From Octopus sinensis (lineage: Eukaryota), in assembly GCF_006345805.1 (NCBI RefSeq), contig NC_043000.1, positions 41,540,001 through 41,604,000 on the forward strand: a DNA stretch of 64,000 bases, in the 5' to 3' direction. Made by a program: the position numbers and the translations under genes. Positions within the stretch are counted from its first letter, which is position 1; every line of letters begins with the position of its first letter. The notes beneath the pieces were generated by a model. It ran no database searches, had not been told where the DNA came from, and saw nothing but the letters and a program-made list of their open reading frames with translations. This document shows, in pieces, positions 1 to 64,000 of this stretch.

Positions 1-85
1 CAAGTGTCTTCAACTATAGCCTCGGGCCGACCAAAGCTTTGCGAGTAGATGTAGTAGACGGGAACTGAAAGAAGCCTGTCGTAAT
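1..85 (+). mobile_element. SINE family A fragment (central domain)
   Basis: Matches the central part of the full copies at 6750 and 48180 (caagtgtcttc..ctatagcctcgggccgaccaaagc..gaaagaagcc..tcgt). Confidence 0.85.
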
Positions 86-155
86 GTGACCGCGTGTGTA
101 CCGTTGGCGATTTTTTCCCTCTGTCTTCCCTTCTCTGGATCTTTCCTTCTCCTAT

Positions 156-190
156 GTTTCCGACGAAGAGCTCCGCTCGAAACGTTAAAC
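156..190 (+). ncRNA. Minimal type I hammerhead ribozyme (Penelope-type) in a short pyrimidine-rich element (~110-290)
   Basis: GTTT-CCGACGA-A-GAGC(tcc)GCTC-GAAA-CGTT-AAAC: stem I gttt/aaac, U4C core, stem II 4 bp, palindromic ACGT stem III, cleavage triplet GUU. (TA)n follows at 290. Confidence 0.65.
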
Positions 191-303
191 CCTCCTTCTT
201 TCCTTCTTTCCTGAGCGTCCAATAATACTATATTTGTTCCACGTCCTCGCGTTGTTGCGTTTTTGTTGCTTTCTTGTTTGGATTAACTTTATATATATTA
301 TAT

Positions 304-344
<41 letters not shown>

Positions 345-348
<4 letters not shown>

Positions 349-655
349 ATAAAACGAGACAGATGAGTGACAACCTGGCCACTGGTGGTGGTGTAACACA
401 CCATACTAATCATATCTGTCGGGCATGTGGAAGAGAGTGTAATTCGGCAGGAGGACTTAAACGACATGCAAAGGTACATGAAACCCAGTTACAACTACAG
501 CCGGCTATTACCAGTAAAGGTTTTATTTGCCAATTTTGTACAAGACATTGTAGATCTTTAGCTGGGCTAAAAAGTCACATTCGATCTCAGCACCAGTAAC
601 AGTTAAGCTTCGTGCAAAGGCCATACTCGATAACGAGGGGGCAGCCATAATAATA
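345..655 (+). mobile_element. 3' end of an RTE-like LINE (ORF2 C-terminus with two C2H2-like fingers plus short 3' UTR)
   Basis: CRACGRECNSAGGLKRHAKVH and CQFCTRHCRSLAGLKSHIRSQH, then stop at 599 and a ~55 bp UTR (gccatactcgataacgagggggcagcc). Starts abruptly after (TA)n and ends in ataatatata. Confidence 0.7.
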
Positions 656-1159
656 TATATATATATGTATGTATGCATGTATGTATACAAATGGATGTGT
701 ATTTTCCCTTGATTACAATTAACACGGAAAAAAATAAATAAACAGTTACCAGAGCAGCAAAAAAATCACACAAGTAATAAGGACGTAACACCCTTTTTGT
801 AAAGGTAGAAACACCGGGTTGATGTGAAATATTTTGTATAATATATATAAATAAATAAATGGAGTTAAACGCGAATGTTATTCAAATTCTTTTACTTACG
901 ATATATATTTCGAAGGCAACATTGTATTATTCCCCAAAGTATAAAATGGTGTAAAAGAATGTAATCTTCTCATCAAGGAAAGTAAGAAAGTAACCAAACT
1001 CTTCAATAAGACATTTTAACAGAATGTGATGGATGTGTACAATGATGAACGGAATGCTATTAACTTTTTTTTTAAACCGTTAGAAGATATAACGTCAAAG
1101 GTAGCCTATAGAAAGAGAAGGAGTAAGGAAAGAAATAAGCAGAAAAGTAATATATTTCT

Positions 1160-1290
1160 TTACAGCTCAGAAGGGGCTAAACATAGAGGGGACAAACAAG
1201 GACAGACAAAGGGATTAAGTCGATTACATCGATCCCAGTGCGAAACTGGTACCTTATTTATCGACCCCGAAAGGATGAAAGGCAAAGTCA
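1160..1290 (-). mobile_element. SINE family B 3' fragment
   Basis: ggggctaaacatagaggggacaaacaaggacagac..gtcgattacatcga..cgaccccgaaaggatgaaaggcaaagtc, as in the copy at 11822. Confidence 0.85.
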
Positions 1291-1376
1291 GGGGAAATAT
1301 AGCGCGATATGTAAACTTCAACTACACATGCATATATGTATGTATATATGTACGTATGTATGTATGTATGTATGTA

Positions 1377-1419
<43 letters not shown>

Positions 1420-1486
1420 GTATAGTTGTGAAATATAAAGATATACAATATCTTAACAGCTAAAGTATAATCTTTCGGTGATATAC

Positions 1487-1537
1487 CAACATCAAACCAC
1501 CACACTGCATGACCTTCCTCGACCAATCGCAGACCAC
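1487..1537 (-). CDS. Candidate 51-nt internal exon of an unidentified host gene (GLRLVEEGHAVWWFDV)
   Basis: Minus strand ttgattgttattactgtaag|GTGGTC...GATGTTG|gtatat. Non-repetitive, higher GC than its flanks, open frame, phase-compatible with the candidate exon at 7332-7405. Confidence 0.3.
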
Positions 1538-1674
1538 CTTACAGTAATAACAATCAACTTTCATTTAAATTCCAAAGATTAGCATTGCTCTTGGAACTCT
1601 AAGTGCCGACGAATTTGTATCATATATGTAACACCCAATACATTTGTTGAGTGTCCTTCTTTCGTTTGTCCAAT

Positions 1675-1705
<31 letters not shown>

Positions 1706-2401
1706 GTATATGAAATATGTTTAGTATATGTATATCATATATTTGTGTAGACGTGTCTATGTGTGTGGGCGTATATTTATAATTATGGAGAAAGTGTTAG
1801 GAAGAATGCGTTAGGAATAATTCGAAGCTTTGGACAGATTCCTTCATCAAGGTAAAGATAATATATAAATTAAATGATAGCTGAGTTTCACGTTTACGTT
1901 TGAGACACAAACTGCTACTAAGATACGCAAAACAATACAAGACAGGAAGGAGTAGGGCTGAGAATTCGGGAGAGGAGAGAGATAGGGAGGCAAGTGGGGG
2001 TGGTGCAAAAAGCAATCAAAAGAGGAAGAGGCTTAGGTGGAGATGGGTGGGGAACAAATTGGTGTGGGAAGAGAACTGAAAGATAGGAATGGGATTACTG
2101 AAATAAGAGGAGGTATAGAACCAGTAGGGAAACGGTTATTTGAACCTTTTGGTGATATGGTTCCATGATTTAATATGAAACACTGTTCCTACTTTTTCCT
2201 TAAGTGTCTGCATAGATATCACACTCTCATAACTGGATAAAGGAAAGGTTCCTTGAACTGAGATGAGTGGCGATAGGTTATTCTGGTGTACGCAATAGTA
2301 CGCTTGGAATATGCTCCCGAAAGTTATTGGGAAAGCTTTGTTTGTCCAACATAAAGCATCCTGCAAAGATTGCATATGGTACAATGTTTATAGGCACAGG
2401 C

Positions 2402-2795
2402 ATGGCTGTGTGGTAAGTAGCTTGCTTCCCAACCACATGGTTCCAGGTTCCGTCCCACTGCGTAACATCTGGAGCAAGAGTCTTCTACTATAGACTATAG
2501 ACTTGGGCTGACCAAAGCCTTGTGAGTGGATTTGGTAGACAGAAGCTACAGGAAGCCCGTCGTATATATATATACTTATGTGTGTGTGTCTGTGTTTTTT
2601 CCTTTCCATCACTTGACTACCGATGCTCGTGTGATTATATCCCTGTAAACTAGCGGTTCGGCAAAAGTTACCGATAGAATAATTATTAAGCTGACAAAGA
2701 ATAGGTCCTGGTACTGATTTCTTCACCTAAAAACCCTCTAAGGTAGTGCTCCATCATGGCCGCAGTCAAATGACTGAAACAAATAAAAGAATAAC
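2402..2795 (+). mobile_element. SINE family A (tRNA-type head, CORE-like centre, internal TA/TG repeat, gtaaaaga-type tail)
   Basis: ggctgtgtggtaagtagcttgcttcccaaccacatggttccagg head through gcatggccgcagtcaaatgactgaaac tail. Confidence 0.9.
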
Positions 2796-3140
2796 AGGAT
2801 GTTTGTAGTACTACTGATGTAGCGGCAGGTGTTACGTCGTCGACGGAACCACTTAATTGAAACGTACCTGGCTGTATGTACGCCTGAAACGCTAAGGAAG
2901 ATCTAACCTGGCGATGGCCGAGACTCTTGTCTTTCTTGAAGGTGAGAAAATGTTGCGTGTGATGGATCGAGACATTATGGGATTATAAAATAGGGTTCGA
3001 GAGTTATGCAAAAGTGAAAATTTTAATGAAATGTAAACCGAGAAAAAGAGAGAGGGGAATCCGATTTCTAAACGAGTGTAATGAGTGTAGAAGAATGGTA
3101 GGGCGTTTTGATAGCCTCGGCTCAGCACTCAACCGAGCCT

Positions 3141-3282
3141 AGGCTGTGTGGTAAGAAACTTGCTTCCGAACCACATGGTTCCAGAATTAGTTCCACTGCG
3201 TGGCACCTTGGGCAAATGTCTTCTACTATAGCCTCAGTCTTGTGAGTGGATTTGGCAGACGAAAACTGAACGAAGACAGTCG

Positions 3283-3315
<33 letters not shown>

Positions 3316-3545
3316 CTTTGTCTTTGTGTTTGCCTTCTCCATCAACGCTTGACCACCGTTATTGATGTGTTTACGTCCTCGTGACCTAGCGGTTGGGCAA
3401 CAGATTCCGATAGAATTAGGACCAAACTTTAAAAAACAAGTACTGGAGTTGATTCGTTCAGCTAATAATTCTTCAAAGTAGTGCCCCAGCATGGCCACAG
3501 TTTGAAGCCTGAAACGAGTAAATGGAAAAACATAAAAGATAAGAT
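3141..3545 (+). mobile_element. SINE family A
   Basis: Same head, centre and tail as the copy at 2402. Confidence 0.9.
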
Positions 3546-3644
3546 ATATATATATATTCACACATACATATCTACACTCACGTATACGCACATATACACG
3601 CACGTACACACGTGCATACGCATGTGTAAGTAAGCATATATATA

Positions 3645-3692
<48 letters not shown>

Positions 3693-3701
3693 TATATATA
3701 T

Positions 3702-4070
3702 ACAACTAGCTATTTTGCTTGTTGCAAACTAGTGATCGATAGTTGCTTTGTTTACAATATATTGCAGGCTGGAGTCGACCCTGGCTACCGCTCTGGCGGC
3801 CGGGTACTCGCGACTGAGGATAGGCCATCCAGCTCGAAACTGTGACAGTATCGCGATCCTGTTGTCTACTAAAGGATGGTAGGGGTTCGCTCCCTCGTGC
3901 TAGCAATATAATAGGGTGCAGCGCTGCACCTGTAAACCATCTGGCGGAAGATCTGTCTGGGGTGAAACTAGTAATAACATGGAAGAGCCACTTTGATGTG
4001 ACAACTAAATTTACTTGTTATTATAGTTACTACTCTGATCTCTACTTGGGATTTCACAACTATTTTGCTT
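3702..4070 (+). mobile_element. ~350 bp hammerhead-containing unit with terminal direct repeat, between (TA)n and (TG)n
   Basis: ctattttgctt at 3710-3720 and 4060-4070; hammerhead at 3808-3856; 16-bp palindrome ggtgcagcgctgcacc near 3914-3929. Confidence 0.6.
3808..3856 (+). ncRNA. Type I hammerhead ribozyme
   Basis: TCGCGA-CTGAGGA-taggccatccagctc-GAAA-CTG(tga)CAG-TA-TCGCGA: 6-bp stem I, intact core, GUA triplet (cut after 3850). Stem II is weakened. Confidence 0.7.
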
Positions 4071-4696
4071 ATGTGTGTGCGTGTGTGTGTATCTTAATAT
4101 ATAAAACAGAGCTTGTGTGTGTGTGCGTATGTTCTTTATGGATTCGAAAATTGAGAAAATAAAACTGAGTAATCTTTCGGCTACTGAATAAAGTATGTTT
4201 TTTTTTTCACAATAACTCTTTTCTTACTACAAAAATAACCTTGAAAACGAGGTTGGGTTGCACAATTTTGAGGTCTTTAGCTAAGGGTGATAACTCTGCC
4301 TGCACAATGGTTTTTGAAGAAATCTTGACATCTTTCTTACTGCTAATCATTCAACTTCAAATTACAATTGTTATTTGTTGGAAGTCAAGTAGACTGAGCT
4401 GTACATATAGTGTTATCTTATTGAGTGGAAGTTCAATACGAAGTTTTGAACTCATTATCTTGTTGGTTAGTAATCTATTACCTTAAATTTGAAGCCATGA
4501 AGTCTTTAAACATTACTTTATTGGGTTTTGTTTTTCAACTGTCACAATGACAGGGTATCACCTTCAAAAATTTAATTGATCATGCTGACCCTAGTACGTA
4601 TTTCAATCTGACATTTATTTTATAGACCCCAGCTTGATGAACTGCTAACTTGTTGTTTTTGTTTGGGTGAGGTTCCATGATAGGTAGATAGATAGG

Positions 4697-4755
<59 letters not shown>

Positions 4756-4762
4756 TATATAT

Positions 4763-4846
<84 letters not shown>

Positions 4847-5236
4847 GTATAGTCAGACAGATAGACAGATGGGTAGAGAGAAAGAGAGAGAGAGAGAGAC
4901 GAGGTATCCACCTTCCTATTCACCATTCATTAATTTATGTACTTAGTCCTTTACCATAGATTGGTCCGGGTTTAAGGAAGGTGACGTCTTCAAAAAAAAA
5001 ATCAAAAACAGGTGCGGTTTGGTCATCATTGAACGTCATTTTGCTTACTTTCTCTCTTCCTTCTCCTTTTCTTTCTTTTTTCTCTTTTCCTGCCCTTTTC
5101 CCTCTTTCTCTCTCTTTCTCCCTTTATTCCTTCTTTCCTTCTTCCTTCATTGCCTTTTTAACTCCCTCCTTAATTAATTCTAAGGAGTAATTCTGCATTG
5201 TGAGGAAGCCTTTGATTTCACGTATTTTGGGGTCCT

Positions 5237-5637
5237 GTGGCTGTGTGGTAAGTAGCTTGCTTACCAACCACATGGTTCCGGGTTCATTCCCATTGCGTGG
5301 CACCTTGGGCAAGTGTCTTCTACAATAGCCTCGGGCCGACCAAAGCCTTGTGAATGGATTTGGTAGACGGAAACTGAAAGAAGCCCGTCGTATATATGCA
5401 TATATATATGTATGCGTGTGTATATGTTTGTGTGTCTGTGTTTGTTCTCCAACATCGCTTGATAACCGATGCTGGTGTGTTTACGTCCCCGTAACTTAGC
5501 GGTTCGGCAAAAGAGACCGATAGAATAAGTACTAGGCTTCCAAAACAATAAGTTCTGGGGTCGATTTGCTCGACTAAAGGGGGTGCTCCAGCATGGCCGC
5601 AGTCAAATAACTGAAACAAGTAAAAGTGTAAAAGAGT
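5237..5637 (+). mobile_element. SINE family A
   Basis: Full head-to-tail copy. Confidence 0.92.
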
Positions 5638-5816
5638 ATATATATATATAATAACATATCAGCCTATATACGTACCTATATTTCTATCTATCCATCTCCA
5701 TTGTCATAGAACCTCACCCCAAAAAACAAAAACAATGTTTTCTTCTAAACAAAAACAACAGACACCGTCAAAGCTTTGCTTTGATGTCGTACATATTCCA
5801 ACACCATTTTTATATA

Positions 5817-6226
5817 CTCTTTACTCTTTTACTCTTTTACTTGTTTCAGTCATTTGACTGCGGCCATGCTGGAGCACCGCCTTTAGTCGAGCAAATCGAC
5901 CCCAGGACTTATTCTTTGTAAGCCCAGTACTTATTCTATCGGTCTCTTTTGCCGAACCGCTAAGTAACGGGGACGTAAACACCCAGCATCGGTTGTGAAG
6001 CAATGCTAGGGGGACAAACACAGACACACAAACACACACATACATATATATACATATACATATATACGACAGGCTTCTTTCAATTTCCGTCTACCAAATC
6101 CACTCACAAGGCATTGGTCGGCCCGGGGCTATAGCAGAAGACACTTGCCCAAGATGCCACGCAGTGGGACTGAACCCGGAACCATGTGGCTGGTTAGCAA
6201 GCTACTTACCACACAGCCACTCCTGC
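5817..6226 (-). mobile_element. SINE family A (young, inverted relative to neighbours)
   Basis: Reverse complement of the full element, with a (ctctttta)n tail at 5817-5840. Confidence 0.92.
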
Positions 6227-6417
6227 CCCTATATATATGCTGAAATTTTTCTAAGAATTTTATAGGCAGTATCTTTACAGCGTAGAAGAAGTTTTCAGGT
6301 GGTGTTTTCCAGATTAGATCTTTCATTGATGGCAATACTTCTCTCTTTTATCACACCGTTCTTTACTATTTTTGTTCAGGAAATTTTCATCATTCATATA
6401 CACACATACGTGCGCTG

Positions 6418-6735
6418 ACGTGGCGGTGTGGTAAGAAGCATACATTGAAACAACATTGTTCGGGGCTATCCCACTAGATGGCACCTTGGGTAAGTGTTTT
6501 CGTCTGTAGACTTGGGCCGACCAAAGCCCTGTAAGTGGATTTATTAAGCGGAGAGTGATAGGCAGTGTTGGTGTGCCTACGTACCCGTAACTTAGCGGTT
6601 TAGTAAAAAGAGATTAGTAAAATAAGTACCGGGTTTATAAAATAAGCACTGGCGTCGACACATTCGACAAAAAATTCTCATGGTGATGCTCCAGCATTGC
6701 TGCAGTCTGATGATTAAGGGGAGTAAAAGATAAAA
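6418..6735 (+). mobile_element. SINE family A, old diverged copy
   Basis: gtggcggtgtggtaagaagc..ggcaccttgggtaagtg..cccgtaacttagcggtt..gagtaaaagataaaag. Confidence 0.75.
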
Positions 6736-6749
6736 GATTTATATATATA

Positions 6750-7133
6750 GGAGTGGCTGTGTGGTAAGTAGCTTGTTTACCAACCACATGGCTCTGGGTT
6801 CAGTCCCACTGCGTGGCACCTTGGGCAAGTGTCTTCTACTATAGCCTCGGGCCGACCAAAGCCTTGTGAGTGGATTTGGTAGACGGAAACTGAAAGAAGC
6901 CCGTCGTATATATGTATATATGCGTACGCGTGTTTGTGTGTCTGTATTTGTCCCCCTAGCATTGCTTGACAACCGATGCTGGTTACTTAGCGGTTTGGCA
7001 AAAGAGACCGATAGAATAAGTACTGGGCTTACAAAAGAATAAGTCCCGGGGTCGAGTTGCTCGATTAAAGCGGTGCTCCAGCATGGCCGCAGTCAAATGA
7101 CTGAAACAAGTAAAAGAGTAAAAGAGTAAAAGA
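6750..7133 (+). mobile_element. SINE family A
   Basis: Full copy ending gtaaaagagtaaaagagtaaaagag. Confidence 0.92.
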
Positions 7134-7331
7134 GATATGTATGCATGTGTGTGTGTCTGTGTGTGTTGTATCGACGGAGCGTTGGAGAAGTAGAAAAGGC
7201 AGACAGATATTAGAAGGCGTAAGGAATGTATTCATCTGGAAAGCTGTCTATACAAATAAATGATGTAAGCATCCGAATTGATTACATCATTTATTTGTAT
7301 ACAAAATTTTTCATGCGAATACATTTCTTAC

Positions 7332-7405
7332 ATAGCCTATGGTTCATCAGCTTTTTCTCTTTCCGGTTTGATAGCCAACTCATAACCTCGGCCAACCAGC
7401 TTGCC
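7332..7405 (-). CDS. Candidate 74-nt internal exon of an unidentified host gene (ASWLAEVMSWLSNRKEKKLMNHRL)
   Basis: Minus strand ctccacccgcttcgtccag|GGCAAGC...AGGCTAT|gtaaga: good acceptor, strong donor, one open frame, unique sequence. Confidence 0.35.
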
Positions 7406-7669
7406 CTGGACGAAGCGGGTGGAGTTCAAGTCTCAGATTTCTCTGAGTACTATTTGGTTACTCACTGTAACACGTTTTGTACTCTGGCGTTCTGTAACAC
7501 ATACTCTCTCTCTTTCTTTTTCTTTCTTTCTTTCTTTCTTTCTTTCCTTCTTTCTATCTATCCTTTTCTCTCTCTCTTTTTCTTTCTTTCTTTCCTTCTT
7601 TTTCTTTCTTTCTCTCTCTTTCTCTCTCTCCCTCTCACACACACACACACTCTCTCTCTCTCTGCATCA

Positions 7670-7860
7670 TCTATCTTTTACTTGTTTGAGTACTTAGACT
7701 GCGGCCATGCTAGGGCACCACTTGGAAGTACTTATATTCTTTTTAAAAGCGGGTACCTATTCTGTTGCTGATTTTTGTTGAACCACTTAGTTACGGGGAC
7801 GCAAACACACACCACTACCGGTTGTCAAGAGGTGAGGGCGGACAGCCACAAATACAGTGT
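7670..7860 (-). mobile_element. SINE family A 3' fragment
   Basis: ttttacttgttt..gactgcggccatgct..gaaccacttagttacggggac. Confidence 0.75.
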
Positions 7861-7892
<32 letters not shown>

Positions 7893-8082
7893 CGCGCATA
7901 CACACACATATATGTCCTCCTATATTTAAAATAATACATGTTTACTATGGACTTCCCTTAAAGCATGCGCAACGATATACGGTAATCGGCCTTGATTAGC
8001 TAAAGCATATCTACACGCACGCGCCCCAATGAAGTTCTTTCCTCCTAACTTTCATATATATATATATATATATATACGTATA

Positions 8083-8456
8083 TAGTTTTTAATGACATTT
8101 TCTACAAATACGTTTCGGTTGGTGTAGATTCTGATTACAGAGGAATTTGTGATTATAAATGTTTCGAAAAAAAAAGTTGTACTGTGTGTCAGTATATATG
8201 TGTGCTATTCCATTAATTTTTATTTGCATATTAAATTCTGATATAATCGTAATCTACATTAACTGACAGCTTTTTGTCGACAGTTTCTTTTAAAAATACC
8301 TACTTTACCGAAAGTTATGAAGAAACAAAGCCAACCCGTGTGAATTTTTTAAATCTTCTCCCCCACGCCCACCGAATACATTTTTTCTCAACAAATTCAG
8401 ATATAATCGAATCTACACCATTTGAAGCATATTTGTAGGAAATTTCATTGAAAAAT
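8083..8456. mobile_element. Old MITE-like element with ~55 bp imperfect inverted repeats
   Basis: tttttaatgacattttctacaaatacg..ggtgtagattctgatta (8083-8137) is the inverse of taatcgaatctacacca..atatttgtaggaaatttcattgaaaaa (8404-8456). Confidence 0.5.
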
Positions 8457-9399
8457 ATCCATTTTTATGGAACTTATGCCTAAACAAATTCGGTGATAAT
8501 GTATTTGTGTATATATACCCATTTCTTTAACAAAAGTAATAATAACATTACATTGCTATTATACATTTACGTAGATATATAATATGATATGTAATTATCA
8601 GCTGATATCTACATATCATATTGATATCAGCTTGCTTCGCTTGACTGTCATGTAAGTAACTGTTTAATTATATAACTGCATGTTATATAAGTAACAAAGA
8701 ATATACTTCTTTCATTCGGAGCAAACCGAATGAAAGAGTGTCAGTACTGTGAATGAGATGGACTCAATTTTTGATGACACATAAACATAAATAGGATAAC
8801 AGTATTTATGATGATATTGTGTTTACAAACGAATACTAACTGTATTAAAAATGCATCGTAGTGTGTATATTTATTAAGATTTATTGGCAGTATTTAAGTA
8901 GTAATTTTTCATTGCTTTATATATGCACGTTCTTTTAGCATAACTGCATTTCAACTTATAGCTCAACATTACGTTTTCTATTATTGATGTTAGAGCTTTA
9001 TTCTAATTGCATGTCTTGCGAGCATTCTTCCCACATATGTATACTTACGCATATACACTACAGGAATATATGATACAACGATATTAAACCAATGTAAAAC
9101 ACACTATTGGCATAAGTATAGATATAAAATCGACATGCTTCTTTTAGTTTCTGTCTACCAAATCTACTCACAAAGCTTTGGTAACATAAAAAAAACCCTG
9201 CTATTTTGCACTTGAGGGTAATGAAATTTTGAGTGAACTTATTCGCTTTCCGCCGTAATAAAAGGGTTTAAACAATATAAAATTCAGTAGCACGGTTGTA
9301 GCAGCAGAGGCAGCAGCAGTAACATTAGTAGCAGTGGCAGTAGCCACAGTAACCACATTAGCAGCAGCAGCAATAGCGGCTGTAGCAAGAACATATATA

Positions 9400-9660
9400 T
9401 ATCTATATATCTATATATATAAAATTGAGAATGTGTGTCTGTCTGTGTGTTTCCGTAAAACTTGAGAACTACATGACCAATTTCATTCAAATTTTACACA
9501 TGCCTTCCTTAGGGTCCATGTAGTTTCATGGGCAAAAAATGTTCAACTTCTTGCCTAGGGCGAGCCCATAGCAATATCATATCTTCTCCACTATTTCAGT
9601 ATTACGTGTTAAAAGTGAAACAAAACATTTCTCTATTTTATGTCAGATACTTTCACTTTA
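9400..9660 (+). mobile_element. Non-autonomous Helitron-like 5' portion
   Basis: tctatatatataaaattgagaatgtgtgtctgtctgtgtg...gaccaatttcattcaaattttacac: the typical TC-start / (TCTG)n / accgattt-like layout of short animal Helitrons. 3' end uncertain. Confidence 0.5.
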
Positions 9661-10273
9661 ACAATAAAAATAATAATAACAATTGAATTATATGTAATAA
9701 GTAGTAATTAAAATCAAACTAAAGTATAATATAATAATCAAATCGTAACATAACCAATGTAAAAATAGCAATTGGTATAAAGTTGCATCAATGACTTGAA
9801 CTTGAATAAGTGGTTTCACATGAATGGGAATAAATTAAAAATAAAATTAGTGTGCAGAAATGGAATAGTGCAGATGAAGCTGTGCACATACCGTTTACTA
9901 CAGCTTTTACATTAGATTATCTGCTAATTAGCTAGCATTAAGTATCTATATGAAGTTTGGCTGTATGTAATGTCTGTTTCTCGAACAGCCGCTTCTACTG
10001 AGTACTGCTGTTGGTTTATTTCTTATACATAAAGGACTATAGCTTCAACTGCGTACTGCTTTTTGATTCACCGTAAGGTTTGTTGTTATTATTATTACTG
10101 TTTAACTATTGTTATCACGTTTGTTGGTTCCTCGTAAGGGAAACGTGGTAGTGTTGCATTTGTTAAATAATTGTAAACTGTAACCCTCCCCCTTTGTTTA
10201 AAAATTGAATTGTGTCCCTGTTTGAGGAAATTGACAATATTTTCACCGTTTATACGGGAGCAATTTTGTTAGA

Positions 10274-10800
10274 ATGCCTTCGATAGAAGAAAGTCCAAAA
10301 ATGAATTTTGCTGCAGCCGTCGGCGGGTGCGAACTCATTAAAATTAAAATGGAAGAAATACAAACCTATTTCGGATTGATCACCGACAAAGACGGTGAAT
10401 CTAGGATAACACCACCAAACGAACTAAAAAATAAAATTAAAGAAAAGACTATTGTCTATAAAGTATACAATGTAGAGAAAAAAAGATTTGAACTCCTGGA
10501 GGAAAGCACCATCGAAAAGTGCCTTGGTGACTATGAAAGATATCAAGTATCTAACCAGAGGCGGTAAATTCGCCACAATAGAAGCAAGGTTCGAGTCAAC
10601 GGAGCGTGCAAGGGAGTACTCGACTCGAACCTTGCAAAGTGGAAATATTTTATTTTTACCTTTATATCTGGGACGTAGGACGACTCGGATAAAAATTAAA
10701 AATGTCCCCCCAGAAGTAGAGGTAGGCTGGATTGTAGCCACAATTTTATACAAGACGGATGGCAAGATACAATTAATCGAAATTGCAAGAGACGGGCCTA
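10274..10800 (+). pseudogene. Frameshifted LINE ORF1 (L1/Tx1-like gag) N-terminal fragment
   Basis: ORFs 10274-10567 and 10488-10826 join at one frameshift (..EESTIEKCL / VTMKDIKYLTRGGKF..LYLGRRTTRIKIKNVPPEVEVGWI). The IKNVPPE motif resembles the ORF1 RRM-like region. Truncated at ~10800. Confidence 0.5.
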
Positions 10801-11292
10801 CAATTCCTGTCTGTTATATATTTTGAGTATTGTTATCATTAGCGATATCAAGATATAACTTTGTATTTTGTATTTTATGTGTAGATGTATATATATATAG
10901 ATGTACATGTAATATGTACACATATATATACACATATATACATGCACTAGCACTATGACCCGGCAACGATGGGACATAATGCTAGAATATATATATATAT
11001 ATTTACAAGCAGTGACGTCGACAGTACATGTGTTGTGTGTATGCATGAAGAGAGTATTAAGTTGTGGTCACTATTTTAAAGCAACTTTAGGAACAATAAC
11101 GGAACATTTAATCGATGATGAGAATGAAGTCAAATTTATAGCAAAAGTCGCCATCACGCGTACGAATAAGGAATTTTAAATTTGATACAAAGCTACACAT
11201 TTTGAATGAAGGAATGCAGTTAAGAGAATACGCTTCTACTAAAATCTAGTTCTAAACAATTCGGCTCTTATGTATCAACAGCTAAACTGAAA

Positions 11293-11547
11293 TATTGGGT
11301 TGGTGCATAATTATTGCGGCTTTTTTTCAACAAATTTTATTCAACAAAAACCATGACAATATTTAACAAAAACATCTTTAAATGATGGTCTGACCGTCTA
11401 TCAAGCAAATGGGAAGCAGTAATTGAAGTAGATGGTGAATATGCTCCGGAGTAATCATCTAACGATGTTTATGTTACATGTTGTTATTGTTTTTGTTGAA
11501 TAAAATTTGCTGGAAAAAAGCCACAGTAATTATGCACCAACCCAATA
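11293..11547 (+). mobile_element. Mariner-derived MITE with TA TSD
   Basis: TA|ttgggttggtgcataattattgcggc..caacaaattttattcaacaaaaac ... gtttttgttgaataaaatttgctg..aattatgcaccaacccaa|TA. The interior encodes a transposase C-terminus, SDRLSSKWEAVIEVDGEYAPE*. Confidence 0.85.
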
Positions 11548-11821
11548 GTATTTTAACTCACACCTTAAACCTTAAACCTCAACCCTATCACTGCGAAATT
11601 AAGTTCCATAGTTATTCAAGTAATGATGCTAAATATTTACCAAAAATAGAACCGTTATTTTCAGAAACTTACTTTGCCTGCATAAAATCGATATATCTCA
11701 ATAGAAAATAGTTTCAACAAAAGATGCTTTGATCATTGAAACTACTTTCTGCAGTTAAAGGTTATGATATCATGAGTAGATACATCAACTTTCTGCGGTA
11801 AAAGGGTTAAATCTGTATACC

Positions 11822-12056
11822 TATTTCTTTATTACCCACAAGGGGCTAAACATAGAGGGGACAAACAAGGACAGACATAGGTATTAAGTCGATTACATCG
11901 ACCCCAGTGCGTAACTGGTACTTAATTTATCGACCCCGAAAGGATGAAAGGTAAAGTCGACCTCGGCGGAATTTGAACTCACGACGTAACGTCAGACGAA
12001 ATACGGCTACGCATTTCGCCCGGAGTGCTAACGTCTCTGCCAGCTCCCCGCCTTCC
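11822..12056 (-). mobile_element. SINE family B, full length, 15-bp TSD
   Basis: TSD ttaaatctgtatacc at 11807-11821 and 12057-12071. Confidence 0.95.
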
Positions 12057-12317
12057 TTAAATCTGTATACCGTTTAGTAGTAGCCGCACCATCAGCTGCA
12101 ATAGTAGCATCGGCAGCTGCAGCAGCAAATATGGTGGTGGGATCTGTCGTATTATTAATGCAATCAATATAAAAATACTCTCTGCGTTCTGAGTTCCAAT
12201 AACGCCGAAATATCATAAATATCTGTTGAGCATTGTGGATCTCGAAGTAATCGTCTCGACCGCTGCCTCGAACTTGTTGCCCTTGTGCCAAAATTTGAAA
12301 TCAATATAAAATACTCT

Positions 12318-12975
12318 GAAGGCAGCGAGCTGACAGAAACGTTAGCACCCGGGCGAAATGCTTAGCGCAATGCTTAGAGATCAAATTTCACCGAGGTCGA
12401 CTTTGTCTTTCATCCTTTCGGGATCGATAAATTAAGTACCTATTTCTTTATTACCCACAAGGGGCTAAACATAGAGGGGACAAACAAGGACAGACATAGG
12501 TATTAAGTCGATTACATCGACCCCAGTGCGTAACTGGTACTTAATTTATCGACCCCGAAAGGATGAAAGGCAAAGTCGACCTCGGCGGAATTTGAACTCA
12601 GAACGTAGCGGCAGACGAAATACCTATTTCTTTATTACCCACAAGGGGCTAAACACAGAGCGGACAAACAAGGACAGACATAGGTATTAAGTCGATTACA
12701 TCGACCCCAGTGCGTAACTGGTACTTAATTTATCGACCCCGAAAGGATGAAAGGCAAAGTCGACCTCGGCGGAATTTGAACTCCCAACGTAACGCAGACG
12801 AAATACCGCTAAGCATTTCGCCCGGCGTGCTAACGTTTCTGCCAGCTCACCGGGGTCGATAAATTAAGTACCGGTTACGTAATGGGGTCGATGTAATCGA
12901 TTTGATCTCTTTGTCTATTCTTGTTTGTCCCCTCTATGTTTAGCCCCTTGTGGGCAATAAAGAAATAAGAATCGC
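12318..12975. mobile_element. Nested SINE family B composite: a + copy interrupted by two tandem - copies (12441-12851)
   Basis: tcgataaattaagtacc is duplicated at 12424-12440 and 12856-12872 around the insert. The head lies upstream and the tail downstream. Confidence 0.9.
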
Positions 12976-13160
12976 TACCAGGAAAATGCTTAGCGGCATT
13001 TCATCTGTCTTTGCGCTCTGAGCTGAAATTCCGCTGCGGTCGACTTTGCTTTTCATCCCTTTCGGGTCGCTAAAACAAATATCAGTTGAGCACTGGGGTC
13101 CATGTAATCGACAAACACTCTTCCCTGAAATTGTTAGCCTTATCCCGAAATTTAAAACCA
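12976..13160 (+). mobile_element. SINE family B-related, degraded
   Basis: aatgcttagcggcatttc..gtcgactttgcttttcatccctttcgggtcg..gagcactggggtc..atgtaatcgac. Confidence 0.75.
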
Positions 13161-14574
13161 ATATAAAACCATTGGTTTTATATTTAAAACTAATATAAAT
13201 TATCCCCGACTATTCGAGCGTTGTCTACTCATTGTCATAATTTTTACAAGCAGAAGTAGTGGTTCTGGATATAAAAAAAAATGTAGTTAAAGTGGGTTGA
13301 TAGAATGAATGAAGTGACACGCTTGACGCGGAGTTAGATATTGATTAGTGATATTAAATAGAAAGAAATTCTTGTGATTTTTTTCAACTTGAAACAAACT
13401 TAAAAGAACCATCTGTTGTCCGCTTTCTAGCGTCTTCTACTGCAGCAACACATACATACACATCAATATTTGTCGTAAATGTGTGTGTGTGTGGTGTGTG
13501 TGTGTGTGTGTGTACAAACACGAACGCATACATACAGATACATGATATAGATATATACACACATATATATCTAATCCTTTGCGTGTTTAAGTGGTTTAAG
13601 ATTTCTATACGAGAACACAGAGTAATACAATAAACGGATTAAAAATAACATGTCTTGCACTCTTTTGTCTTCGTTCGGCTGTGGGCATCAAGAAGTAAGC
13701 TAATGAAATACGAACAGAAGAACAGGAGGACGACAATACGGCAGATATAACGAAAATGGAAAAATAAAAAAACGGAAAATCATATGGTCATAGAGATACA
13801 ACACCTTTCCTTCACTGTCACAAAAAAAAAAGCAACAAGAAAACATAAACGATAAAAGAAAATAGATCTATGAATAAATACGAATTAAAATAAGTCTAAA
13901 GCAAGAAATTAGATATTAATGAGGGAAAGAAAAAAAAGAACAAAACAATTTTCCTAAAAATGAATATAGTAAAACCAAAAGATGAAACAAAAACAAATAA
14001 ACGTATGCAAAGGAGCAGGAAGACATTAAGAAATAATTATTCTAATTATTATTCTGAATATAGCGGAAAAGGTTTGGCAGAGTTGTAAGAGTGTCTGGTA
14101 ACATTCCTTTGAGTATTTAGTTGTGACCCTTTACTCCTTAATTTCGAAAGACTTTGATGCAAGTTGCAATGTTTTTTCCCTTCCTGGATCGATATAAGTG
14201 AGTATTATCTGACCTCTTGGCTATCAACTCTTTGTTTGAGTCGTAAGGATGTTGTCATGAGATACGATGTACATCTTTATTAAGCAAAATATCTAGTCAA
14301 AGACATTCCAGCCGTGGCGATCTCATGCTACCGTGTATCCTTTCCTTTATATTTTAGGATAGTTGAATGTGATTTCAGGAAGAAATGTTCTCTTTGTCTG
14401 CTTAGCAGATCTAGCAGCAGCACAAAGGATCCATATATATATATATGTGTGTATGTGTGCGTTAGCGTACGTGTGTGTGTTATGTGTGTGTGTGTGTATG
14501 CGTGCGTGTGTATGTATGAATATATGTATGCATGTATTGACTGGCAAGCAGTGACCGGTGCTTCCCATTATATG

Positions 14575-14885
14575 TGGATATGTTTACAAAGTCAGAAAAC
14601 AGCACAGCTCCCATGACTTTCGGAAACAGTTCTTCACGCTAAGAGTTGCTGAAGTATGGAACAAACCACCGGTATCAGTTGTTAGTTGTCAGAGCACTGC
14701 ATCCTTCAAAACTTCCATGCTTCCTGAGATTCGCCAACACTACACCTAATTTTCTCCCCTCCATAAACATGCAGGCATGTATCTGACTCATACAATCTTC
14801 ACTTTCTTGACAAGTTGTAGTGCATTGACAAGTTGTGGTGCACCTGAGCCCTGTATACAATAATTTCATTATTATTATTATTATT
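14575..14885 (+). mobile_element. CR1/L2-like LINE 3' end
   Basis: YKVRKQHSSHDFRKQFFTLRVAEVWNKPPVSVVSCQSTASFK resembles the CR1 C-terminal motif RxxFFxxRVxxxWNxLP. The UTR ends in (att)n. Confidence 0.8.
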
Positions 14886-15098
14886 ATATTAATAAGGTTC
14901 AGTAGACCGAAGTCACGTGATACGAGTATTCCGACGCCCATGACGGGCAATTCTCGCCTGCTGCGATATATATGTGTGCTTTAATGCACCAGTCACCTAC
15001 ATGAGAGGATCGTTCAAGGCTAAAGTCATCTTTGTTTAACTGGATATATATATATATATATAGATAGATAGATAGAGAGAGAGAAAGAGAGAGATATC

Positions 15099-15141
<43 letters not shown>

Positions 15142-15161
15142 ATAGATAGATAGATAGATAG

Positions 15162-15218
<57 letters not shown>

Positions 15219-15379
15219 CCGTGGCGTTAAGTTGGTAAAATGAGAAGCTGCAAAAGAATGCTTTCGATTAAACGCTTACGTATTTTCAAAAGATTTCCAC
15301 AGGGCCACGAAACTGGATTTCATTAAGAGCATCATTACTTGCATTGTAATAACGTTCAACAAATATTAAGTAGAGCACT

Positions 15380-15782
15380 ACAAAAAAAAAAAAAAGAAAA
15401 AAGAAAGAGAATAATAAATGCGCATGAGTACTTCTTTTTGTTTTGTTGTTAACCAGAAAGTTTTGTTACTGATGTGACAATGGAAATAGCCTGAAACACT
15501 GAAGACGCCTTTCGGATTTCATGAGCCATTATGATTAAAAAAACAAAAAAAAACAAAAATAAAAAAAAGAGTGAGATAAATTGGGAAGGTTAGCTGAGGA
15601 CCTAATGAAGCTGAGGCAGAATGCAAGACGGAGAGGAGTAGCTATTTGGATTGGTTGATGGGTACATACATACATACATACATACATACATACATACATA
15701 CATACACACACACAGATTCACACACGCTCACATACATGCATGTTTGTGTGTTTTTATACTTTAAAGGAGAAAGCGATAGACG

Positions 15783-15842
<60 letters not shown>

Positions 15843-15864
15843 TGTAGGTAGGTAGGTAGGTAGG

Positions 15865-15943
<79 letters not shown>

Positions 15944-16866
15944 TAGAAAGAGAGAGAGAAGAGAGAGAGAGAGAGCGTGCGAGAGAGGGCAGAGAGAGAG
16001 TGGTTACGAAAAGAAAAGGAGAATTTAGAAGGGAAACAAACGAGAAATGGAGTGTTTAAGCCTAGAATGGTGATACATGTGGTGACTAGTTTCACCTCCA
16101 ACTACGACCAAACCCGAAGGGAAAGAAATAAAGAAAAAAGTTAATAGTCGGCCGTTCGGATTTTTAAGGTCGCGTGCTTATGTGACGAGGACACGTTTCT
16201 TAATCCGATTAAAGTATTAAAAGAGACGAAAAAACGAATAAGCAAAGTAAAAAGATAAACGATGATTTAGGGAAAATTAGACACATACATACATACATAC
16301 ATACATACATACATACATCCTAAAAAATTGTAAACGTACTAAAAGCTAATTAAAATACAAAACACATACGCACAAAAAAAAAAGAGATGAAAGGAAAAAC
16401 GAAATAAGAAAATCAGAAAATAACAGGAAGATGAAAAAAGATTCACAACAAAAAAAAAAAAAAGAAAAAAGAAAGAGAATAATAAATGCGCATGAGTACT
16501 TCTTTTTGTTTTGTTGTAACCAGAAAGTTTTGTTACTGATGTGACAATGGCAATAGCCTGAAACACTGAAGACGCCTTTCGGATTTCATGAGCCATTATG
16601 ATTAAAAAAACAAAAAAAAACAAAAATAAAAAAAAGAGTGAGATAAATTGGGAAGGTTAGCTGAGGACCTAATGAAGCTGAGGCAGAATGCAAGACGGAG
16701 AGGAGTAGCTATTTGGATTGGTTGATGGGTACATACATACATACATACATACATACATACATACATACATACACACACACAGATTCACACACGCTCACAT
16801 ACATGCATGTTTGTGTGTTTTTATACTTTAAAGGAGAAAGCGATAGACGGATAGATAGATAGATAT

Positions 16867-16905
<39 letters not shown>

Positions 16906-16930
16906 TGTAGGTAGGTAGGAGGTAGGTAGG

Positions 16931-17008
<78 letters not shown>

Positions 17009-17530
17009 TAGAAAGAGAGAGAGAGAGAGAGAGAGAGCGTGCGAGAGAGGGCAGAGAGTGGTTACGAAAAGAAAAGGAGAATTTAGAAGGGAAACAAACG
17101 AGAAATGGAGTGTTTAAGCCTAGAATGGTGATACATGTGGTGACTAGTTTCACCTCCAACTACGACCAAACCCGAAGGGAAAGAAATAAAGAAAAAAGTT
17201 AATAGTCGGCCGTTCGGATTTTTAAGGTCGCGTGCTTATGTGACGAGGACACGTTTCTTAATCCGATTAAGTATTAAAAGAGACGAAAAAACGAATAAGC
17301 AAAGTAAAAAGATAAACGATGATTAGGGAAAATTAGACACATACATACATACATACTACATACATACATACATCCTAAAAAATTGTAAACGTACTAAAAG
17401 CTAATTAAAATACAAAACACATACGCACAAAAAAAAAAGAGATGAAAGGAAAAACGAAATAAGAAAATCAGAAAATAACAGGAAGATGAAAAAAGATTCA
17501 CAACAAAAAAAAAAAAAGAAAAAGAAAAAA
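15380..17530. repeat. Near-identical tandem duplication, ~1.06 kb unit x2
   Basis: 15380-16447 is repeated at 16448-~17520. Differences are mostly microsatellite length and 1-nt indels. Confidence 0.95.
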
Positions 17531-17595
17531 GAAAAATGGACAAAAAAACTGTTAGAAAGAAATTAGAACTGTAAAACTTCATTCTACCATGATTA

Positions 17596-17650
<55 letters not shown>

Positions 17651-17829
17651 ATGCCTAATGCGAGAATGAATATCGTATCAGGTAATGTTGAAGCCCTACA
17701 GGTGCTTCTGTTCATTCCACTACAATTCCATAGATACTTGAGGCCACTCACTAACATTGATGACGAAACGCCTGCCTAACAACTGAAAATTCGTGGAGTC
17801 AAATTTTGCGACATTGAGCCATGTATCTT

Positions 17830-18670
17830 TGCCAAACTTTTTTCAGGGTTCCTTTCATCAAGCAATCTTACTTATTTTTTCCTGCAACTTCTGTTGTAAT
17901 TACATGGAATTGATTGTGTAGTCCCTTGATGTGTAATTCTTCTTCATGTCCTTTTTGTACTTCTTCCTTTCTTTTTCTTCTGCTTTCAATATTCCTTCAT
18001 TCCAAACTGATACAAGCAAGGTTTCCTTTCGATACACACGCAGTCTTCCACACTTCCTCCACTTGCTCTCTTCATATATAGGCGATCAGTGTCTGCAAGT
18101 GGATGATGGTCTCCATGCATCGTTAGGAGCTTGCTTGATTTCCTGTCCATCTCCTTTAACGCCTCCTTTGTCCACTTCAGGATTCCAGCGACATATGTGT
18201 TTATTGCCGAAATTATGTTTCTGGCATTTTTTCACTCGCCGCAGGTACTCTCTTTTTGTCTTTTCCTTCATGTCGCGGTGTTTGATTCTATCTGTCTCAA
18301 GTATTTCCAGGTATTTATAACTGAATTGAGTTTGTAATACCTTCATCTTTTTACCACTTGGCAACCATATGTCTTTTGTCCTAACAAACTTTCCTCGTCT
18401 CATCACCATCGTAGCACATTTTGTGAGTCCAAACTTCATCATAATATCATTGAAGAAAATCCGCACAGACAAGACTAGGCTGTCCAGTTCTGCCTGAGTT
18501 TTTGTGAATAGTTTCAGGTCGTCCATGAATAGTAAGTGGTTTAGTTTTCCCTTACCTCTTCCCAGGATCATACACCAACTTTGTTTTCTGTAGTATTTCA
18601 CTCAAAGGGGTCATTCCCAGCATGAATATCAGTGGAGACAGACACTGTCCCTCCGGAAGATTCTTCTCTT
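17830..18670 (-). mobile_element. R4/Dong-like non-LTR retrotransposon RT fragment
   Basis: LNHLLFMDDLKLF..MKFGLTKCA..YKYLEILE..MKEKTKREYLRRVKK, followed by frameshifted remnants. Bounded by (TTA)n at 18673. Confidence 0.85.
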
Positions 18671-18698
18671 GATTATTATTATTATTATTATTATTATT

Positions 18699-20338
18699 AC
18701 TTTTTTCTTCTTTCAAATTTGCTTCCATTTCTTGCCGAGTGTCTTCCCGACTCCTAGGGTAAAGAAACTCATAGTATACATTGGTAGGCCATTAAACCAA
18801 ACTCAATAGTTCGTTCATTTTTTTTTTTTTTTGTTAAGTTAACTTAAAATACATGAGCAGCAACAGTTCTCACATCGACAATGGTCTTCTCAATACGTGT
18901 GATGTACCAGTTAAGACAATCTTTTGCACTTCTTGCAGGGATGGTAAGCCAGGGATCATTCTCATATAATTTTCGGTTCCCTTCTTGATCATTCCTAGTG
19001 CTCCTACGATCACTGGTATTGTAACCGCCTTGAGATGCCACATTTTTTCAATTTCAATGAGCAGGTCTTTATATTTTCTGAGCTTGCCAAACTCTTTCGC
19101 TGAGATAGTATGATCACAGGGGATGCTCATGTCGATCAATAAGCAAACTTTATTGTTTTGGTCTTTCACAACAATATCTGGTTTATTGGCCTTGATGGTT
19201 CGGTCTGTATGTACTGTAAAGTCCCACGGAATGGTTACATTTTCTCCTTCAGTTACAGCCTCAGGGTGTTGATTATACCACTTGTCGGCAGTTTTGATAT
19301 TGTAATGCCGACTTATTAGCCAGTGTAGATATTGGCCAACTCTGTCATGTCTTAATTTATACTCCACTGGTGCTAAGACTTTACATCCAGAGATTAGGTG
19401 GTCCACTGTTTCAATCATGTCGTTGCAGAATCGGCATTTTGGGTCTGCTCCATTTTTCATCACATTAGCCTGGTAGTTCCGGGTTAATAGGCTTTGATCT
19501 TGAGCAGCCAGGATGAAACCTTCGCTCTCTGCTTTTAGCCCTGAGCTCCGTAGCCTCTGATGGGTTTGCTTCTGGTCAACATCAGATTGTTTGCTGCGGG
19601 TCACATATTTGCCGTGCAGAGGTTTCTCCTCCCACCTATCAGCCAATTGCTCGTGCGCTTTTTTCGTTGCCATTATTTTCACCTTCTTTGCAACAATAGT
19701 TGCCGTACTTCCCTCGGGTTGTTCAGTTTGTGTATCCTGCACGAGATCAATAGCAAATTTTTTGCTTTCCTTTATGATAGAATGAAGCTTCTTTCGTCTC
19801 TCGTGATTTTCCACGAGCTTTAGCATCCAGTCATTCGATATTTCGAGATATTTGGCCAGTCCAATTGTGGTTGTTTTGTAAGCTAGTTCAAATTGGATCA
19901 GGCCTCGACCTCCTTGGGCTCTGGGAAGGTAAAGGCGATCTACGTCTGCCTTTGGTTGGTGCATCCTATTACAACTCAGTAGCTTGCGTATTTTCTATCT
20001 ATATTCTTTACTTCACTCATATTCCAGTTCAAACATTGTAGCTATAAGTAACAACTGGAACTGCTAAGGAATTTATAGCTAACACCTTGTTACGTGCATT
20101 TAGTTCAGATTTCAGGACTGCACGCACTCTCCTATAACATTCCTTCCTGATTTTCTCTTTCATGCTTGCATGCTGAATACCAGAGCCTTCATTTATCCCT
20201 AAATATTTGTATGTTTGTTCTTGCTCAAGCTCTCTTATGACTGTGTCAACATCTAACACGACTGAATTTATGGTCTTCACTTTCCCTTTCTGGAAAGTGG
20301 CCTTGGCACACTTCTCAAGTCCAAACTCCATCCCGATG

Positions 20339-20340
<2 letters not shown>
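18699..20340 (-). mobile_element. 5'-truncated R4/Dong-like LINE (RT C-terminus, CCHC finger, REL endonuclease, 3' UTR)
   Basis: GMEFGLEKCA..YKYLG; ORF 18870-19964 with CRFC..ETVDHLISGC..RHD, DFTVHTDRTIKANKPDIV, K..KYKDL and VIVGALG. (TTA)n on both sides. Confidence 0.93.
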
Positions 20341-20394
<54 letters not shown>

Positions 20395-20399
20395 GATAC

Positions 20400-20630
20400 C
20401 ATTAACATTATTATGCGGTTGGTAGAATCGGTAACACACCGGACAAAGTGGTTAGTGGCATATCGTCCGTTTTTAGTTTCTGACTTCAAGTTCCACTGAG
20501 GTCAACTTTGCTTTTCATAATTCCGGGATCGATAGAATAAATACCAGCTGGGAGTCGATGTAACTGACTAGTCCCTCTCCACAAAATTTCAGGTCTTGTG
20601 CATAAAGTAGAAAGGATTGTTATTATTATT
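20400..20630 (+). mobile_element. SINE family B-related
   Basis: ggcggt..gtagaatcg..gaggtcaactttgcttttcat..gtcgatgtaactgactagt..aaatttcaggtcttgtgc. Confidence 0.75.
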
Positions 20631-21600
20631 GACGCAACCAACTCACTGTATCTTGTATTTCCTCTAAATTTCCTTTTCCTCTTGTCTCCCCCCCCCCACA
20701 CACACACACACACTCACACTTAGAGTCTTACTTCGAATCTTATTTTCTTTTTCTTTACTAGCCATAGGACACGCCCTGGTTTCATAACTGGGATGTGTTC
20801 AAACTAGAGCAAGTTCTTGAGAAAACTAATTATTATTTTTAGACTTCAAATTCACAATGGTGAGATAATATGCGTGAACATAAACGTGTCCAGCGAAGAG
20901 ATCTGGTCAGTATAGTGTTGGAGGATGTGGTGAATTTCCCATAAAAGAGCAGCTGGTATTCGGCAAGATTCTGATTTCTTGTATTTTCTTGTATAGTAAA
21001 CTTAATCTGTCGCTCATTTCAATATTCATCACCTCAGCCCCTGGTTGAATCCACTTAGTTGCAAGAGGCTGGATCATGCTCCCGGTTTGAAGATGAGTTC
21101 TCTCCAGTAGTATCTGGATCTCCTGAAAAAAATGAAGGATCTTAAGTGCTCTCTTACCTTTCCTGACTAAATTGTAGAAAAAATGTAGCTGCCTAAAAAA
21201 AATCTTCCGCAATCGCTGAGCAGGAAAAATCAACAAAGTTCTCTATTCAAAAGGTCATTGACCAGCTGCAAAACAGAAGGTGAAGAGATTATTGGATGGA
21301 TTAGGCTTATACTACACAATCGAATAATGAGCGTTACCAGACAGACCTTTGCATGGAATCCCTAAGGAATGCGGAGAAAAATCGGCCAAGTATTACCTAG
21401 TGTATGATCCTACTCACAGATACTGAGGATGAGAGAAACACTTCAGATGAATTCTAAAGCCTGGCCCAGGACAATTGTTTTAATTCCTATAACTTCATTT
21501 GGTATATAGGACATCAAAAAGAGATTGCCATATATCAGTCATGATCTTTGGCAATGGATTGCACTTGTCCCTAGATATAGCCTCACTATGTTGCTTCATG

Positions 21601-21860
21601 TGGATGCGCGTGGCTTAGCAGTTAGGGTGTCAGCATCATGTATGTAAAATTGTTTTTTCGATTCCTGGATCGGGCGACGCGCTGTGTTCTTGAGCAAAAC
21701 ACTTCATTTCACGTTGCTCCAGACCATTCAGCTGGCAAAAATGAGCAACGCTGCGATGTACTGGCGTCCGGTCCAGCTGGGGAAGACATACGCTATTGAA
21801 ACCGGGAAACCGGGCCCATGAGCCTGGCTAGGCTTTAAAAGGACGCATCTATTTATTTTA
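21601..21860 (+). mobile_element. tRNA-type SINE with V-domain-like centre
   Basis: A/B-box-like head (gtggcttagcagttagg..ttcgattcc), gtgttcttgagcaaaacact, gctgcgatgtactggcgtccggtccag, and a tail ending tatttattttatt. Confidence 0.7.
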
Positions 21861-22344
21861 TTATGTTGCTTCATACGCAGTTTCTGAGGACTATCTCCAC
21901 TTATCATCAGGTTTCAAATATTTTGTCGTTGAAGTTTCCATGGAAATGTAGAGAATTGATAGTGCAGGGGCTGTTAACCACACGCCGACCACCAACTTAC
22001 TTTCTCATCCGGGATAGGGACCGGTAATGGTGGAGTTTGAGGACAAGACAAGATGAGAAATAATTTTCAGTAGTCTAAATCTCGGTGGGGAAAATTTGTT
22101 AAAAAAATGTAATACAAATCCAATCTAGAATACAGAAACAAAGCGCATAATTTACATATGTTAGAATGAAACTCAATCTCCAGCACAATATACATATATA
22201 TTAATTAATAGAAGTAGCTACGTGCAATATAAAACCATAAATGAAAAATGTAATTGTCTCTAGTTGTGACTGAGTGTACTGAATAGCATATATTGCTAGA
22301 AATTAGAGTTAAAACCTTTAAAGCTGGATAAACACAAATTTACA

Positions 22345-23378
22345 TGGTGCGACGGGTAAATTACCACCACTTCGTAGATATAATTTCGTGCATCGACTAC
22401 ACAGTATAGTAGGGTCCATTGGGCACTGTCTGTGAGAAAAACAGTACCATGACATAATTAATTCTGCCAAAAAATTTAATATAACTTGCTGTACTGCTTG
22501 GCATTCGCGCCAGAATCTCCAATACAAACATTTCAGACGATAGTGCAATCTGAGGACATGTACCGAGAGTGGTAAAAATCAAACATCCAGTCAACATCAT
22601 GGTGTTTGGAGTGATCACTAGCGATGGCGACGTTATACCTCCTTTCATCTTCCCACACGGCTACATACCCAGCACGGAGGCCTACATCACCCATAACATC
22701 TGGCCACCCCCCACCCCCCAGACTGCAACTCCCTTGATATTATGTGTGGTCTGCAGTTGAGTGAGAGACCAAATAAACTCCCTGCAACACTAAAAATGAC
22801 CTGTAGGCAAGGATTATGACAGCATTTACCAACTTAAACAAGGAGACTGTCCAGAAGAGTTGCAGACAATTCCGAAGTCGTCTGGAAGCCATCGTTGACG
22901 CCAATGGCAATATTATTGAATAAATTTACTCTTTAGTATTTCAGGATAAACAATTGCAGCGTGGAAGGTGTTTATAACCCATTTAAAAACACACAAAAAC
23001 CGTTAGATTCATTTCAACATTTAAATTTACTTTGCCAAAATATTTTCGTCGCTTTGAGATCGCAACAAAATTCCGTGATGCAGCACAGAATTTTGTCAGT
23101 GAACAGGTTACGGAAATATTTTGGCAAATTAAATTTAAATGTTGAAGTGCACCTGAGGGTTTTTGTATGTTTTTAAATGGCTTATGAACACCTTCCACGC
23201 TGCAATAGTTTTTGTTTCAGTACACGATCTCAGATCAAGTCACTTGCTATGCAAGTACATCTCAATATTTCAAGATATTTTTATGTAATTTTGGTTAATA
23301 TATCTGTTAAAATGAGATGTCAGTGTTATTTTCATTTTTGCGTAATTTAGATGACAGTTTATTCACCGTACTCTGCAT
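22345..23378 (+). mobile_element. Tc1/mariner DD37D (maT)-like transposon relic, internally deleted and interrupted
   Basis: 22550-22920 encodes VPRVVKIKHPVNIMVFGVITSDGDVIPPFIFPHG..NIWPP..PDCNSLD..FRSRLEAIVDANGNIIE*. TIR-like ends near 22345 and 23360-23378. Confidence 0.8.
22948..23211. repeat. ~260 bp imperfect palindrome inserted in the 3' end of the transposon
   Basis: aaacaattgcagcgtggaaggtg ... caccttccacgctgcaatagttt. ORFs 22961+ and 22983- are mirror images. Confidence 0.9.
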
Positions 23379-24395
23379 ATACATTGACAGGGGAGATAAC
23401 CGCCCCATGACCAAGGCTAAGAGCAAATGTACAAAACTAGTCCGTCTTTTAATTGTAGACTCATCAGCAGTGTCTATTCCCATTGTTTGAATGGTTCAGC
23501 TAAAACCCTCTGTAGGTATATATATATTTACCATATAAATTTATGGCTGATTTAGCGAAATGCTAATATGTATACTCAAAATTAATATAAGCAGCTACGC
23601 ACAATAGAAAACAACAAAGGAAAAAATTATTCTCAATAATTGTTATAAAAAAAAGCCCAATACAGTTTTATGTCAAATGATATGCAATAAATAATATTGA
23701 TAATTACACCGATACGCGTACAACGAGCAACGCAGCGTGAGTTCGTGTTCCATGAGGTTTTCACGTCATCATCAAATGTTTCTAGAAGCAACAGAAAACG
23801 AAATACCTTTTATGTTATGCTCAGGGCTTCCTTTTTGTTTTCTATTTTTGTTATTTCTGCTTAAGTTCAAATTCTTCGTAACACTCAGGATTCCATTAGT
23901 TCGGGGGTTGACAAAGTACTCAGATATTGAGGTCGATTTCATCTAACATACCCCTTCCATTAATAATGCATGGCCTCGTTTCTTACACACACACACACAC
24001 ACATACACACACACACACGCTCACACACATTTTAGTCGAATACATTTTAATTTCTCCTATATTTCCACCACCCGCCATCAATTTACGAGTTTCTTCAGCT
24101 ACGTTTAATAAACATTCTTTCCCTGTCTTACGTTCTTTGTTACGTCGATGTTTAGTAACATTTAATATGCTATCATATGGCTTAATATAATAAAATTTGT
24201 GACTGATGACAGATCATCCTATCAAATGTCATTACACACAGTGCAATTATTTCTCAGAACATTTATTAAAGTAAGAGAAAGAAAAAAAAAAGGGATGACT
24301 TACGAATTAACATGTATAGCAGGGATATTTAGAAAATTATTATTGGCAATATGATGCTGCATGCGTATTTTTATGCGGGTATATGTATAAATCAC

Positions 24396-24775
24396 TCTCT
24401 ATATAAACGGCAGTTTGTCTGTGCGTGTTTCTGTGTGTCTGTTTGCTTGTACCCTCACCCTGACCACGGCTTTCAACCGATTCTGATGAAACTTGACACA
24501 CACATAGCCCAATGTCATAATTCAAAACTAACGCAGCGAAAATTTTGAAAAGTTCACCCAGTTCTGAAAAATATCGCTAAATTCGACATGGGGTCGAGAA
24601 TCAGAAACACAAACCACAAACTGTCTAGGGGAAGCAACTCCACCTTTTTTAACTCTCAAAAAAAATTTACCATCATTTTTTTCCATTTTTTTGCTATTTT
24701 TTGGCTATAACTCTCTACAAATGCTTTATAGTTATTTCCCTTACAAACCTGAGCAACGCCGGGCGATACTGCTAG
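24396..24775 (+). mobile_element. Complete short non-autonomous Helitron
   Basis: 5' tctctatataaacggcagtttgtctgtg..ttcaaccgattctgatgaaac; 3' GC hairpin gagcaacgccgggcg then CTAG followed by T; no TSD. Confidence 0.8.
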
Positions 24776-25062
24776 TATGTAAATAAATTCGTTAATACAT
24801 AACAGATAGATAGTCAGATGTGTAGTTGCACCTATAGCCTTTCACAGGCACGGACCTTTCTCTTTCCCCATACATGTAGAGATATGTGTGTGTGACATAT
24901 ATACATATAAACATGTGTGTATGAATGATCGCATGCATGTATATATGTATCTACAATGTATCTTTCTCTACTCCACTTCTCTGTATATATATTATATATA
25001 AATATATGTATGTATGTATGTATATATATATATATATATAAATATATGTATGTATGTATATA

Positions 25063-25127
<65 letters not shown>

Positions 25128-25154
25128 GTATATATATATATAAATATATGTATG

Positions 25155-25185
<31 letters not shown>

Positions 25186-25187
<2 letters not shown>

Positions 25188-25673
25188 TCCTAAATTGTTA
25201 TATTTATATATTTAGTCTTTGACTATTTTCTCTTTTCACCAGGCCGCTGGTAGCGATAAATTTTTACTGAATTTTTTGCTACCCTAAATTGATTAATTGA
25301 TAATTTTCTGACTAATTCTGAGATTGAATCGGCAGTTTATATTTGCTGCCGATAAGTTTGGCGCGAATGCGTTGGTCTTGAAAATTTAAGACAGATATTC
25401 CGAGGCATTGATACAGTCGCCTCGTGTATATCCGTCTCTCCCAGGTTTCTTTTACTGATGAAGTGTGACCTATGGTAGACTAGCTTAATTTAATTTAATT
25501 AAGCTGGTCTATCATTAAAGACACTGAAACGATGCATCGTATAAAAGATGAATTAGGGTAAATGTTTTTAAATTTTCACCTTATTTCCGAATTACACTAC
25601 TTGGCGGTTGGAGTTCTGGCTGCTCTTTCTGGTGGACGAATGGCCTGTTTAGGCCATTCCTAAATTGTTATAT
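25186..25673 (+). mobile_element. 470 bp hammerhead-containing unit with 18-bp terminal direct repeats, embedded in (TA)n
   Basis: attcctaaattgttatat at 25186-25203 and 25656-25673; multiple hairpins; hammerhead at 25448-25548. Confidence 0.75.
25448..25548 (+). ncRNA. Canonical type I hammerhead ribozyme with extended stem II
   Basis: TCTTTTA-CTGATGA-AGTGT[19-bp hairpin]ACACT-GAAA-CGA(tgca)TCG-TA-TAAAAGA. All core nucleotides are present; GUA cut after 25541. Confidence 0.88.
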
Positions 25674-25688
25674 GTATATATATATATG

Positions 25689-25719
<31 letters not shown>

Positions 25720-26339
25720 TATGTATGTATGTATGTGTATATATATGTATGTATTTGTGTATGTATATATATATATATGCATGTATGTATGTACGCATGT
25801 ATATCTTCTATATTATATATACTCAGAGGTAGGGAAGTAAGAAGGTAGGAAGAAATAATAATAGAGTTAAAAACAAGATTATAGACAGGAAGATAGTTAC
25901 ATTGAGGGTAAAAAAAAATGAATGTTATATTATTAATATAATGTGATAATGATAGCCGGGGTGTGTATGAAAAAGCAATTAAAGGCATCTAAGTATCATT
26001 TTCATTGACATGTGTGTGTGTGTGTGTGTGTGTGTCTATGTCTGTGTCTGTGTGTGTGTGTGTATGTGTGTATGTGTGTGTGTGTATGTGTGTGTGTGTG
26101 TATTGCATGGCTAAGTGTCCTTTTATGTGTGCTTTTCCGTGTAATTGTTGTGACTGGGATATGGTGTGTTTTTCGGTGCGTTCTACGTTTGGATTTATGG
26201 TGTGCTGAAAATGTTTAAAGGTTGCTAGTACTCAACGTTCTGTAATGCAGTGCTAATATTGTATGCTACGGACGATACATACACAAATTCATATGCGCTC
26301 GCCGACAATATACATACATACATATATACATATGTTGAC

Positions 26340-26595
26340 AGACAGCTTTTCTGTCGATTACAACAACGAGTGTTTGAGGTGATTCGATCTGCTGAAGAAC
26401 CAGCTCGCGAAATTAACGAGCAAATGACTGAGTACTCCACTAACACACGTACCCTAGTCCTTTGAAGCAACTCATCTTTGTAAGTCAAGTGGACTAGAGC
26501 AATGTGGAATAAAGTGTGTTGCTCAAAGACACAAAGCGTCGACGTTACAACTCATGACCTTACGATCGTGAGGCGAATACTCTAACCACTAAAAC
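26340..26595 (-). mobile_element. SINE family C-related, degraded
   Basis: gaaccagctcgcgaaattaacg..gagtactccac..cacgtaccct; reverse tRNA-like head ending ctctaaccact. Confidence 0.65.
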
Positions 26596-26619
26596 ACACA
26601 CACACACACATACATATGC

Positions 26620-26708
<89 letters not shown>

Positions 26709-26718
<10 letters not shown>

Positions 26719-26923
26719 AATTAAGGACTGAACACGAAAAAGTGGACAGTCAACATGCTAGATATAGACGTCAAATCGCCATTCTCCACAAAAGATTATG
26801 TTCTCATATCAAACTCAACACCATCTGAGAACATAATCTTTTGTGGAGAATGGCGATTTGACGTCTATATCTAGCATGTTGACTGTCCACTTTTTCGTGT
26901 TCAGTCCTTAATTGGTATATATA
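26709..26923. repeat. Perfect fold-back: 98-bp arms, 19-nt loop, at the end of a long (TA)n
   Basis: 26709-26806 is the exact reverse complement of 26826-26923; loop tatcaaactcaacaccatc. Confidence 0.95.
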
Positions 26924-26998
26924 AATATTTAATCTTCGGATTTTTTTAATATGTTAGACCACTGGTTTTAATTGATAAATATTGATTTCTACCCTTAA

Positions 26999-27035
<37 letters not shown>

Positions 27036-27127
27036 CATACATACATATATACATACATACATACATAGCTGTATATGTGTGTGTTTTTTTGTGTGTGTGC
27101 GTGTTTATGAATCTATGTATATGTGCT

Positions 27128-27159
<32 letters not shown>

Positions 27160-27359
27160 TCAACCCTCATCCCTGCAGCAATCATCTACAAAACAACCAG
27201 CATCAACACCAAAACCAATGCAACCGGTCATTACCAACCCGGCATTGCGAACTCCTTACAGACTGACAACTGCAACAATTACATGAGATAAATAAGCAAC
27301 TTCATTTGAAATAAAAATCAATTTTTTAAAATCTATAAAAATTAATCACTTCCACCGCC

Positions 27360-27632
27360 CTACGTGAGTATCTTGCTGTATTGAAGCAATAAGTTGGAGA
27401 ACACCGCCCTTAACTGCATATTTTGAATACCTCCTTTTAAATATCTTAGGCTCTTATTGGCGAGGTACTGAGAAGCTGTTGGTCCCTTGAAAACTATGCT
27501 GATATAGTATTGGGTCTTTACTCTAGATGGAGAGCCTAGGACCTTTGGCGCTATGTAGTGGCGTGCAGTTTGAGGTTGATATATCTTTCAAACCCAATCT
27601 TCGGCGCTAAACTCTCCAAGATTTGGAATTAT
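27360..27632 (-). mobile_element. Possible Penelope-like element ORF fragment (RT-endonuclease linker)
   Basis: PKVLGSPSRVKTQYYISIVFKGPTASQYLANKSLRYL..MQLRAVFS resembles the PLE linker YxxLPFKG..LRxVF. Abuts (TACA)n/(TA)n. Confidence 0.4.
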
Positions 27633-27640
27633 ATACATAC

Positions 27641-27686
<46 letters not shown>

Positions 27687-27691
<5 letters not shown>

Positions 27692-28199
27692 CAATTTAAA
27701 AATAGGATAAAATCTTCATAAGAATTTATCAAGTAGTCAGCGTGAAAAACCTCATAAGAGAAAAAAAATCCACCAATTTTTTCACTGAAATATATTTATT
27801 TATATTTTATAGAGGTCATTATTACACATAAATGCCACACGCTAGGAGGGACTCTTAAAGTCAAAACTACTAAAATAAATAAACATTTCGTACCGAATGT
27901 AACTCTCGAAGCAAGTCATTTAAAAACAGAATTCAGCTGCAGATCACTGTGGTTTCGTAATCAGTGCAGTGGCGTGCACTCTTTACTCATCAGTGCAAGC
28001 ATAATTCAAGATTTATAATGAATGAACCAAATCAACATAGCAGACGAACAACCAACGTAGTATATAGAAATGTTCACCCCTTATACATCTATGTAAATGG
28101 CGGGTTTTTTCGAATTGCATTTCGGTAACAACGTGCTTATTCGGAATAAAAAAATTCAGTAATGAATATACTCCGGTTAAATTTACAATTTAAAAATAG
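27687..28199 (-). mobile_element. 494 bp hammerhead-containing unit with 19-bp terminal direct repeats next to (TA)n
   Basis: atttacaatttaaaaatag at 27687-27705 and 28181-28199; hammerhead at 27937-27998. Confidence 0.65.
27937..27998 (-). ncRNA. Type I hammerhead ribozyme (one stem III mismatch)
   Basis: Minus strand TTGCA-CTGATGA-GTAA(ag agtgca cgccac tgcact ga)TTAC-GAAA-CCACAGTGA-TC-TGCAG. Confidence 0.75.
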
Positions 28200-28329
28200 A
28201 ATCATAATTAATCATAATTGAGAGTAGTAGTATAGTCGACTTAAAATGAATATTCTCCACAGAAACCACGTTGTATCTTGCTTTGCCTTGTTCTGAATAC
28301 TACTAGCTAGTCACTAGCAGATTGTTACC

Positions 28330-29200
28330 TTCTTTGGGATATGCACGCGGAAGAATGGATCAATACTGGTGTGGATTCCCAGATTATGCAGTGATTGTGA
28401 TTCCGGAATTGCAGTACCCACTTGTCTTCAGTATTCTGATTGCATTCTGTTTGTGGGCTGATAGCGATGCACATAAAACCCTTCAGTATTGAACTACGTA
28501 TTGTTTTCTTCAGCCTACCAGTGTATTGCATTCAAATCTTTCTGTTGTTATGCATCATCATCAGGTGTCTTGCTTCCTGTGATACATTTGTACTATCAGT
28601 GTGTCCGGTGAATGTGACTGACGGTATGACTAAGGAAATGTATTAGAGAGCCACCACAATCAGTAGTGATCCCAGTAGGTATTCCCAAGGGAGTTTGTTA
28701 CCAACTGATATCTCCTTTAGTATGAATTAATGTAACCACTCTCTAAGTTTCCCACCACACCGTGTTGCGCAGTTCGTGTCACATTATTTCGTAATCATTT
28801 TTACCGACGGAATTTGCAAGCTTGAGGTGTATCACATCCACATTTAAATCAGTGACCTTTGTTTCAGTACCCTGTCTTAACGGGGAATGCAGCTGAAGGC
28901 AGTTCTTTCCTGAATGGAAGCCGTACTGGGCGTCAAAGTGCAAGCATTTTTCATGTAGGAACAAGATCAGGTTTCTTCTGACAATTCTTTCTTTGGCTTT
29001 GCTGATGCGTGAGATCAGAGAGATAGAAACGCAAATTTTAGCATCTGCTTTGTTCTCTTTTCTGGTATGTTCACCTTTAATGTAATACCCAGGTGGAATG
29101 AATACGATACGGTGGTTGACAAAGCTGTGCATTTTGAGTTACAGGTTCAATCCATCCCGTGGATTTTTGTACAGCTTCAGTCTAAATAATTTGAGTTATA
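28330..29200 (-). mobile_element. CR1/L2-like LINE reverse transcriptase relic
   Basis: SISLISRISKAKERIVRRNLILFL..QYGFHSGKNCL..NVDVIHL..DLNAIHW*AEENNT*FN follows the CR1-type RT motif order; many stops and frameshifts. Confidence 0.7.
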
Positions 29201-29519
29201 CTGTAAGGATCGATCAGAGACTAAAGACAATCATACTTGTCTAAGATGCTACGCAGTTGTAGCGAAAGCGGCTACTCGAAACAGCGATTCTGCTGTTCTA
29301 CTCTTATATATACATACATGCATACATACATACATACATACATACATACATACATACATACATACATACATAAATACATGCATACATACATGCATACATG
29401 CATACACAAATTTATGCATACATACATGTATGCATACATATAGGCATACATACATGTTTGAGTGAATGTGCTGTGTGCGTGAGGTCTATGTGCGCATATC
29501 ATTACATATCTGCATAAAA

Positions 29520-29725
29520 TGGCGAGGTGGCAGAATCGTTAGCACGCTCGGCAAAATGCTTATCGGCATTTCGTCCGTCTTTACATTCTGAGTTCAAATT
29601 CCATCGAGATCGAACTTGTCTTTCATCCTTTCGGGGGTCGATAAAACAAGTGCCAGTTGAGCACTGGAGTCGATGTAATTGTCATACTTCTTCGAAACTG
29701 CTGGCCGTATACCAAAATTTGAAAT
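29520..29725 (+). mobile_element. SINE family B-related
   Basis: ggcgaggtggcagaatcgttagcacg..ctgagttcaaattcc..tttcatcctttcgggggtcgata..gtaccaaaatttgaaa. Confidence 0.85.
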
Positions 29726-29728
29726 CAG

Positions 29729-29773
<45 letters not shown>

Positions 29774-29804
29774 TGTGTATGTGTGTGTGTGTATGTGTGT
29801 GTGC

Positions 29805-29838
<34 letters not shown>

Positions 29839-30739
29839 AGAAAGATAGATAATACCCTCATCTATCTATATATATATTTATATTCCACGAGTATTTAATC
29901 ATGTATTTTTATTTTCTTTATGATTCACATAATTCAAGGCTATTTACTTACGAAATAATTAAATATTATAATTTGGTTATTTAATTACTTATTTTAGAAA
30001 AAAAAAGAGAAAAAATATCCACCGAGCCACACGACACATAGCTATTAGAAGCTTTGTGTTACAGTCAGAGTTGATTAGACAGAGATTATAATTTGCTTTG
30101 TTATTTCTATCTGCAATAGTGTTAGATGGACAGATAGGCGTCAAAAGTAAATCCGGTCTTTTAAAATTGAAAGAAAAGGAAGTAGAATATAAATTTCATT
30201 TGACTAGACATAAACGCCAAGAAACATGGCTGTTAATGAACGAGTTTACTAGAAATCCTATACCTGGTTGCTCAGCCTGCTAAAAATAGCAATTGATGAA
30301 AAGAATGGACACATTGGTTGTTGCTGTTCTCCTAGATAGTACACTGTTTGTATATCAGACAGGATGGTCTTCGCTGGAAAGCTTCTGATTATATATCTCT
30401 TTTATCAGTGTTGAACTGGGGATAACGAAGACAACAACGATAACAGTAACAACAATGATTGTTTCTATCATAGGCACAATACCAGAAATATAAGGGGCTG
30501 GGGTTTAGTCGTTGCTATCAACTCCAGTACTTGACTGATATTTCATTTTACCGGACCTAAATAAGATAGAAAGTAAAGTTAACAGTAAAAGACCAGAAGA
30601 AATATCACAAGGTTTAACAAATCTACTGATCCAACAACAATAAAAAGATGCTACTTTAACAATAATAATAATTTCAAATCTTTACACAAGGCCAGGTATT
30701 TTGCTTGCATCTATCCTAGGACATCAATCCTAATAGTGA

Positions 30740-31010
30740 GGGTTCGTTAGTATATTCGGTTGAAGTTTGTAAGGTTGTGAGTTCGATACCTGCGGGCGTG
30801 TTGTGCTTTTCACTCAGTTGACAAAAATAAGTATTACCTGTATTTCAAAGGGCCAGCCTTGTCACATTCAGTGTTACGTTGAATCTCCCTGAGAACTACG
30901 TCAAGAGTACGTATATATGTGTAATACTCAATCACTTCTACGTTCATTTCACGAGCAGTCTGTTCCTTTAATCAGAACAACCGGAACCCTCGTCGTTGTA
31001 ACCAAGGGAT
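30740..31010 (+). mobile_element. SINE family C, internally deleted
   Basis: gtgagttcgatacc head; atttcaaagggccagccttgtcac..ggaaccctcgtcg tail, the inverse of the copy at 32702. Confidence 0.75.
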
Positions 31011-31184
31011 GTCAGTTATTTCAGTACTTAACTAATACCATTTTATTAAACCCGAAAGGATGAAAAGCAATGTTGACCAAGGCAGGATTTGAACACAGAA
31101 TGTAAAGAATCAGAAGTCAATGTAATCAACTAACATCTCTTCCCCTGACACAGTTGGCTTTGCACATATAGCGGAAATAATAAT

Positions 31185-31810
31185 TATTCTTTTCTACTCT
31201 AGACACAAAGCACGAAATTTTGGGGGAGGGGGCCAGTCGATTAGATCGACCCAGTACGCAACTGGTACTTAATTTATCGACTCCGAAGGGGGGAAGGCAA
31301 AGTTGACCTCGGCGGAACTTGAACTCAGAACGTAAAGACAGACGAAATACCTATTTCTTTTCTACCCACAAGGGACAAACACATTAACGGATTAAGTCGA
31401 TTACATTGACCCCAGTTCGTAACTGGTACTTATTTAATCGACCCCGAAAGGATGAAAGGCAAATTCGACTTGGCGGAATTTGAACTGAGAACGTAGCAGC
31501 AGACGAAATACTGCTAAGCATTTCGGGCGGCGGGTTAACGTTTCTGCCAGCTCGCCGCCATAGACAGAACAATTATCATTAGGGAATTGGGAAAAGGCAG
31601 CGAGCTAGCAGAATCGTTAGCACACTGGTGAAAATATAGAGTGGCATTTCGCCTGTCGTTTTGTTCTGAGGTCAAATTCACCGAGGTCGACTTTGCCTTT
31701 CATCCTTTCGGACTCGATAAATTGAGTACCAGACAAGCACTGGGCTCGATGTAAACGACTTATCTCCTGTTCGAAACTGCTGGCTTTGTGTCAAAATTTA
31801 AAACCATTAT
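31185..31810. mobile_element. SINE family B cluster: two tandem - copies (31185-31560) head-to-head with a + copy (31593-31810)
   Basis: Junction gacgaaatacc|tatttcttt at 31351 is the same type as that at 12624. Confidence 0.85.
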
Positions 31811-32701
31811 TAGGGAAGTGGATTGGATCGTTACGGCGTCGATTATATGATTTGCTATATTTTGGCATTTTACGTCCTGTGTTCAAATCTCGCCGACTTC
31901 GTCTTTGCTTTTAGTAATTTTTTGTGTGTTAATAAAATAAAGTATGCGTCAGTCATGTGCTGAGTTCGACATTATCGACTCGCTTCTTTTCACTTGAAAT
32001 TTATGACCGGTTGCCTATATCGGAAACTATTATTACGGATACAAAAGTTGTGATTCAGCATGAAACTCCTTTTTTATTGGTCATAAATCGGTCAGTGAAT
32101 CTTGTTTTGTAGATTTAAGTCAGATTACATCGCTGATTTCAAGGAAAACGTAACAACAACCAAAATAAAACCCGGCGACAAAAACAAACAGCCCTTTATC
32201 CCCAATCCAATCGCGTTACGTAATTAGATTTCATGGTATTAAGTATTAAGTCGTATTTTTGCTGATAAGTAACGATTAAGATATTAATCATGAATTGTTG
32301 TCTGCATTTATTTGTTGATTTACGGATGTTTGTTTATTTTTTTTAGCGGGTCTATATAATATCTATGTTATATTCTTTCTTATTTCTTCTCGGTTTAATC
32401 TGTCCTAGCCTTCCCTTAAGTCTTTGATAAACAGTTAAGTACTTGATAAAGATTTGAAAATAAAAATTGATTTCTTATTCAGGTACAAGGCTAATTTCTT
32501 TTTGTAAGGGGATATAGTTTAATCAAATTATTTGACACCAGAGTTTACTAGCGGTTTAATTTATTAAGTTGAGTTAATGAAAAGTCACGACGACCTTTTT
32601 ACTTAGGCATGGAAGGCTTTTGCCCGTCTTGCTTTCTTTTCGGTTGACAATATCAGAAACTACAACCGTTGCTCGCAAACGATTATCACTTAGTAACAAG
32701 T

Positions 32702-33077
32702 GGAAGCACTCCGTCGGTTACGACGACGAGGGTTCCGGTTGATCCGATCAACGGAACAGCCTGCTCGTGAAATTAACGTGTATGTGGCTGAGCACTCCAC
32801 AGACACGTGTACCCTTAACGTAGTTCTCGGGGATATTCAGCGTGACACAGAGAGTGACAAGGCCGGCCCTTTGAAATACAGGTACAACAGAAACAGGAAG
32901 TAAGAGAAAGTTGTGGTGAAAGAGTACAGCAGGGATCACCACCATCCCTGCCGGAGCCGCGTGGAGCTTTAGGTGTTTTTGCTCAATAAACACTCACAAC
33001 GCCCGGTCTGGGAATCGAAACCGCGAACCTACGACCGCGAGTCCGCTGCCCTAACCACTGGGCCATTGCGCCTCCAC
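32702..33077 (-). mobile_element. SINE family C (tRNA-derived head), full length, 10-bp TSD
   Basis: Head tggaggcgcaatggcccagtggttagggcagcggactcgcggtcgtaggttcgcggtttcgattccc; TSD agtaacaagt at 32692-32701 and 33078-33087. Confidence 0.92.
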
Positions 33078-33494
33078 AGTAACAAGTACCATACAACCAA
33101 GTCATAGTCGTTTGCGGAAGACTTCTTTATTTCCACTCGTAAAGAGCACAGAAGTAATGTGTTTACATTCTTACACATTCTCTCACTGCTCGGCTTTCTC
33201 ATATTTACTTCAGTCTTTCTGATTCTCGCTGTATTGTGCTTAAAATATTTGAGTGGAATAGTGATTCTCTTAAACTAAGATGCAATTATTAAGGAGTTTC
33301 ATGTGTGGATATGTGTGTGTGTGTGTGTGTGTGTGAATGTACACATACATACATACGTAGATGTAATGCATACATAGATACTTACATAATACACAGATGC
33401 ATGCATGCATGAATACATATCTTATACATGTATGTGTATATTATATATATATATATGTATGTGTGTATTATATATATATAGATCTACAATATTT

Positions 33495-33703
33495 TATTTT
33501 TGTTACTTGTTTCAGCCATTAGACTGCGGCCATGCTGATCACCGCCTTCAAGTGTTTTAGTCGAACGAATCAACCACAATACATATTTTTTGTAAAGCCT
33601 GGTATTTATTCCATAGGTCTTCTCTACCGAACTGCTATGGTTACGGGGACGTAAACACAGCAACAGCAGTTCCCAAGTAGTGATGGTGATGGACACACAC
33701 ACG

Positions 33704-33759
<56 letters not shown>

Positions 33760-33769
33760 ATATATACAC

Positions 33770-33819
<50 letters not shown>

Positions 33820-33935
33820 GTATATATATATATATATATACACACACAGCGGTCTTCTTTCAGTTTCCGTCTACCAAATTTACTCACAAGGCTTTGATCG
33901 GCACGAGCAGACATAAAAACACACTCCCAATTCGC
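33495..33935 (-). mobile_element. SINE family A (5'-truncated) with expanded internal (TA)n
   Basis: ttacttgtttcagccattagactgcggccatgctg..gtttccgtctaccaaatttactcacaagg. Confidence 0.85.
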
Positions 33936-33939
33936 CGTA

Positions 33940-34160
33940 TTTTTTTTCTACTCTAGGCACAGGGCCCGAAGTTTTAGGGGAAGAGGTGCTAGTCGATCAG
34001 ATCGACCCCAGTACGCAACTGCTTCTTACTTTATCGACCCCGAAAGGATGGAATGCAAAGTCGACCTCGGCAGAATTTGAACTCAGAACGTAAAGACAGA
34101 CAAAATACCGCTAAGCATTTCGCCCGGCGTGCTAACGATTCTGCCAGATCGCCGCCTTCA
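33940..34160 (-). mobile_element. SINE family B variant
   Basis: ttctactctaggcacagggcccgaa tail; cgccgccttc head end. Confidence 0.88.
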
Positions 34161-34479
34161 ATTCGCCTTATTTTGACCCAGCGGAACACCCAGGGTATAA
34201 CAATTGGATAGAGACAGCGTTTCACCAGTACTTAACTGATGATCATTTCACCTGAGTCAACTAAAGTAGTATGGAGTGAAATGTATTGCTCAAGCTCATG
34301 ACGCATCGTCTAGTCCAGGAATCGAACCTTGTCATTACTCACCGAAGCAAAACGAACAAACAGTAGTAGTGGCTGCTAAGCAATCTGTGTTCTAGTTAGT
34401 CAATGTTGATTGATAGCCAGCAGGCCTGCAATCTTGCTACATCTGAGATATGTGTGAATGCCGTGCATTCATACTTGAA

Positions 34480-34800
34480 GAATGTGTTGCTTGCAACGAT
34501 AGCTTGCTTACCGACCACATGGTTCCGGGTTCATTTCCACTGCGTGTATGTCGTATATATGTATGTGTGTCTGTATATGTTTGTATGTCTGTGTTTGTCC
34601 CACCAACATCGCTTGACAACCGATGGTGGTGTGTTTACGTCCCCGTAACTTAGCGATTCGGCAAAGAGACCGATAGAATAAGTAAAAGGCTTCCAAAGAA
34701 TAAGTCCTGGGGTCGATATGCTCGACTAAAGGCGGTGCTCCAGCATGGCAGCAGTCAAGTGACTGAAACAAGTAAAAGAGAAAAAAAGAGATAAAAGAGA
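34480..34800 (+). mobile_element. SINE family A with central deletion
   Basis: agcttgcttaccgaccacatggttccggg..ccactgcgtg joined directly to tcgtatatat..tail. Confidence 0.85.
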
Positions 34801-34852
34801 AATTTGTGAATGTCCGCGGCGGGTGTAAGGGAGAGGCAGCGAAGAGGGTGGA

Positions 34853-35003
34853 AGAAGAAGAAGAAGAAGAAGAAGAAGAAGAAGAAGAAGAAGAAGAAGA
34901 AGAAGAAGAAAAAGTAGTAGTAGAAGAAGAAGAAGAAGAAGAAGAAAGAAGAAGAAGAAGAAGAAGAAGAAGAAGAAGAAGAAGAAGGTGATGATGACGA
35001 CGA
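34853..35003. repeat. (GAA)n microsatellite
   Basis: About 45 GAA units, with GTA/GAT variants. Confidence 0.95.
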
Positions 35004-35053
35004 AGACATACTTATAGCGAATGAGAGGTACTGACCTTAATAGGGAGTGACAG

Positions 35054-35205
35054 TGTGGTTGTGTGGTAAGAAGCTTGATTCCCAACCACATGGTTACGAG
35101 TTCAGTTTCACTGTGTGGCACCTTGAACATGTGTCTTCTATTATAGCCTCGGGCTGAGAAAAGCCCTGTGAGTTGATTTGGTAAACGGAAATTGAAAGAC
35201 CGTCG

Positions 35206-35242
<37 letters not shown>

Positions 35243-35257
35243 TTGTGTGTGTGTGTA

Positions 35258-35318
<61 letters not shown>

Positions 35319-35555
35319 GTATGTATCTGTGTCTGTGTCTTTGTGTGTCTGCGTCTTTGTTTTTCTCCCCGTCACTGCTTGACAATTGGTGCTGGTGTGT
35401 TTACGTTCCCGTAACTTACCGGTTCGGCAGAAATGACCGATAGAATAAGTACCAGACTTACAAAGAATAAGTCCAGGGGTCGATTTTTTCGACTAAAAGG
35501 CGGTGTTCTAGTATGGCCATAAACAAATGACCGAAACAAGTAATAGAATAAAAGA
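35054..35555 (+). mobile_element. SINE family A
   Basis: Head gtggttgtgtggtaagaagc to tail gaccgaaacaagtaatagaataaaag. Confidence 0.88.
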
Positions 35556-35797
35556 ATATTGTTTAACACACACGCACACATACACACACATACACACACA
35601 CATGCACGCTCACACCATAGACATAGAATCAGCTTTTAACACTTGTTTTTCGTAAATATTGGGTCATCCCATAAACGAGGATTTTTTAATACTTCTTTTA
35701 TTTTTCAAAATTAAGATAAAGTTATTTTTTTATCTAAAATATACTCTCTTTCATTTTCTAATCTTTTGAGTATATATGAAAGTAATAATAATAATAA

Positions 35798-36356
35798 TAT
35801 GCCCTGATGCAGTACCAGGCAATGGCTCTCATGGCTTCTGATCTTAACTGATTGGAAATGTTATCATGTACATTGTTTTGTCTTGGTATAAAAGATGGGC
35901 TACAGCAAATATTCTGCTCAATACCACAGATTTGCTTGTCACTTGTTTGACCTTAACCAGTTGAGCATGTACCTTAGTGGCTGACGATATGTGCATCTCT
36001 GATCACGAGCAGAAGTAGTGGGGGAGCATCATAGCCATGTGTTGAGAGGGATTCTTTGGGGTTTGAATAATTCACCTCTGGAAACATGGGTGGTTCTTTC
36101 AACATCCTTAAACAACCCTTATTCAGGGACCGTTTGAGCGGGATGGGCTACTCAACTTGAAGAAAATTCTAACTGGGCCCCACCTGCAAGGTCATGTGCT
36201 GTTTATCTTGATATGAGATCACCATGTCGCGCACATATGGTTGTGATGCATGTGCCTGGTGAGCCCTTATTAGACGGGTAGTCATGATGGGTATATTGGG
36301 CTTCGTATATTTTACCCCAGTGTCACTTTGATGGCATGAACTGCTCTCTCACTCAA
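35798..36356 (+). mobile_element. ~560 bp non-coding (AAT)n-tailed retro-element, family D
   Basis: Starts atgccctgatgcagtacc and ends ctctctcactc(aat)n; at least 5 copies in the window. Confidence 0.88.
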
Positions 36357-36387
36357 TAATAATAATAATAATAATATAATAATAATA

Positions 36388-36448
<61 letters not shown>

Positions 36449-36449
36449 A

Positions 36450-37190
36450 ATGAAGAGAAACCCTTGCATAGCCAATTTTGGAGAGCCACTGAAGACTATG
36501 TGGAACTAAATCCTGGGCTTGGTTACAAAAGGGGCAACTAAAAAAGAAACAGAAATCCTAATTGTAGCAGCCTAAGATCAAGCGATAAAAACAAACAACT
36601 TGAGAAAAGATATTGATGGAGAGAATGTGTTAGTTCCCCAATTTGGCACAGGAAGAATATAAGAAACGGAGACACGACCAGGTTGTAAATGTTTTACACT
36701 GGAAGCTGTGCCAGAAATTCGGATTTGAAGCTGGAAACGCATGGTACAATCACGGTGTCGAAGGGGTACTGGAGTCGGAAAGATGTAGGATTTTGTTTGA
36801 CTTTCCTGTTCAAACGGATAAGTAAGTCAACCCACCATGCCCGTTTTATTCCAGGATCGCAAAGAAAAAGAACGAAAAAAATAAACGATCCCTTAAAATT
36901 TGAAATAGGAAGAATTTGGAGCAAGAGAGCAGTAAAGGTCGTGTCAATAATAATTGGCGCGTTGGGAACAGTAAGCGGAGATATAGACAAATAGCTGAAG
37001 GAGTTTGGAATAGAATGCCCAGTAGATTTCCTACAGAAAGTTTGCCTCTTAGGGTCATCAAGGGTTACCAGGAGTATTCTAAGCACTTGAAAGACAGTTA
37101 AAACTTCTGGATTCCTAAGGTAACAGGTAGTAAACCGCTACCCACATAAATCCAACAAAGAATAAGACCAAACCTGGGCCAAATCAAAAT
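36450..37190 (+). mobile_element. R4/Dong-like LINE 3' relic
   Basis: WLQKGQLKKETE..LIVAA*DQAIKTN; LAQEEYKKRRHDQV..WYNH..ILFDFPVQTD; VSIIIGALGTVS. Preceded by (AAT)/(GAA)n and ends in (AAT)n. Confidence 0.85.
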
Positions 37191-37199
37191 AATAATAAT

Positions 37200-37382
37200 A
37201 ATCCTTTCGACTATAAGTCGAAGGGTTGAAATTTCGTGGGAGGGGACTAGTCGATTACATCGACTCCAGTGCTCACTGGTACTTATTTTTATAAACTTCG
37301 AAAGGATGGAATGCAAGGTCAACCCCGGCTGAATATCGGTAAGCATTTCTCCCAGTTTGCTAACGATTCTGCCAGCTTACAG
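37200..37382 (-). mobile_element. SINE family B-related
   Basis: ttgaaatttcgtgggaggggactagtcgattacatcgac..ctaacgattctgccagct. Confidence 0.8.
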
Positions 37383-37435
37383 CTTTTATAATAATAATAA
37401 TGATGATGATGATAATAATAATAATAATAATAATA

Positions 37436-37516
<81 letters not shown>

Positions 37517-37526
37517 AATAATAATA

Positions 37527-38090
37527 AATGCCCTAATGTAGTACCAGACAGTGGCTCTCATGGCTTCTGATCTTAACTGATTGGAAGTGTTATCATGTAC
37601 ATTGTTTTGTCTTTGTATAAAAGATGGGCTACAGCAAATATTCTGCTCAATACCAAAGATTTGCTTGTCAGTTGTTTGACCTTAACCAGTTGAGCATGTC
37701 TCTTAGTGGCTGACGATATGTGCATCTCTGATCACGAGCAGAAGTAATGGAGGAACATCATAGATGTGTGTTGAAAGGCACTCTTAGAGGTTTGGATAAT
37801 TCACTTATGGAAGGAAACATGGGTGGTTCGTTCAACATCCTTAAACAATCCTTATTCAGGGACCTTTTGAGCAGGATGGGCTACTGGAGCTGAAGAACAT
37901 TCTAACTGGGCCCCACCTGCAAGGTCATGCGCTGTTTATCTTGATATGAGATCACCATATCGCGCATATATGATTGTGATGCATGTGCCTGGTGTACCCT
38001 TACCAGACAGGTAGTCATGATGGGTATACTAGGCTTCATATATTATACCCCAGTGTCACTTTGATGGCATGCACTGCTTTTTCACTCAAT
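37527..38090 (+). mobile_element. Family D element
   Basis: atgccctaatgtagtacc...ttcactc(aat)n, after an (AAT)/(GAT)n tract. Confidence 0.88.
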
Positions 38091-38269
38091 AATGATAATA
38101 ATGATTTCATTTACTTGCCATGAGGGTGAAAGATGAGGAGAACAGTACAGAGACAAACATAGAGTTCATTATTATATTACATATTACATATAATAATGAA
38201 ATGATAAATAAATAAAAATTCATTAAAAAAGTGAAATAATTTTTTTTAATTAAAAAAAGTATACACTGT

Positions 38270-38450
38270 ATACACTGGAAAAGAGGAGACATATGTGTAG
38301 CATACAGAAGTACTAAAAGAAATGTTGAATCCAATTCCGAGAAATATGTCAGAGAAATTGGAAATGATATAAGGGTAGAGCATACCTTCCAAACCGCTGT
38401 ATTTGGGACAACTAGGAATTGGAGTTTGGCACTTGAGTATTGTGTGTCTT
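38270..38450 (+). mobile_element. R4/Dong-like C-terminal fragment
   Basis: NSEKYVREIGNDIRVEHTFQTAVFGTTRNWSLALE resembles the R4-type end ..LQKxALLGTARILRxVL. Confidence 0.55.
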
Positions 38451-39051
38451 GTACGAAACATAAAAAGAAGAGGATATATAGGATAATATGAACCTGGATT
38501 ATCTGCACATAGGAAAAGTAAACGTGCTGAATACGGCTGAAGAATCTTTGAACCTGTCAGAGTGGTGTGTAGCTGATCTAAGTTTAAACAACATCAAGAG
38601 CAAGAACAGCTGTATCATGTTATGATGATGATGACCCTGTTGATAATTTTATTGGCTAAGAAATGTGCTGTCCTCGATCTGTGCTTACTATTCATGCTAT
38701 CTAATGAAAATGATATGACGTGTACGCCATTCGACCGAAAACAGGTTTCATTTTCTATGACATGCGTCCATGACTGTGTACCTGTTCTCGTGGCTCTAGT
38801 GCGTCATATACGGTTTGTAAGTGTTGTGGTTGCTTAAGTATGTATGTATGTATGTATGTATGTATGTATGTGTATATATAATGCAATCGCAATGTATGTG
38901 TATATGTACATATGTATAAATATACATGTATATGTATGTATATATATTATATATATATATATATATATACATATATATACACACATGTATACATATGTAA
39001 ATTATACGCTAACACGCACATACACACGCATCTATGTATATATAAATATAT

Positions 39052-39083
<32 letters not shown>

Positions 39084-39519
39084 GTCTTCTGTATGATAGG
39101 CATACGCGCTGGCACGTGTATTTGTTTGTGTGTGTTTGTTTGTGTGTGTGTGTGTGTGTGTTTTAATGATTTGTCATAGATATCCTTGGTGTTAGTGCTG
39201 CTGAAAATGTATGAATGTACGTATGTATAATTATATATTCATACGCACATCTGTGTATATATGTGTGCGTTTGTGTATGTTTGGGTTGTATTTTAAGGCA
39301 ATCCTTAAAACTGGTGTATGGTGTTAGACAGACCTGGTGTTAAGTTTTTTGTAAAATATACTTATAATAGAAAGACGATTGTTAGACAAAAGGTTAATTG
39401 TCCATTCACCCAATTATATTTTAGTTTTACTTCTTGTTGTCGCCGCGTTCATTGTATTGTTAATTTGGCGAAGGTAATAGAAGTATCTTTGACATGTATT
39501 ATTTAGTTCAATTTCTGCT

Positions 39520-40055
39520 GAAGTCGTTTTGAGTTCAAATTCCGCCGAGATCGACTTTCTCTTTCATCCTTTCCGGATCGGACCAGTTAAGTACTTGGGT
39601 CGATGTAATCGACTAACCAAAATTTCGGGCCTTGTGCCTAGCTAAAGTAAAAAGGCTTATTAGAGACGACGTGCTGGTAGAATTGTAAACACGTCGGGCG
39701 AAATACTTAGCTACTTTTCGCGCGGCACTTAACGTTGCGCGTTCAAATGCTTTTCGAGCACTGGCGTAAATGTATTCGGCTTACCCCACTTCCCTCCAAA
39801 TTTCAGGCCGTAGTGGAAAGAAGTAAAAAGAATCATCAATATGCAAGGTGGCGAACTGGTAGAATCGTTAGCACGCCAGGCAAAGTTGTTAGCGGCATTT
39901 CATCCGACTTAATGTCCTGAGTTCAAATGCCGCTGGGATCGAATTTGCCTTTCATTCTTTCGGGATCGATAAAATGAGTGCTGTGGTCGATGTAATGAAC
40001 TTACCCGTCCCCTTAAAAGTTGCTGGGTCTGTGCCAAACTTTGAAGCCATTATTT
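39520..40055 (+). mobile_element. Three adjacent SINE family B-related copies or fragments
   Basis: Repeated tgagttcaaat..tttcatcc..gtcgatgtaat..aaatttc modules at ~39520, ~39665 and ~39845. Confidence 0.75.
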
Positions 40056-40249
40056 GGCGCCTGACACCCAGAGCGTCGTCAGGCGCTCACAATCCTCTGC
40101 CAGTTAGGCAATGCGGTCGCTGGAAGTTCCACTCTCGTGTTCTTTAGAGGGTTAGTGGTGGGCATGTGTGACTAACATCTCGGGGAAACTCTGGGCGTTG
40201 ATGAGAAATAATTGGTTAGTCTGTTCCGGAGGACTGCCAGGCTGGGGCC

Positions 40250-41420
40250 TATGAATAATTACCAGAAACTTTTCGCCTAGTAACGCAATCAGTGGTGGAG
40301 TATTGTCAGTTCGGAATAAACTCTGCCGTCGGTCGGGCTAGACCGAGATGCATGCAGAGTGTCGAAACTGTTCTGCAATTTCCCGAGCATTACTGACCCG
40401 TGGGTTTATGTCAAACATCTGCTGTCATATGTATTGGGATGGTGCCTTCAATTGTCAAGCACTTTTATAAGTATTCTAGCACTTCCAAGGAGTGCTATTT
40501 TCTGTAAGCGCTCCATCCTGATGGTATTCCCGATTTTTTAAAATATAGTTTACAGTTCTAGTGTTCACATTACCAAGTGCCCCAACAACAACTGGGACCA
40601 CCTCAACCTTTTTCATTACCCACCAACATTTTTAACGCCCAAGCTAGTTGTTTATATCACTCAATGTTCCCCAATTCTCTGTCATAAACCTTATTATCAG
40701 CTGAACAAGCCATATCTAGAATCATACACTGTTTGTTGATTTTGTTAATCCCCATAGTATCTGTTTTGCAGTATTCAAATTCACGATTACATTGCTCCAT
40801 TAATTCCCATCAAATCGTAGCATAGACATTTCCTACAACGCCTTCTTGTTGCTACTCATACCAGTGGCTTGCTCCTTCAAATCCGTATTTTCCGCATAAC
40901 TATCAATGAAGGATTTTCGTTGTGTTATCATGGATCGCTTGTATTCCTTCAGTGTCAGTTTTGTGCACTGTCTGTTGATATATGACACACAATTCCTCCC
41001 CGTTCTCTGTACATTCTACACCTTTCTGTTGCATATTATGCTTAACATAATTTGTCCTCAAGTGCTCCTGTACAGCACAAATTAAAGCTTCTGTTTCTGG
41101 TTTAAGATCACTTATCCGTAACCATAGTCAACTTTTCTCCAAATTAGTTTTGGTTTTTGTGTCCCTGTAAATTTTCCCGTGCATCCTCATTTTTTGTTTC
41201 AATCTTCTTTCGGTTTCAGTCTACTTCTCCTTCTTATATTCAGACTTACCTTCTCAATCTCCAATTTTTAACCAATTTTACTTGTTTCTACTTCTAGCAA
41301 CAATCATTCAGTGTCATTGTTTATGTATCAATCTATGCTGTTCTCTTCTGCTCTCACACATCCTTCACAACTGTTGAGTCCACTCCCTCCATTCTTTCTT
41401 TACATATCATCTGTCAACAT
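40250..41420 (-). mobile_element. R4/Dong-like LINE 3' relic
   Basis: SDLKPETEALICAVQE..RTNYVKH; CRMY..GIVCHII..C..L..KEYKR; GASHWYE; MKKVEVVPVVVGALG; MERLQKIALLGSARILIKVLDN*. Confidence 0.8.
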
Positions 41421-41633
41421 CACTCCTTAAATGAAAGGTACCGTCCTTTTTTTTGCTTTGTTATCTTCCTATACTATTTATACTTCTCTTCTTTCTTGTA
41501 TACCGTGTATACCTACTCCCTTGTCTATATCATTTCATTAAATGTAAACCTCAACACATTATACCTGTCTTTGCATTATCCTCTCATCTTTCGCTCTGGT
41601 TGCACATAAAAGAAATCATCATCATCATCATCA

Positions 41634-41682
<49 letters not shown>

Positions 41683-41685
41683 CAT

Positions 41686-42213
41686 TGAGTGAAAGAGCAG
41701 CGCATGCCATCAAAACGACACTGGGGTAAATTATACGAAGCCCAGTATACCCATCTTGACTATCTGTCTAATAAGAGTACACCAGGCACGTGCATCACAA
41801 TCATGTGCACGCGACATGGTGATCTCATATCAAGATAAAAGCGCATGAACTTGTAGGTGGGGCCCAGTTAGAATTTTCTTCAGCTCGAGTAGCCCATCCC
41901 ACTCAAAAGGTCCCTGAATAAGAGTTGTTTCCAGAGGTGAATTATTCAAACTCCATAGTATTCCTCTCAGCACATGGCTATGATGCTTTCCCACTACTTC
42001 TGCTCGTGATCAGAGATGCACATATCGTCAATCACTAAGGTACATGCTCAACTGGTTAAGGTCAAACAAGTGACAAGCAAATCTGTTGTATCGAGCAGAA
42101 TATTTGCTGTAGCCCATCTTTTATACTAAGACAAAACAATGTACATGATACATTTCCAGTCAGTTAAGATCAGAAGCCACGAGAGCCACTGTCTGGTACT
42201 GCATCAGGGCATT
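41686..42213 (-). mobile_element. Family D element
   Basis: Reverse complement of the copy at 35798; the 5' end ..ggtactgcatcagggcat abuts (TTA)n. Confidence 0.9.
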
Positions 42214-42239
42214 TTTATTATTATTATTATTATTATTAT

Positions 42240-42772
42240 TGAGTGAGAGAGCAGTTCATGCCATCAAAGTGACACTGGGGTAAAATATACGAAGCCCAAT
42301 ATACCCATCATGACTACCCGTCTGATAAAGGTACACCAGGCACATGCATCACATCCATATGTGCGCGACATGGTGATCTCATATCAAGATAAACAGCACA
42401 TGACCTTGCAGGTGGGGCCCAGTTAGAATTTTATTCAGGTTGAGTAACCCATCCCGCTCAAAAGGTCCCTGAATAAGGATTGTTTAAGGACGTTGAACGA
42501 AACACCTATGTTTCCAGAGGTGAATTATTCAAACCCCAAAGAATCCTTCTCAACACATGGCTATGATGCTCCCCCACTACTTCTGCTCGTGATCAGAGAT
42601 GCACATATCGTCAGCCACTAAGGGACATGCTCAACTGGTTAAGGTCAAACAACTGACAAGCAAATCTGTGGTATTGAGCAGAATATTTGCTGTAGCCCAT
42701 CTTTTATACCAAGACAAAACAATGTACATGATAACACTTCCAATCAGTTAAGATCAGAAGCCATGAGAGCCA
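42240..42772 (-). mobile_element. Family D element (young), 5' end replaced by a tandem array
   Basis: ttgagtgagagagcag...cagttaagatcagaagccatgagagcc. Confidence 0.92.
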
Positions 42773-43276
42773 TTATCAGAAGTCATGAGAGCCAAGATCA
42801 GAAGCCATGAGAGCCAAGATCAGAAGCCATGAGAGCCAAGATCAGAAGCCATGAGTGCCAAGATCAGAAGCCATGAGAGCCAAGTTCAGAAGCCATGAGA
42901 GCCATTATCAGAAGCCATGAGAGCCAAGATCAGAAGCCATGAGAGCCAAGATCAGAAGCCATGAGAGCCAGATCAGAAGCCATGAGAGCCAAGATCAGAA
43001 GCCATGAGAGCCAAGATCAGAAGCCATGAGAGCCAAGATCAGAAGCCATGAGAGCCAAGATCAGAAGCCATGAGAGCCAAGACCAGAAGCCATGAGAGCC
43101 ATGATCAAAAGCCATAAGAGCCATTAGATCAGAAGCCATGAGAGCCAAGATCAGAAGCCATGAGAGCCATTAGATCAGAAGCCATGAGAGCCATTATCAG
43201 AAGCCATGAGAGCCAGATCAGAAGCCATGAGAGCCAAGATCAGAAGCCATGAGAGCCAGATCAGAAGCCATGGCCT
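42750..43276. repeat. ~24 copies of a 21-24 bp unit, gatcagaagccatgagagcc+linker
   Basis: The unit equals the 5'-proximal segment of family D; junction bases vary (aa, a, att, at, atta). Confidence 0.95.
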
Positions 43277-43348
43277 TTTTATTATTATTATTATATTATT
43301 ATATTATTATATTATATTATTATTATATTATTATTATTATTATTATTA

Positions 43349-43418
<70 letters not shown>

Positions 43419-43427
43419 TATGGGTTT

Positions 43428-43496
43428 TTCTTCTTCTTTCAAATTTGCTTCCATTTCTTGCCGAGTGTCTTCCCGACTCCTAGGGCAAAGAAACTC
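43428..43496 (-). mobile_element. 69-bp 3'-tail-only copy of the 18699 LINE inside (TTA)n
   Basis: ttcttctttcaaatttgcttccatttcttgccgagtgtcttcccgactcctagggcaaagaaactc is nearly identical to 18704-18770. Confidence 0.9.
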
Positions 43497-44057
43497 ATTA
43501 TTATTATTATTATTATTATTATCATTATTATTATTATTATTATTAAGGCACTGTGTCGGCTGAATCGTTTGCAGGAGCAACGTCCCTTCCAAGAAACGTG
43601 GCGGCAACAAAAACAGCAGCAACGAGAAACACAACAGCAGCAACATGACTAACCAAAATAACAAAACTGCCACGGGGTTACCTCAGAATTAAACAGTCAT
43701 AGCAGCACTCTTACTACAAAAACCAATACCATCACCCCACTACCACTACCAGCGCTTTTACTACAATAGCAGACAGTTCGGCCTTTTTGACGAAAACCAG
43801 AACTTCCCCTGCAGCAGACAGATCCATCACTGCTGAGGGTAACAGCAGCAATATCGAAGATAGTAAAGTGCGTTGCCATGTCATGTGACCAACAGGACCC
43901 TTTGCTAAGGTTTCTTGAATCACGGAAGGACTTTTGCTGCAGAGGGAAGTAACTAAAGAGGCAAAACTAACCATTAGGGGAAATGAAAGAAAAGTTAACC
44001 CAGCGCAACCCAGCTATATCATCAAGCAAGAAATTAAAAGATATAAAATGACTTACC

Positions 44058-44290
44058 TATTTCATTATTACCCACAAGGGGCTAAACATAGATGGGACAA
44101 ACAAGGACAGACATAGGTATTAAGTCGATTACATCGACCCCAGTGCGTAACTGGTACTTAATTTATCGACCCCGAAAGGATGAAAGGCAAAGTCGACCTC
44201 GGCGGAATTTGAACTCACAACGTAGCGGCAGACGAAATACCGCTAAGCATTTCGTCCGGCGCGCTAACGTTTCTGCCAGCTCACCGCCCT
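44058..44290 (-). mobile_element. SINE family B, full length, TSD
   Basis: TSD atata(a)aatgacttacc at 44041-44057 and 44292-44307. Confidence 0.95.
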
Positions 44291-44399
44291 TATATAAATG
44301 ACTTACCGTTGCACTGTCGTGAAGAGTGACGGACCAACTCAAGTGTAGACAGAAAAGTGCTTTCAGCCGATTTGAAAACAAAATACGTTCATCATGCGA

Positions 44400-45000
44400 G
44401 GAAATTTCGAACAATCGATGTCTGAATTCGATTTGAGGAAGCGCTCCACAGCCTCAGTTAAATATGCTGCATTCATCTTCATCCCAGTCACTTGTCGGTA
44501 AGTCAGATGCGAAATGGAGGATAGTGGATGTGCCGCTGGAAATGGATGTCATGCGATTGGTTGCAGCTGCCTTTCCTTGAGGCGGTGATGAGTCATTCTG
44601 AAAAGTTTACAGGTCGAATATAGGTATGCAGCGATTGAATTCTATGAATCAAGAGAAGCTCGAAGCCAACCGATCTTAGTGAGTTGCCAAATAGTACCAA
44701 ATTGTTAGTGAGGATAACGGGCGAAAGGCCAAGGTGTGATATATGTGCTATTACGAACTATCTAAGGGAATTTTACGCACAGCAGAAAGCAAACTAAAGA
44801 AAGGCCCCGCTAATACGAATGCCACAAACTCAAAGAATGCCACAAACTCAAAGAAAAAGAGAAAAACGGCTACTAAGAGAGCAGCAACAACAGAAATATG
44901 ACAACAACGACAATATAATCACCACCAAACTCCGCCAAAAATCCCTTCCAATAGTTTTATATATACATAATATTTATAAACAAACCAGAAACGCCTTGTA
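44400..45000 (+). pseudogene. Possible LINE ORF1 relic with degenerate zinc knuckle
   Basis: VEYRYAAIEF.. and LLVRITGERPRCDICAITNYL (44702-44764), then a low-complexity Lys/Thr/Asn tail. Confidence 0.3.
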
Positions 45001-45058
45001 AGTTACGGAGAGAAAGTTACTATGGAAGACTCATAGTATAATAATAACTGTATAATAA

Positions 45059-45260
45059 TATATCATAATGATATATATTCTCCGATTTGAAGCGACAATT
45101 TTTATATACAAACAAATGACTAAAAAATGATGAAATAACCCTACCCAGAATCGAGCCCACAGATCCATGCTAACATGGCATCCATGCACACCATTTTTCG
45201 TCCTTTGTATTTTTAAAAAATTGTCGCTTCAAATCGGAGAATATATATTATTATGATATA
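45059..45260. mobile_element. MITE-like fold-back, 43-bp arms (1 mismatch), TA ends
   Basis: tatcataatgatatatattctccgatttgaagcgacaattttt (45061-45103) versus 45216-45258. Confidence 0.75.
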
Positions 45261-46564
45261 CATATATATAAACAGATACAGAGACACAAGCAGAGACAAC
45301 GCTCCCCTTCACCTCCTTAGGATTTTCTGCCTCTGAAATTTCATGGTACACGAAGAGAAAATTGGAAGAAGCATGCTCCAACCAAAAATCCATGAAGTGT
45401 GTAGTGGCGATAAACCCAACTTCTCATACAGTTATATTCCTATGCTATCTTTCCTAATCACAGCAAGTGCAGCCAATTTACCAACAGCAGTGTAAAAAAT
45501 AGGAAAACACAGATACAACATTCACACAAAAAACACAAACAAGCAATAGCAACAGGAAAACATACAAACACACCACCAAACGCATGAAGTGAAAGAAGAG
45601 CTACAAAAGCATCCACCAGTATATTTCGCTCTGGTAAGCAAAAACAATAAGGCCAAATAAATGTACATAATAAGCAATTGAGAATTTACATAATGCAACT
45701 CAACACAGAAACGGAGTGGGAGGACATTGAGATTTCCATCAAACATCACGCAAACGATATCTTTATAAAAATGTCCCCTGATTTATTCAAGAAAATAAAA
45801 GTGATGTTCCCAAATGACGCAGGATCATGTAAATTAAATATTTTCTTCTATAAGCAGAAGGGATGGAATTTGCAAGGAGTGGGTAGTCGAACACTGTAAA
45901 ATAATACCAGACAAAAGACATCAGGAGGTGCCCTTCAAGAAGCACAGCCTACTAGGAAGAAAGATGATCCGTCATTCCACAATTCCCAAATAGTTGGCAC
46001 TCCGAATGTGACAATACTGGCTCATTGAACTACAGGTACAACTTGCACGTTAATTTCACGTGCAGGCCGCTCCGTTAATTAAACCAACCGGAGCACTCGT
46101 AATAAACAGAGTTCTCAGCCAGGATAGGTGACTTCTCCCACCTTTCTTTTTCAGATAACAACGTCAGGGTTGGTTAATCAAATGTGCGTGCCTTGGAGGT
46201 CACCAGCTGAAGGACTTCAGGTCACAAGATATAGATATGACAAGAGGCAGCGACACCACGCTGGTGCCTTTCCTTAACAATTATGAAATATACATATACT
46301 CTGTTGGCCTAAATCAGGAGAAGAAACGGCAGTATTATTCCGGAAATATTTGAATAGCGAAGTATAGACGACATTCTGAATGTTCGATTGATGGTCTTCA
46401 TGGTACTGCAGTGAATATGTTGCTTTCAGACTATTAACTCTGTATGTCCCGACAGGGGCAGCACGACCGCATTTCGTCAATTATCTAGTAGATTTTAAAA
46501 AAGAACTTCCTGCCTTTTATTATTAATGGGCCACTGGAACAGTGTCTTCAATATACAATGTAAA

Positions 46565-46611
<47 letters not shown>

Positions 46612-46612
46612 G

Positions 46613-46707
<95 letters not shown>

Positions 46708-46819
46708 GATAGATATATATATATGTGTGTGTATGTGTGTGTTGTGTGTGTGTGCTTGTGTGTATGTTTGTATGTTTGTGTGCGTGTGTGATTGTGTGTA
46801 TGTATGTGTTCATTTTTAT

Positions 46820-47035
46820 TTTTATTTATAATGGTTTCAAATTTTGGCACAAGGCCAGCAAATTCGGATGAGGGAGTAAGCTGATTACACCAAGCCCAGT
46901 GATGAACTGATATTTAATTTTCAATCCCGAAGGGATGAAAGGCGAAGTCCACCTCACCGGAATTTGAACTCAAAACGTAAAGACACGAAAGGTCGCTAAG
47001 CATTTGCTAACGATTTTGCCAGCTCACTGCCTTAA
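46820..47035 (-). mobile_element. SINE family B-related
   Basis: tttcaaattttggcacaaggccagc..gaatttgaactc..ctaacgattttgccagctcactgcct. Confidence 0.85.
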
Positions 47036-47125
47036 ATGTTTAGTTATCATTAAAAAAAAATTCTATCTGAGGGTTACTCTATGTTTTTGTAGAGTACAGG
47101 TAAATTTATACAAGAGAAGGTTTTT

Positions 47126-47172
47126 GACAATAACTTCAGTGTTTCGGCCAGTTAAGACATCATCGGACTGCC
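47126..47172 (-). ncRNA. Type I hammerhead ribozyme (U4C variant) next to (TA)n
   Basis: Minus strand GGCAGT-CCGATGA-TGTCTTAACTGGCC-GAAAC-ACTGAA-GTT-ATTGTC; stem I is 6 bp including G-U pairs. Confidence 0.55.
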
Positions 47173-47182
47173 GACGATGGCG

Positions 47183-47268
<86 letters not shown>

Positions 47269-47531
47269 ATATATACAGACATGCACACCGACATACATTC
47301 ATGCATACAATAAACACATAACCAATTACGTAAATATACACATCCATATTAACACACATATCATGCATTCAAACATATTAGATAACATGAATGGGTGTAG
47401 GAGGATGTGAAATGTGAATGACTGTAGGTATATTTCAACTCATTCATGTTATCGAATGCAGATATTTGAAATAGATATGGGGATATTTGAATCGCCCAGA
47501 ATCCTAAGTGCTAGTAATGATAACAACAGCA

Positions 47532-47608
<77 letters not shown>

Positions 47609-47643
47609 GTAATAATGATAATAATAATAATAAAATGATAATA

Positions 47644-47678
<35 letters not shown>

Positions 47679-48179
47679 AATTATAATAATAACAATAATG
47701 ATAATAATAATAATAATGCTTTTGTTTTGATTAAATTCTTGTTTGTTTTGTTTGTATTATCTCCTGTGCCCCCTTTTCCTTGCATCCCACCCACCTTGTT
47801 TTCTTACTGGCGACACACTTCAACATTTGCTGAAGATAATTTATGTACGTCTGCTCGTCTGCCGGCCATCAAGATTGAGTGAATGTACTGTGTGTTTGCT
47901 TGCTTGTTTGAAGAGCGATCGATAAGAAAGCGCGGGTTTATATTATATTAGACCAAGTGTTCTCAACCATTTTTTTTTATCAATGGACCTCTTTGATTAC
48001 TACTTTAATCTGGTGGGCACCTATTGCCATTCGATACTTAAAAAAGTAGTTTCATAGAAACTTCTTTCAAAATTCCAATCTTGTTTTTCACACATTAACT
48101 TGTGTAGGTAAAACTATGTAAAGTTTTAGAGAAAGAAACTTAACTATTTCTTGCAATACATACCAATACATACATAGGC

Positions 48180-48573
48180 GCAGGAGTGGCTGTGTGGTAA
48201 GTAGCTTGCTAACCAACCACATGGTTCCGGGTTCAGTCCCACTGCGTGGCACCTTGGGCAAGTGTCTTCTACTATAGCCTCGGGCCGACCAAAGCCTTGT
48301 GAGTGGATTTGGTAGACGGAAACTGAAAGAAGCCCGTCGTATATATATATATGCATGTGTGTGTTTGTGTATCTGTGTTTGTCCCCCTAGCATTGCTTGA
48401 CAACCGATGCTGGTGTGTTTATGTCCCCGTTACTTAGCGGTTCGGCAAAAGAGACCGATAGAATAAGTACTGGGCTTACAAAAGAATAAGTCCCTTGGTC
48501 GAGTTGCTCGATTAAAGGCGGTGCTCCAGCATGGCCGCAGTCAAATGACTGAAACAAGTAAAAGAGTAAAGAG
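48180..48573 (+). mobile_element. SINE family A, young full-length copy
   Basis: gcaggagtggctgtgtggtaag...aaagagtaaagag. Confidence 0.95.
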
Positions 48574-49005
48574 TATACATCTAAATTTTTTTCAGGGGCA
48601 CTTAAAATTCTATTGTGGATCCCCGATTTACTATTTAGTTGCATGGACCTCCTAAAAATCTTACATAGACCTTCAGGGGCTATATGCACTCCAGTTTAAA
48701 ATCACTGTATTAGACTATGATGATTCTCTTGATGATATTATTGCTGTTTGTTTGTTTGTTTGTTTGTTGAGCGAAGCGGTCTTCGTCCCAGTGTAGTGGG
48801 AGAAGTCCGAAACGTGGCCCTTTGCAATTCATAAGACCCGCAGAAGAGAAAGCAGGTCAACCCCCGACACCGAGAGCATCGACGGATGGATGAATGCGCA
48901 TCCAGTCTCTGCGATTGCGCAGGAAGTCGGGGATGTTGTTGCTGCCGGTGGAGAGGTGGAGCTCTTAGTGCTGCTGATATATCAGAAATAATAAGATTAT
49001 TGTAA

Positions 49006-49038
<33 letters not shown>

Positions 49039-49057
49039 GTGTGTGTGTGTGTGTGTG

Positions 49058-49088
<31 letters not shown>

Positions 49089-49194
49089 GTGTGTGCAACT
49101 TTGAAACGCATGATCTTGAAGAGTAGAGTGGACCATATAATCATAAAACATTCAATGAATAGTTAGAAATATACAAGAATATTCAGATACGTAA

Positions 49195-49592
49195 CAATGA
49201 TTTCAAATTTTGGCACATAGCCAGCAAATTTGTGGGAAGGGGATAAATCAAATACATCGACCTCAGTACTCAACAGGTGCTTATTTTATCGACACCAAAA
49301 GGATGTCAGGCTGGACGAAATGCTGCTAAGCCCGACCTGCTAACGATTCTGCCAGTTCGTCGAGTTTTTCAGATATATAATCTTTTCTACTCTAGCCACA
49401 AGGCCCGAAATTTTTTGGGAGTGGGGTCCAGTCGATTAGATCACAGTATGCAACTGGTACTTAATTTATCGACCCGGAAAGGATGAAAGGCAAAGTCGAC
49501 CTCAGCAGAATTTGAACTCAGAACGTAAAGGCAGACGAAATACCGCTTAGCATTTCGCCTTGCTTGCTAACGTTTCCGCCAGCTCGCCGCCG
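49195..49592 (-). mobile_element. Two adjacent SINE family B variants
   Basis: Copies at ~49195-49350 (deleted) and ~49380-49592. Confidence 0.85.
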
Positions 49593-49686
49593 TATTCAGA
49601 TATATAATAATGTGTGCACATACACTTCACACGTACAACAGATACATACACATATTTGTATGCATGCGAAAAACTAATGCATGTAA

Positions 49687-49715
<29 letters not shown>

Positions 49716-49717
<2 letters not shown>

Positions 49718-49921
49718 CGAAGGTGAGCTAAAAAGTTCCTGGCTTTGGAGAAAGAAAATACAGGAGGATCAGTTAATTATGATTTTATTCAACATATTCC
49801 TCTCTCAGATTCACACACTTATTGTAGCGATACTTCAGTTTTTCTAAGCCCTATAAAAGTACTCGGAATACTGGGTTTCCAGCCAAGCCTTAAAGCCAGG
49901 AACTTTCACTAACCCCTCGTT
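49716..49921. mobile_element. Mariner-type MITE in (TATG)n
   Basis: TAcgaaggtgagctaaaaagttcctggcttt ... aaagccaggaactttcactaacccctcgt (~30-bp TIRs). Confidence 0.75.
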
Positions 49922-50047
49922 TGTATGTATGTATGTATGTATGTATGTAGTGAAAATTACAAAAAGAAAGCAAAAAAACAAAAAACGAAAACGGGTGTGT
50001 AAATAACAAACAGATGTATTAGTTTAACGCTCGGGAAGTGAGAAAGT

Positions 50048-50083
50048 CTTTTACGTTTCGAGCCTACGCTCTTAGACAGAAAG
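50048..50083 (-). ncRNA. Degenerate minimal hammerhead of the same family as 156-190
   Basis: CTTT-ctgtcta-A-GAGC(gtag)GCTC-GAAA-CGTA-AAAG. Stems are intact but the core is mutated, so it is probably inactive. Confidence 0.45.
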
Positions 50084-51754
50084 GAACACAGAAATAAACA
50101 GGGAGAGAAAATAGAAAAAGGTATAGTGGCTCAACTATGTATGTATGTATGTATGTATGTATGTATGTATGTATGTATGTATGTATGTATGTATGTATGC
50201 GTACGTGTGTATGTATGTATGTATGTGTGTATGTATGTATGTATGTATGTATGTATGTATGTATGTATGTATGTATGTATGTATGTATGCATGTATGTAT
50301 GTATGTATGTACAAGAGCAGAATGGCCGAATGGCTAAATTGTTGTCTTTCCAATTGCAAGATACCGATTTCGATCCCACTGTGTAGTGTCGTTGACAAAT
50401 ATTTTCTATAGCTTCGGATCGACCCATACAGCGTGATTCAAATGATTTAAACTGAAACAATACAAAATTCCAGCAGATGGATTGAACCTATAACTCAAAA
50501 TGCACAGCTTTGTCATCCACTGTATCGTACTCATTCCGCCTGAGAATTGCGTTAAAGGTATACATACCAGAGGAATCTTCAGTCACACACATGGTAATTC
50601 AGGTGCAAGGAATTCAGTCGATCGAACAACTATATCATCACCATCACCATCGAAGTAGACGAAAAGTCATCTGTATGTATGTAATATATGTGTGTGAGGG
50701 CGTGTGTGTAGGTCTGAGTGTGCGTGTGTATTTGTGTGTGTATTTGTATGTATGTGTGTGTTTATTAGTTTGCCTCCCAACCACATGGTTTCAGGTTCAG
50801 TTCCACTGCCTGGTATCATGGGTAAGTGTCTTCTACTATAGCCATGGACCGATCAAAACCTTGAGAGTGAATTTGATAAATGGAAACAGAAAGAAGCTCC
50901 TTGTATACATGTATATATTGATATACATGTAAGTGTGTGGGCAGGGGGCGCATGCGTGCAGTAGGCATTCTATATCACGCAACCGTGTCACTGATAACCC
51001 GGATATATAATCCTAGCTACGCTTTGCGGTTGTATATCCGCGTGATCAGCAACCTTTGACTTCAAATTCTTTAGAAGGGTGTGCTTCTTTTGACAATAAT
51101 ATGATAGCTCATATACAATTTACGTTCATGAAATCTTAAGCAATGTGAAGGCGAGTCAATCTGCTATAAATACAAGCAGCTCCAACTAATGTGTTTGGTG
51201 TTACTCTCAAGCTTATGTTCAGTTGTGTATGTATGAATCTGCGTTTGTAAGTATGTGTGTCTGTGTGTGTGTTTGTGTGTGTGTATGTGTGTGTGTGTGT
51301 GTGTGTGTTTGTAGGAGTGTTTATATATGTATATATATATTGATAGATAGATAAATCTATATGTGCAGAAACTATGTGGATTCTGACCGCCATAGCTGAT
51401 GAAAGGTATCCCAAGCTAAACTGCCTTTTCCCCTTGTTTTCATATTCCTCTTAGATTTTCTTGATAAAGTTGTACTTGTGTATACATACATACATACATA
51501 CATAGGGTAAATAGAGGAGCATATACTTAAACACTACTATTCACTACATAAGAGAATATGAAATATTTATCAGGAGTTATCTCACTTGACATCAAGATTT
51601 CTCAGTGACTATACACCACCTTAGGTGCTATATAAATAAAGTCAGATATTTATGTAAACACACACTATGCAGTAATTATTGACATTACGAGATATTGATA
51701 TGTAAATCATCAACAAACGGATAAAGAAAACGAAGTGCTCACTTAATATATCAC

Positions 51755-52020
51755 AATAATGATGGAATCTCCTTCAGCTTTTGCCGAACCTGTGCGAATG
51801 ATTTGTTCATAGCGATCAAATATTCGTGCTACATATTAGATCACTCTCATCATGAAATCGACGTTATCTGAACAGGTGCCCTGTGTGCCACGCGTCATGT
51901 GTCGAAGTGATCGCAGAGCAACGTGAGATGGAGAGTTTTGCTCAAGAATACAATGCACCACCCGGTTTTGGAAATGAAATTACGATCGCTAGATCGTGCG
52001 TGCAACACCCTAACCCCTAA
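51755..52020 (-). mobile_element. tRNA-type SINE, degraded
   Basis: Minus strand gggttagggtgttgc..gtattcttgagcaaaactct..cacgttgctctgcgatcacttcgac. Confidence 0.65.
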
Positions 52021-52060
52021 GCCATGCAACATTTACATAATAATAATAATAGTAATAATG

Positions 52061-52124
<64 letters not shown>

Positions 52125-52125
<1 letters not shown>

Positions 52126-53470
52126 TGGTCAATTACTGAAATATGTCAGCTCGACAGAAAAATAAGAAAACTGTTGACAATGCATAGAATGCACCACCCT
52201 AAGGCAGATACAGAACGACTTTATCTGCCATGAAAAGAGGGAGGCTGTGGTCTTTTGCAACTGGCAATAACAATGAAGATTGCTACAATTGGCCTAGACA
52301 CCTACCTGAAAAAGTCTGAGGACTGGATGTTAAAACTTGTCTCAAAACATGAAAACAAGAAAGCATCATACTCAGTAACAAAACAGGCAAAGGAATATCT
52401 AAGTGAATTCCGAATACAACAAATTTCAGAATTAGAGATAGACATACAAGAAACAAGCACAGAAAAAGCTAGGCGCATGAAAACCCGTGCCAAAACTGCG
52501 GCCTTAGATATTCTGAATAATAAATGGCAAGAAAAACCTCTCTATAGCAAATACCCAAAGAGAACGAATAATGCAGATATTGACAAAGCCCTGACCCATC
52601 AATGGCTAATGGCCTCTGGCTTAAAATCTGAAACAGAAGGGTTTATCATAGCAGCTCAAGAAACTACCAGGCCAACATATTAAAGAATGGCAGTAGCCCA
52701 ACATGTCGTGTATGTCGACAACAAAATCAAACCATTGATCATGTTGTCTCCAAATGCAGTCTTCTAGCGCCAACAGAGTACCTCAACAGGCATGATAGAG
52801 CTGCACAATATATTCACTGGGTAATTTGCAACAACCTGGATTTGCCCCATGAAAAAACTGGTGGGAACACAATCCACCTCCAGTGCTTGAAAATGACCAC
52901 ATCTCACTCCTCTGGAACTTCCCCATTCAAACTGACAGAAAGATAGATGCAAATAGGCCAGACATCATATTGAAAGACTTCAGACAAAGAACATGCCTCC
53001 TCATTGATATGACTGTCCCAATCGATATAAACGTATCTGTCAAGACCTACCAAAAACTGAGCAAATATAAAGATCTTGAAATAGAAATCAGCAAAATGTG
53101 GAACCTGAAGACTAAAACAATACCTGTTGTCATAGGTGCCCTGGGAATGATAGCGAAAGGGGCTGATTGCTACCTAACTCAGATACCAGGAAACCCCAAA
53201 ATGGCAGAAATTCAAAAGATAGTGCTCATTGGAACTGCTCATATCCTACGCAAAATACTCTCTATGTAATCCCAAGGTTTAAAACAATTTTAAAAAAATT
53301 TATGTATTAGACATTCACTAGTACAACACAAAAAAAAACCCGAATATATGGCACACTAGGCATAACAACAACGTGAACTTCCAACCTGTTGTCTCTTGAG
53401 GTCTCTGGGTGAGACTTGGAGCCAACTTGTACAGACATAAAGCAAAAGTCAAACATAGAATAATAATAAT
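52125..53470 (+). mobile_element. 5'-truncated R4/Dong-like LINE (post-RT region, CCHC finger, REL, 3' UTR)
   Basis: RKIRKLLTMHRMHHPKADTERLYLP*..GLKSETEGFIIAAQ..CRVC..TIDHVVSKC..RHD..WNFPIQTDRKIDANRPDII..KYKDL..PVVIGALG..ILRKILSM*. (AAT)n on both sides. Confidence 0.92.
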
Positions 53471-53474
53471 AATA

Positions 53475-53880
53475 TATTGATGCAATACCTGGCTGTGTTC
53501 TCATGACTTCAGATCTTAACTGATTGGAAGTGTTATCTTGTACATGGGGGTGAAAGATGGGCTACAACAAGTATTCTGCTCAATGTCACAGATTTTCTTG
53601 TCAGTTGCTTGACCTTAACTGTTTGAGTATGTTCCTTAGTGGCTGACAATTTGTGCATCTCTGATAGTGGAGTAGCAGCTTCGCCATGTGTTGAAAGGAA
53701 TTCCGTGGGGCTTGAATAATTCACCTCTGGAAACATCGGTGTTTTACTCATCAGCCTTAAATAATTCTTATTCAGAGACCTTTTGAGTGGGATGAGCCTC
53801 ACCTGCAAGGTCATGCGCTGTTTATTTTGATATGGGATCACCATGTCGGGTGATCACTGCTCTCTCCCACTCAATAATTC
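53475..53880 (+). mobile_element. Family D element, old and internally deleted
   Basis: gatgcaatacctggc..gatcttaactgattggaagtgttatc...ctctctcccactcaataat. Confidence 0.8.
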
Positions 53881-54189
53881 AATAATAATAAGTGTTTAGG
53901 AAAAGTATTGAGAAATACGTTCAAACACAATACAGGCAAAACAAAGTTTTGTATGTTTAATTACATGATAGTTGTTACTGTTATGGCTACAGTATAACTT
54001 CATACAGCAAAATCATTTCATGCGCTGGATAAACATACGGAACTCTGTTAGTGTATAAAATTTATATAAGAATTTACACAATAAGAAGATGGTGATGGGG
54101 AACAAGCTTTAATTGCATATTACGATATTTGTTTCTGTGCCTTTAGAGTAATCTACGCGATGGAGTACTGCTTACCTCTCAACAACATC

Positions 54190-54478
54190 ATTGCGTGGGA
54201 CCTTGGGCAAGTGTCTTCTATAACCTCGGTCTGACCAAAGCCTTGTCAGTGGACGTGGTAGACGGTAAGTGGAATAAGCTCATCGTAAATATATATATAT
54301 ACGTGTGCGTGAGTCTACGTCCCCGTAACTTAGCGGTTCGACAAAAGATACCGATAGAATAAGTACCAGACTTTAAGAAACAATAACGAATGCGGTCGAT
54401 TCATTCGACAAAAACAATTCATGGAGGCGCCCCAGCTTTGCAGCAGTCTAATGATCGGAACAAGTAAAAAAAAAAAGA
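54190..54478 (+). mobile_element. SINE family A, degraded
   Basis: gcgtgggaccttgggcaagtgtcttcta..cgtccccgtaacttagcggttcg..aacaagtaaaa. Confidence 0.8.
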
Positions 54479-54602
54479 GGAAATTATTTATAAAATAACT
54501 TTATGTTATAGTATGAGAATGAAAACGTAAAGCTGGTGGGACGGCACAGAAACAAATGTCGTAATTTATAATTAAAACCCGTTTTTTTTCCAGCTTCTTG
54601 TT

Positions 54603-54718
<116 letters not shown>

Positions 54719-54967
54719 ATATATATATATATGTATGTATATATGCATATGTATATATGCACGAGTGATTGTATTTTTGTTTTTTGTATGTTTATCAGAG
54801 AGTGCGAGTGCGCGTGCATAAGCACGCGTTATCATAAACGGAAATCAATAAGAGCTAATATCCTTGATAAGTCTCGACACACTTGACACACTATATGTAC
54901 ATCTTTTTCAACCATTCTCCCCCTTTCTCTTTTTTTCTTTCTTTCTTTCTTTCTTGCTTGCTTGCTT

Positions 54968-55000
<33 letters not shown>

Positions 55001-55134
55001 CTCTCTCTCCCACTCTCTCTCTCTCTCTCACTCTCTCTTTCAATGTATCAATAAAGGTATATATATATATACATACATACTCACACATGCATCTATGTAT
55101 ATACGTATATACATAAAGATATATATATATACAG

Positions 55135-55178
<44 letters not shown>

Positions 55179-55599
55179 CTCACACATGCATCTATGTATA
55201 TACGTATATACGCATGTACGTTTGTGCCTGTGTATGTATACATACTCACATACACTCACACACACACATATACATATATGCGTGTACGCACCCGTATATG
55301 CATACACGCAGATACAGAGGAATACACACACGTATACATGCAAATAGATATACATACTTCCATGCATATAGATATCTGTGTTTATTTATGTGGGTGTATA
55401 TTTGTATACTAGTGTAGGACGATGCATCGACTAGCATCCATTTTTGTCAGCGGTTTCCTTAGCGAATCGATGAAAAGAGACCGATACAATAAGGTGCTGG
55501 GTGAATATGATTAAAAGTAACAAGTATATTTTGCCGTATTCTCGAATGAACCATAACGCCTACGATTGGATTCATAATTTCAGTAAACCACACACCTCT

Positions 55600-55679
<80 letters not shown>

Positions 55680-55682
<3 letters not shown>

Positions 55683-55823
55683 GTATTTAGGAATGGTCAT
55701 TTTGCCAGTTTAGCCAATAAAAACACACGCACTATATATTTGGTGTTACTTTGCTTCAGCGTTATTTATTTTTTACATTAATCTTAATCTTATTTCGGCA
55801 AAATGACCATTCCTAAATACAAC
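55680..55823. mobile_element. Short element with perfect 27-bp terminal inverted repeats between (TA)n tracts
   Basis: gttgtatttaggaatggtcattttgcc (55680-55706) and ggcaaaatgaccattcctaaatacaac (55797-55823). Confidence 0.75.
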
Positions 55824-55866
55824 AATATCTGTTTCAACACACGATTTCACATCAAAAATCTTGCAA

Positions 55867-55917
<51 letters not shown>

Positions 55918-56049
55918 TTTACATGTACCACGTCTGCGCGTTGTTTTTTTGTGATTGTTCTTCGGGTTTTTTCTGGGCGGGGGGAATTTACTATATATAT
56001 ATACGTACATATGAACAGTTACATAGTTATACGGTTATACCGCCAAGTA

Positions 56050-56260
56050 CATATATGGTTTCAAATTTTAGTACAAGGCCAGCAGTTTTTTTTAGTAAAG
56101 GTGCCTTGTTTATTACATGGACCACGGTACTTGACTGGTACATTTTTTTATCAACCCCGAAACGATGAAAGGCAAAGTCGACTTTGGTGGTATTTGAGCA
56201 CAGAACGTACAGACGGATAAAATGCCGATAAGCATTCTAACGATTCTGGCAGTTCACTTT
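56050..56260 (-). mobile_element. SINE family B-related
   Basis: ggtttcaaattttagtacaaggccagc..atgaaaggcaaagtcgac..ctaacgattctggcag. Confidence 0.8.
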
Positions 56261-56289
56261 ATATATGAACATGGGCTTGAATTTGGTGT

Positions 56290-57484
56290 TGCTTCACTTG
56301 CTCTGTTACATTCGAGCTGCATTTGTAAGGTGCATGCAGGGATTGCATTTATTGTGTGACATCATTTATTACCGAATACTGAAACACATGTAACATATGT
56401 CATAAAGTAATAGTAAGTTGAACCACAATCTTCTCTCTCGTTATTGATGTGCTCTTTATGTTACGTTATAAGCCTCCTCAGCCTGTACAAAGATGCGACA
56501 TGAGATCTCCCACGCAGAAGATACGCCCAAAGAACATCACAATTTGGGGTAACTTAGTTTTCATGATGCGTGGAACATTACCTGGATTGTAGGCACGCTA
56601 CCAGTTGTTCTGGTTATTGTGCAACAAGTTCTGGCAGAATCACTTTTTATCTGAGGGGAATTAGATCATCGCCACTACAATAGGATGCTTCAGTTAGTTC
56701 AGAAACATTTTTTGCATCCGTCAAGTGGTTCTCCTTCGTTTTGGCTGTCATAATTTTTTCCTTGCGCTTCTTGTACGAGTGGTTGCGAAGGTTCTCGTTT
56801 AGAGTCAGATTTATGGTGTCAATTCCAACACCAATCTCTCTCACCAAAGCTCGGATCTCCCATTATTTTGTGCTGTAGTTATTAAATGAATACCTATTTC
56901 TTTATTACCCACAAGGGGCTAAACACAGAGGGGACAAACAAGGATACATAGATATTAAGTCGATTACATCGACCCCAGTGCGTAACTGGTACTTAATTTG
57001 TCGACCCCGAAATGATGAAAGGTAAAGTCGACCTCGGCGGAATTTGAACTCACAACGTAACGCAGACGAAATACCGCTAAGCATTTCGTCCGGCGTGCTA
57101 ACGTTTCTACCAGCTCGCCGCCTTATTAAATGAATGCCGTCAAGCAGACGCATTGGAAATGCGTTCAGTGTCTCTTCCTGCAAGCCGCAGCCTCGTAGTC
57201 TCAACTGCAGCTGTCCATGTCACGCTTTACAGCCTTTACAGTGTTAACAGAGTATTGAGCAGCAGTGATGATATCAGTATTTTGATATCTGGATCGAATC
57301 ATCCTGATACGAGTAAAACATTTTCTCTTATCTAAATGACTTCCATTCCTCCATGTCAGCTAAACTTTTCTCAACTACAGATTTAAACTTTATGCTCTCC
57401 AACGCCGTGGACTGTTCGCCAGTACATCAAGCTGTTCCGAAAATAAAAAACAAAATACATCATATGTTGTCCGTACATCCTGTA
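56290..57484 (-). mobile_element. DD37D/maT-like transposon relic interrupted by a SINE
   Basis: LVREIGVGIDTINLTL..SYKKRK..SDKK*FCQ..HNNQNNW..VPRIMKTK.PQIVMFFG; 5' TIR-like tacaggatgtacggacaa at ~57467-57484. Confidence 0.78.
56895..57122 (-). mobile_element. SINE family B, full length, 16-bp TSD
   Basis: ttattaaatgaatacc (56879-56894) and ttattaaatgaatgcc (57123-57138). Confidence 0.95.
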
Positions 57485-58933
57485 TGTGTAGAATGAATTT
57501 GGTACATCATTATTATTAGTTACACTTGTTTCAGTAGCAATCTGCTTTCAACAGTGTTGCACCTAAATGATTTCACGTGAAAAGTTATGCGCAATATTTG
57601 CAGTTGATTACTATGAAGTGGCAATGGGGTTCAGTGATGCTCCTACACTACAGTCTCAAGAAGGATTTTAAGAGATAAATTTAGTCACTATCACTCTACA
57701 CATTTTCGCTATGGTTCTTTCTGTTTTGGGTACTTTGATAAATTTGACATCGTGTTAGTCTGTACTTGCACAAAATGCAACGCCATCAAACACCTATCAT
57801 CTAGATGTGAAGCAACATTTTTATCTATGAGTAATTACCTTACCAACTCGACCGTTTCTTAACAACGATGAAGTTGCCTGAATTTATAAATATTGTATAT
57901 ATACGAGCTCGCATGTGTTAGGGCGGGGAAGAGAGAGAGGGAAAGAGAGAGAGAGTGTGTCTGTGTGTGGGTGTACACAGTGAGAGAGAGAGAGAGGAAA
58001 AGAGAAGAGAGAGGGAGTGTCATAAAAATAATTTTTCTGCAAGCTGCGTGTATTTGTTGTCATCTGAGAATATGCAATAAGTAAAGATAATAGATTGCTT
58101 GCAGGTAATGAATATTCCAGAAACCTAGAAACCGACCAATTTTATGTTTTCAATTTACTATTCTGAATATTTCGTTCCTTTATTCTATTGGAGAAACCAC
58201 ATGGCTCTAAATGAGAATATATGGCACAATGATATACTAGGACATAAAGGTTTCTATTCAGAATTGAAATTACAATAGTCCAGTTATTATTCACGTTCTT
58301 TCTTAGCAAGAGCTAAAACTAGGATAGCCTTCTCTGCTATGCTGGGTATATATGTATTAATAGATTATATTATATGCTCTATGATGATGGTAAAATAGCG
58401 AACCCTGGAGATACATTTTCTTTGAGAAGAGAAAAGATAGAAGAGAGAGATAGGATACGTCCAGTCCTTAGGACAGTCCAGAAAGAAAAGAAAGATGGTC
58501 ATAACGACCCTCCATGTTTGTTTTTGTTCCCAACTTTGACTCTCCATAAATCCCAAATTTTATTTTGGTAATTATAGAAGCAACTGTCTTCGAAGACTCG
58601 TATTTTCGTTCAATGCTCGAAATGAAGAGTAGATACACAGCCGACAATTGATGAAAGGTTGTTCTTTATGTTATTTGTCCTGTTTCTCATTTGTTTCTCA
58701 GGTTGTTTGCGTATTGAACTAATTTATTTTCTTATTTCATGTTATTTACTGTTGGTGACGTCCTGTACCTGTATATGCATATGCTTTTATATATAAATAT
58801 ATATACACATACATATGTATACATGTATGTATATATATGTAGACATGCATATAAATATACAGGTATATTTATATACATTTACATATATACATACATATAT
58901 ATATATATAGATAGATATACATGTATATAGGTA

Positions 58934-58968
<35 letters not shown>

Positions 58969-59261
58969 ATGTATATATATATACACATATATATACATAT
59001 ACACACATATATATATATACATATACACAATATATATATATATGTATATATACATCATCATCACCATCATCATCACTATTTAACGTCCGTTTTCCATGCT
59101 GGAATGAGTTGGTAAGTTTGAGCGTGATCTGAAAAGCCAGCGGCTGCGCCGGGCTCCAATCTGATCTGGAAATGCTTTTATACATACATACATACATACA
59201 TACATACATACATAAATACATACATACATACATACATACATACATACATACATACATACAT

Positions 59262-59643
59262 GGTTGGCACTCGGTCGGTTACGACGACTAGGGTTCCAGC
59301 TGATCCGATCAACGGAACAGCCTGCTCGTGATATTAACGTGCAAGTCACTGAGCACTCTACAGACACGTCTACCCTTAACGTAGTTCTCGGGGAGATTCA
59401 GCGTGACACAGAGAGTGACAAGGCTGGCCCTTTGAAATACAGATACAACAGAAACAGGAAGAAAGAGTGAGAGAAAGTTGTGGTGAAAGAGTACAGCAGG
59501 GTTCGCCACCATCCCCTGCCGGAGTCACGTGGAACTTTAGGAGTTTTCGCTCAATAAACATTCACAACGCCAGGTCTGGGAATCGAAACCGCTATCCTAC
59601 GAACGCGAGTCCGCTGCCCTAACCACTGGGCCATTGCACTTCC
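59262..59643 (-). mobile_element. SINE family C in (TACA)n
   Basis: Nearly collinear with 32702-33077. Confidence 0.92.
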
Positions 59644-59656
59644 ATACGTACGTACA

Positions 59657-59690
<34 letters not shown>

Positions 59691-59714
59691 GATAGATAGA
59701 TATATGTATGTATA

Positions 59715-60118
59715 TATTATTTTATTCTTTTACTTGTTTCAGTCATTTCACTGTGGCCATGCTGCTGAAGCACCGCCTTTTTAGTCGGGCAAATCGATCC
59801 CAGGACTTATTCTTTGTAAGCCCAGTACTTATTCTATCGGTCGCTTTTGCCGAACCGCTATTTTACTGGGACGTAAACACACCAGCATCGGTTATCAAGC
59901 GATGTTGGTGGGGGGGGGGGGACAAATACACACACACACATATGTATATATACATACATACGACGGGCTTCGTTCAGTTTCCGTCGAGCAAATACACTCA
60001 CAAGGCTTTGGTCAGCCCGAGGCTATAGTAGAAGACACTCGCCCAAGGTGCGACGCAGTGAGACTGAACTCAGAACCATGAGGTTGGTAAACAAGCTACT
60101 TATCACACAGTCACTCTT
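59715..60118 (-). mobile_element. SINE family A
   Basis: ttcttttacttgtttcagtcattt...acacagtcactcttgc. Confidence 0.9.
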
Positions 60119-60599
60119 GCGTCTATGTATATATAAATATATATATGTGAATCAAAATAAGCAACAAGGATATCCAGAGGTAATGCAGTACGATCGTTTC
60201 ACACCACTCCATTTAATTGAACAATACAACCATTTGATCAATTTAAATGCTTGTCAGGGAGACGGTGTTGATGAGGAACAGGCAGTTATTACAAAGAAGC
60301 CGGCAACAAGAAAAGGATATATGATTTGGCGTGATCAAACTTGGGAGGTGGACTTGGATGATGGTTATCCATAGTGAATGAATAAAAGGATTATGCAGTG
60401 TGTCTGGGTCTCAAAGTCTTGGTCGTAGATACACAAACGGCGAAAGCAGAGGAACTGGGAGTAAGAAATTTCTCGGTGAGTGAGACTATGTTAGATATAA
60501 GTGAGTGTCGTTGAGAGTTTGTGCGTGAAGTTTGTGGGTGAAGTGAATATCAGAGATGCTGTACCCTACGTAGAAATGACATTAACCACTTAAAAGCAT

Positions 60600-60925
60600 T
60601 ACAAGCTCTTCTCCTGGTAGGGATTAAAGCTATCGCAATTTTGATAACACTTCCGTGTGTCCAGCTGAGATCTCAGCTTCACAAGCGTTTCGTCCCTTAC
60701 CTTGTATACTTCGCCTGAGTGGAACAACGAGAACTGAATTAGTCTTAACCTGCGGAAAGGTTCCTTCTAAAGTCTCTTATTAACCACAATCACTTTAGAC
60801 TTCTTTCAATTGGCCATAGCTATTTCCTTCGTGATTCATTCAGTTTTCTGGATGCAAGCCAATCTTTTGTAAGCAATAGCGCACCGATCGTGCTGGAAAA
60901 CCACAGCAGCCGACCTCAATAGCTA
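60600..60925 (-). mobile_element. C-terminus and 3' UTR of a HERO/R2-superfamily REL retrotransposon
   Basis: IEVGCCGFPARSVRYCLQKIGL..TKEIAMA..ERSLK*LWLIR resembles the IEVGCRGF..AAExxSxWLW terminal motif. Confidence 0.55.
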
Positions 60926-61149
60926 GTGAGCTTGCGTGACATCTTCTGACAAGATCCTCATTAACAAAGTTCTGTATATGGCTTTCTTCATTTGGTGAGA
61001 AATGTGAAGCCAGCCCCACTGGCCAAATTGAATATACAGTATATGTTTAATGCAATATATGTACAATATATTATACATGTTACAATAAATGTGTAATATA
61101 TGAAATATATTATATTTCGGCGAAGGAGTGGCTATCGACGAATGCATGG

Positions 61150-62045
61150 TTATAGGCGCAGGCGTGGCTTTGTGCTTAGGCGGGACTGAACGGTTGAGAA
61201 GCTTCCTCCAAAACCGCTTTGTCATAGGTTCAGTTCCACTGTGTGGAACCTTACGCAAGTATATTCTAAGATAGCACAATGCCAACCGAAGGCTTGTGAG
61301 TGGATTTGATACGTGGAAACTGAAAGATGTCAGTCATATGTGTGTATCTGTGAGCATGTGTGTGCGCGCGTGCGCACGCTTGCGTATGTGTTTGTGATTG
61401 ACCCCCACCACCGGTTGAGAACCTGTGTTAGTTTGTTTATGACCCCCATGCACTAACGGTTGCAAAAAAGACTGATAAAATAACTACCAGGTTTTAAAAA
61501 AAAGTATTGTTGTCGATTTGCGCGACTAAATCCCTGAAGTTGGCGGAACCCCTGCATGGCTGCAGTCCTATTATTGAAACAAGTGGAAAGATATTAAAAT
61601 GATAATATGCACACTATATAGGTTTCAAATTTTGGCACAAGGATAGCGATTTCGAAGGAGGTGGGCGTAAATAGATTACATCGATTTCCGTGCTCACCTG
61701 GTACATATTTTATCGACCCTGAAAGGGTGAAAGGCAAAGTCAACCTCAGAGGAATTTGAGCTCAGACTGAAGAAATTCTACCAAGCATTTTGTCCGATAT
61801 GCTAACGATTCTACTAGCTCATTACCTTAAATAAGCATAATAAATTGACTTCCAATTTTGACATTAGACCAAAAATTTCGTGGGGTGGGGCTAAGCCGAT
61901 TACACCGACCCCAGCGTTCAATTGTACTTATTTAATCGACGCTGAAAGGGATGAAAGACTGAGTCAACCTCGGCGGAATTTGAACTCAGATCTTAAAGAC
62001 GGAGGAAATACCGCTGAGTATTTTCCCCGGCGTACTAAAGATTAT
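61150..62045. mobile_element. Degraded SINE cluster: family A (+, 61150-61600) and two family B-related copies (-, 61620-61830 and 61850-62045)
   Basis: Recognisable but diverged head, centre and tail motifs. Confidence 0.75.
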
Positions 62046-62698
62046 CCAATACGTTTATCATTTATTTTATTTGAACAACGAGCGGTAAGAAGTAATGAGG
62101 AGATTTTTGGTTGCGGTTTCTAGCAAGACGAAACCTGTGGTTTACTCCTCTGTTGCCCGTGAGGGTTTCACTGCTTTTGTTGTTTTTTATTCGTGTTCTT
62201 TCTTTAATGGTCGATGTTGCTTTACTATTGTCCTTGTTTTTTTATGGTTTGACTGTCGTTCTTTTTCTTACATATGTTGTTGTCCATGATGGTGATATCG
62301 GTGATGATGGTGGTGGGGTGCGTTAAGTATATTCATATTTTTTTTATTTCTCAAAAGCAATGAAATGACTTTGCTATTTTCAGTCAATCAGACACATCAG
62401 TACTAAATGCCTATTTTTTTTTTTTTTTTTTGCTTTTGCTTTTTCTTTTCTTTCTAATTATGAGATGTTCTCATTTTTCGCTTTGTTTTTCTTCTTTTAG
62501 TGTGTCACATCGCACCGAAGTGCGCGCGGGTACATACATGCGCACGCACACAGACAAACACATATGCATAAAAGCGAAACAAAGCATTTTTTCTTTTCTT
62601 TCTCTTTTGTCCAGGAGGACACACTTCTACGTGTGTTCAAAGACACGCCTGAGTGCTATTGCGAAAATAGAAAAGAAATACACCGATACACACCTACA

Positions 62699-62750
<52 letters not shown>

Positions 62751-63025
62751 GCGTGGAGGTGTGTCAATGTATATATATATACACACACGCACACGTATAT
62801 ATAGATGCATTTATACATATGTATATTATAATATACAAAAACTCAGTTGTGTATATAGGTATATAACATATAATATACATGCATATATACGTATTTATAT
62901 ATTTATCTATGTACACACACGCACACACACATCCCAAACTCGAAACATTAAGAGTGGATTGTCAACTTTTGGTCGGTTTAATAAATATATGTGCATTTAT
63001 ATAATCTTATATATATATATATATA

Positions 63026-63074
<49 letters not shown>

Positions 63075-64000
63075 ATATATATACGCACACATACATACAT
63101 AGTGCATACATTATATACATACATACAGTCATACATGCATAAATACGTACGTACGTACATACATACATGCATGCATACATACATACATACGTACATATAT
63201 AAAATGTATATCAATATATTTCATGCAAGAGTTAAAGAATGCTGAACAATCGAAAGTAGAGCTGAAATGGTGTGATATGAATATACACGCAAAATACAGT
63301 AAGTAGTATAGATATTAATATAAAAACGTACTACTATTTTTAAATCTCACCACGGGAGAAATTCAGCAACAGTACTTTGGAGTAAAGATTGTTTGCCAAC
63401 ATAACATGGTAGTCCTGGTTTAGGACGAATGTTGCTGTAATTTAGGCCCAGGAGACATCTATCCAGCTGGCTATACGACACAATCTGTGTCCTTATATTT
63501 TTGAACAAGGGATTCTAGCACCACCCCCACCCAGCTCAAAACAATATCTACGTATCGCGATTTCCGGGTTATTTCCCTTCATCAGAACAGAATAATTGTT
63601 CGGCTAGAGGTGGCGCCGCCAAATTCCCCTGACAACCTTGCTCAGACTACTACTTTAGCTCAGACCGTATCTTTTCTTATTGGTTTATTGAACACAGTGT
63701 ATCTTTAGTAGCAGAAAAGCGTTGACTACATTTATATGAGTGTGTGCATGTATGTATGTATGTATGTATGTATGTATGTATGTATGTATGTATGTATGTA
63801 TGTATGTATGTATGTGTGTATGTATGTATGTATGTACGGAAGTATGTATGTTCGTATTGAAAGAAAGACTGGACTTTATGACTTTATTTTTAATTAAAAA
63901 CGATACTATAGCATCATTTGGGTGTTTTAATATATCAATACTCTGCAACAAATATACCTGATCAGTAATTTCAACCCGGTTTCTAGCCAATGATAAAACA

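What the first reader, a model, noticed from the sequence alone, without database searches (positions are those of the whole stretch)
42750..43276. 22-bp array that looks like reiterative, telomerase-like reverse transcription
The + strand here equals the cDNA of the family D copy at 42240. At the normal near-5' sequence ..ttAAGATCAGAAGCCATGAGAGCCATTgcctgg the copy stops and the segment repeats ~24 times. Junctions differ (cc|aagatc, cc|agatc, ccat|gatc, ccatt|atc, ccatt|agatc) but use only bases present at the template borders, as expected from repeated stop-and-re-prime events rather than DNA slippage, which copies one junction. The stop lies at the 3' foot of a predicted 5' hairpin (GCCCUG..CAGGC). 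The array then ends directly in (TTA)n.
Basis: partly seen in the sequence, partly recalled or inferred. Interest (0 to 1): 0.8.

Follow-up and report, generated by a model that had tools for sequence, protein, structure and literature searches.

The report
Minisatellite at a retroelement's 5′ end
A 22-base piece near the start of a small octopus jumping gene has been copied about 24 times in a row exactly where that gene joins its insertion site; an error by the element's own reverse transcriptase could explain this, but one locus cannot separate that from ordinary DNA repeat expansion.

Summary
The array is real: 23.7 units of 22 bp at 42750-43275. It is built from the segment that lies 25-47 nt from the 5′ end of a ~555-nt non-autonomous retroelement ("family D", sense on the minus strand). 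Family D inserts into (TAA)n, as the Dong/R4-like LINEs in this octopus window do.

Three findings favour one burst of sloppy re-copying at or before integration:
- Junction variation is real and concentrated (16 edits in 115 junction bases against 4 in 391 core bases, p=4e-8).
- All core variants are singletons, at the same rate (1.0%) as the copy's private substitutions (1.1%).
- The array replaces the canonical 25-nt terminus and ends 5 bp from the (TTA)n.

- The "hairpin" is no more stable than shuffled sequence and is broken in 2 of 4 other copies.
- Overrun and re-entry compensate to keep a 22-nt register (18/23 junctions, p=2e-5), so stops and re-primes are not independent.
- There is no alignment pairing, and the obvious TT microhomology is never used.
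- "ATT" could also come from the adjacent microsatellite.
- R2-type RTs are reported to jump only from template 5′ ends.

No other D copy with an array could be retrieved. Verdict: a TE-derived minisatellite; RT origin plausible (~0.4), unproven.

The parts
41636..41686 (-). (TAA)n tail / target microsatellite downstream of family D copy 1
   Evidence: TRF; flank listing
41687..42212 (-). Family D copy 1. It has a full-length 5' end (…CATCAGGGCAT) and a 32-bp internal deletion. It is followed on the + strand by TTTT (42213-42216).
   Evidence: blastn; alignment A1; sequence
42217..42240 (-). (TAA)n 3' tail of family D copy 2, the priming side of target-primed reverse transcription
42241..42749 (-). 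Body of family D copy 2. It is 96.6% identical to the copy at 35821-36354 and has 6 private substitutions in 534 compared sites.
42750..43275 (-). 22-bp array: 23 full units plus a last partial unit CAGAAGCCATG-GCC (43262-43275). The unit is AAGATCAGAAGCCATGAGAGCC on the + strand, which is nt ~25-47 of the element's RNA.
43276..43280 (.). T5 run between the array and the (ATT)n. A similar T4 run follows the intact 5' end of copy 1.
43281..43418 (-). (TAA)n tail of the upstream LINE fragment; the microsatellite into which copy 2 inserted
43419..43496 (-). 78-bp 5'-truncated 3' end of a Dong/R4-like LINE. It matches window 18700-18790 and locus L001 at 95%.
43497..43545 (-). (TAA)n upstream of the LINE fragment; probably the tail of a further SINE at >43546
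35799..36354 (+). Comparator: intact family D copy with a single 22-nt segment and the canonical 5' end ATGCCCTGATGCAGTACCAGGCAAT
37552..38087 (+). Comparator: family D copy with a single 22-nt segment; the hairpin arm reads CCAGAC
53474..53880 (+). Comparator: internally deleted family D copy, inserted directly behind the (TAA)n tail of a + strand Dong-like LINE
18700..20340 (-). 5'-truncated Dong/R4-like LINE, the likely kind of partner enzyme. Its ORF carries a CCHC motif and a PD..D..K restriction-like endonuclease motif after the RT. Its (TAA)n tail is at 18672-18699.

Best explanation
The array is a transposon-derived minisatellite that already existed when this copy's 5' junction was made. 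Family D is a ~555-nt non-coding, non-autonomous retroelement with its sense on the minus strand here. It inserts in one orientation into (TAA)n microsatellites, the target and tail type of the Dong/R4-like LINEs that lie in the same window.

Proposed sequence of events. While copy 2 was being made, the first-strand cDNA (the + strand, growing left to right) reached the segment 25-47 nt from the RNA 5' end. A polymerase without proofreading, most economically the LINE reverse transcriptase finishing the first strand or copying it into the second strand, then slipped back about one unit some 23 times. Usually it slipped at ...GAGAGCC. Sometimes it slipped after 2-3 further bases (AT, ATT) and skipped the same number of bases on re-entry. 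Synthesis finally ended at or near the same ...GCC boundary and was joined through a short T run to the (TTA)n target. The canonical 25-nt 5' terminus is therefore missing. After that the array stayed static and picked up only singleton mutations.

Shown: the anatomy, the orientation, the concentration of variation at junctions, the register-keeping, the star-like singleton pattern, and the equal age of array and copy.

Inferred: that the polymerase was the reverse transcriptase, and that the burst happened in this insertion event.

It resembles reiterative reverse transcription only loosely. There is no alignment pairing and no credible structural stop.
For: - The array occupies the extreme 5' end of a target-primed insertion and replaces the canonical terminus. 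Its last unit stops at the usual ...GCC boundary and is followed by T5. The neighbouring intact copy 1 has T4 at its own 5' junction.
- Variation is concentrated at junctions: 16 edits in 115 nt against 4 in 391 nt in cores, Fisher p = 4e-8. The heterogeneity was therefore made by the array-forming process, not by later mutation.
- All 4 core variants are singletons. Their rate (1.0%) equals copy 2's private substitution rate (6 of 534, 1.1%), which indicates one burst as old as the copy and no later homogenisation.
- There is no significant higher-order repeat.
- ATT and ATG junctions retain terminal mismatches, as expected from a polymerase without proofreading (inference).
- R2-superfamily reverse transcriptases template-jump serially (PMC8594491).
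- Telomerase-like reiteration has been proposed for the I factor and for L1 at 3' ends (PMC3415434).
- Dong elements target (TAA)n (PMC3812793), and a full-length Dong exists in octopus (PMC9115989).
Against: - This is a single locus. The 4 other family D copies in the window have one unit each, and no outside copy could be retrieved.
- Register-keeping (18 of 23 junctions, p = 2e-5) is what slippage on an already repeated template predicts. It is not expected on a single-copy RNA unless a fixed-distance ruler is invoked.
- No complementarity exists between the product end and the re-entry site, and the TT microhomology product is absent (sequence).
- The hairpin is not significant and not conserved.
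- B. mori R2 RT is reported to jump only from the template 5' end and to engage templates at or 1 nt inside their 3' end, not at internal sites (PMC8594491).
- The last 12 bases CATGGCCTTTTT resemble copy 1's CAGGGCATTTTT (10 of 12). The true terminus may therefore be retained and the missing ~25 nt may be a later deletion.
- Family D shares no 3' sequence with either LINE in the window, so the partner enzyme is inferred only from the shared target.
Confidence: 0.4

Rival explanations
1. Post-insertion DNA-level expansion. Copy 2 inserted with one unit, either full-length or 5'-truncated at ...GCC next to (ATT)n. A chance 22-bp duplication was then expanded by replication slippage, repair synthesis or unequal sister-chromatid exchange beside an unstable AT-rich microsatellite. 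ATT-type junctions are fossils of synthesis that ran a few bases into the right flank and slipped back in register. The 25-bp terminus was lost by a deletion of the same kind.
For: - Register-keeping in 18 of 23 junctions is the hallmark of slip-back on a repeated template.
- If the flank was (ATT)n, the overrun ATTAT realigns on AAGAT with a matched 3' AT, which makes the ATT|ATC junction easy even for ordinary polymerases (sequence).
- Non-major junctions cluster in the third of the array nearest the microsatellite: 7 of 9 against 4 of 14, p = 0.036, a post hoc comparison.
- The window is extremely rich in slippage-prone repeats, with 103 TRF rows.
- Tandem repeats derived from parts of SINEs and other transposons are well documented and usually ascribed to DNA-level events (PMC10702118).
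Against: - A process active enough to build 24 units should leave shared core variants or homogenised blocks. Instead all core variants are singletons, at the same density as the copy's private substitutions.
- At least four junction types need several new non-homologous breakpoints.
- It needs an extra coincidence: a deletion that removes the terminus and ends 5 bp from the microsatellite.
- This is the only long array with a 10-60 bp unit in 64 kb, yet it sits exactly at a retroelement 5' junction.
Confidence: 0.3
2. Inherited array. A source ('master') family D element already carried a long 22-bp array, however it was formed. Copy 2 is an ordinary 5'-truncated retrocopy whose reverse transcription stopped inside that array.
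For: - It explains simply why the array runs up to the 5' junction and why the terminus is missing.
- 5' truncation is common among the (TAA)n-targeted insertions in this window.
- The singleton pattern then reflects only decay since insertion.
Against: - The closest relative in the window (96.6% identical) has a single unit.
- No array-bearing sibling is available.
- It only moves the question of how the heterogeneous junctions arose to another locus.
Confidence: 0.2
3. Serial end-to-end template jumping over short RNA fragments. The RT reached the 5' end of a truncated family D RNA and then copied, one after another, ~19-25-nt RNA fragments of the same region. R2-type enzymes do this in vitro with small RNAs.
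For: - Unit lengths of 21-24 nt fall in the small-RNA size range.
Against: - Defined by their own start and end points, successive units would be 19, 22 and 25 nt long, with a long unit always followed by a short one. Independent templates do not predict this.
- No non-templated bases are seen at junctions.
- There is no evidence that such an RNA fragment exists (Rfam scans empty).
Confidence: 0.05
4. Assembly or consensus artefact. The array length, or the 21-nt and 24-nt junction variants, are errors of a long-read assembly.
For: The CC|AGATC variant is a 1-base loss in an AA dinucleotide, a typical long-read error class.
Against: - ATT-for-AAG double substitutions and the 2-base insertions are not typical read errors.
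- The flanking family D body is as clean as the other copies.
- This cannot be tested without reads.
Confidence: 0.05

Closest known systems
Tandem repeats and satellites derived from parts of SINEs and other retrotransposons (e.g. SINE-derived satellites of squamates, PMC10702118; retrotransposon-derived arrays in plants, PMC7004042)
   Same: A short internal piece of an interspersed retroelement is amplified head to tail. The array is continuous and in phase with the parent element.
   Different: - Here the array sits at the very 5' junction of one insertion and replaces the terminus.
- It has several junction types and no homogenisation.
- The published cases are attributed to unequal recombination or double insertion, and many loci were available for them.
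Reiterative (telomerase-like) synthesis at the 3' end of non-LTR elements: I factor (TAA)n (Chaboissier et al. 2000, cited in PMC3415434) and L1/Alu A-tail expansion (PMC3415434)
   Same: The element's own reverse transcriptase dissociates and re-anneals during target-primed reverse transcription. This produces tandem copies of a short template stretch.
   Different: - Those events occur at initiation, on 1-3-nt units, and product and template remain complementary after slippage.
- Here the unit is 22 nt and lies at the far (5') end of the template.
- Here there is no complementarity at the re-entry site.
[quoted passage not shown]
   Same: The enzyme belongs to the same superfamily, the restriction-like-endonuclease LINEs. 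It synthesises continuous cDNA across discontinuous templates with little or no homology. Template jumping from the RNA 5' end to the upstream target has been proposed as how R2-type 5' junctions form (recalled, not read here).
   Different: [quoted passage not shown]
- The array would need about 23 jumps to an internal site of the same RNA, and it shows no non-templated bases.
Telomerase and the bacterial repeat-synthesising reverse transcriptases DRT2 and DRT10 (PMC12039810, PMC12632851)
   Same: A defined template segment is copied repeatedly into tandem DNA.
   Different: - Those are dedicated systems, with RNA structure or alignment pairing that sets the template boundaries and gives precise junctions.
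- Here the boundaries wobble by 0-3 nt, the flanking structure is not significant, and nothing suggests a function.
Dong / R4-clade (TAA)n-specific LINEs and their dependants (PMC3812793, PMC3774820; octopus Dong in PMC9115989)
   Same: The target and tail are (TAA)n. Insertion is orientation-specific and piles up in one microsatellite. 5' truncations are common. The LINE ORFs in the window carry an RT followed by CCHC and PD..D..K motifs.
   Different: - Family D shares no 3' UTR sequence with the two LINE lineages in the window.
- It has no recognisable 5' ribozyme and no tRNA-like head.
- Its dependence on Dong is therefore inferred, not shown.

Membership tests
Non-autonomous retroelement mobilised by a (TAA)n-specific Dong/R4-type LINE | Insertion into (TAA)n in a fixed orientation, with a (TAA)n 3' tail | tested here: met
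   All 5 family D copies are flanked by (ATT)n/(AAT)n on both sides. They are co-oriented with the adjacent LINE in 2 of 2 cases.
Non-autonomous retroelement mobilised by a (TAA)n-specific Dong/R4-type LINE | Precise 3' end and variable or truncated 5' end | tested here: met
   The 3' end ...CTGCTCTCTCACTC(AAT)n is found in all copies. The 5' ends differ: 0-5 extra A/T, a ~6-nt truncation in the 53880 copy, and the array in copy 2.
Non-autonomous retroelement mobilised by a (TAA)n-specific Dong/R4-type LINE | 3' sequence shared with the partner LINE | tested here: not met
   Local alignment of family D against both LINE 3' UTRs scores no better than shuffles.
Non-autonomous retroelement mobilised by a (TAA)n-specific Dong/R4-type LINE | Partner LINE of the restriction-like-endonuclease type present in the genome | tested here: met
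   The ORF at 18870-19964 has C-x2-C...H-x4-C and KPD...D...K motifs after an RT fragment. Pfam hits are weak (zf-RVT, RVT_1). Homologues carry RVT_1. A Dong element in octopus is reported in PMC9115989. No phylogenetic placement was done.
SINE in the strict sense (Pol III head) | tRNA-, 5S- or 7SL-derived 5' region | tested here: not met
   ARAGORN finds no tRNA in the window. Rfam finds nothing near threshold in family D.
Telomerase-like reiterative reverse transcription | The product 3' end can re-pair with an alignment region 3' of the template | tested here: not met
   The cDNA end ...ATGAGAGCC matches the required ...CAATCAGTT at only 2 internal positions, with at most 1 nt (A) of terminal overlap. 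The TT-guided product CCATT|AAGATC occurs 0 times in 5.
Telomerase-like reiterative reverse transcription | A template boundary element that stops synthesis | tested here: not met
   The hairpin folds at -4.6 kcal/mol, z = -0.46. It is absent from larger folds, and its arm is mutated in 2 of 4 copies.
Telomerase-like reiterative reverse transcription | Recurrence: independent arrays of the same segment at other copies | tested here: inconclusive
   0 of 4 other copies in the window carry an array. No octopus sequence outside the window could be reached.
R2-type end-to-end template jumping | The jump starts at the 5' end of the donor template | tested here: inconclusive
   The array and the insertion end at the same ...GCC boundary, which fits a truncated RNA. 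But ATT and AT overruns show that the template extended further.
R2-type end-to-end template jumping | The jump lands on an acceptor 3' end, often with non-templated bases | tested here: not met
   Re-entry is at an internal site of the same sequence, and all junction bases are templated. The published enzyme behaviour is in PMC8594491.
Minisatellite grown by DNA slippage or unequal exchange | Head-to-tail units of 10-60 bp kept in register | tested here: met
   Period 22, 23.7 copies, and 18 of 23 junctions in register.
Minisatellite grown by DNA slippage or unequal exchange | One founding junction, with variants spread to neighbours or into higher-order blocks | tested here: not met
   There are at least 4 junction types. 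Core variants are all singletons. The lag-2 excess has p = 0.10, or 0.55 after correction.
Minisatellite grown by DNA slippage or unequal exchange | Length polymorphism between alleles | not testable with these tools
   No reads, haplotypes or other individuals are available.

The most novel reading that the evidence does not exclude
A Dong/R4-type LINE reverse transcriptase, on reaching the 5'-proximal part of a non-autonomous RNA during target-primed reverse transcription, can re-copy a ~22-nt stretch tens of times with a nearly fixed stride. One retrotransposition event would then create a minisatellite. This would be an RNA-templated route from interspersed repeat to tandem repeat, and a eukaryotic counterpart of the repeat-synthesising bacterial reverse transcriptases.
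Probability: 0.3. Interest if true: 0.7.

Novelty: new member of a known kind. Interest (0 to 1): 0.35.

Why it matters
How interspersed repeats seed minisatellites and satellites is still argued mostly from DNA-level models. A demonstrated case in which a LINE reverse transcriptase builds a 24-unit array in one insertion would add an RNA-templated route. It would also bear on how 5' tandem monomers of some LINEs arise, and on what R2-superfamily enzymes, now used for genome writing, do at template 5' ends. As it stands, the locus is a well-characterised single example with suggestive features: junction-restricted heterogeneity, burst then stasis, and a position at the 5' junction. It also defines a cheap test, a census of family D copies in any octopus assembly.

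Tried and rejected
**Searches for more family D copies (all failed)**
- An exact-pattern scan of JGI metagenome contigs gave two chance 20-mers and no family D homology.
- GTDB genome contigs and IMG/VR gave 0 hits with a body pattern and with a two-unit array pattern.
- A protein search with the 50-aa family D ORF hit only UniProt O. bimaculoides gene models. These have no contig on record.
- A search with a peptide from the abundant SINE found only one Argonauta hians model, and its 20-kb locus has no family D.
- The window's own LINE ORF is not on record.
- The only near-identical LINE hit is a 2-kb sewage contig.
- A 71%-identical LINE hit lies on a 2.3-Mb ENA contig that shares no DNA with the window.
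- Full-text searches for the unit and for a body 22-mer found 0 papers.

**Ideas rejected**
- Higher-order repeat structure: lag-2 recurrence of rare junctions is not significant.
- A tRNA-like head, an HDV-like ribozyme or a miRNA in family D or the array: nothing near threshold.
- Derivation of family D from the LINE UTRs in the window: no similarity.
- Inverted repeats or structure around the array: none relevant.
- The opposite orientation of family D, with the array near a 3' end. It was rejected because the LINE tails fix (TAA)n as the sense-strand tail, and because the end next to GAGTGAGAGAGCAG is precise while the other end is ragged.
- A rolling circle on a small template: it predicts a single junction type.
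Full report
**What is there.** The window is AT-rich (37% GC) and microsatellite-rich eukaryotic DNA. It comes from an octopus. A 50-aa ORF of the element in question matches only Octopus bimaculoides gene models, at 85-96% identity. A peptide from the window's commonest SINE matches only Argonauta hians.

At 42750-43272, Tandem Repeats Finder reports 23.7 copies of AAGATCAGAAGCCATGAGAGCC (92% matches, score 898). The 19-mer core occurs 26 times in the window against 0 expected. Splitting on the 17-nt core gives 23 junctions:

| Junction | Count | Units |
|---|---|---|
| AAGAT | 12 | |
| AAGTT | 1 | 6 |
| AAGAC | 1 | 15 |
| ATTAT | 3 | 1, 7, 20 |
| AGAT | 3 | 10, 21, 23 |
| ATTAGAT | 2 | 17, 19 |
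| ATGAT | 1 | 16 |

**The element and its orientation.** The array continues, in phase, a ~555-bp repeat ("family D"). The window holds five copies: 41687-42212, 42241-43275 (the copy with the array), 35799-36354, 37552-38087 and 53474-53880. Every copy is flanked by (ATT)n/(AAT)n on both sides.

The window also holds fragments of two LINE lineages. Their ORFs have an RT piece followed by a C-x2-C...H-x4-C motif and a KPD...D...K restriction-like endonuclease motif. These LINEs end in (TAA)n on their sense strand (18700-20340 on the minus strand; ~52123-53458 on the plus strand). Dong elements of the R4 clade are the known (TAA)n-specific LINEs, and one is known from a snail (PMC3812793). A full-length Dong is reported for O. 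bimaculoides (PMC9115989).

Three observations fix the sense of family D. One end (...CTGCTCTCTCACTC, then (AAT)n) is identical in all copies, while the other end is ragged. Family D lies in the same orientation as the adjacent LINE in both cases where they touch (43419-43496 and 53230-53880).

Family D has no tRNA-like head and no Rfam match. It has no similarity to either LINE 3' UTR. Its dependence on a Dong-type enzyme therefore rests on target, tail and orientation only.

**The local nest.** Read on the minus strand, the order is:
- (TAA)n, 43545-43497
- a 78-bp 5'-truncated LINE 3' end, 43496-43419
- the LINE fragment's (TAA)n tail, 43418-43281
- AAAAA
- the array and the body of copy 2
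- (TAA)n, 42240-42217
- AAAA
- copy 1
- (TAA)n, 41686-41636

The (TTA)n into which the array runs is therefore the tail of a LINE fragment. The array does not touch it directly: a partial unit CAGAAGCCATG-GCC and five T lie between. The canonical 25-nt 5' terminus (ATTGCCTGGTACTGCATCAGGGCAT on the + strand) is missing.

**What the array's internal structure says.**
1. Variation is concentrated at junctions: 16 edits in 115 junction bases against 4 in 391 core bases (Fisher p = 4e-8). The junction heterogeneity was therefore produced by whatever built the array, not by later mutation.
2. The four core substitutions are all singletons. Their density (1.0%) equals the density of substitutions private to copy 2's body (6 of 534, 1.1%). 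The array is about as old as the copy, was made in a burst, and has not been homogenised since.
3. Rare junction types recur at lag 2 (units 17/19 and 21/23), but this is not significant (p = 0.10 for that lag, 0.55 over lags 1-8).
4. Non-major junctions are commoner in the third nearest the 5' junction: 7 of 9 against 4 of 14 (p = 0.036, a post hoc comparison).
5. Donor and acceptor points are coupled. Synthesis that runs 2-3 bases past ...GCC (AT, ATT) re-enters 2-3 bases late in 4 of 6 cases. A late re-entry of 2 or more bases never follows a normal stop (0 of 17; Fisher p = 0.0017). As a result 18 of 23 units are exactly 22 nt (permutation p = 2e-5).

Free "stop and re-prime" on a single-copy RNA does not predict point 5. 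Slip-back along an already repeated template does, and so would an enzyme that recoils by a fixed distance.

There is no telomerase-type alignment. The product end ...ATGAGAGCC matches ...CAATCAGTT, the sequence that precedes the re-entry point, at only two internal positions. The one microhomology on offer (TT) would give CCATT|AAGATC, which is never seen.

The proposed stop signal is not supported:
- The hairpin folds at -4.6 kcal/mol, no better than shuffles (z = -0.46).
- It is not part of the minimum-free-energy fold of the 57-nt or 106-nt 5' region.
- One arm is CCAGAC instead of CCAGGC in two of the four other copies.

The claim that junctions use "only bases present at the template borders" is true but not diagnostic. 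ATT is also the unit of the adjacent microsatellite. An overrun ATTAT would even realign on AAGAT with a matched AT end. ATG is a single substitution from AAG.

Finally, the best-studied relative, B. mori R2 RT, does jump serially between templates. However, it is reported to jump only when it reaches the 5' end of its template, and an enzyme paused mid-template does not jump (PMC8594491).

**What still favours an origin linked to retrotransposition.**
- Position. This is the only long array with a 10-60 bp unit in 64 kb, and it lies exactly at the 5' junction of a target-primed insertion.
- The burst-then-stasis pattern fits a one-off event better than a locus that is unstable at the DNA level.
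- Mismatched overruns were retained, which suggests a polymerase without proofreading.
- The last unit ends at the usual ...GCC boundary before a T run like the one at copy 1's intact 5' junction.

That last point is ambiguous. CATGGCCTTTTT also resembles copy 1's CAGGGCATTTTT (10 of 12 bases). The true terminus might therefore be retained, and the ~25 nt between might have been deleted later.

**Weighing.**

| Explanation | Probability |
|---|---|
| RT-made array, in this event or in the immediately preceding source lineage | ~0.4 |
| Post-insertion DNA-level expansion beside the (ATT)n tract | ~0.3 |
| Ordinary 5' truncation inside an array inherited from a master copy | ~0.2 |
| Serial jumping over small RNA fragments | ~0.05 |
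| Assembly artefact | ~0.05 |

The decisive test is a census of family D copies in an octopus assembly. It could not be run here. Neither the DNA-pattern scans of the three contig collections nor the protein-based look-ups retrieved any family D copy from outside the window.

**Comparison with known systems.** As an object, this is a new member of a known kind: a tandem repeat derived from part of a retroelement (PMC10702118). As a mechanism, the nearest precedents are the following.
- Reiterative synthesis at the 3' ends of the I factor and of L1/Alu (PMC3415434).
- R2 template jumping (PMC8594491).
- More remotely, telomerase and the bacterial DRT2 and DRT10 enzymes (listed).

The locus fails the defining features of the telomerase-like class that could be tested: alignment pairing and a boundary element. 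It also fails the landing rule of R2-type jumps. It likewise fails the single-founding-junction expectation of simple DNA slippage. It is best described as a burst of register-keeping, sloppy slip-back by an unidentified polymerase. No function is suggested.

Noticed in passing
window 15376-17538: A ~1.1-kb segment is tandemly duplicated (15376-16488 and 16444-17538, 97.8% identical). The duplication carries its own (GATA)n, (AG)n and (TACA)n microsatellites in both copies.
   Followed up: partly
window 12437-12807: A 184-bp unit of the window's most abundant SINE is present as a perfect-phase dimer (2.0 copies, 96% matches).
   Followed up: no
window 18086-20440: 5'-truncated Dong-like LINE pieces are piled head to tail in one (TAA)n. 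A 1.64-kb copy (20340-18700, minus strand) has its tail at 18672-18699. It is followed directly by another RT-bearing piece (18671-18086) that has no nucleotide similarity to the first lineage.
   Followed up: partly
window 53536-53853 (minus strand) and UniProt A0A0L8G4R8, A0A0L8GKS7, A0A0L8FGT8 and others: Internal deletions in one family D copy fuse three short ORFs into a 106-aa ORF. Several 'uncharacterized proteins' of O. bimaculoides in UniProt are translations of family D and are probably spurious gene models.
   Followed up: partly
window 36419-36456, 37470-37527, 41620-41640, 47632-47700: (TAA)n tails are repeatedly bordered by long (CTT)n or (GAT)n runs. This suggests that the Dong target microsatellites mutate into, or sit next to, other trinucleotide repeats.
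   Followed up: no
locus L001 (ENA ERZ22666216, 1983 bp): A contig from an ENA metagenome assembly whose record name suggests Italian sewage is 96.5% identical to the window's LINE. It also contains the same 3' end and (TAA)n tail. It is presumably octopus DNA in a metagenome.
   Followed up: no
window 42213-42216 and 43276-43280: Two neighbouring family D insertions both have a run of 4-5 T (A in the sense strand) between the element's 5' end and the (ATT)n. The other three copies have 0-2. This could be non-templated addition by the RT or a 5' extension of the source transcript.
   Followed up: partly
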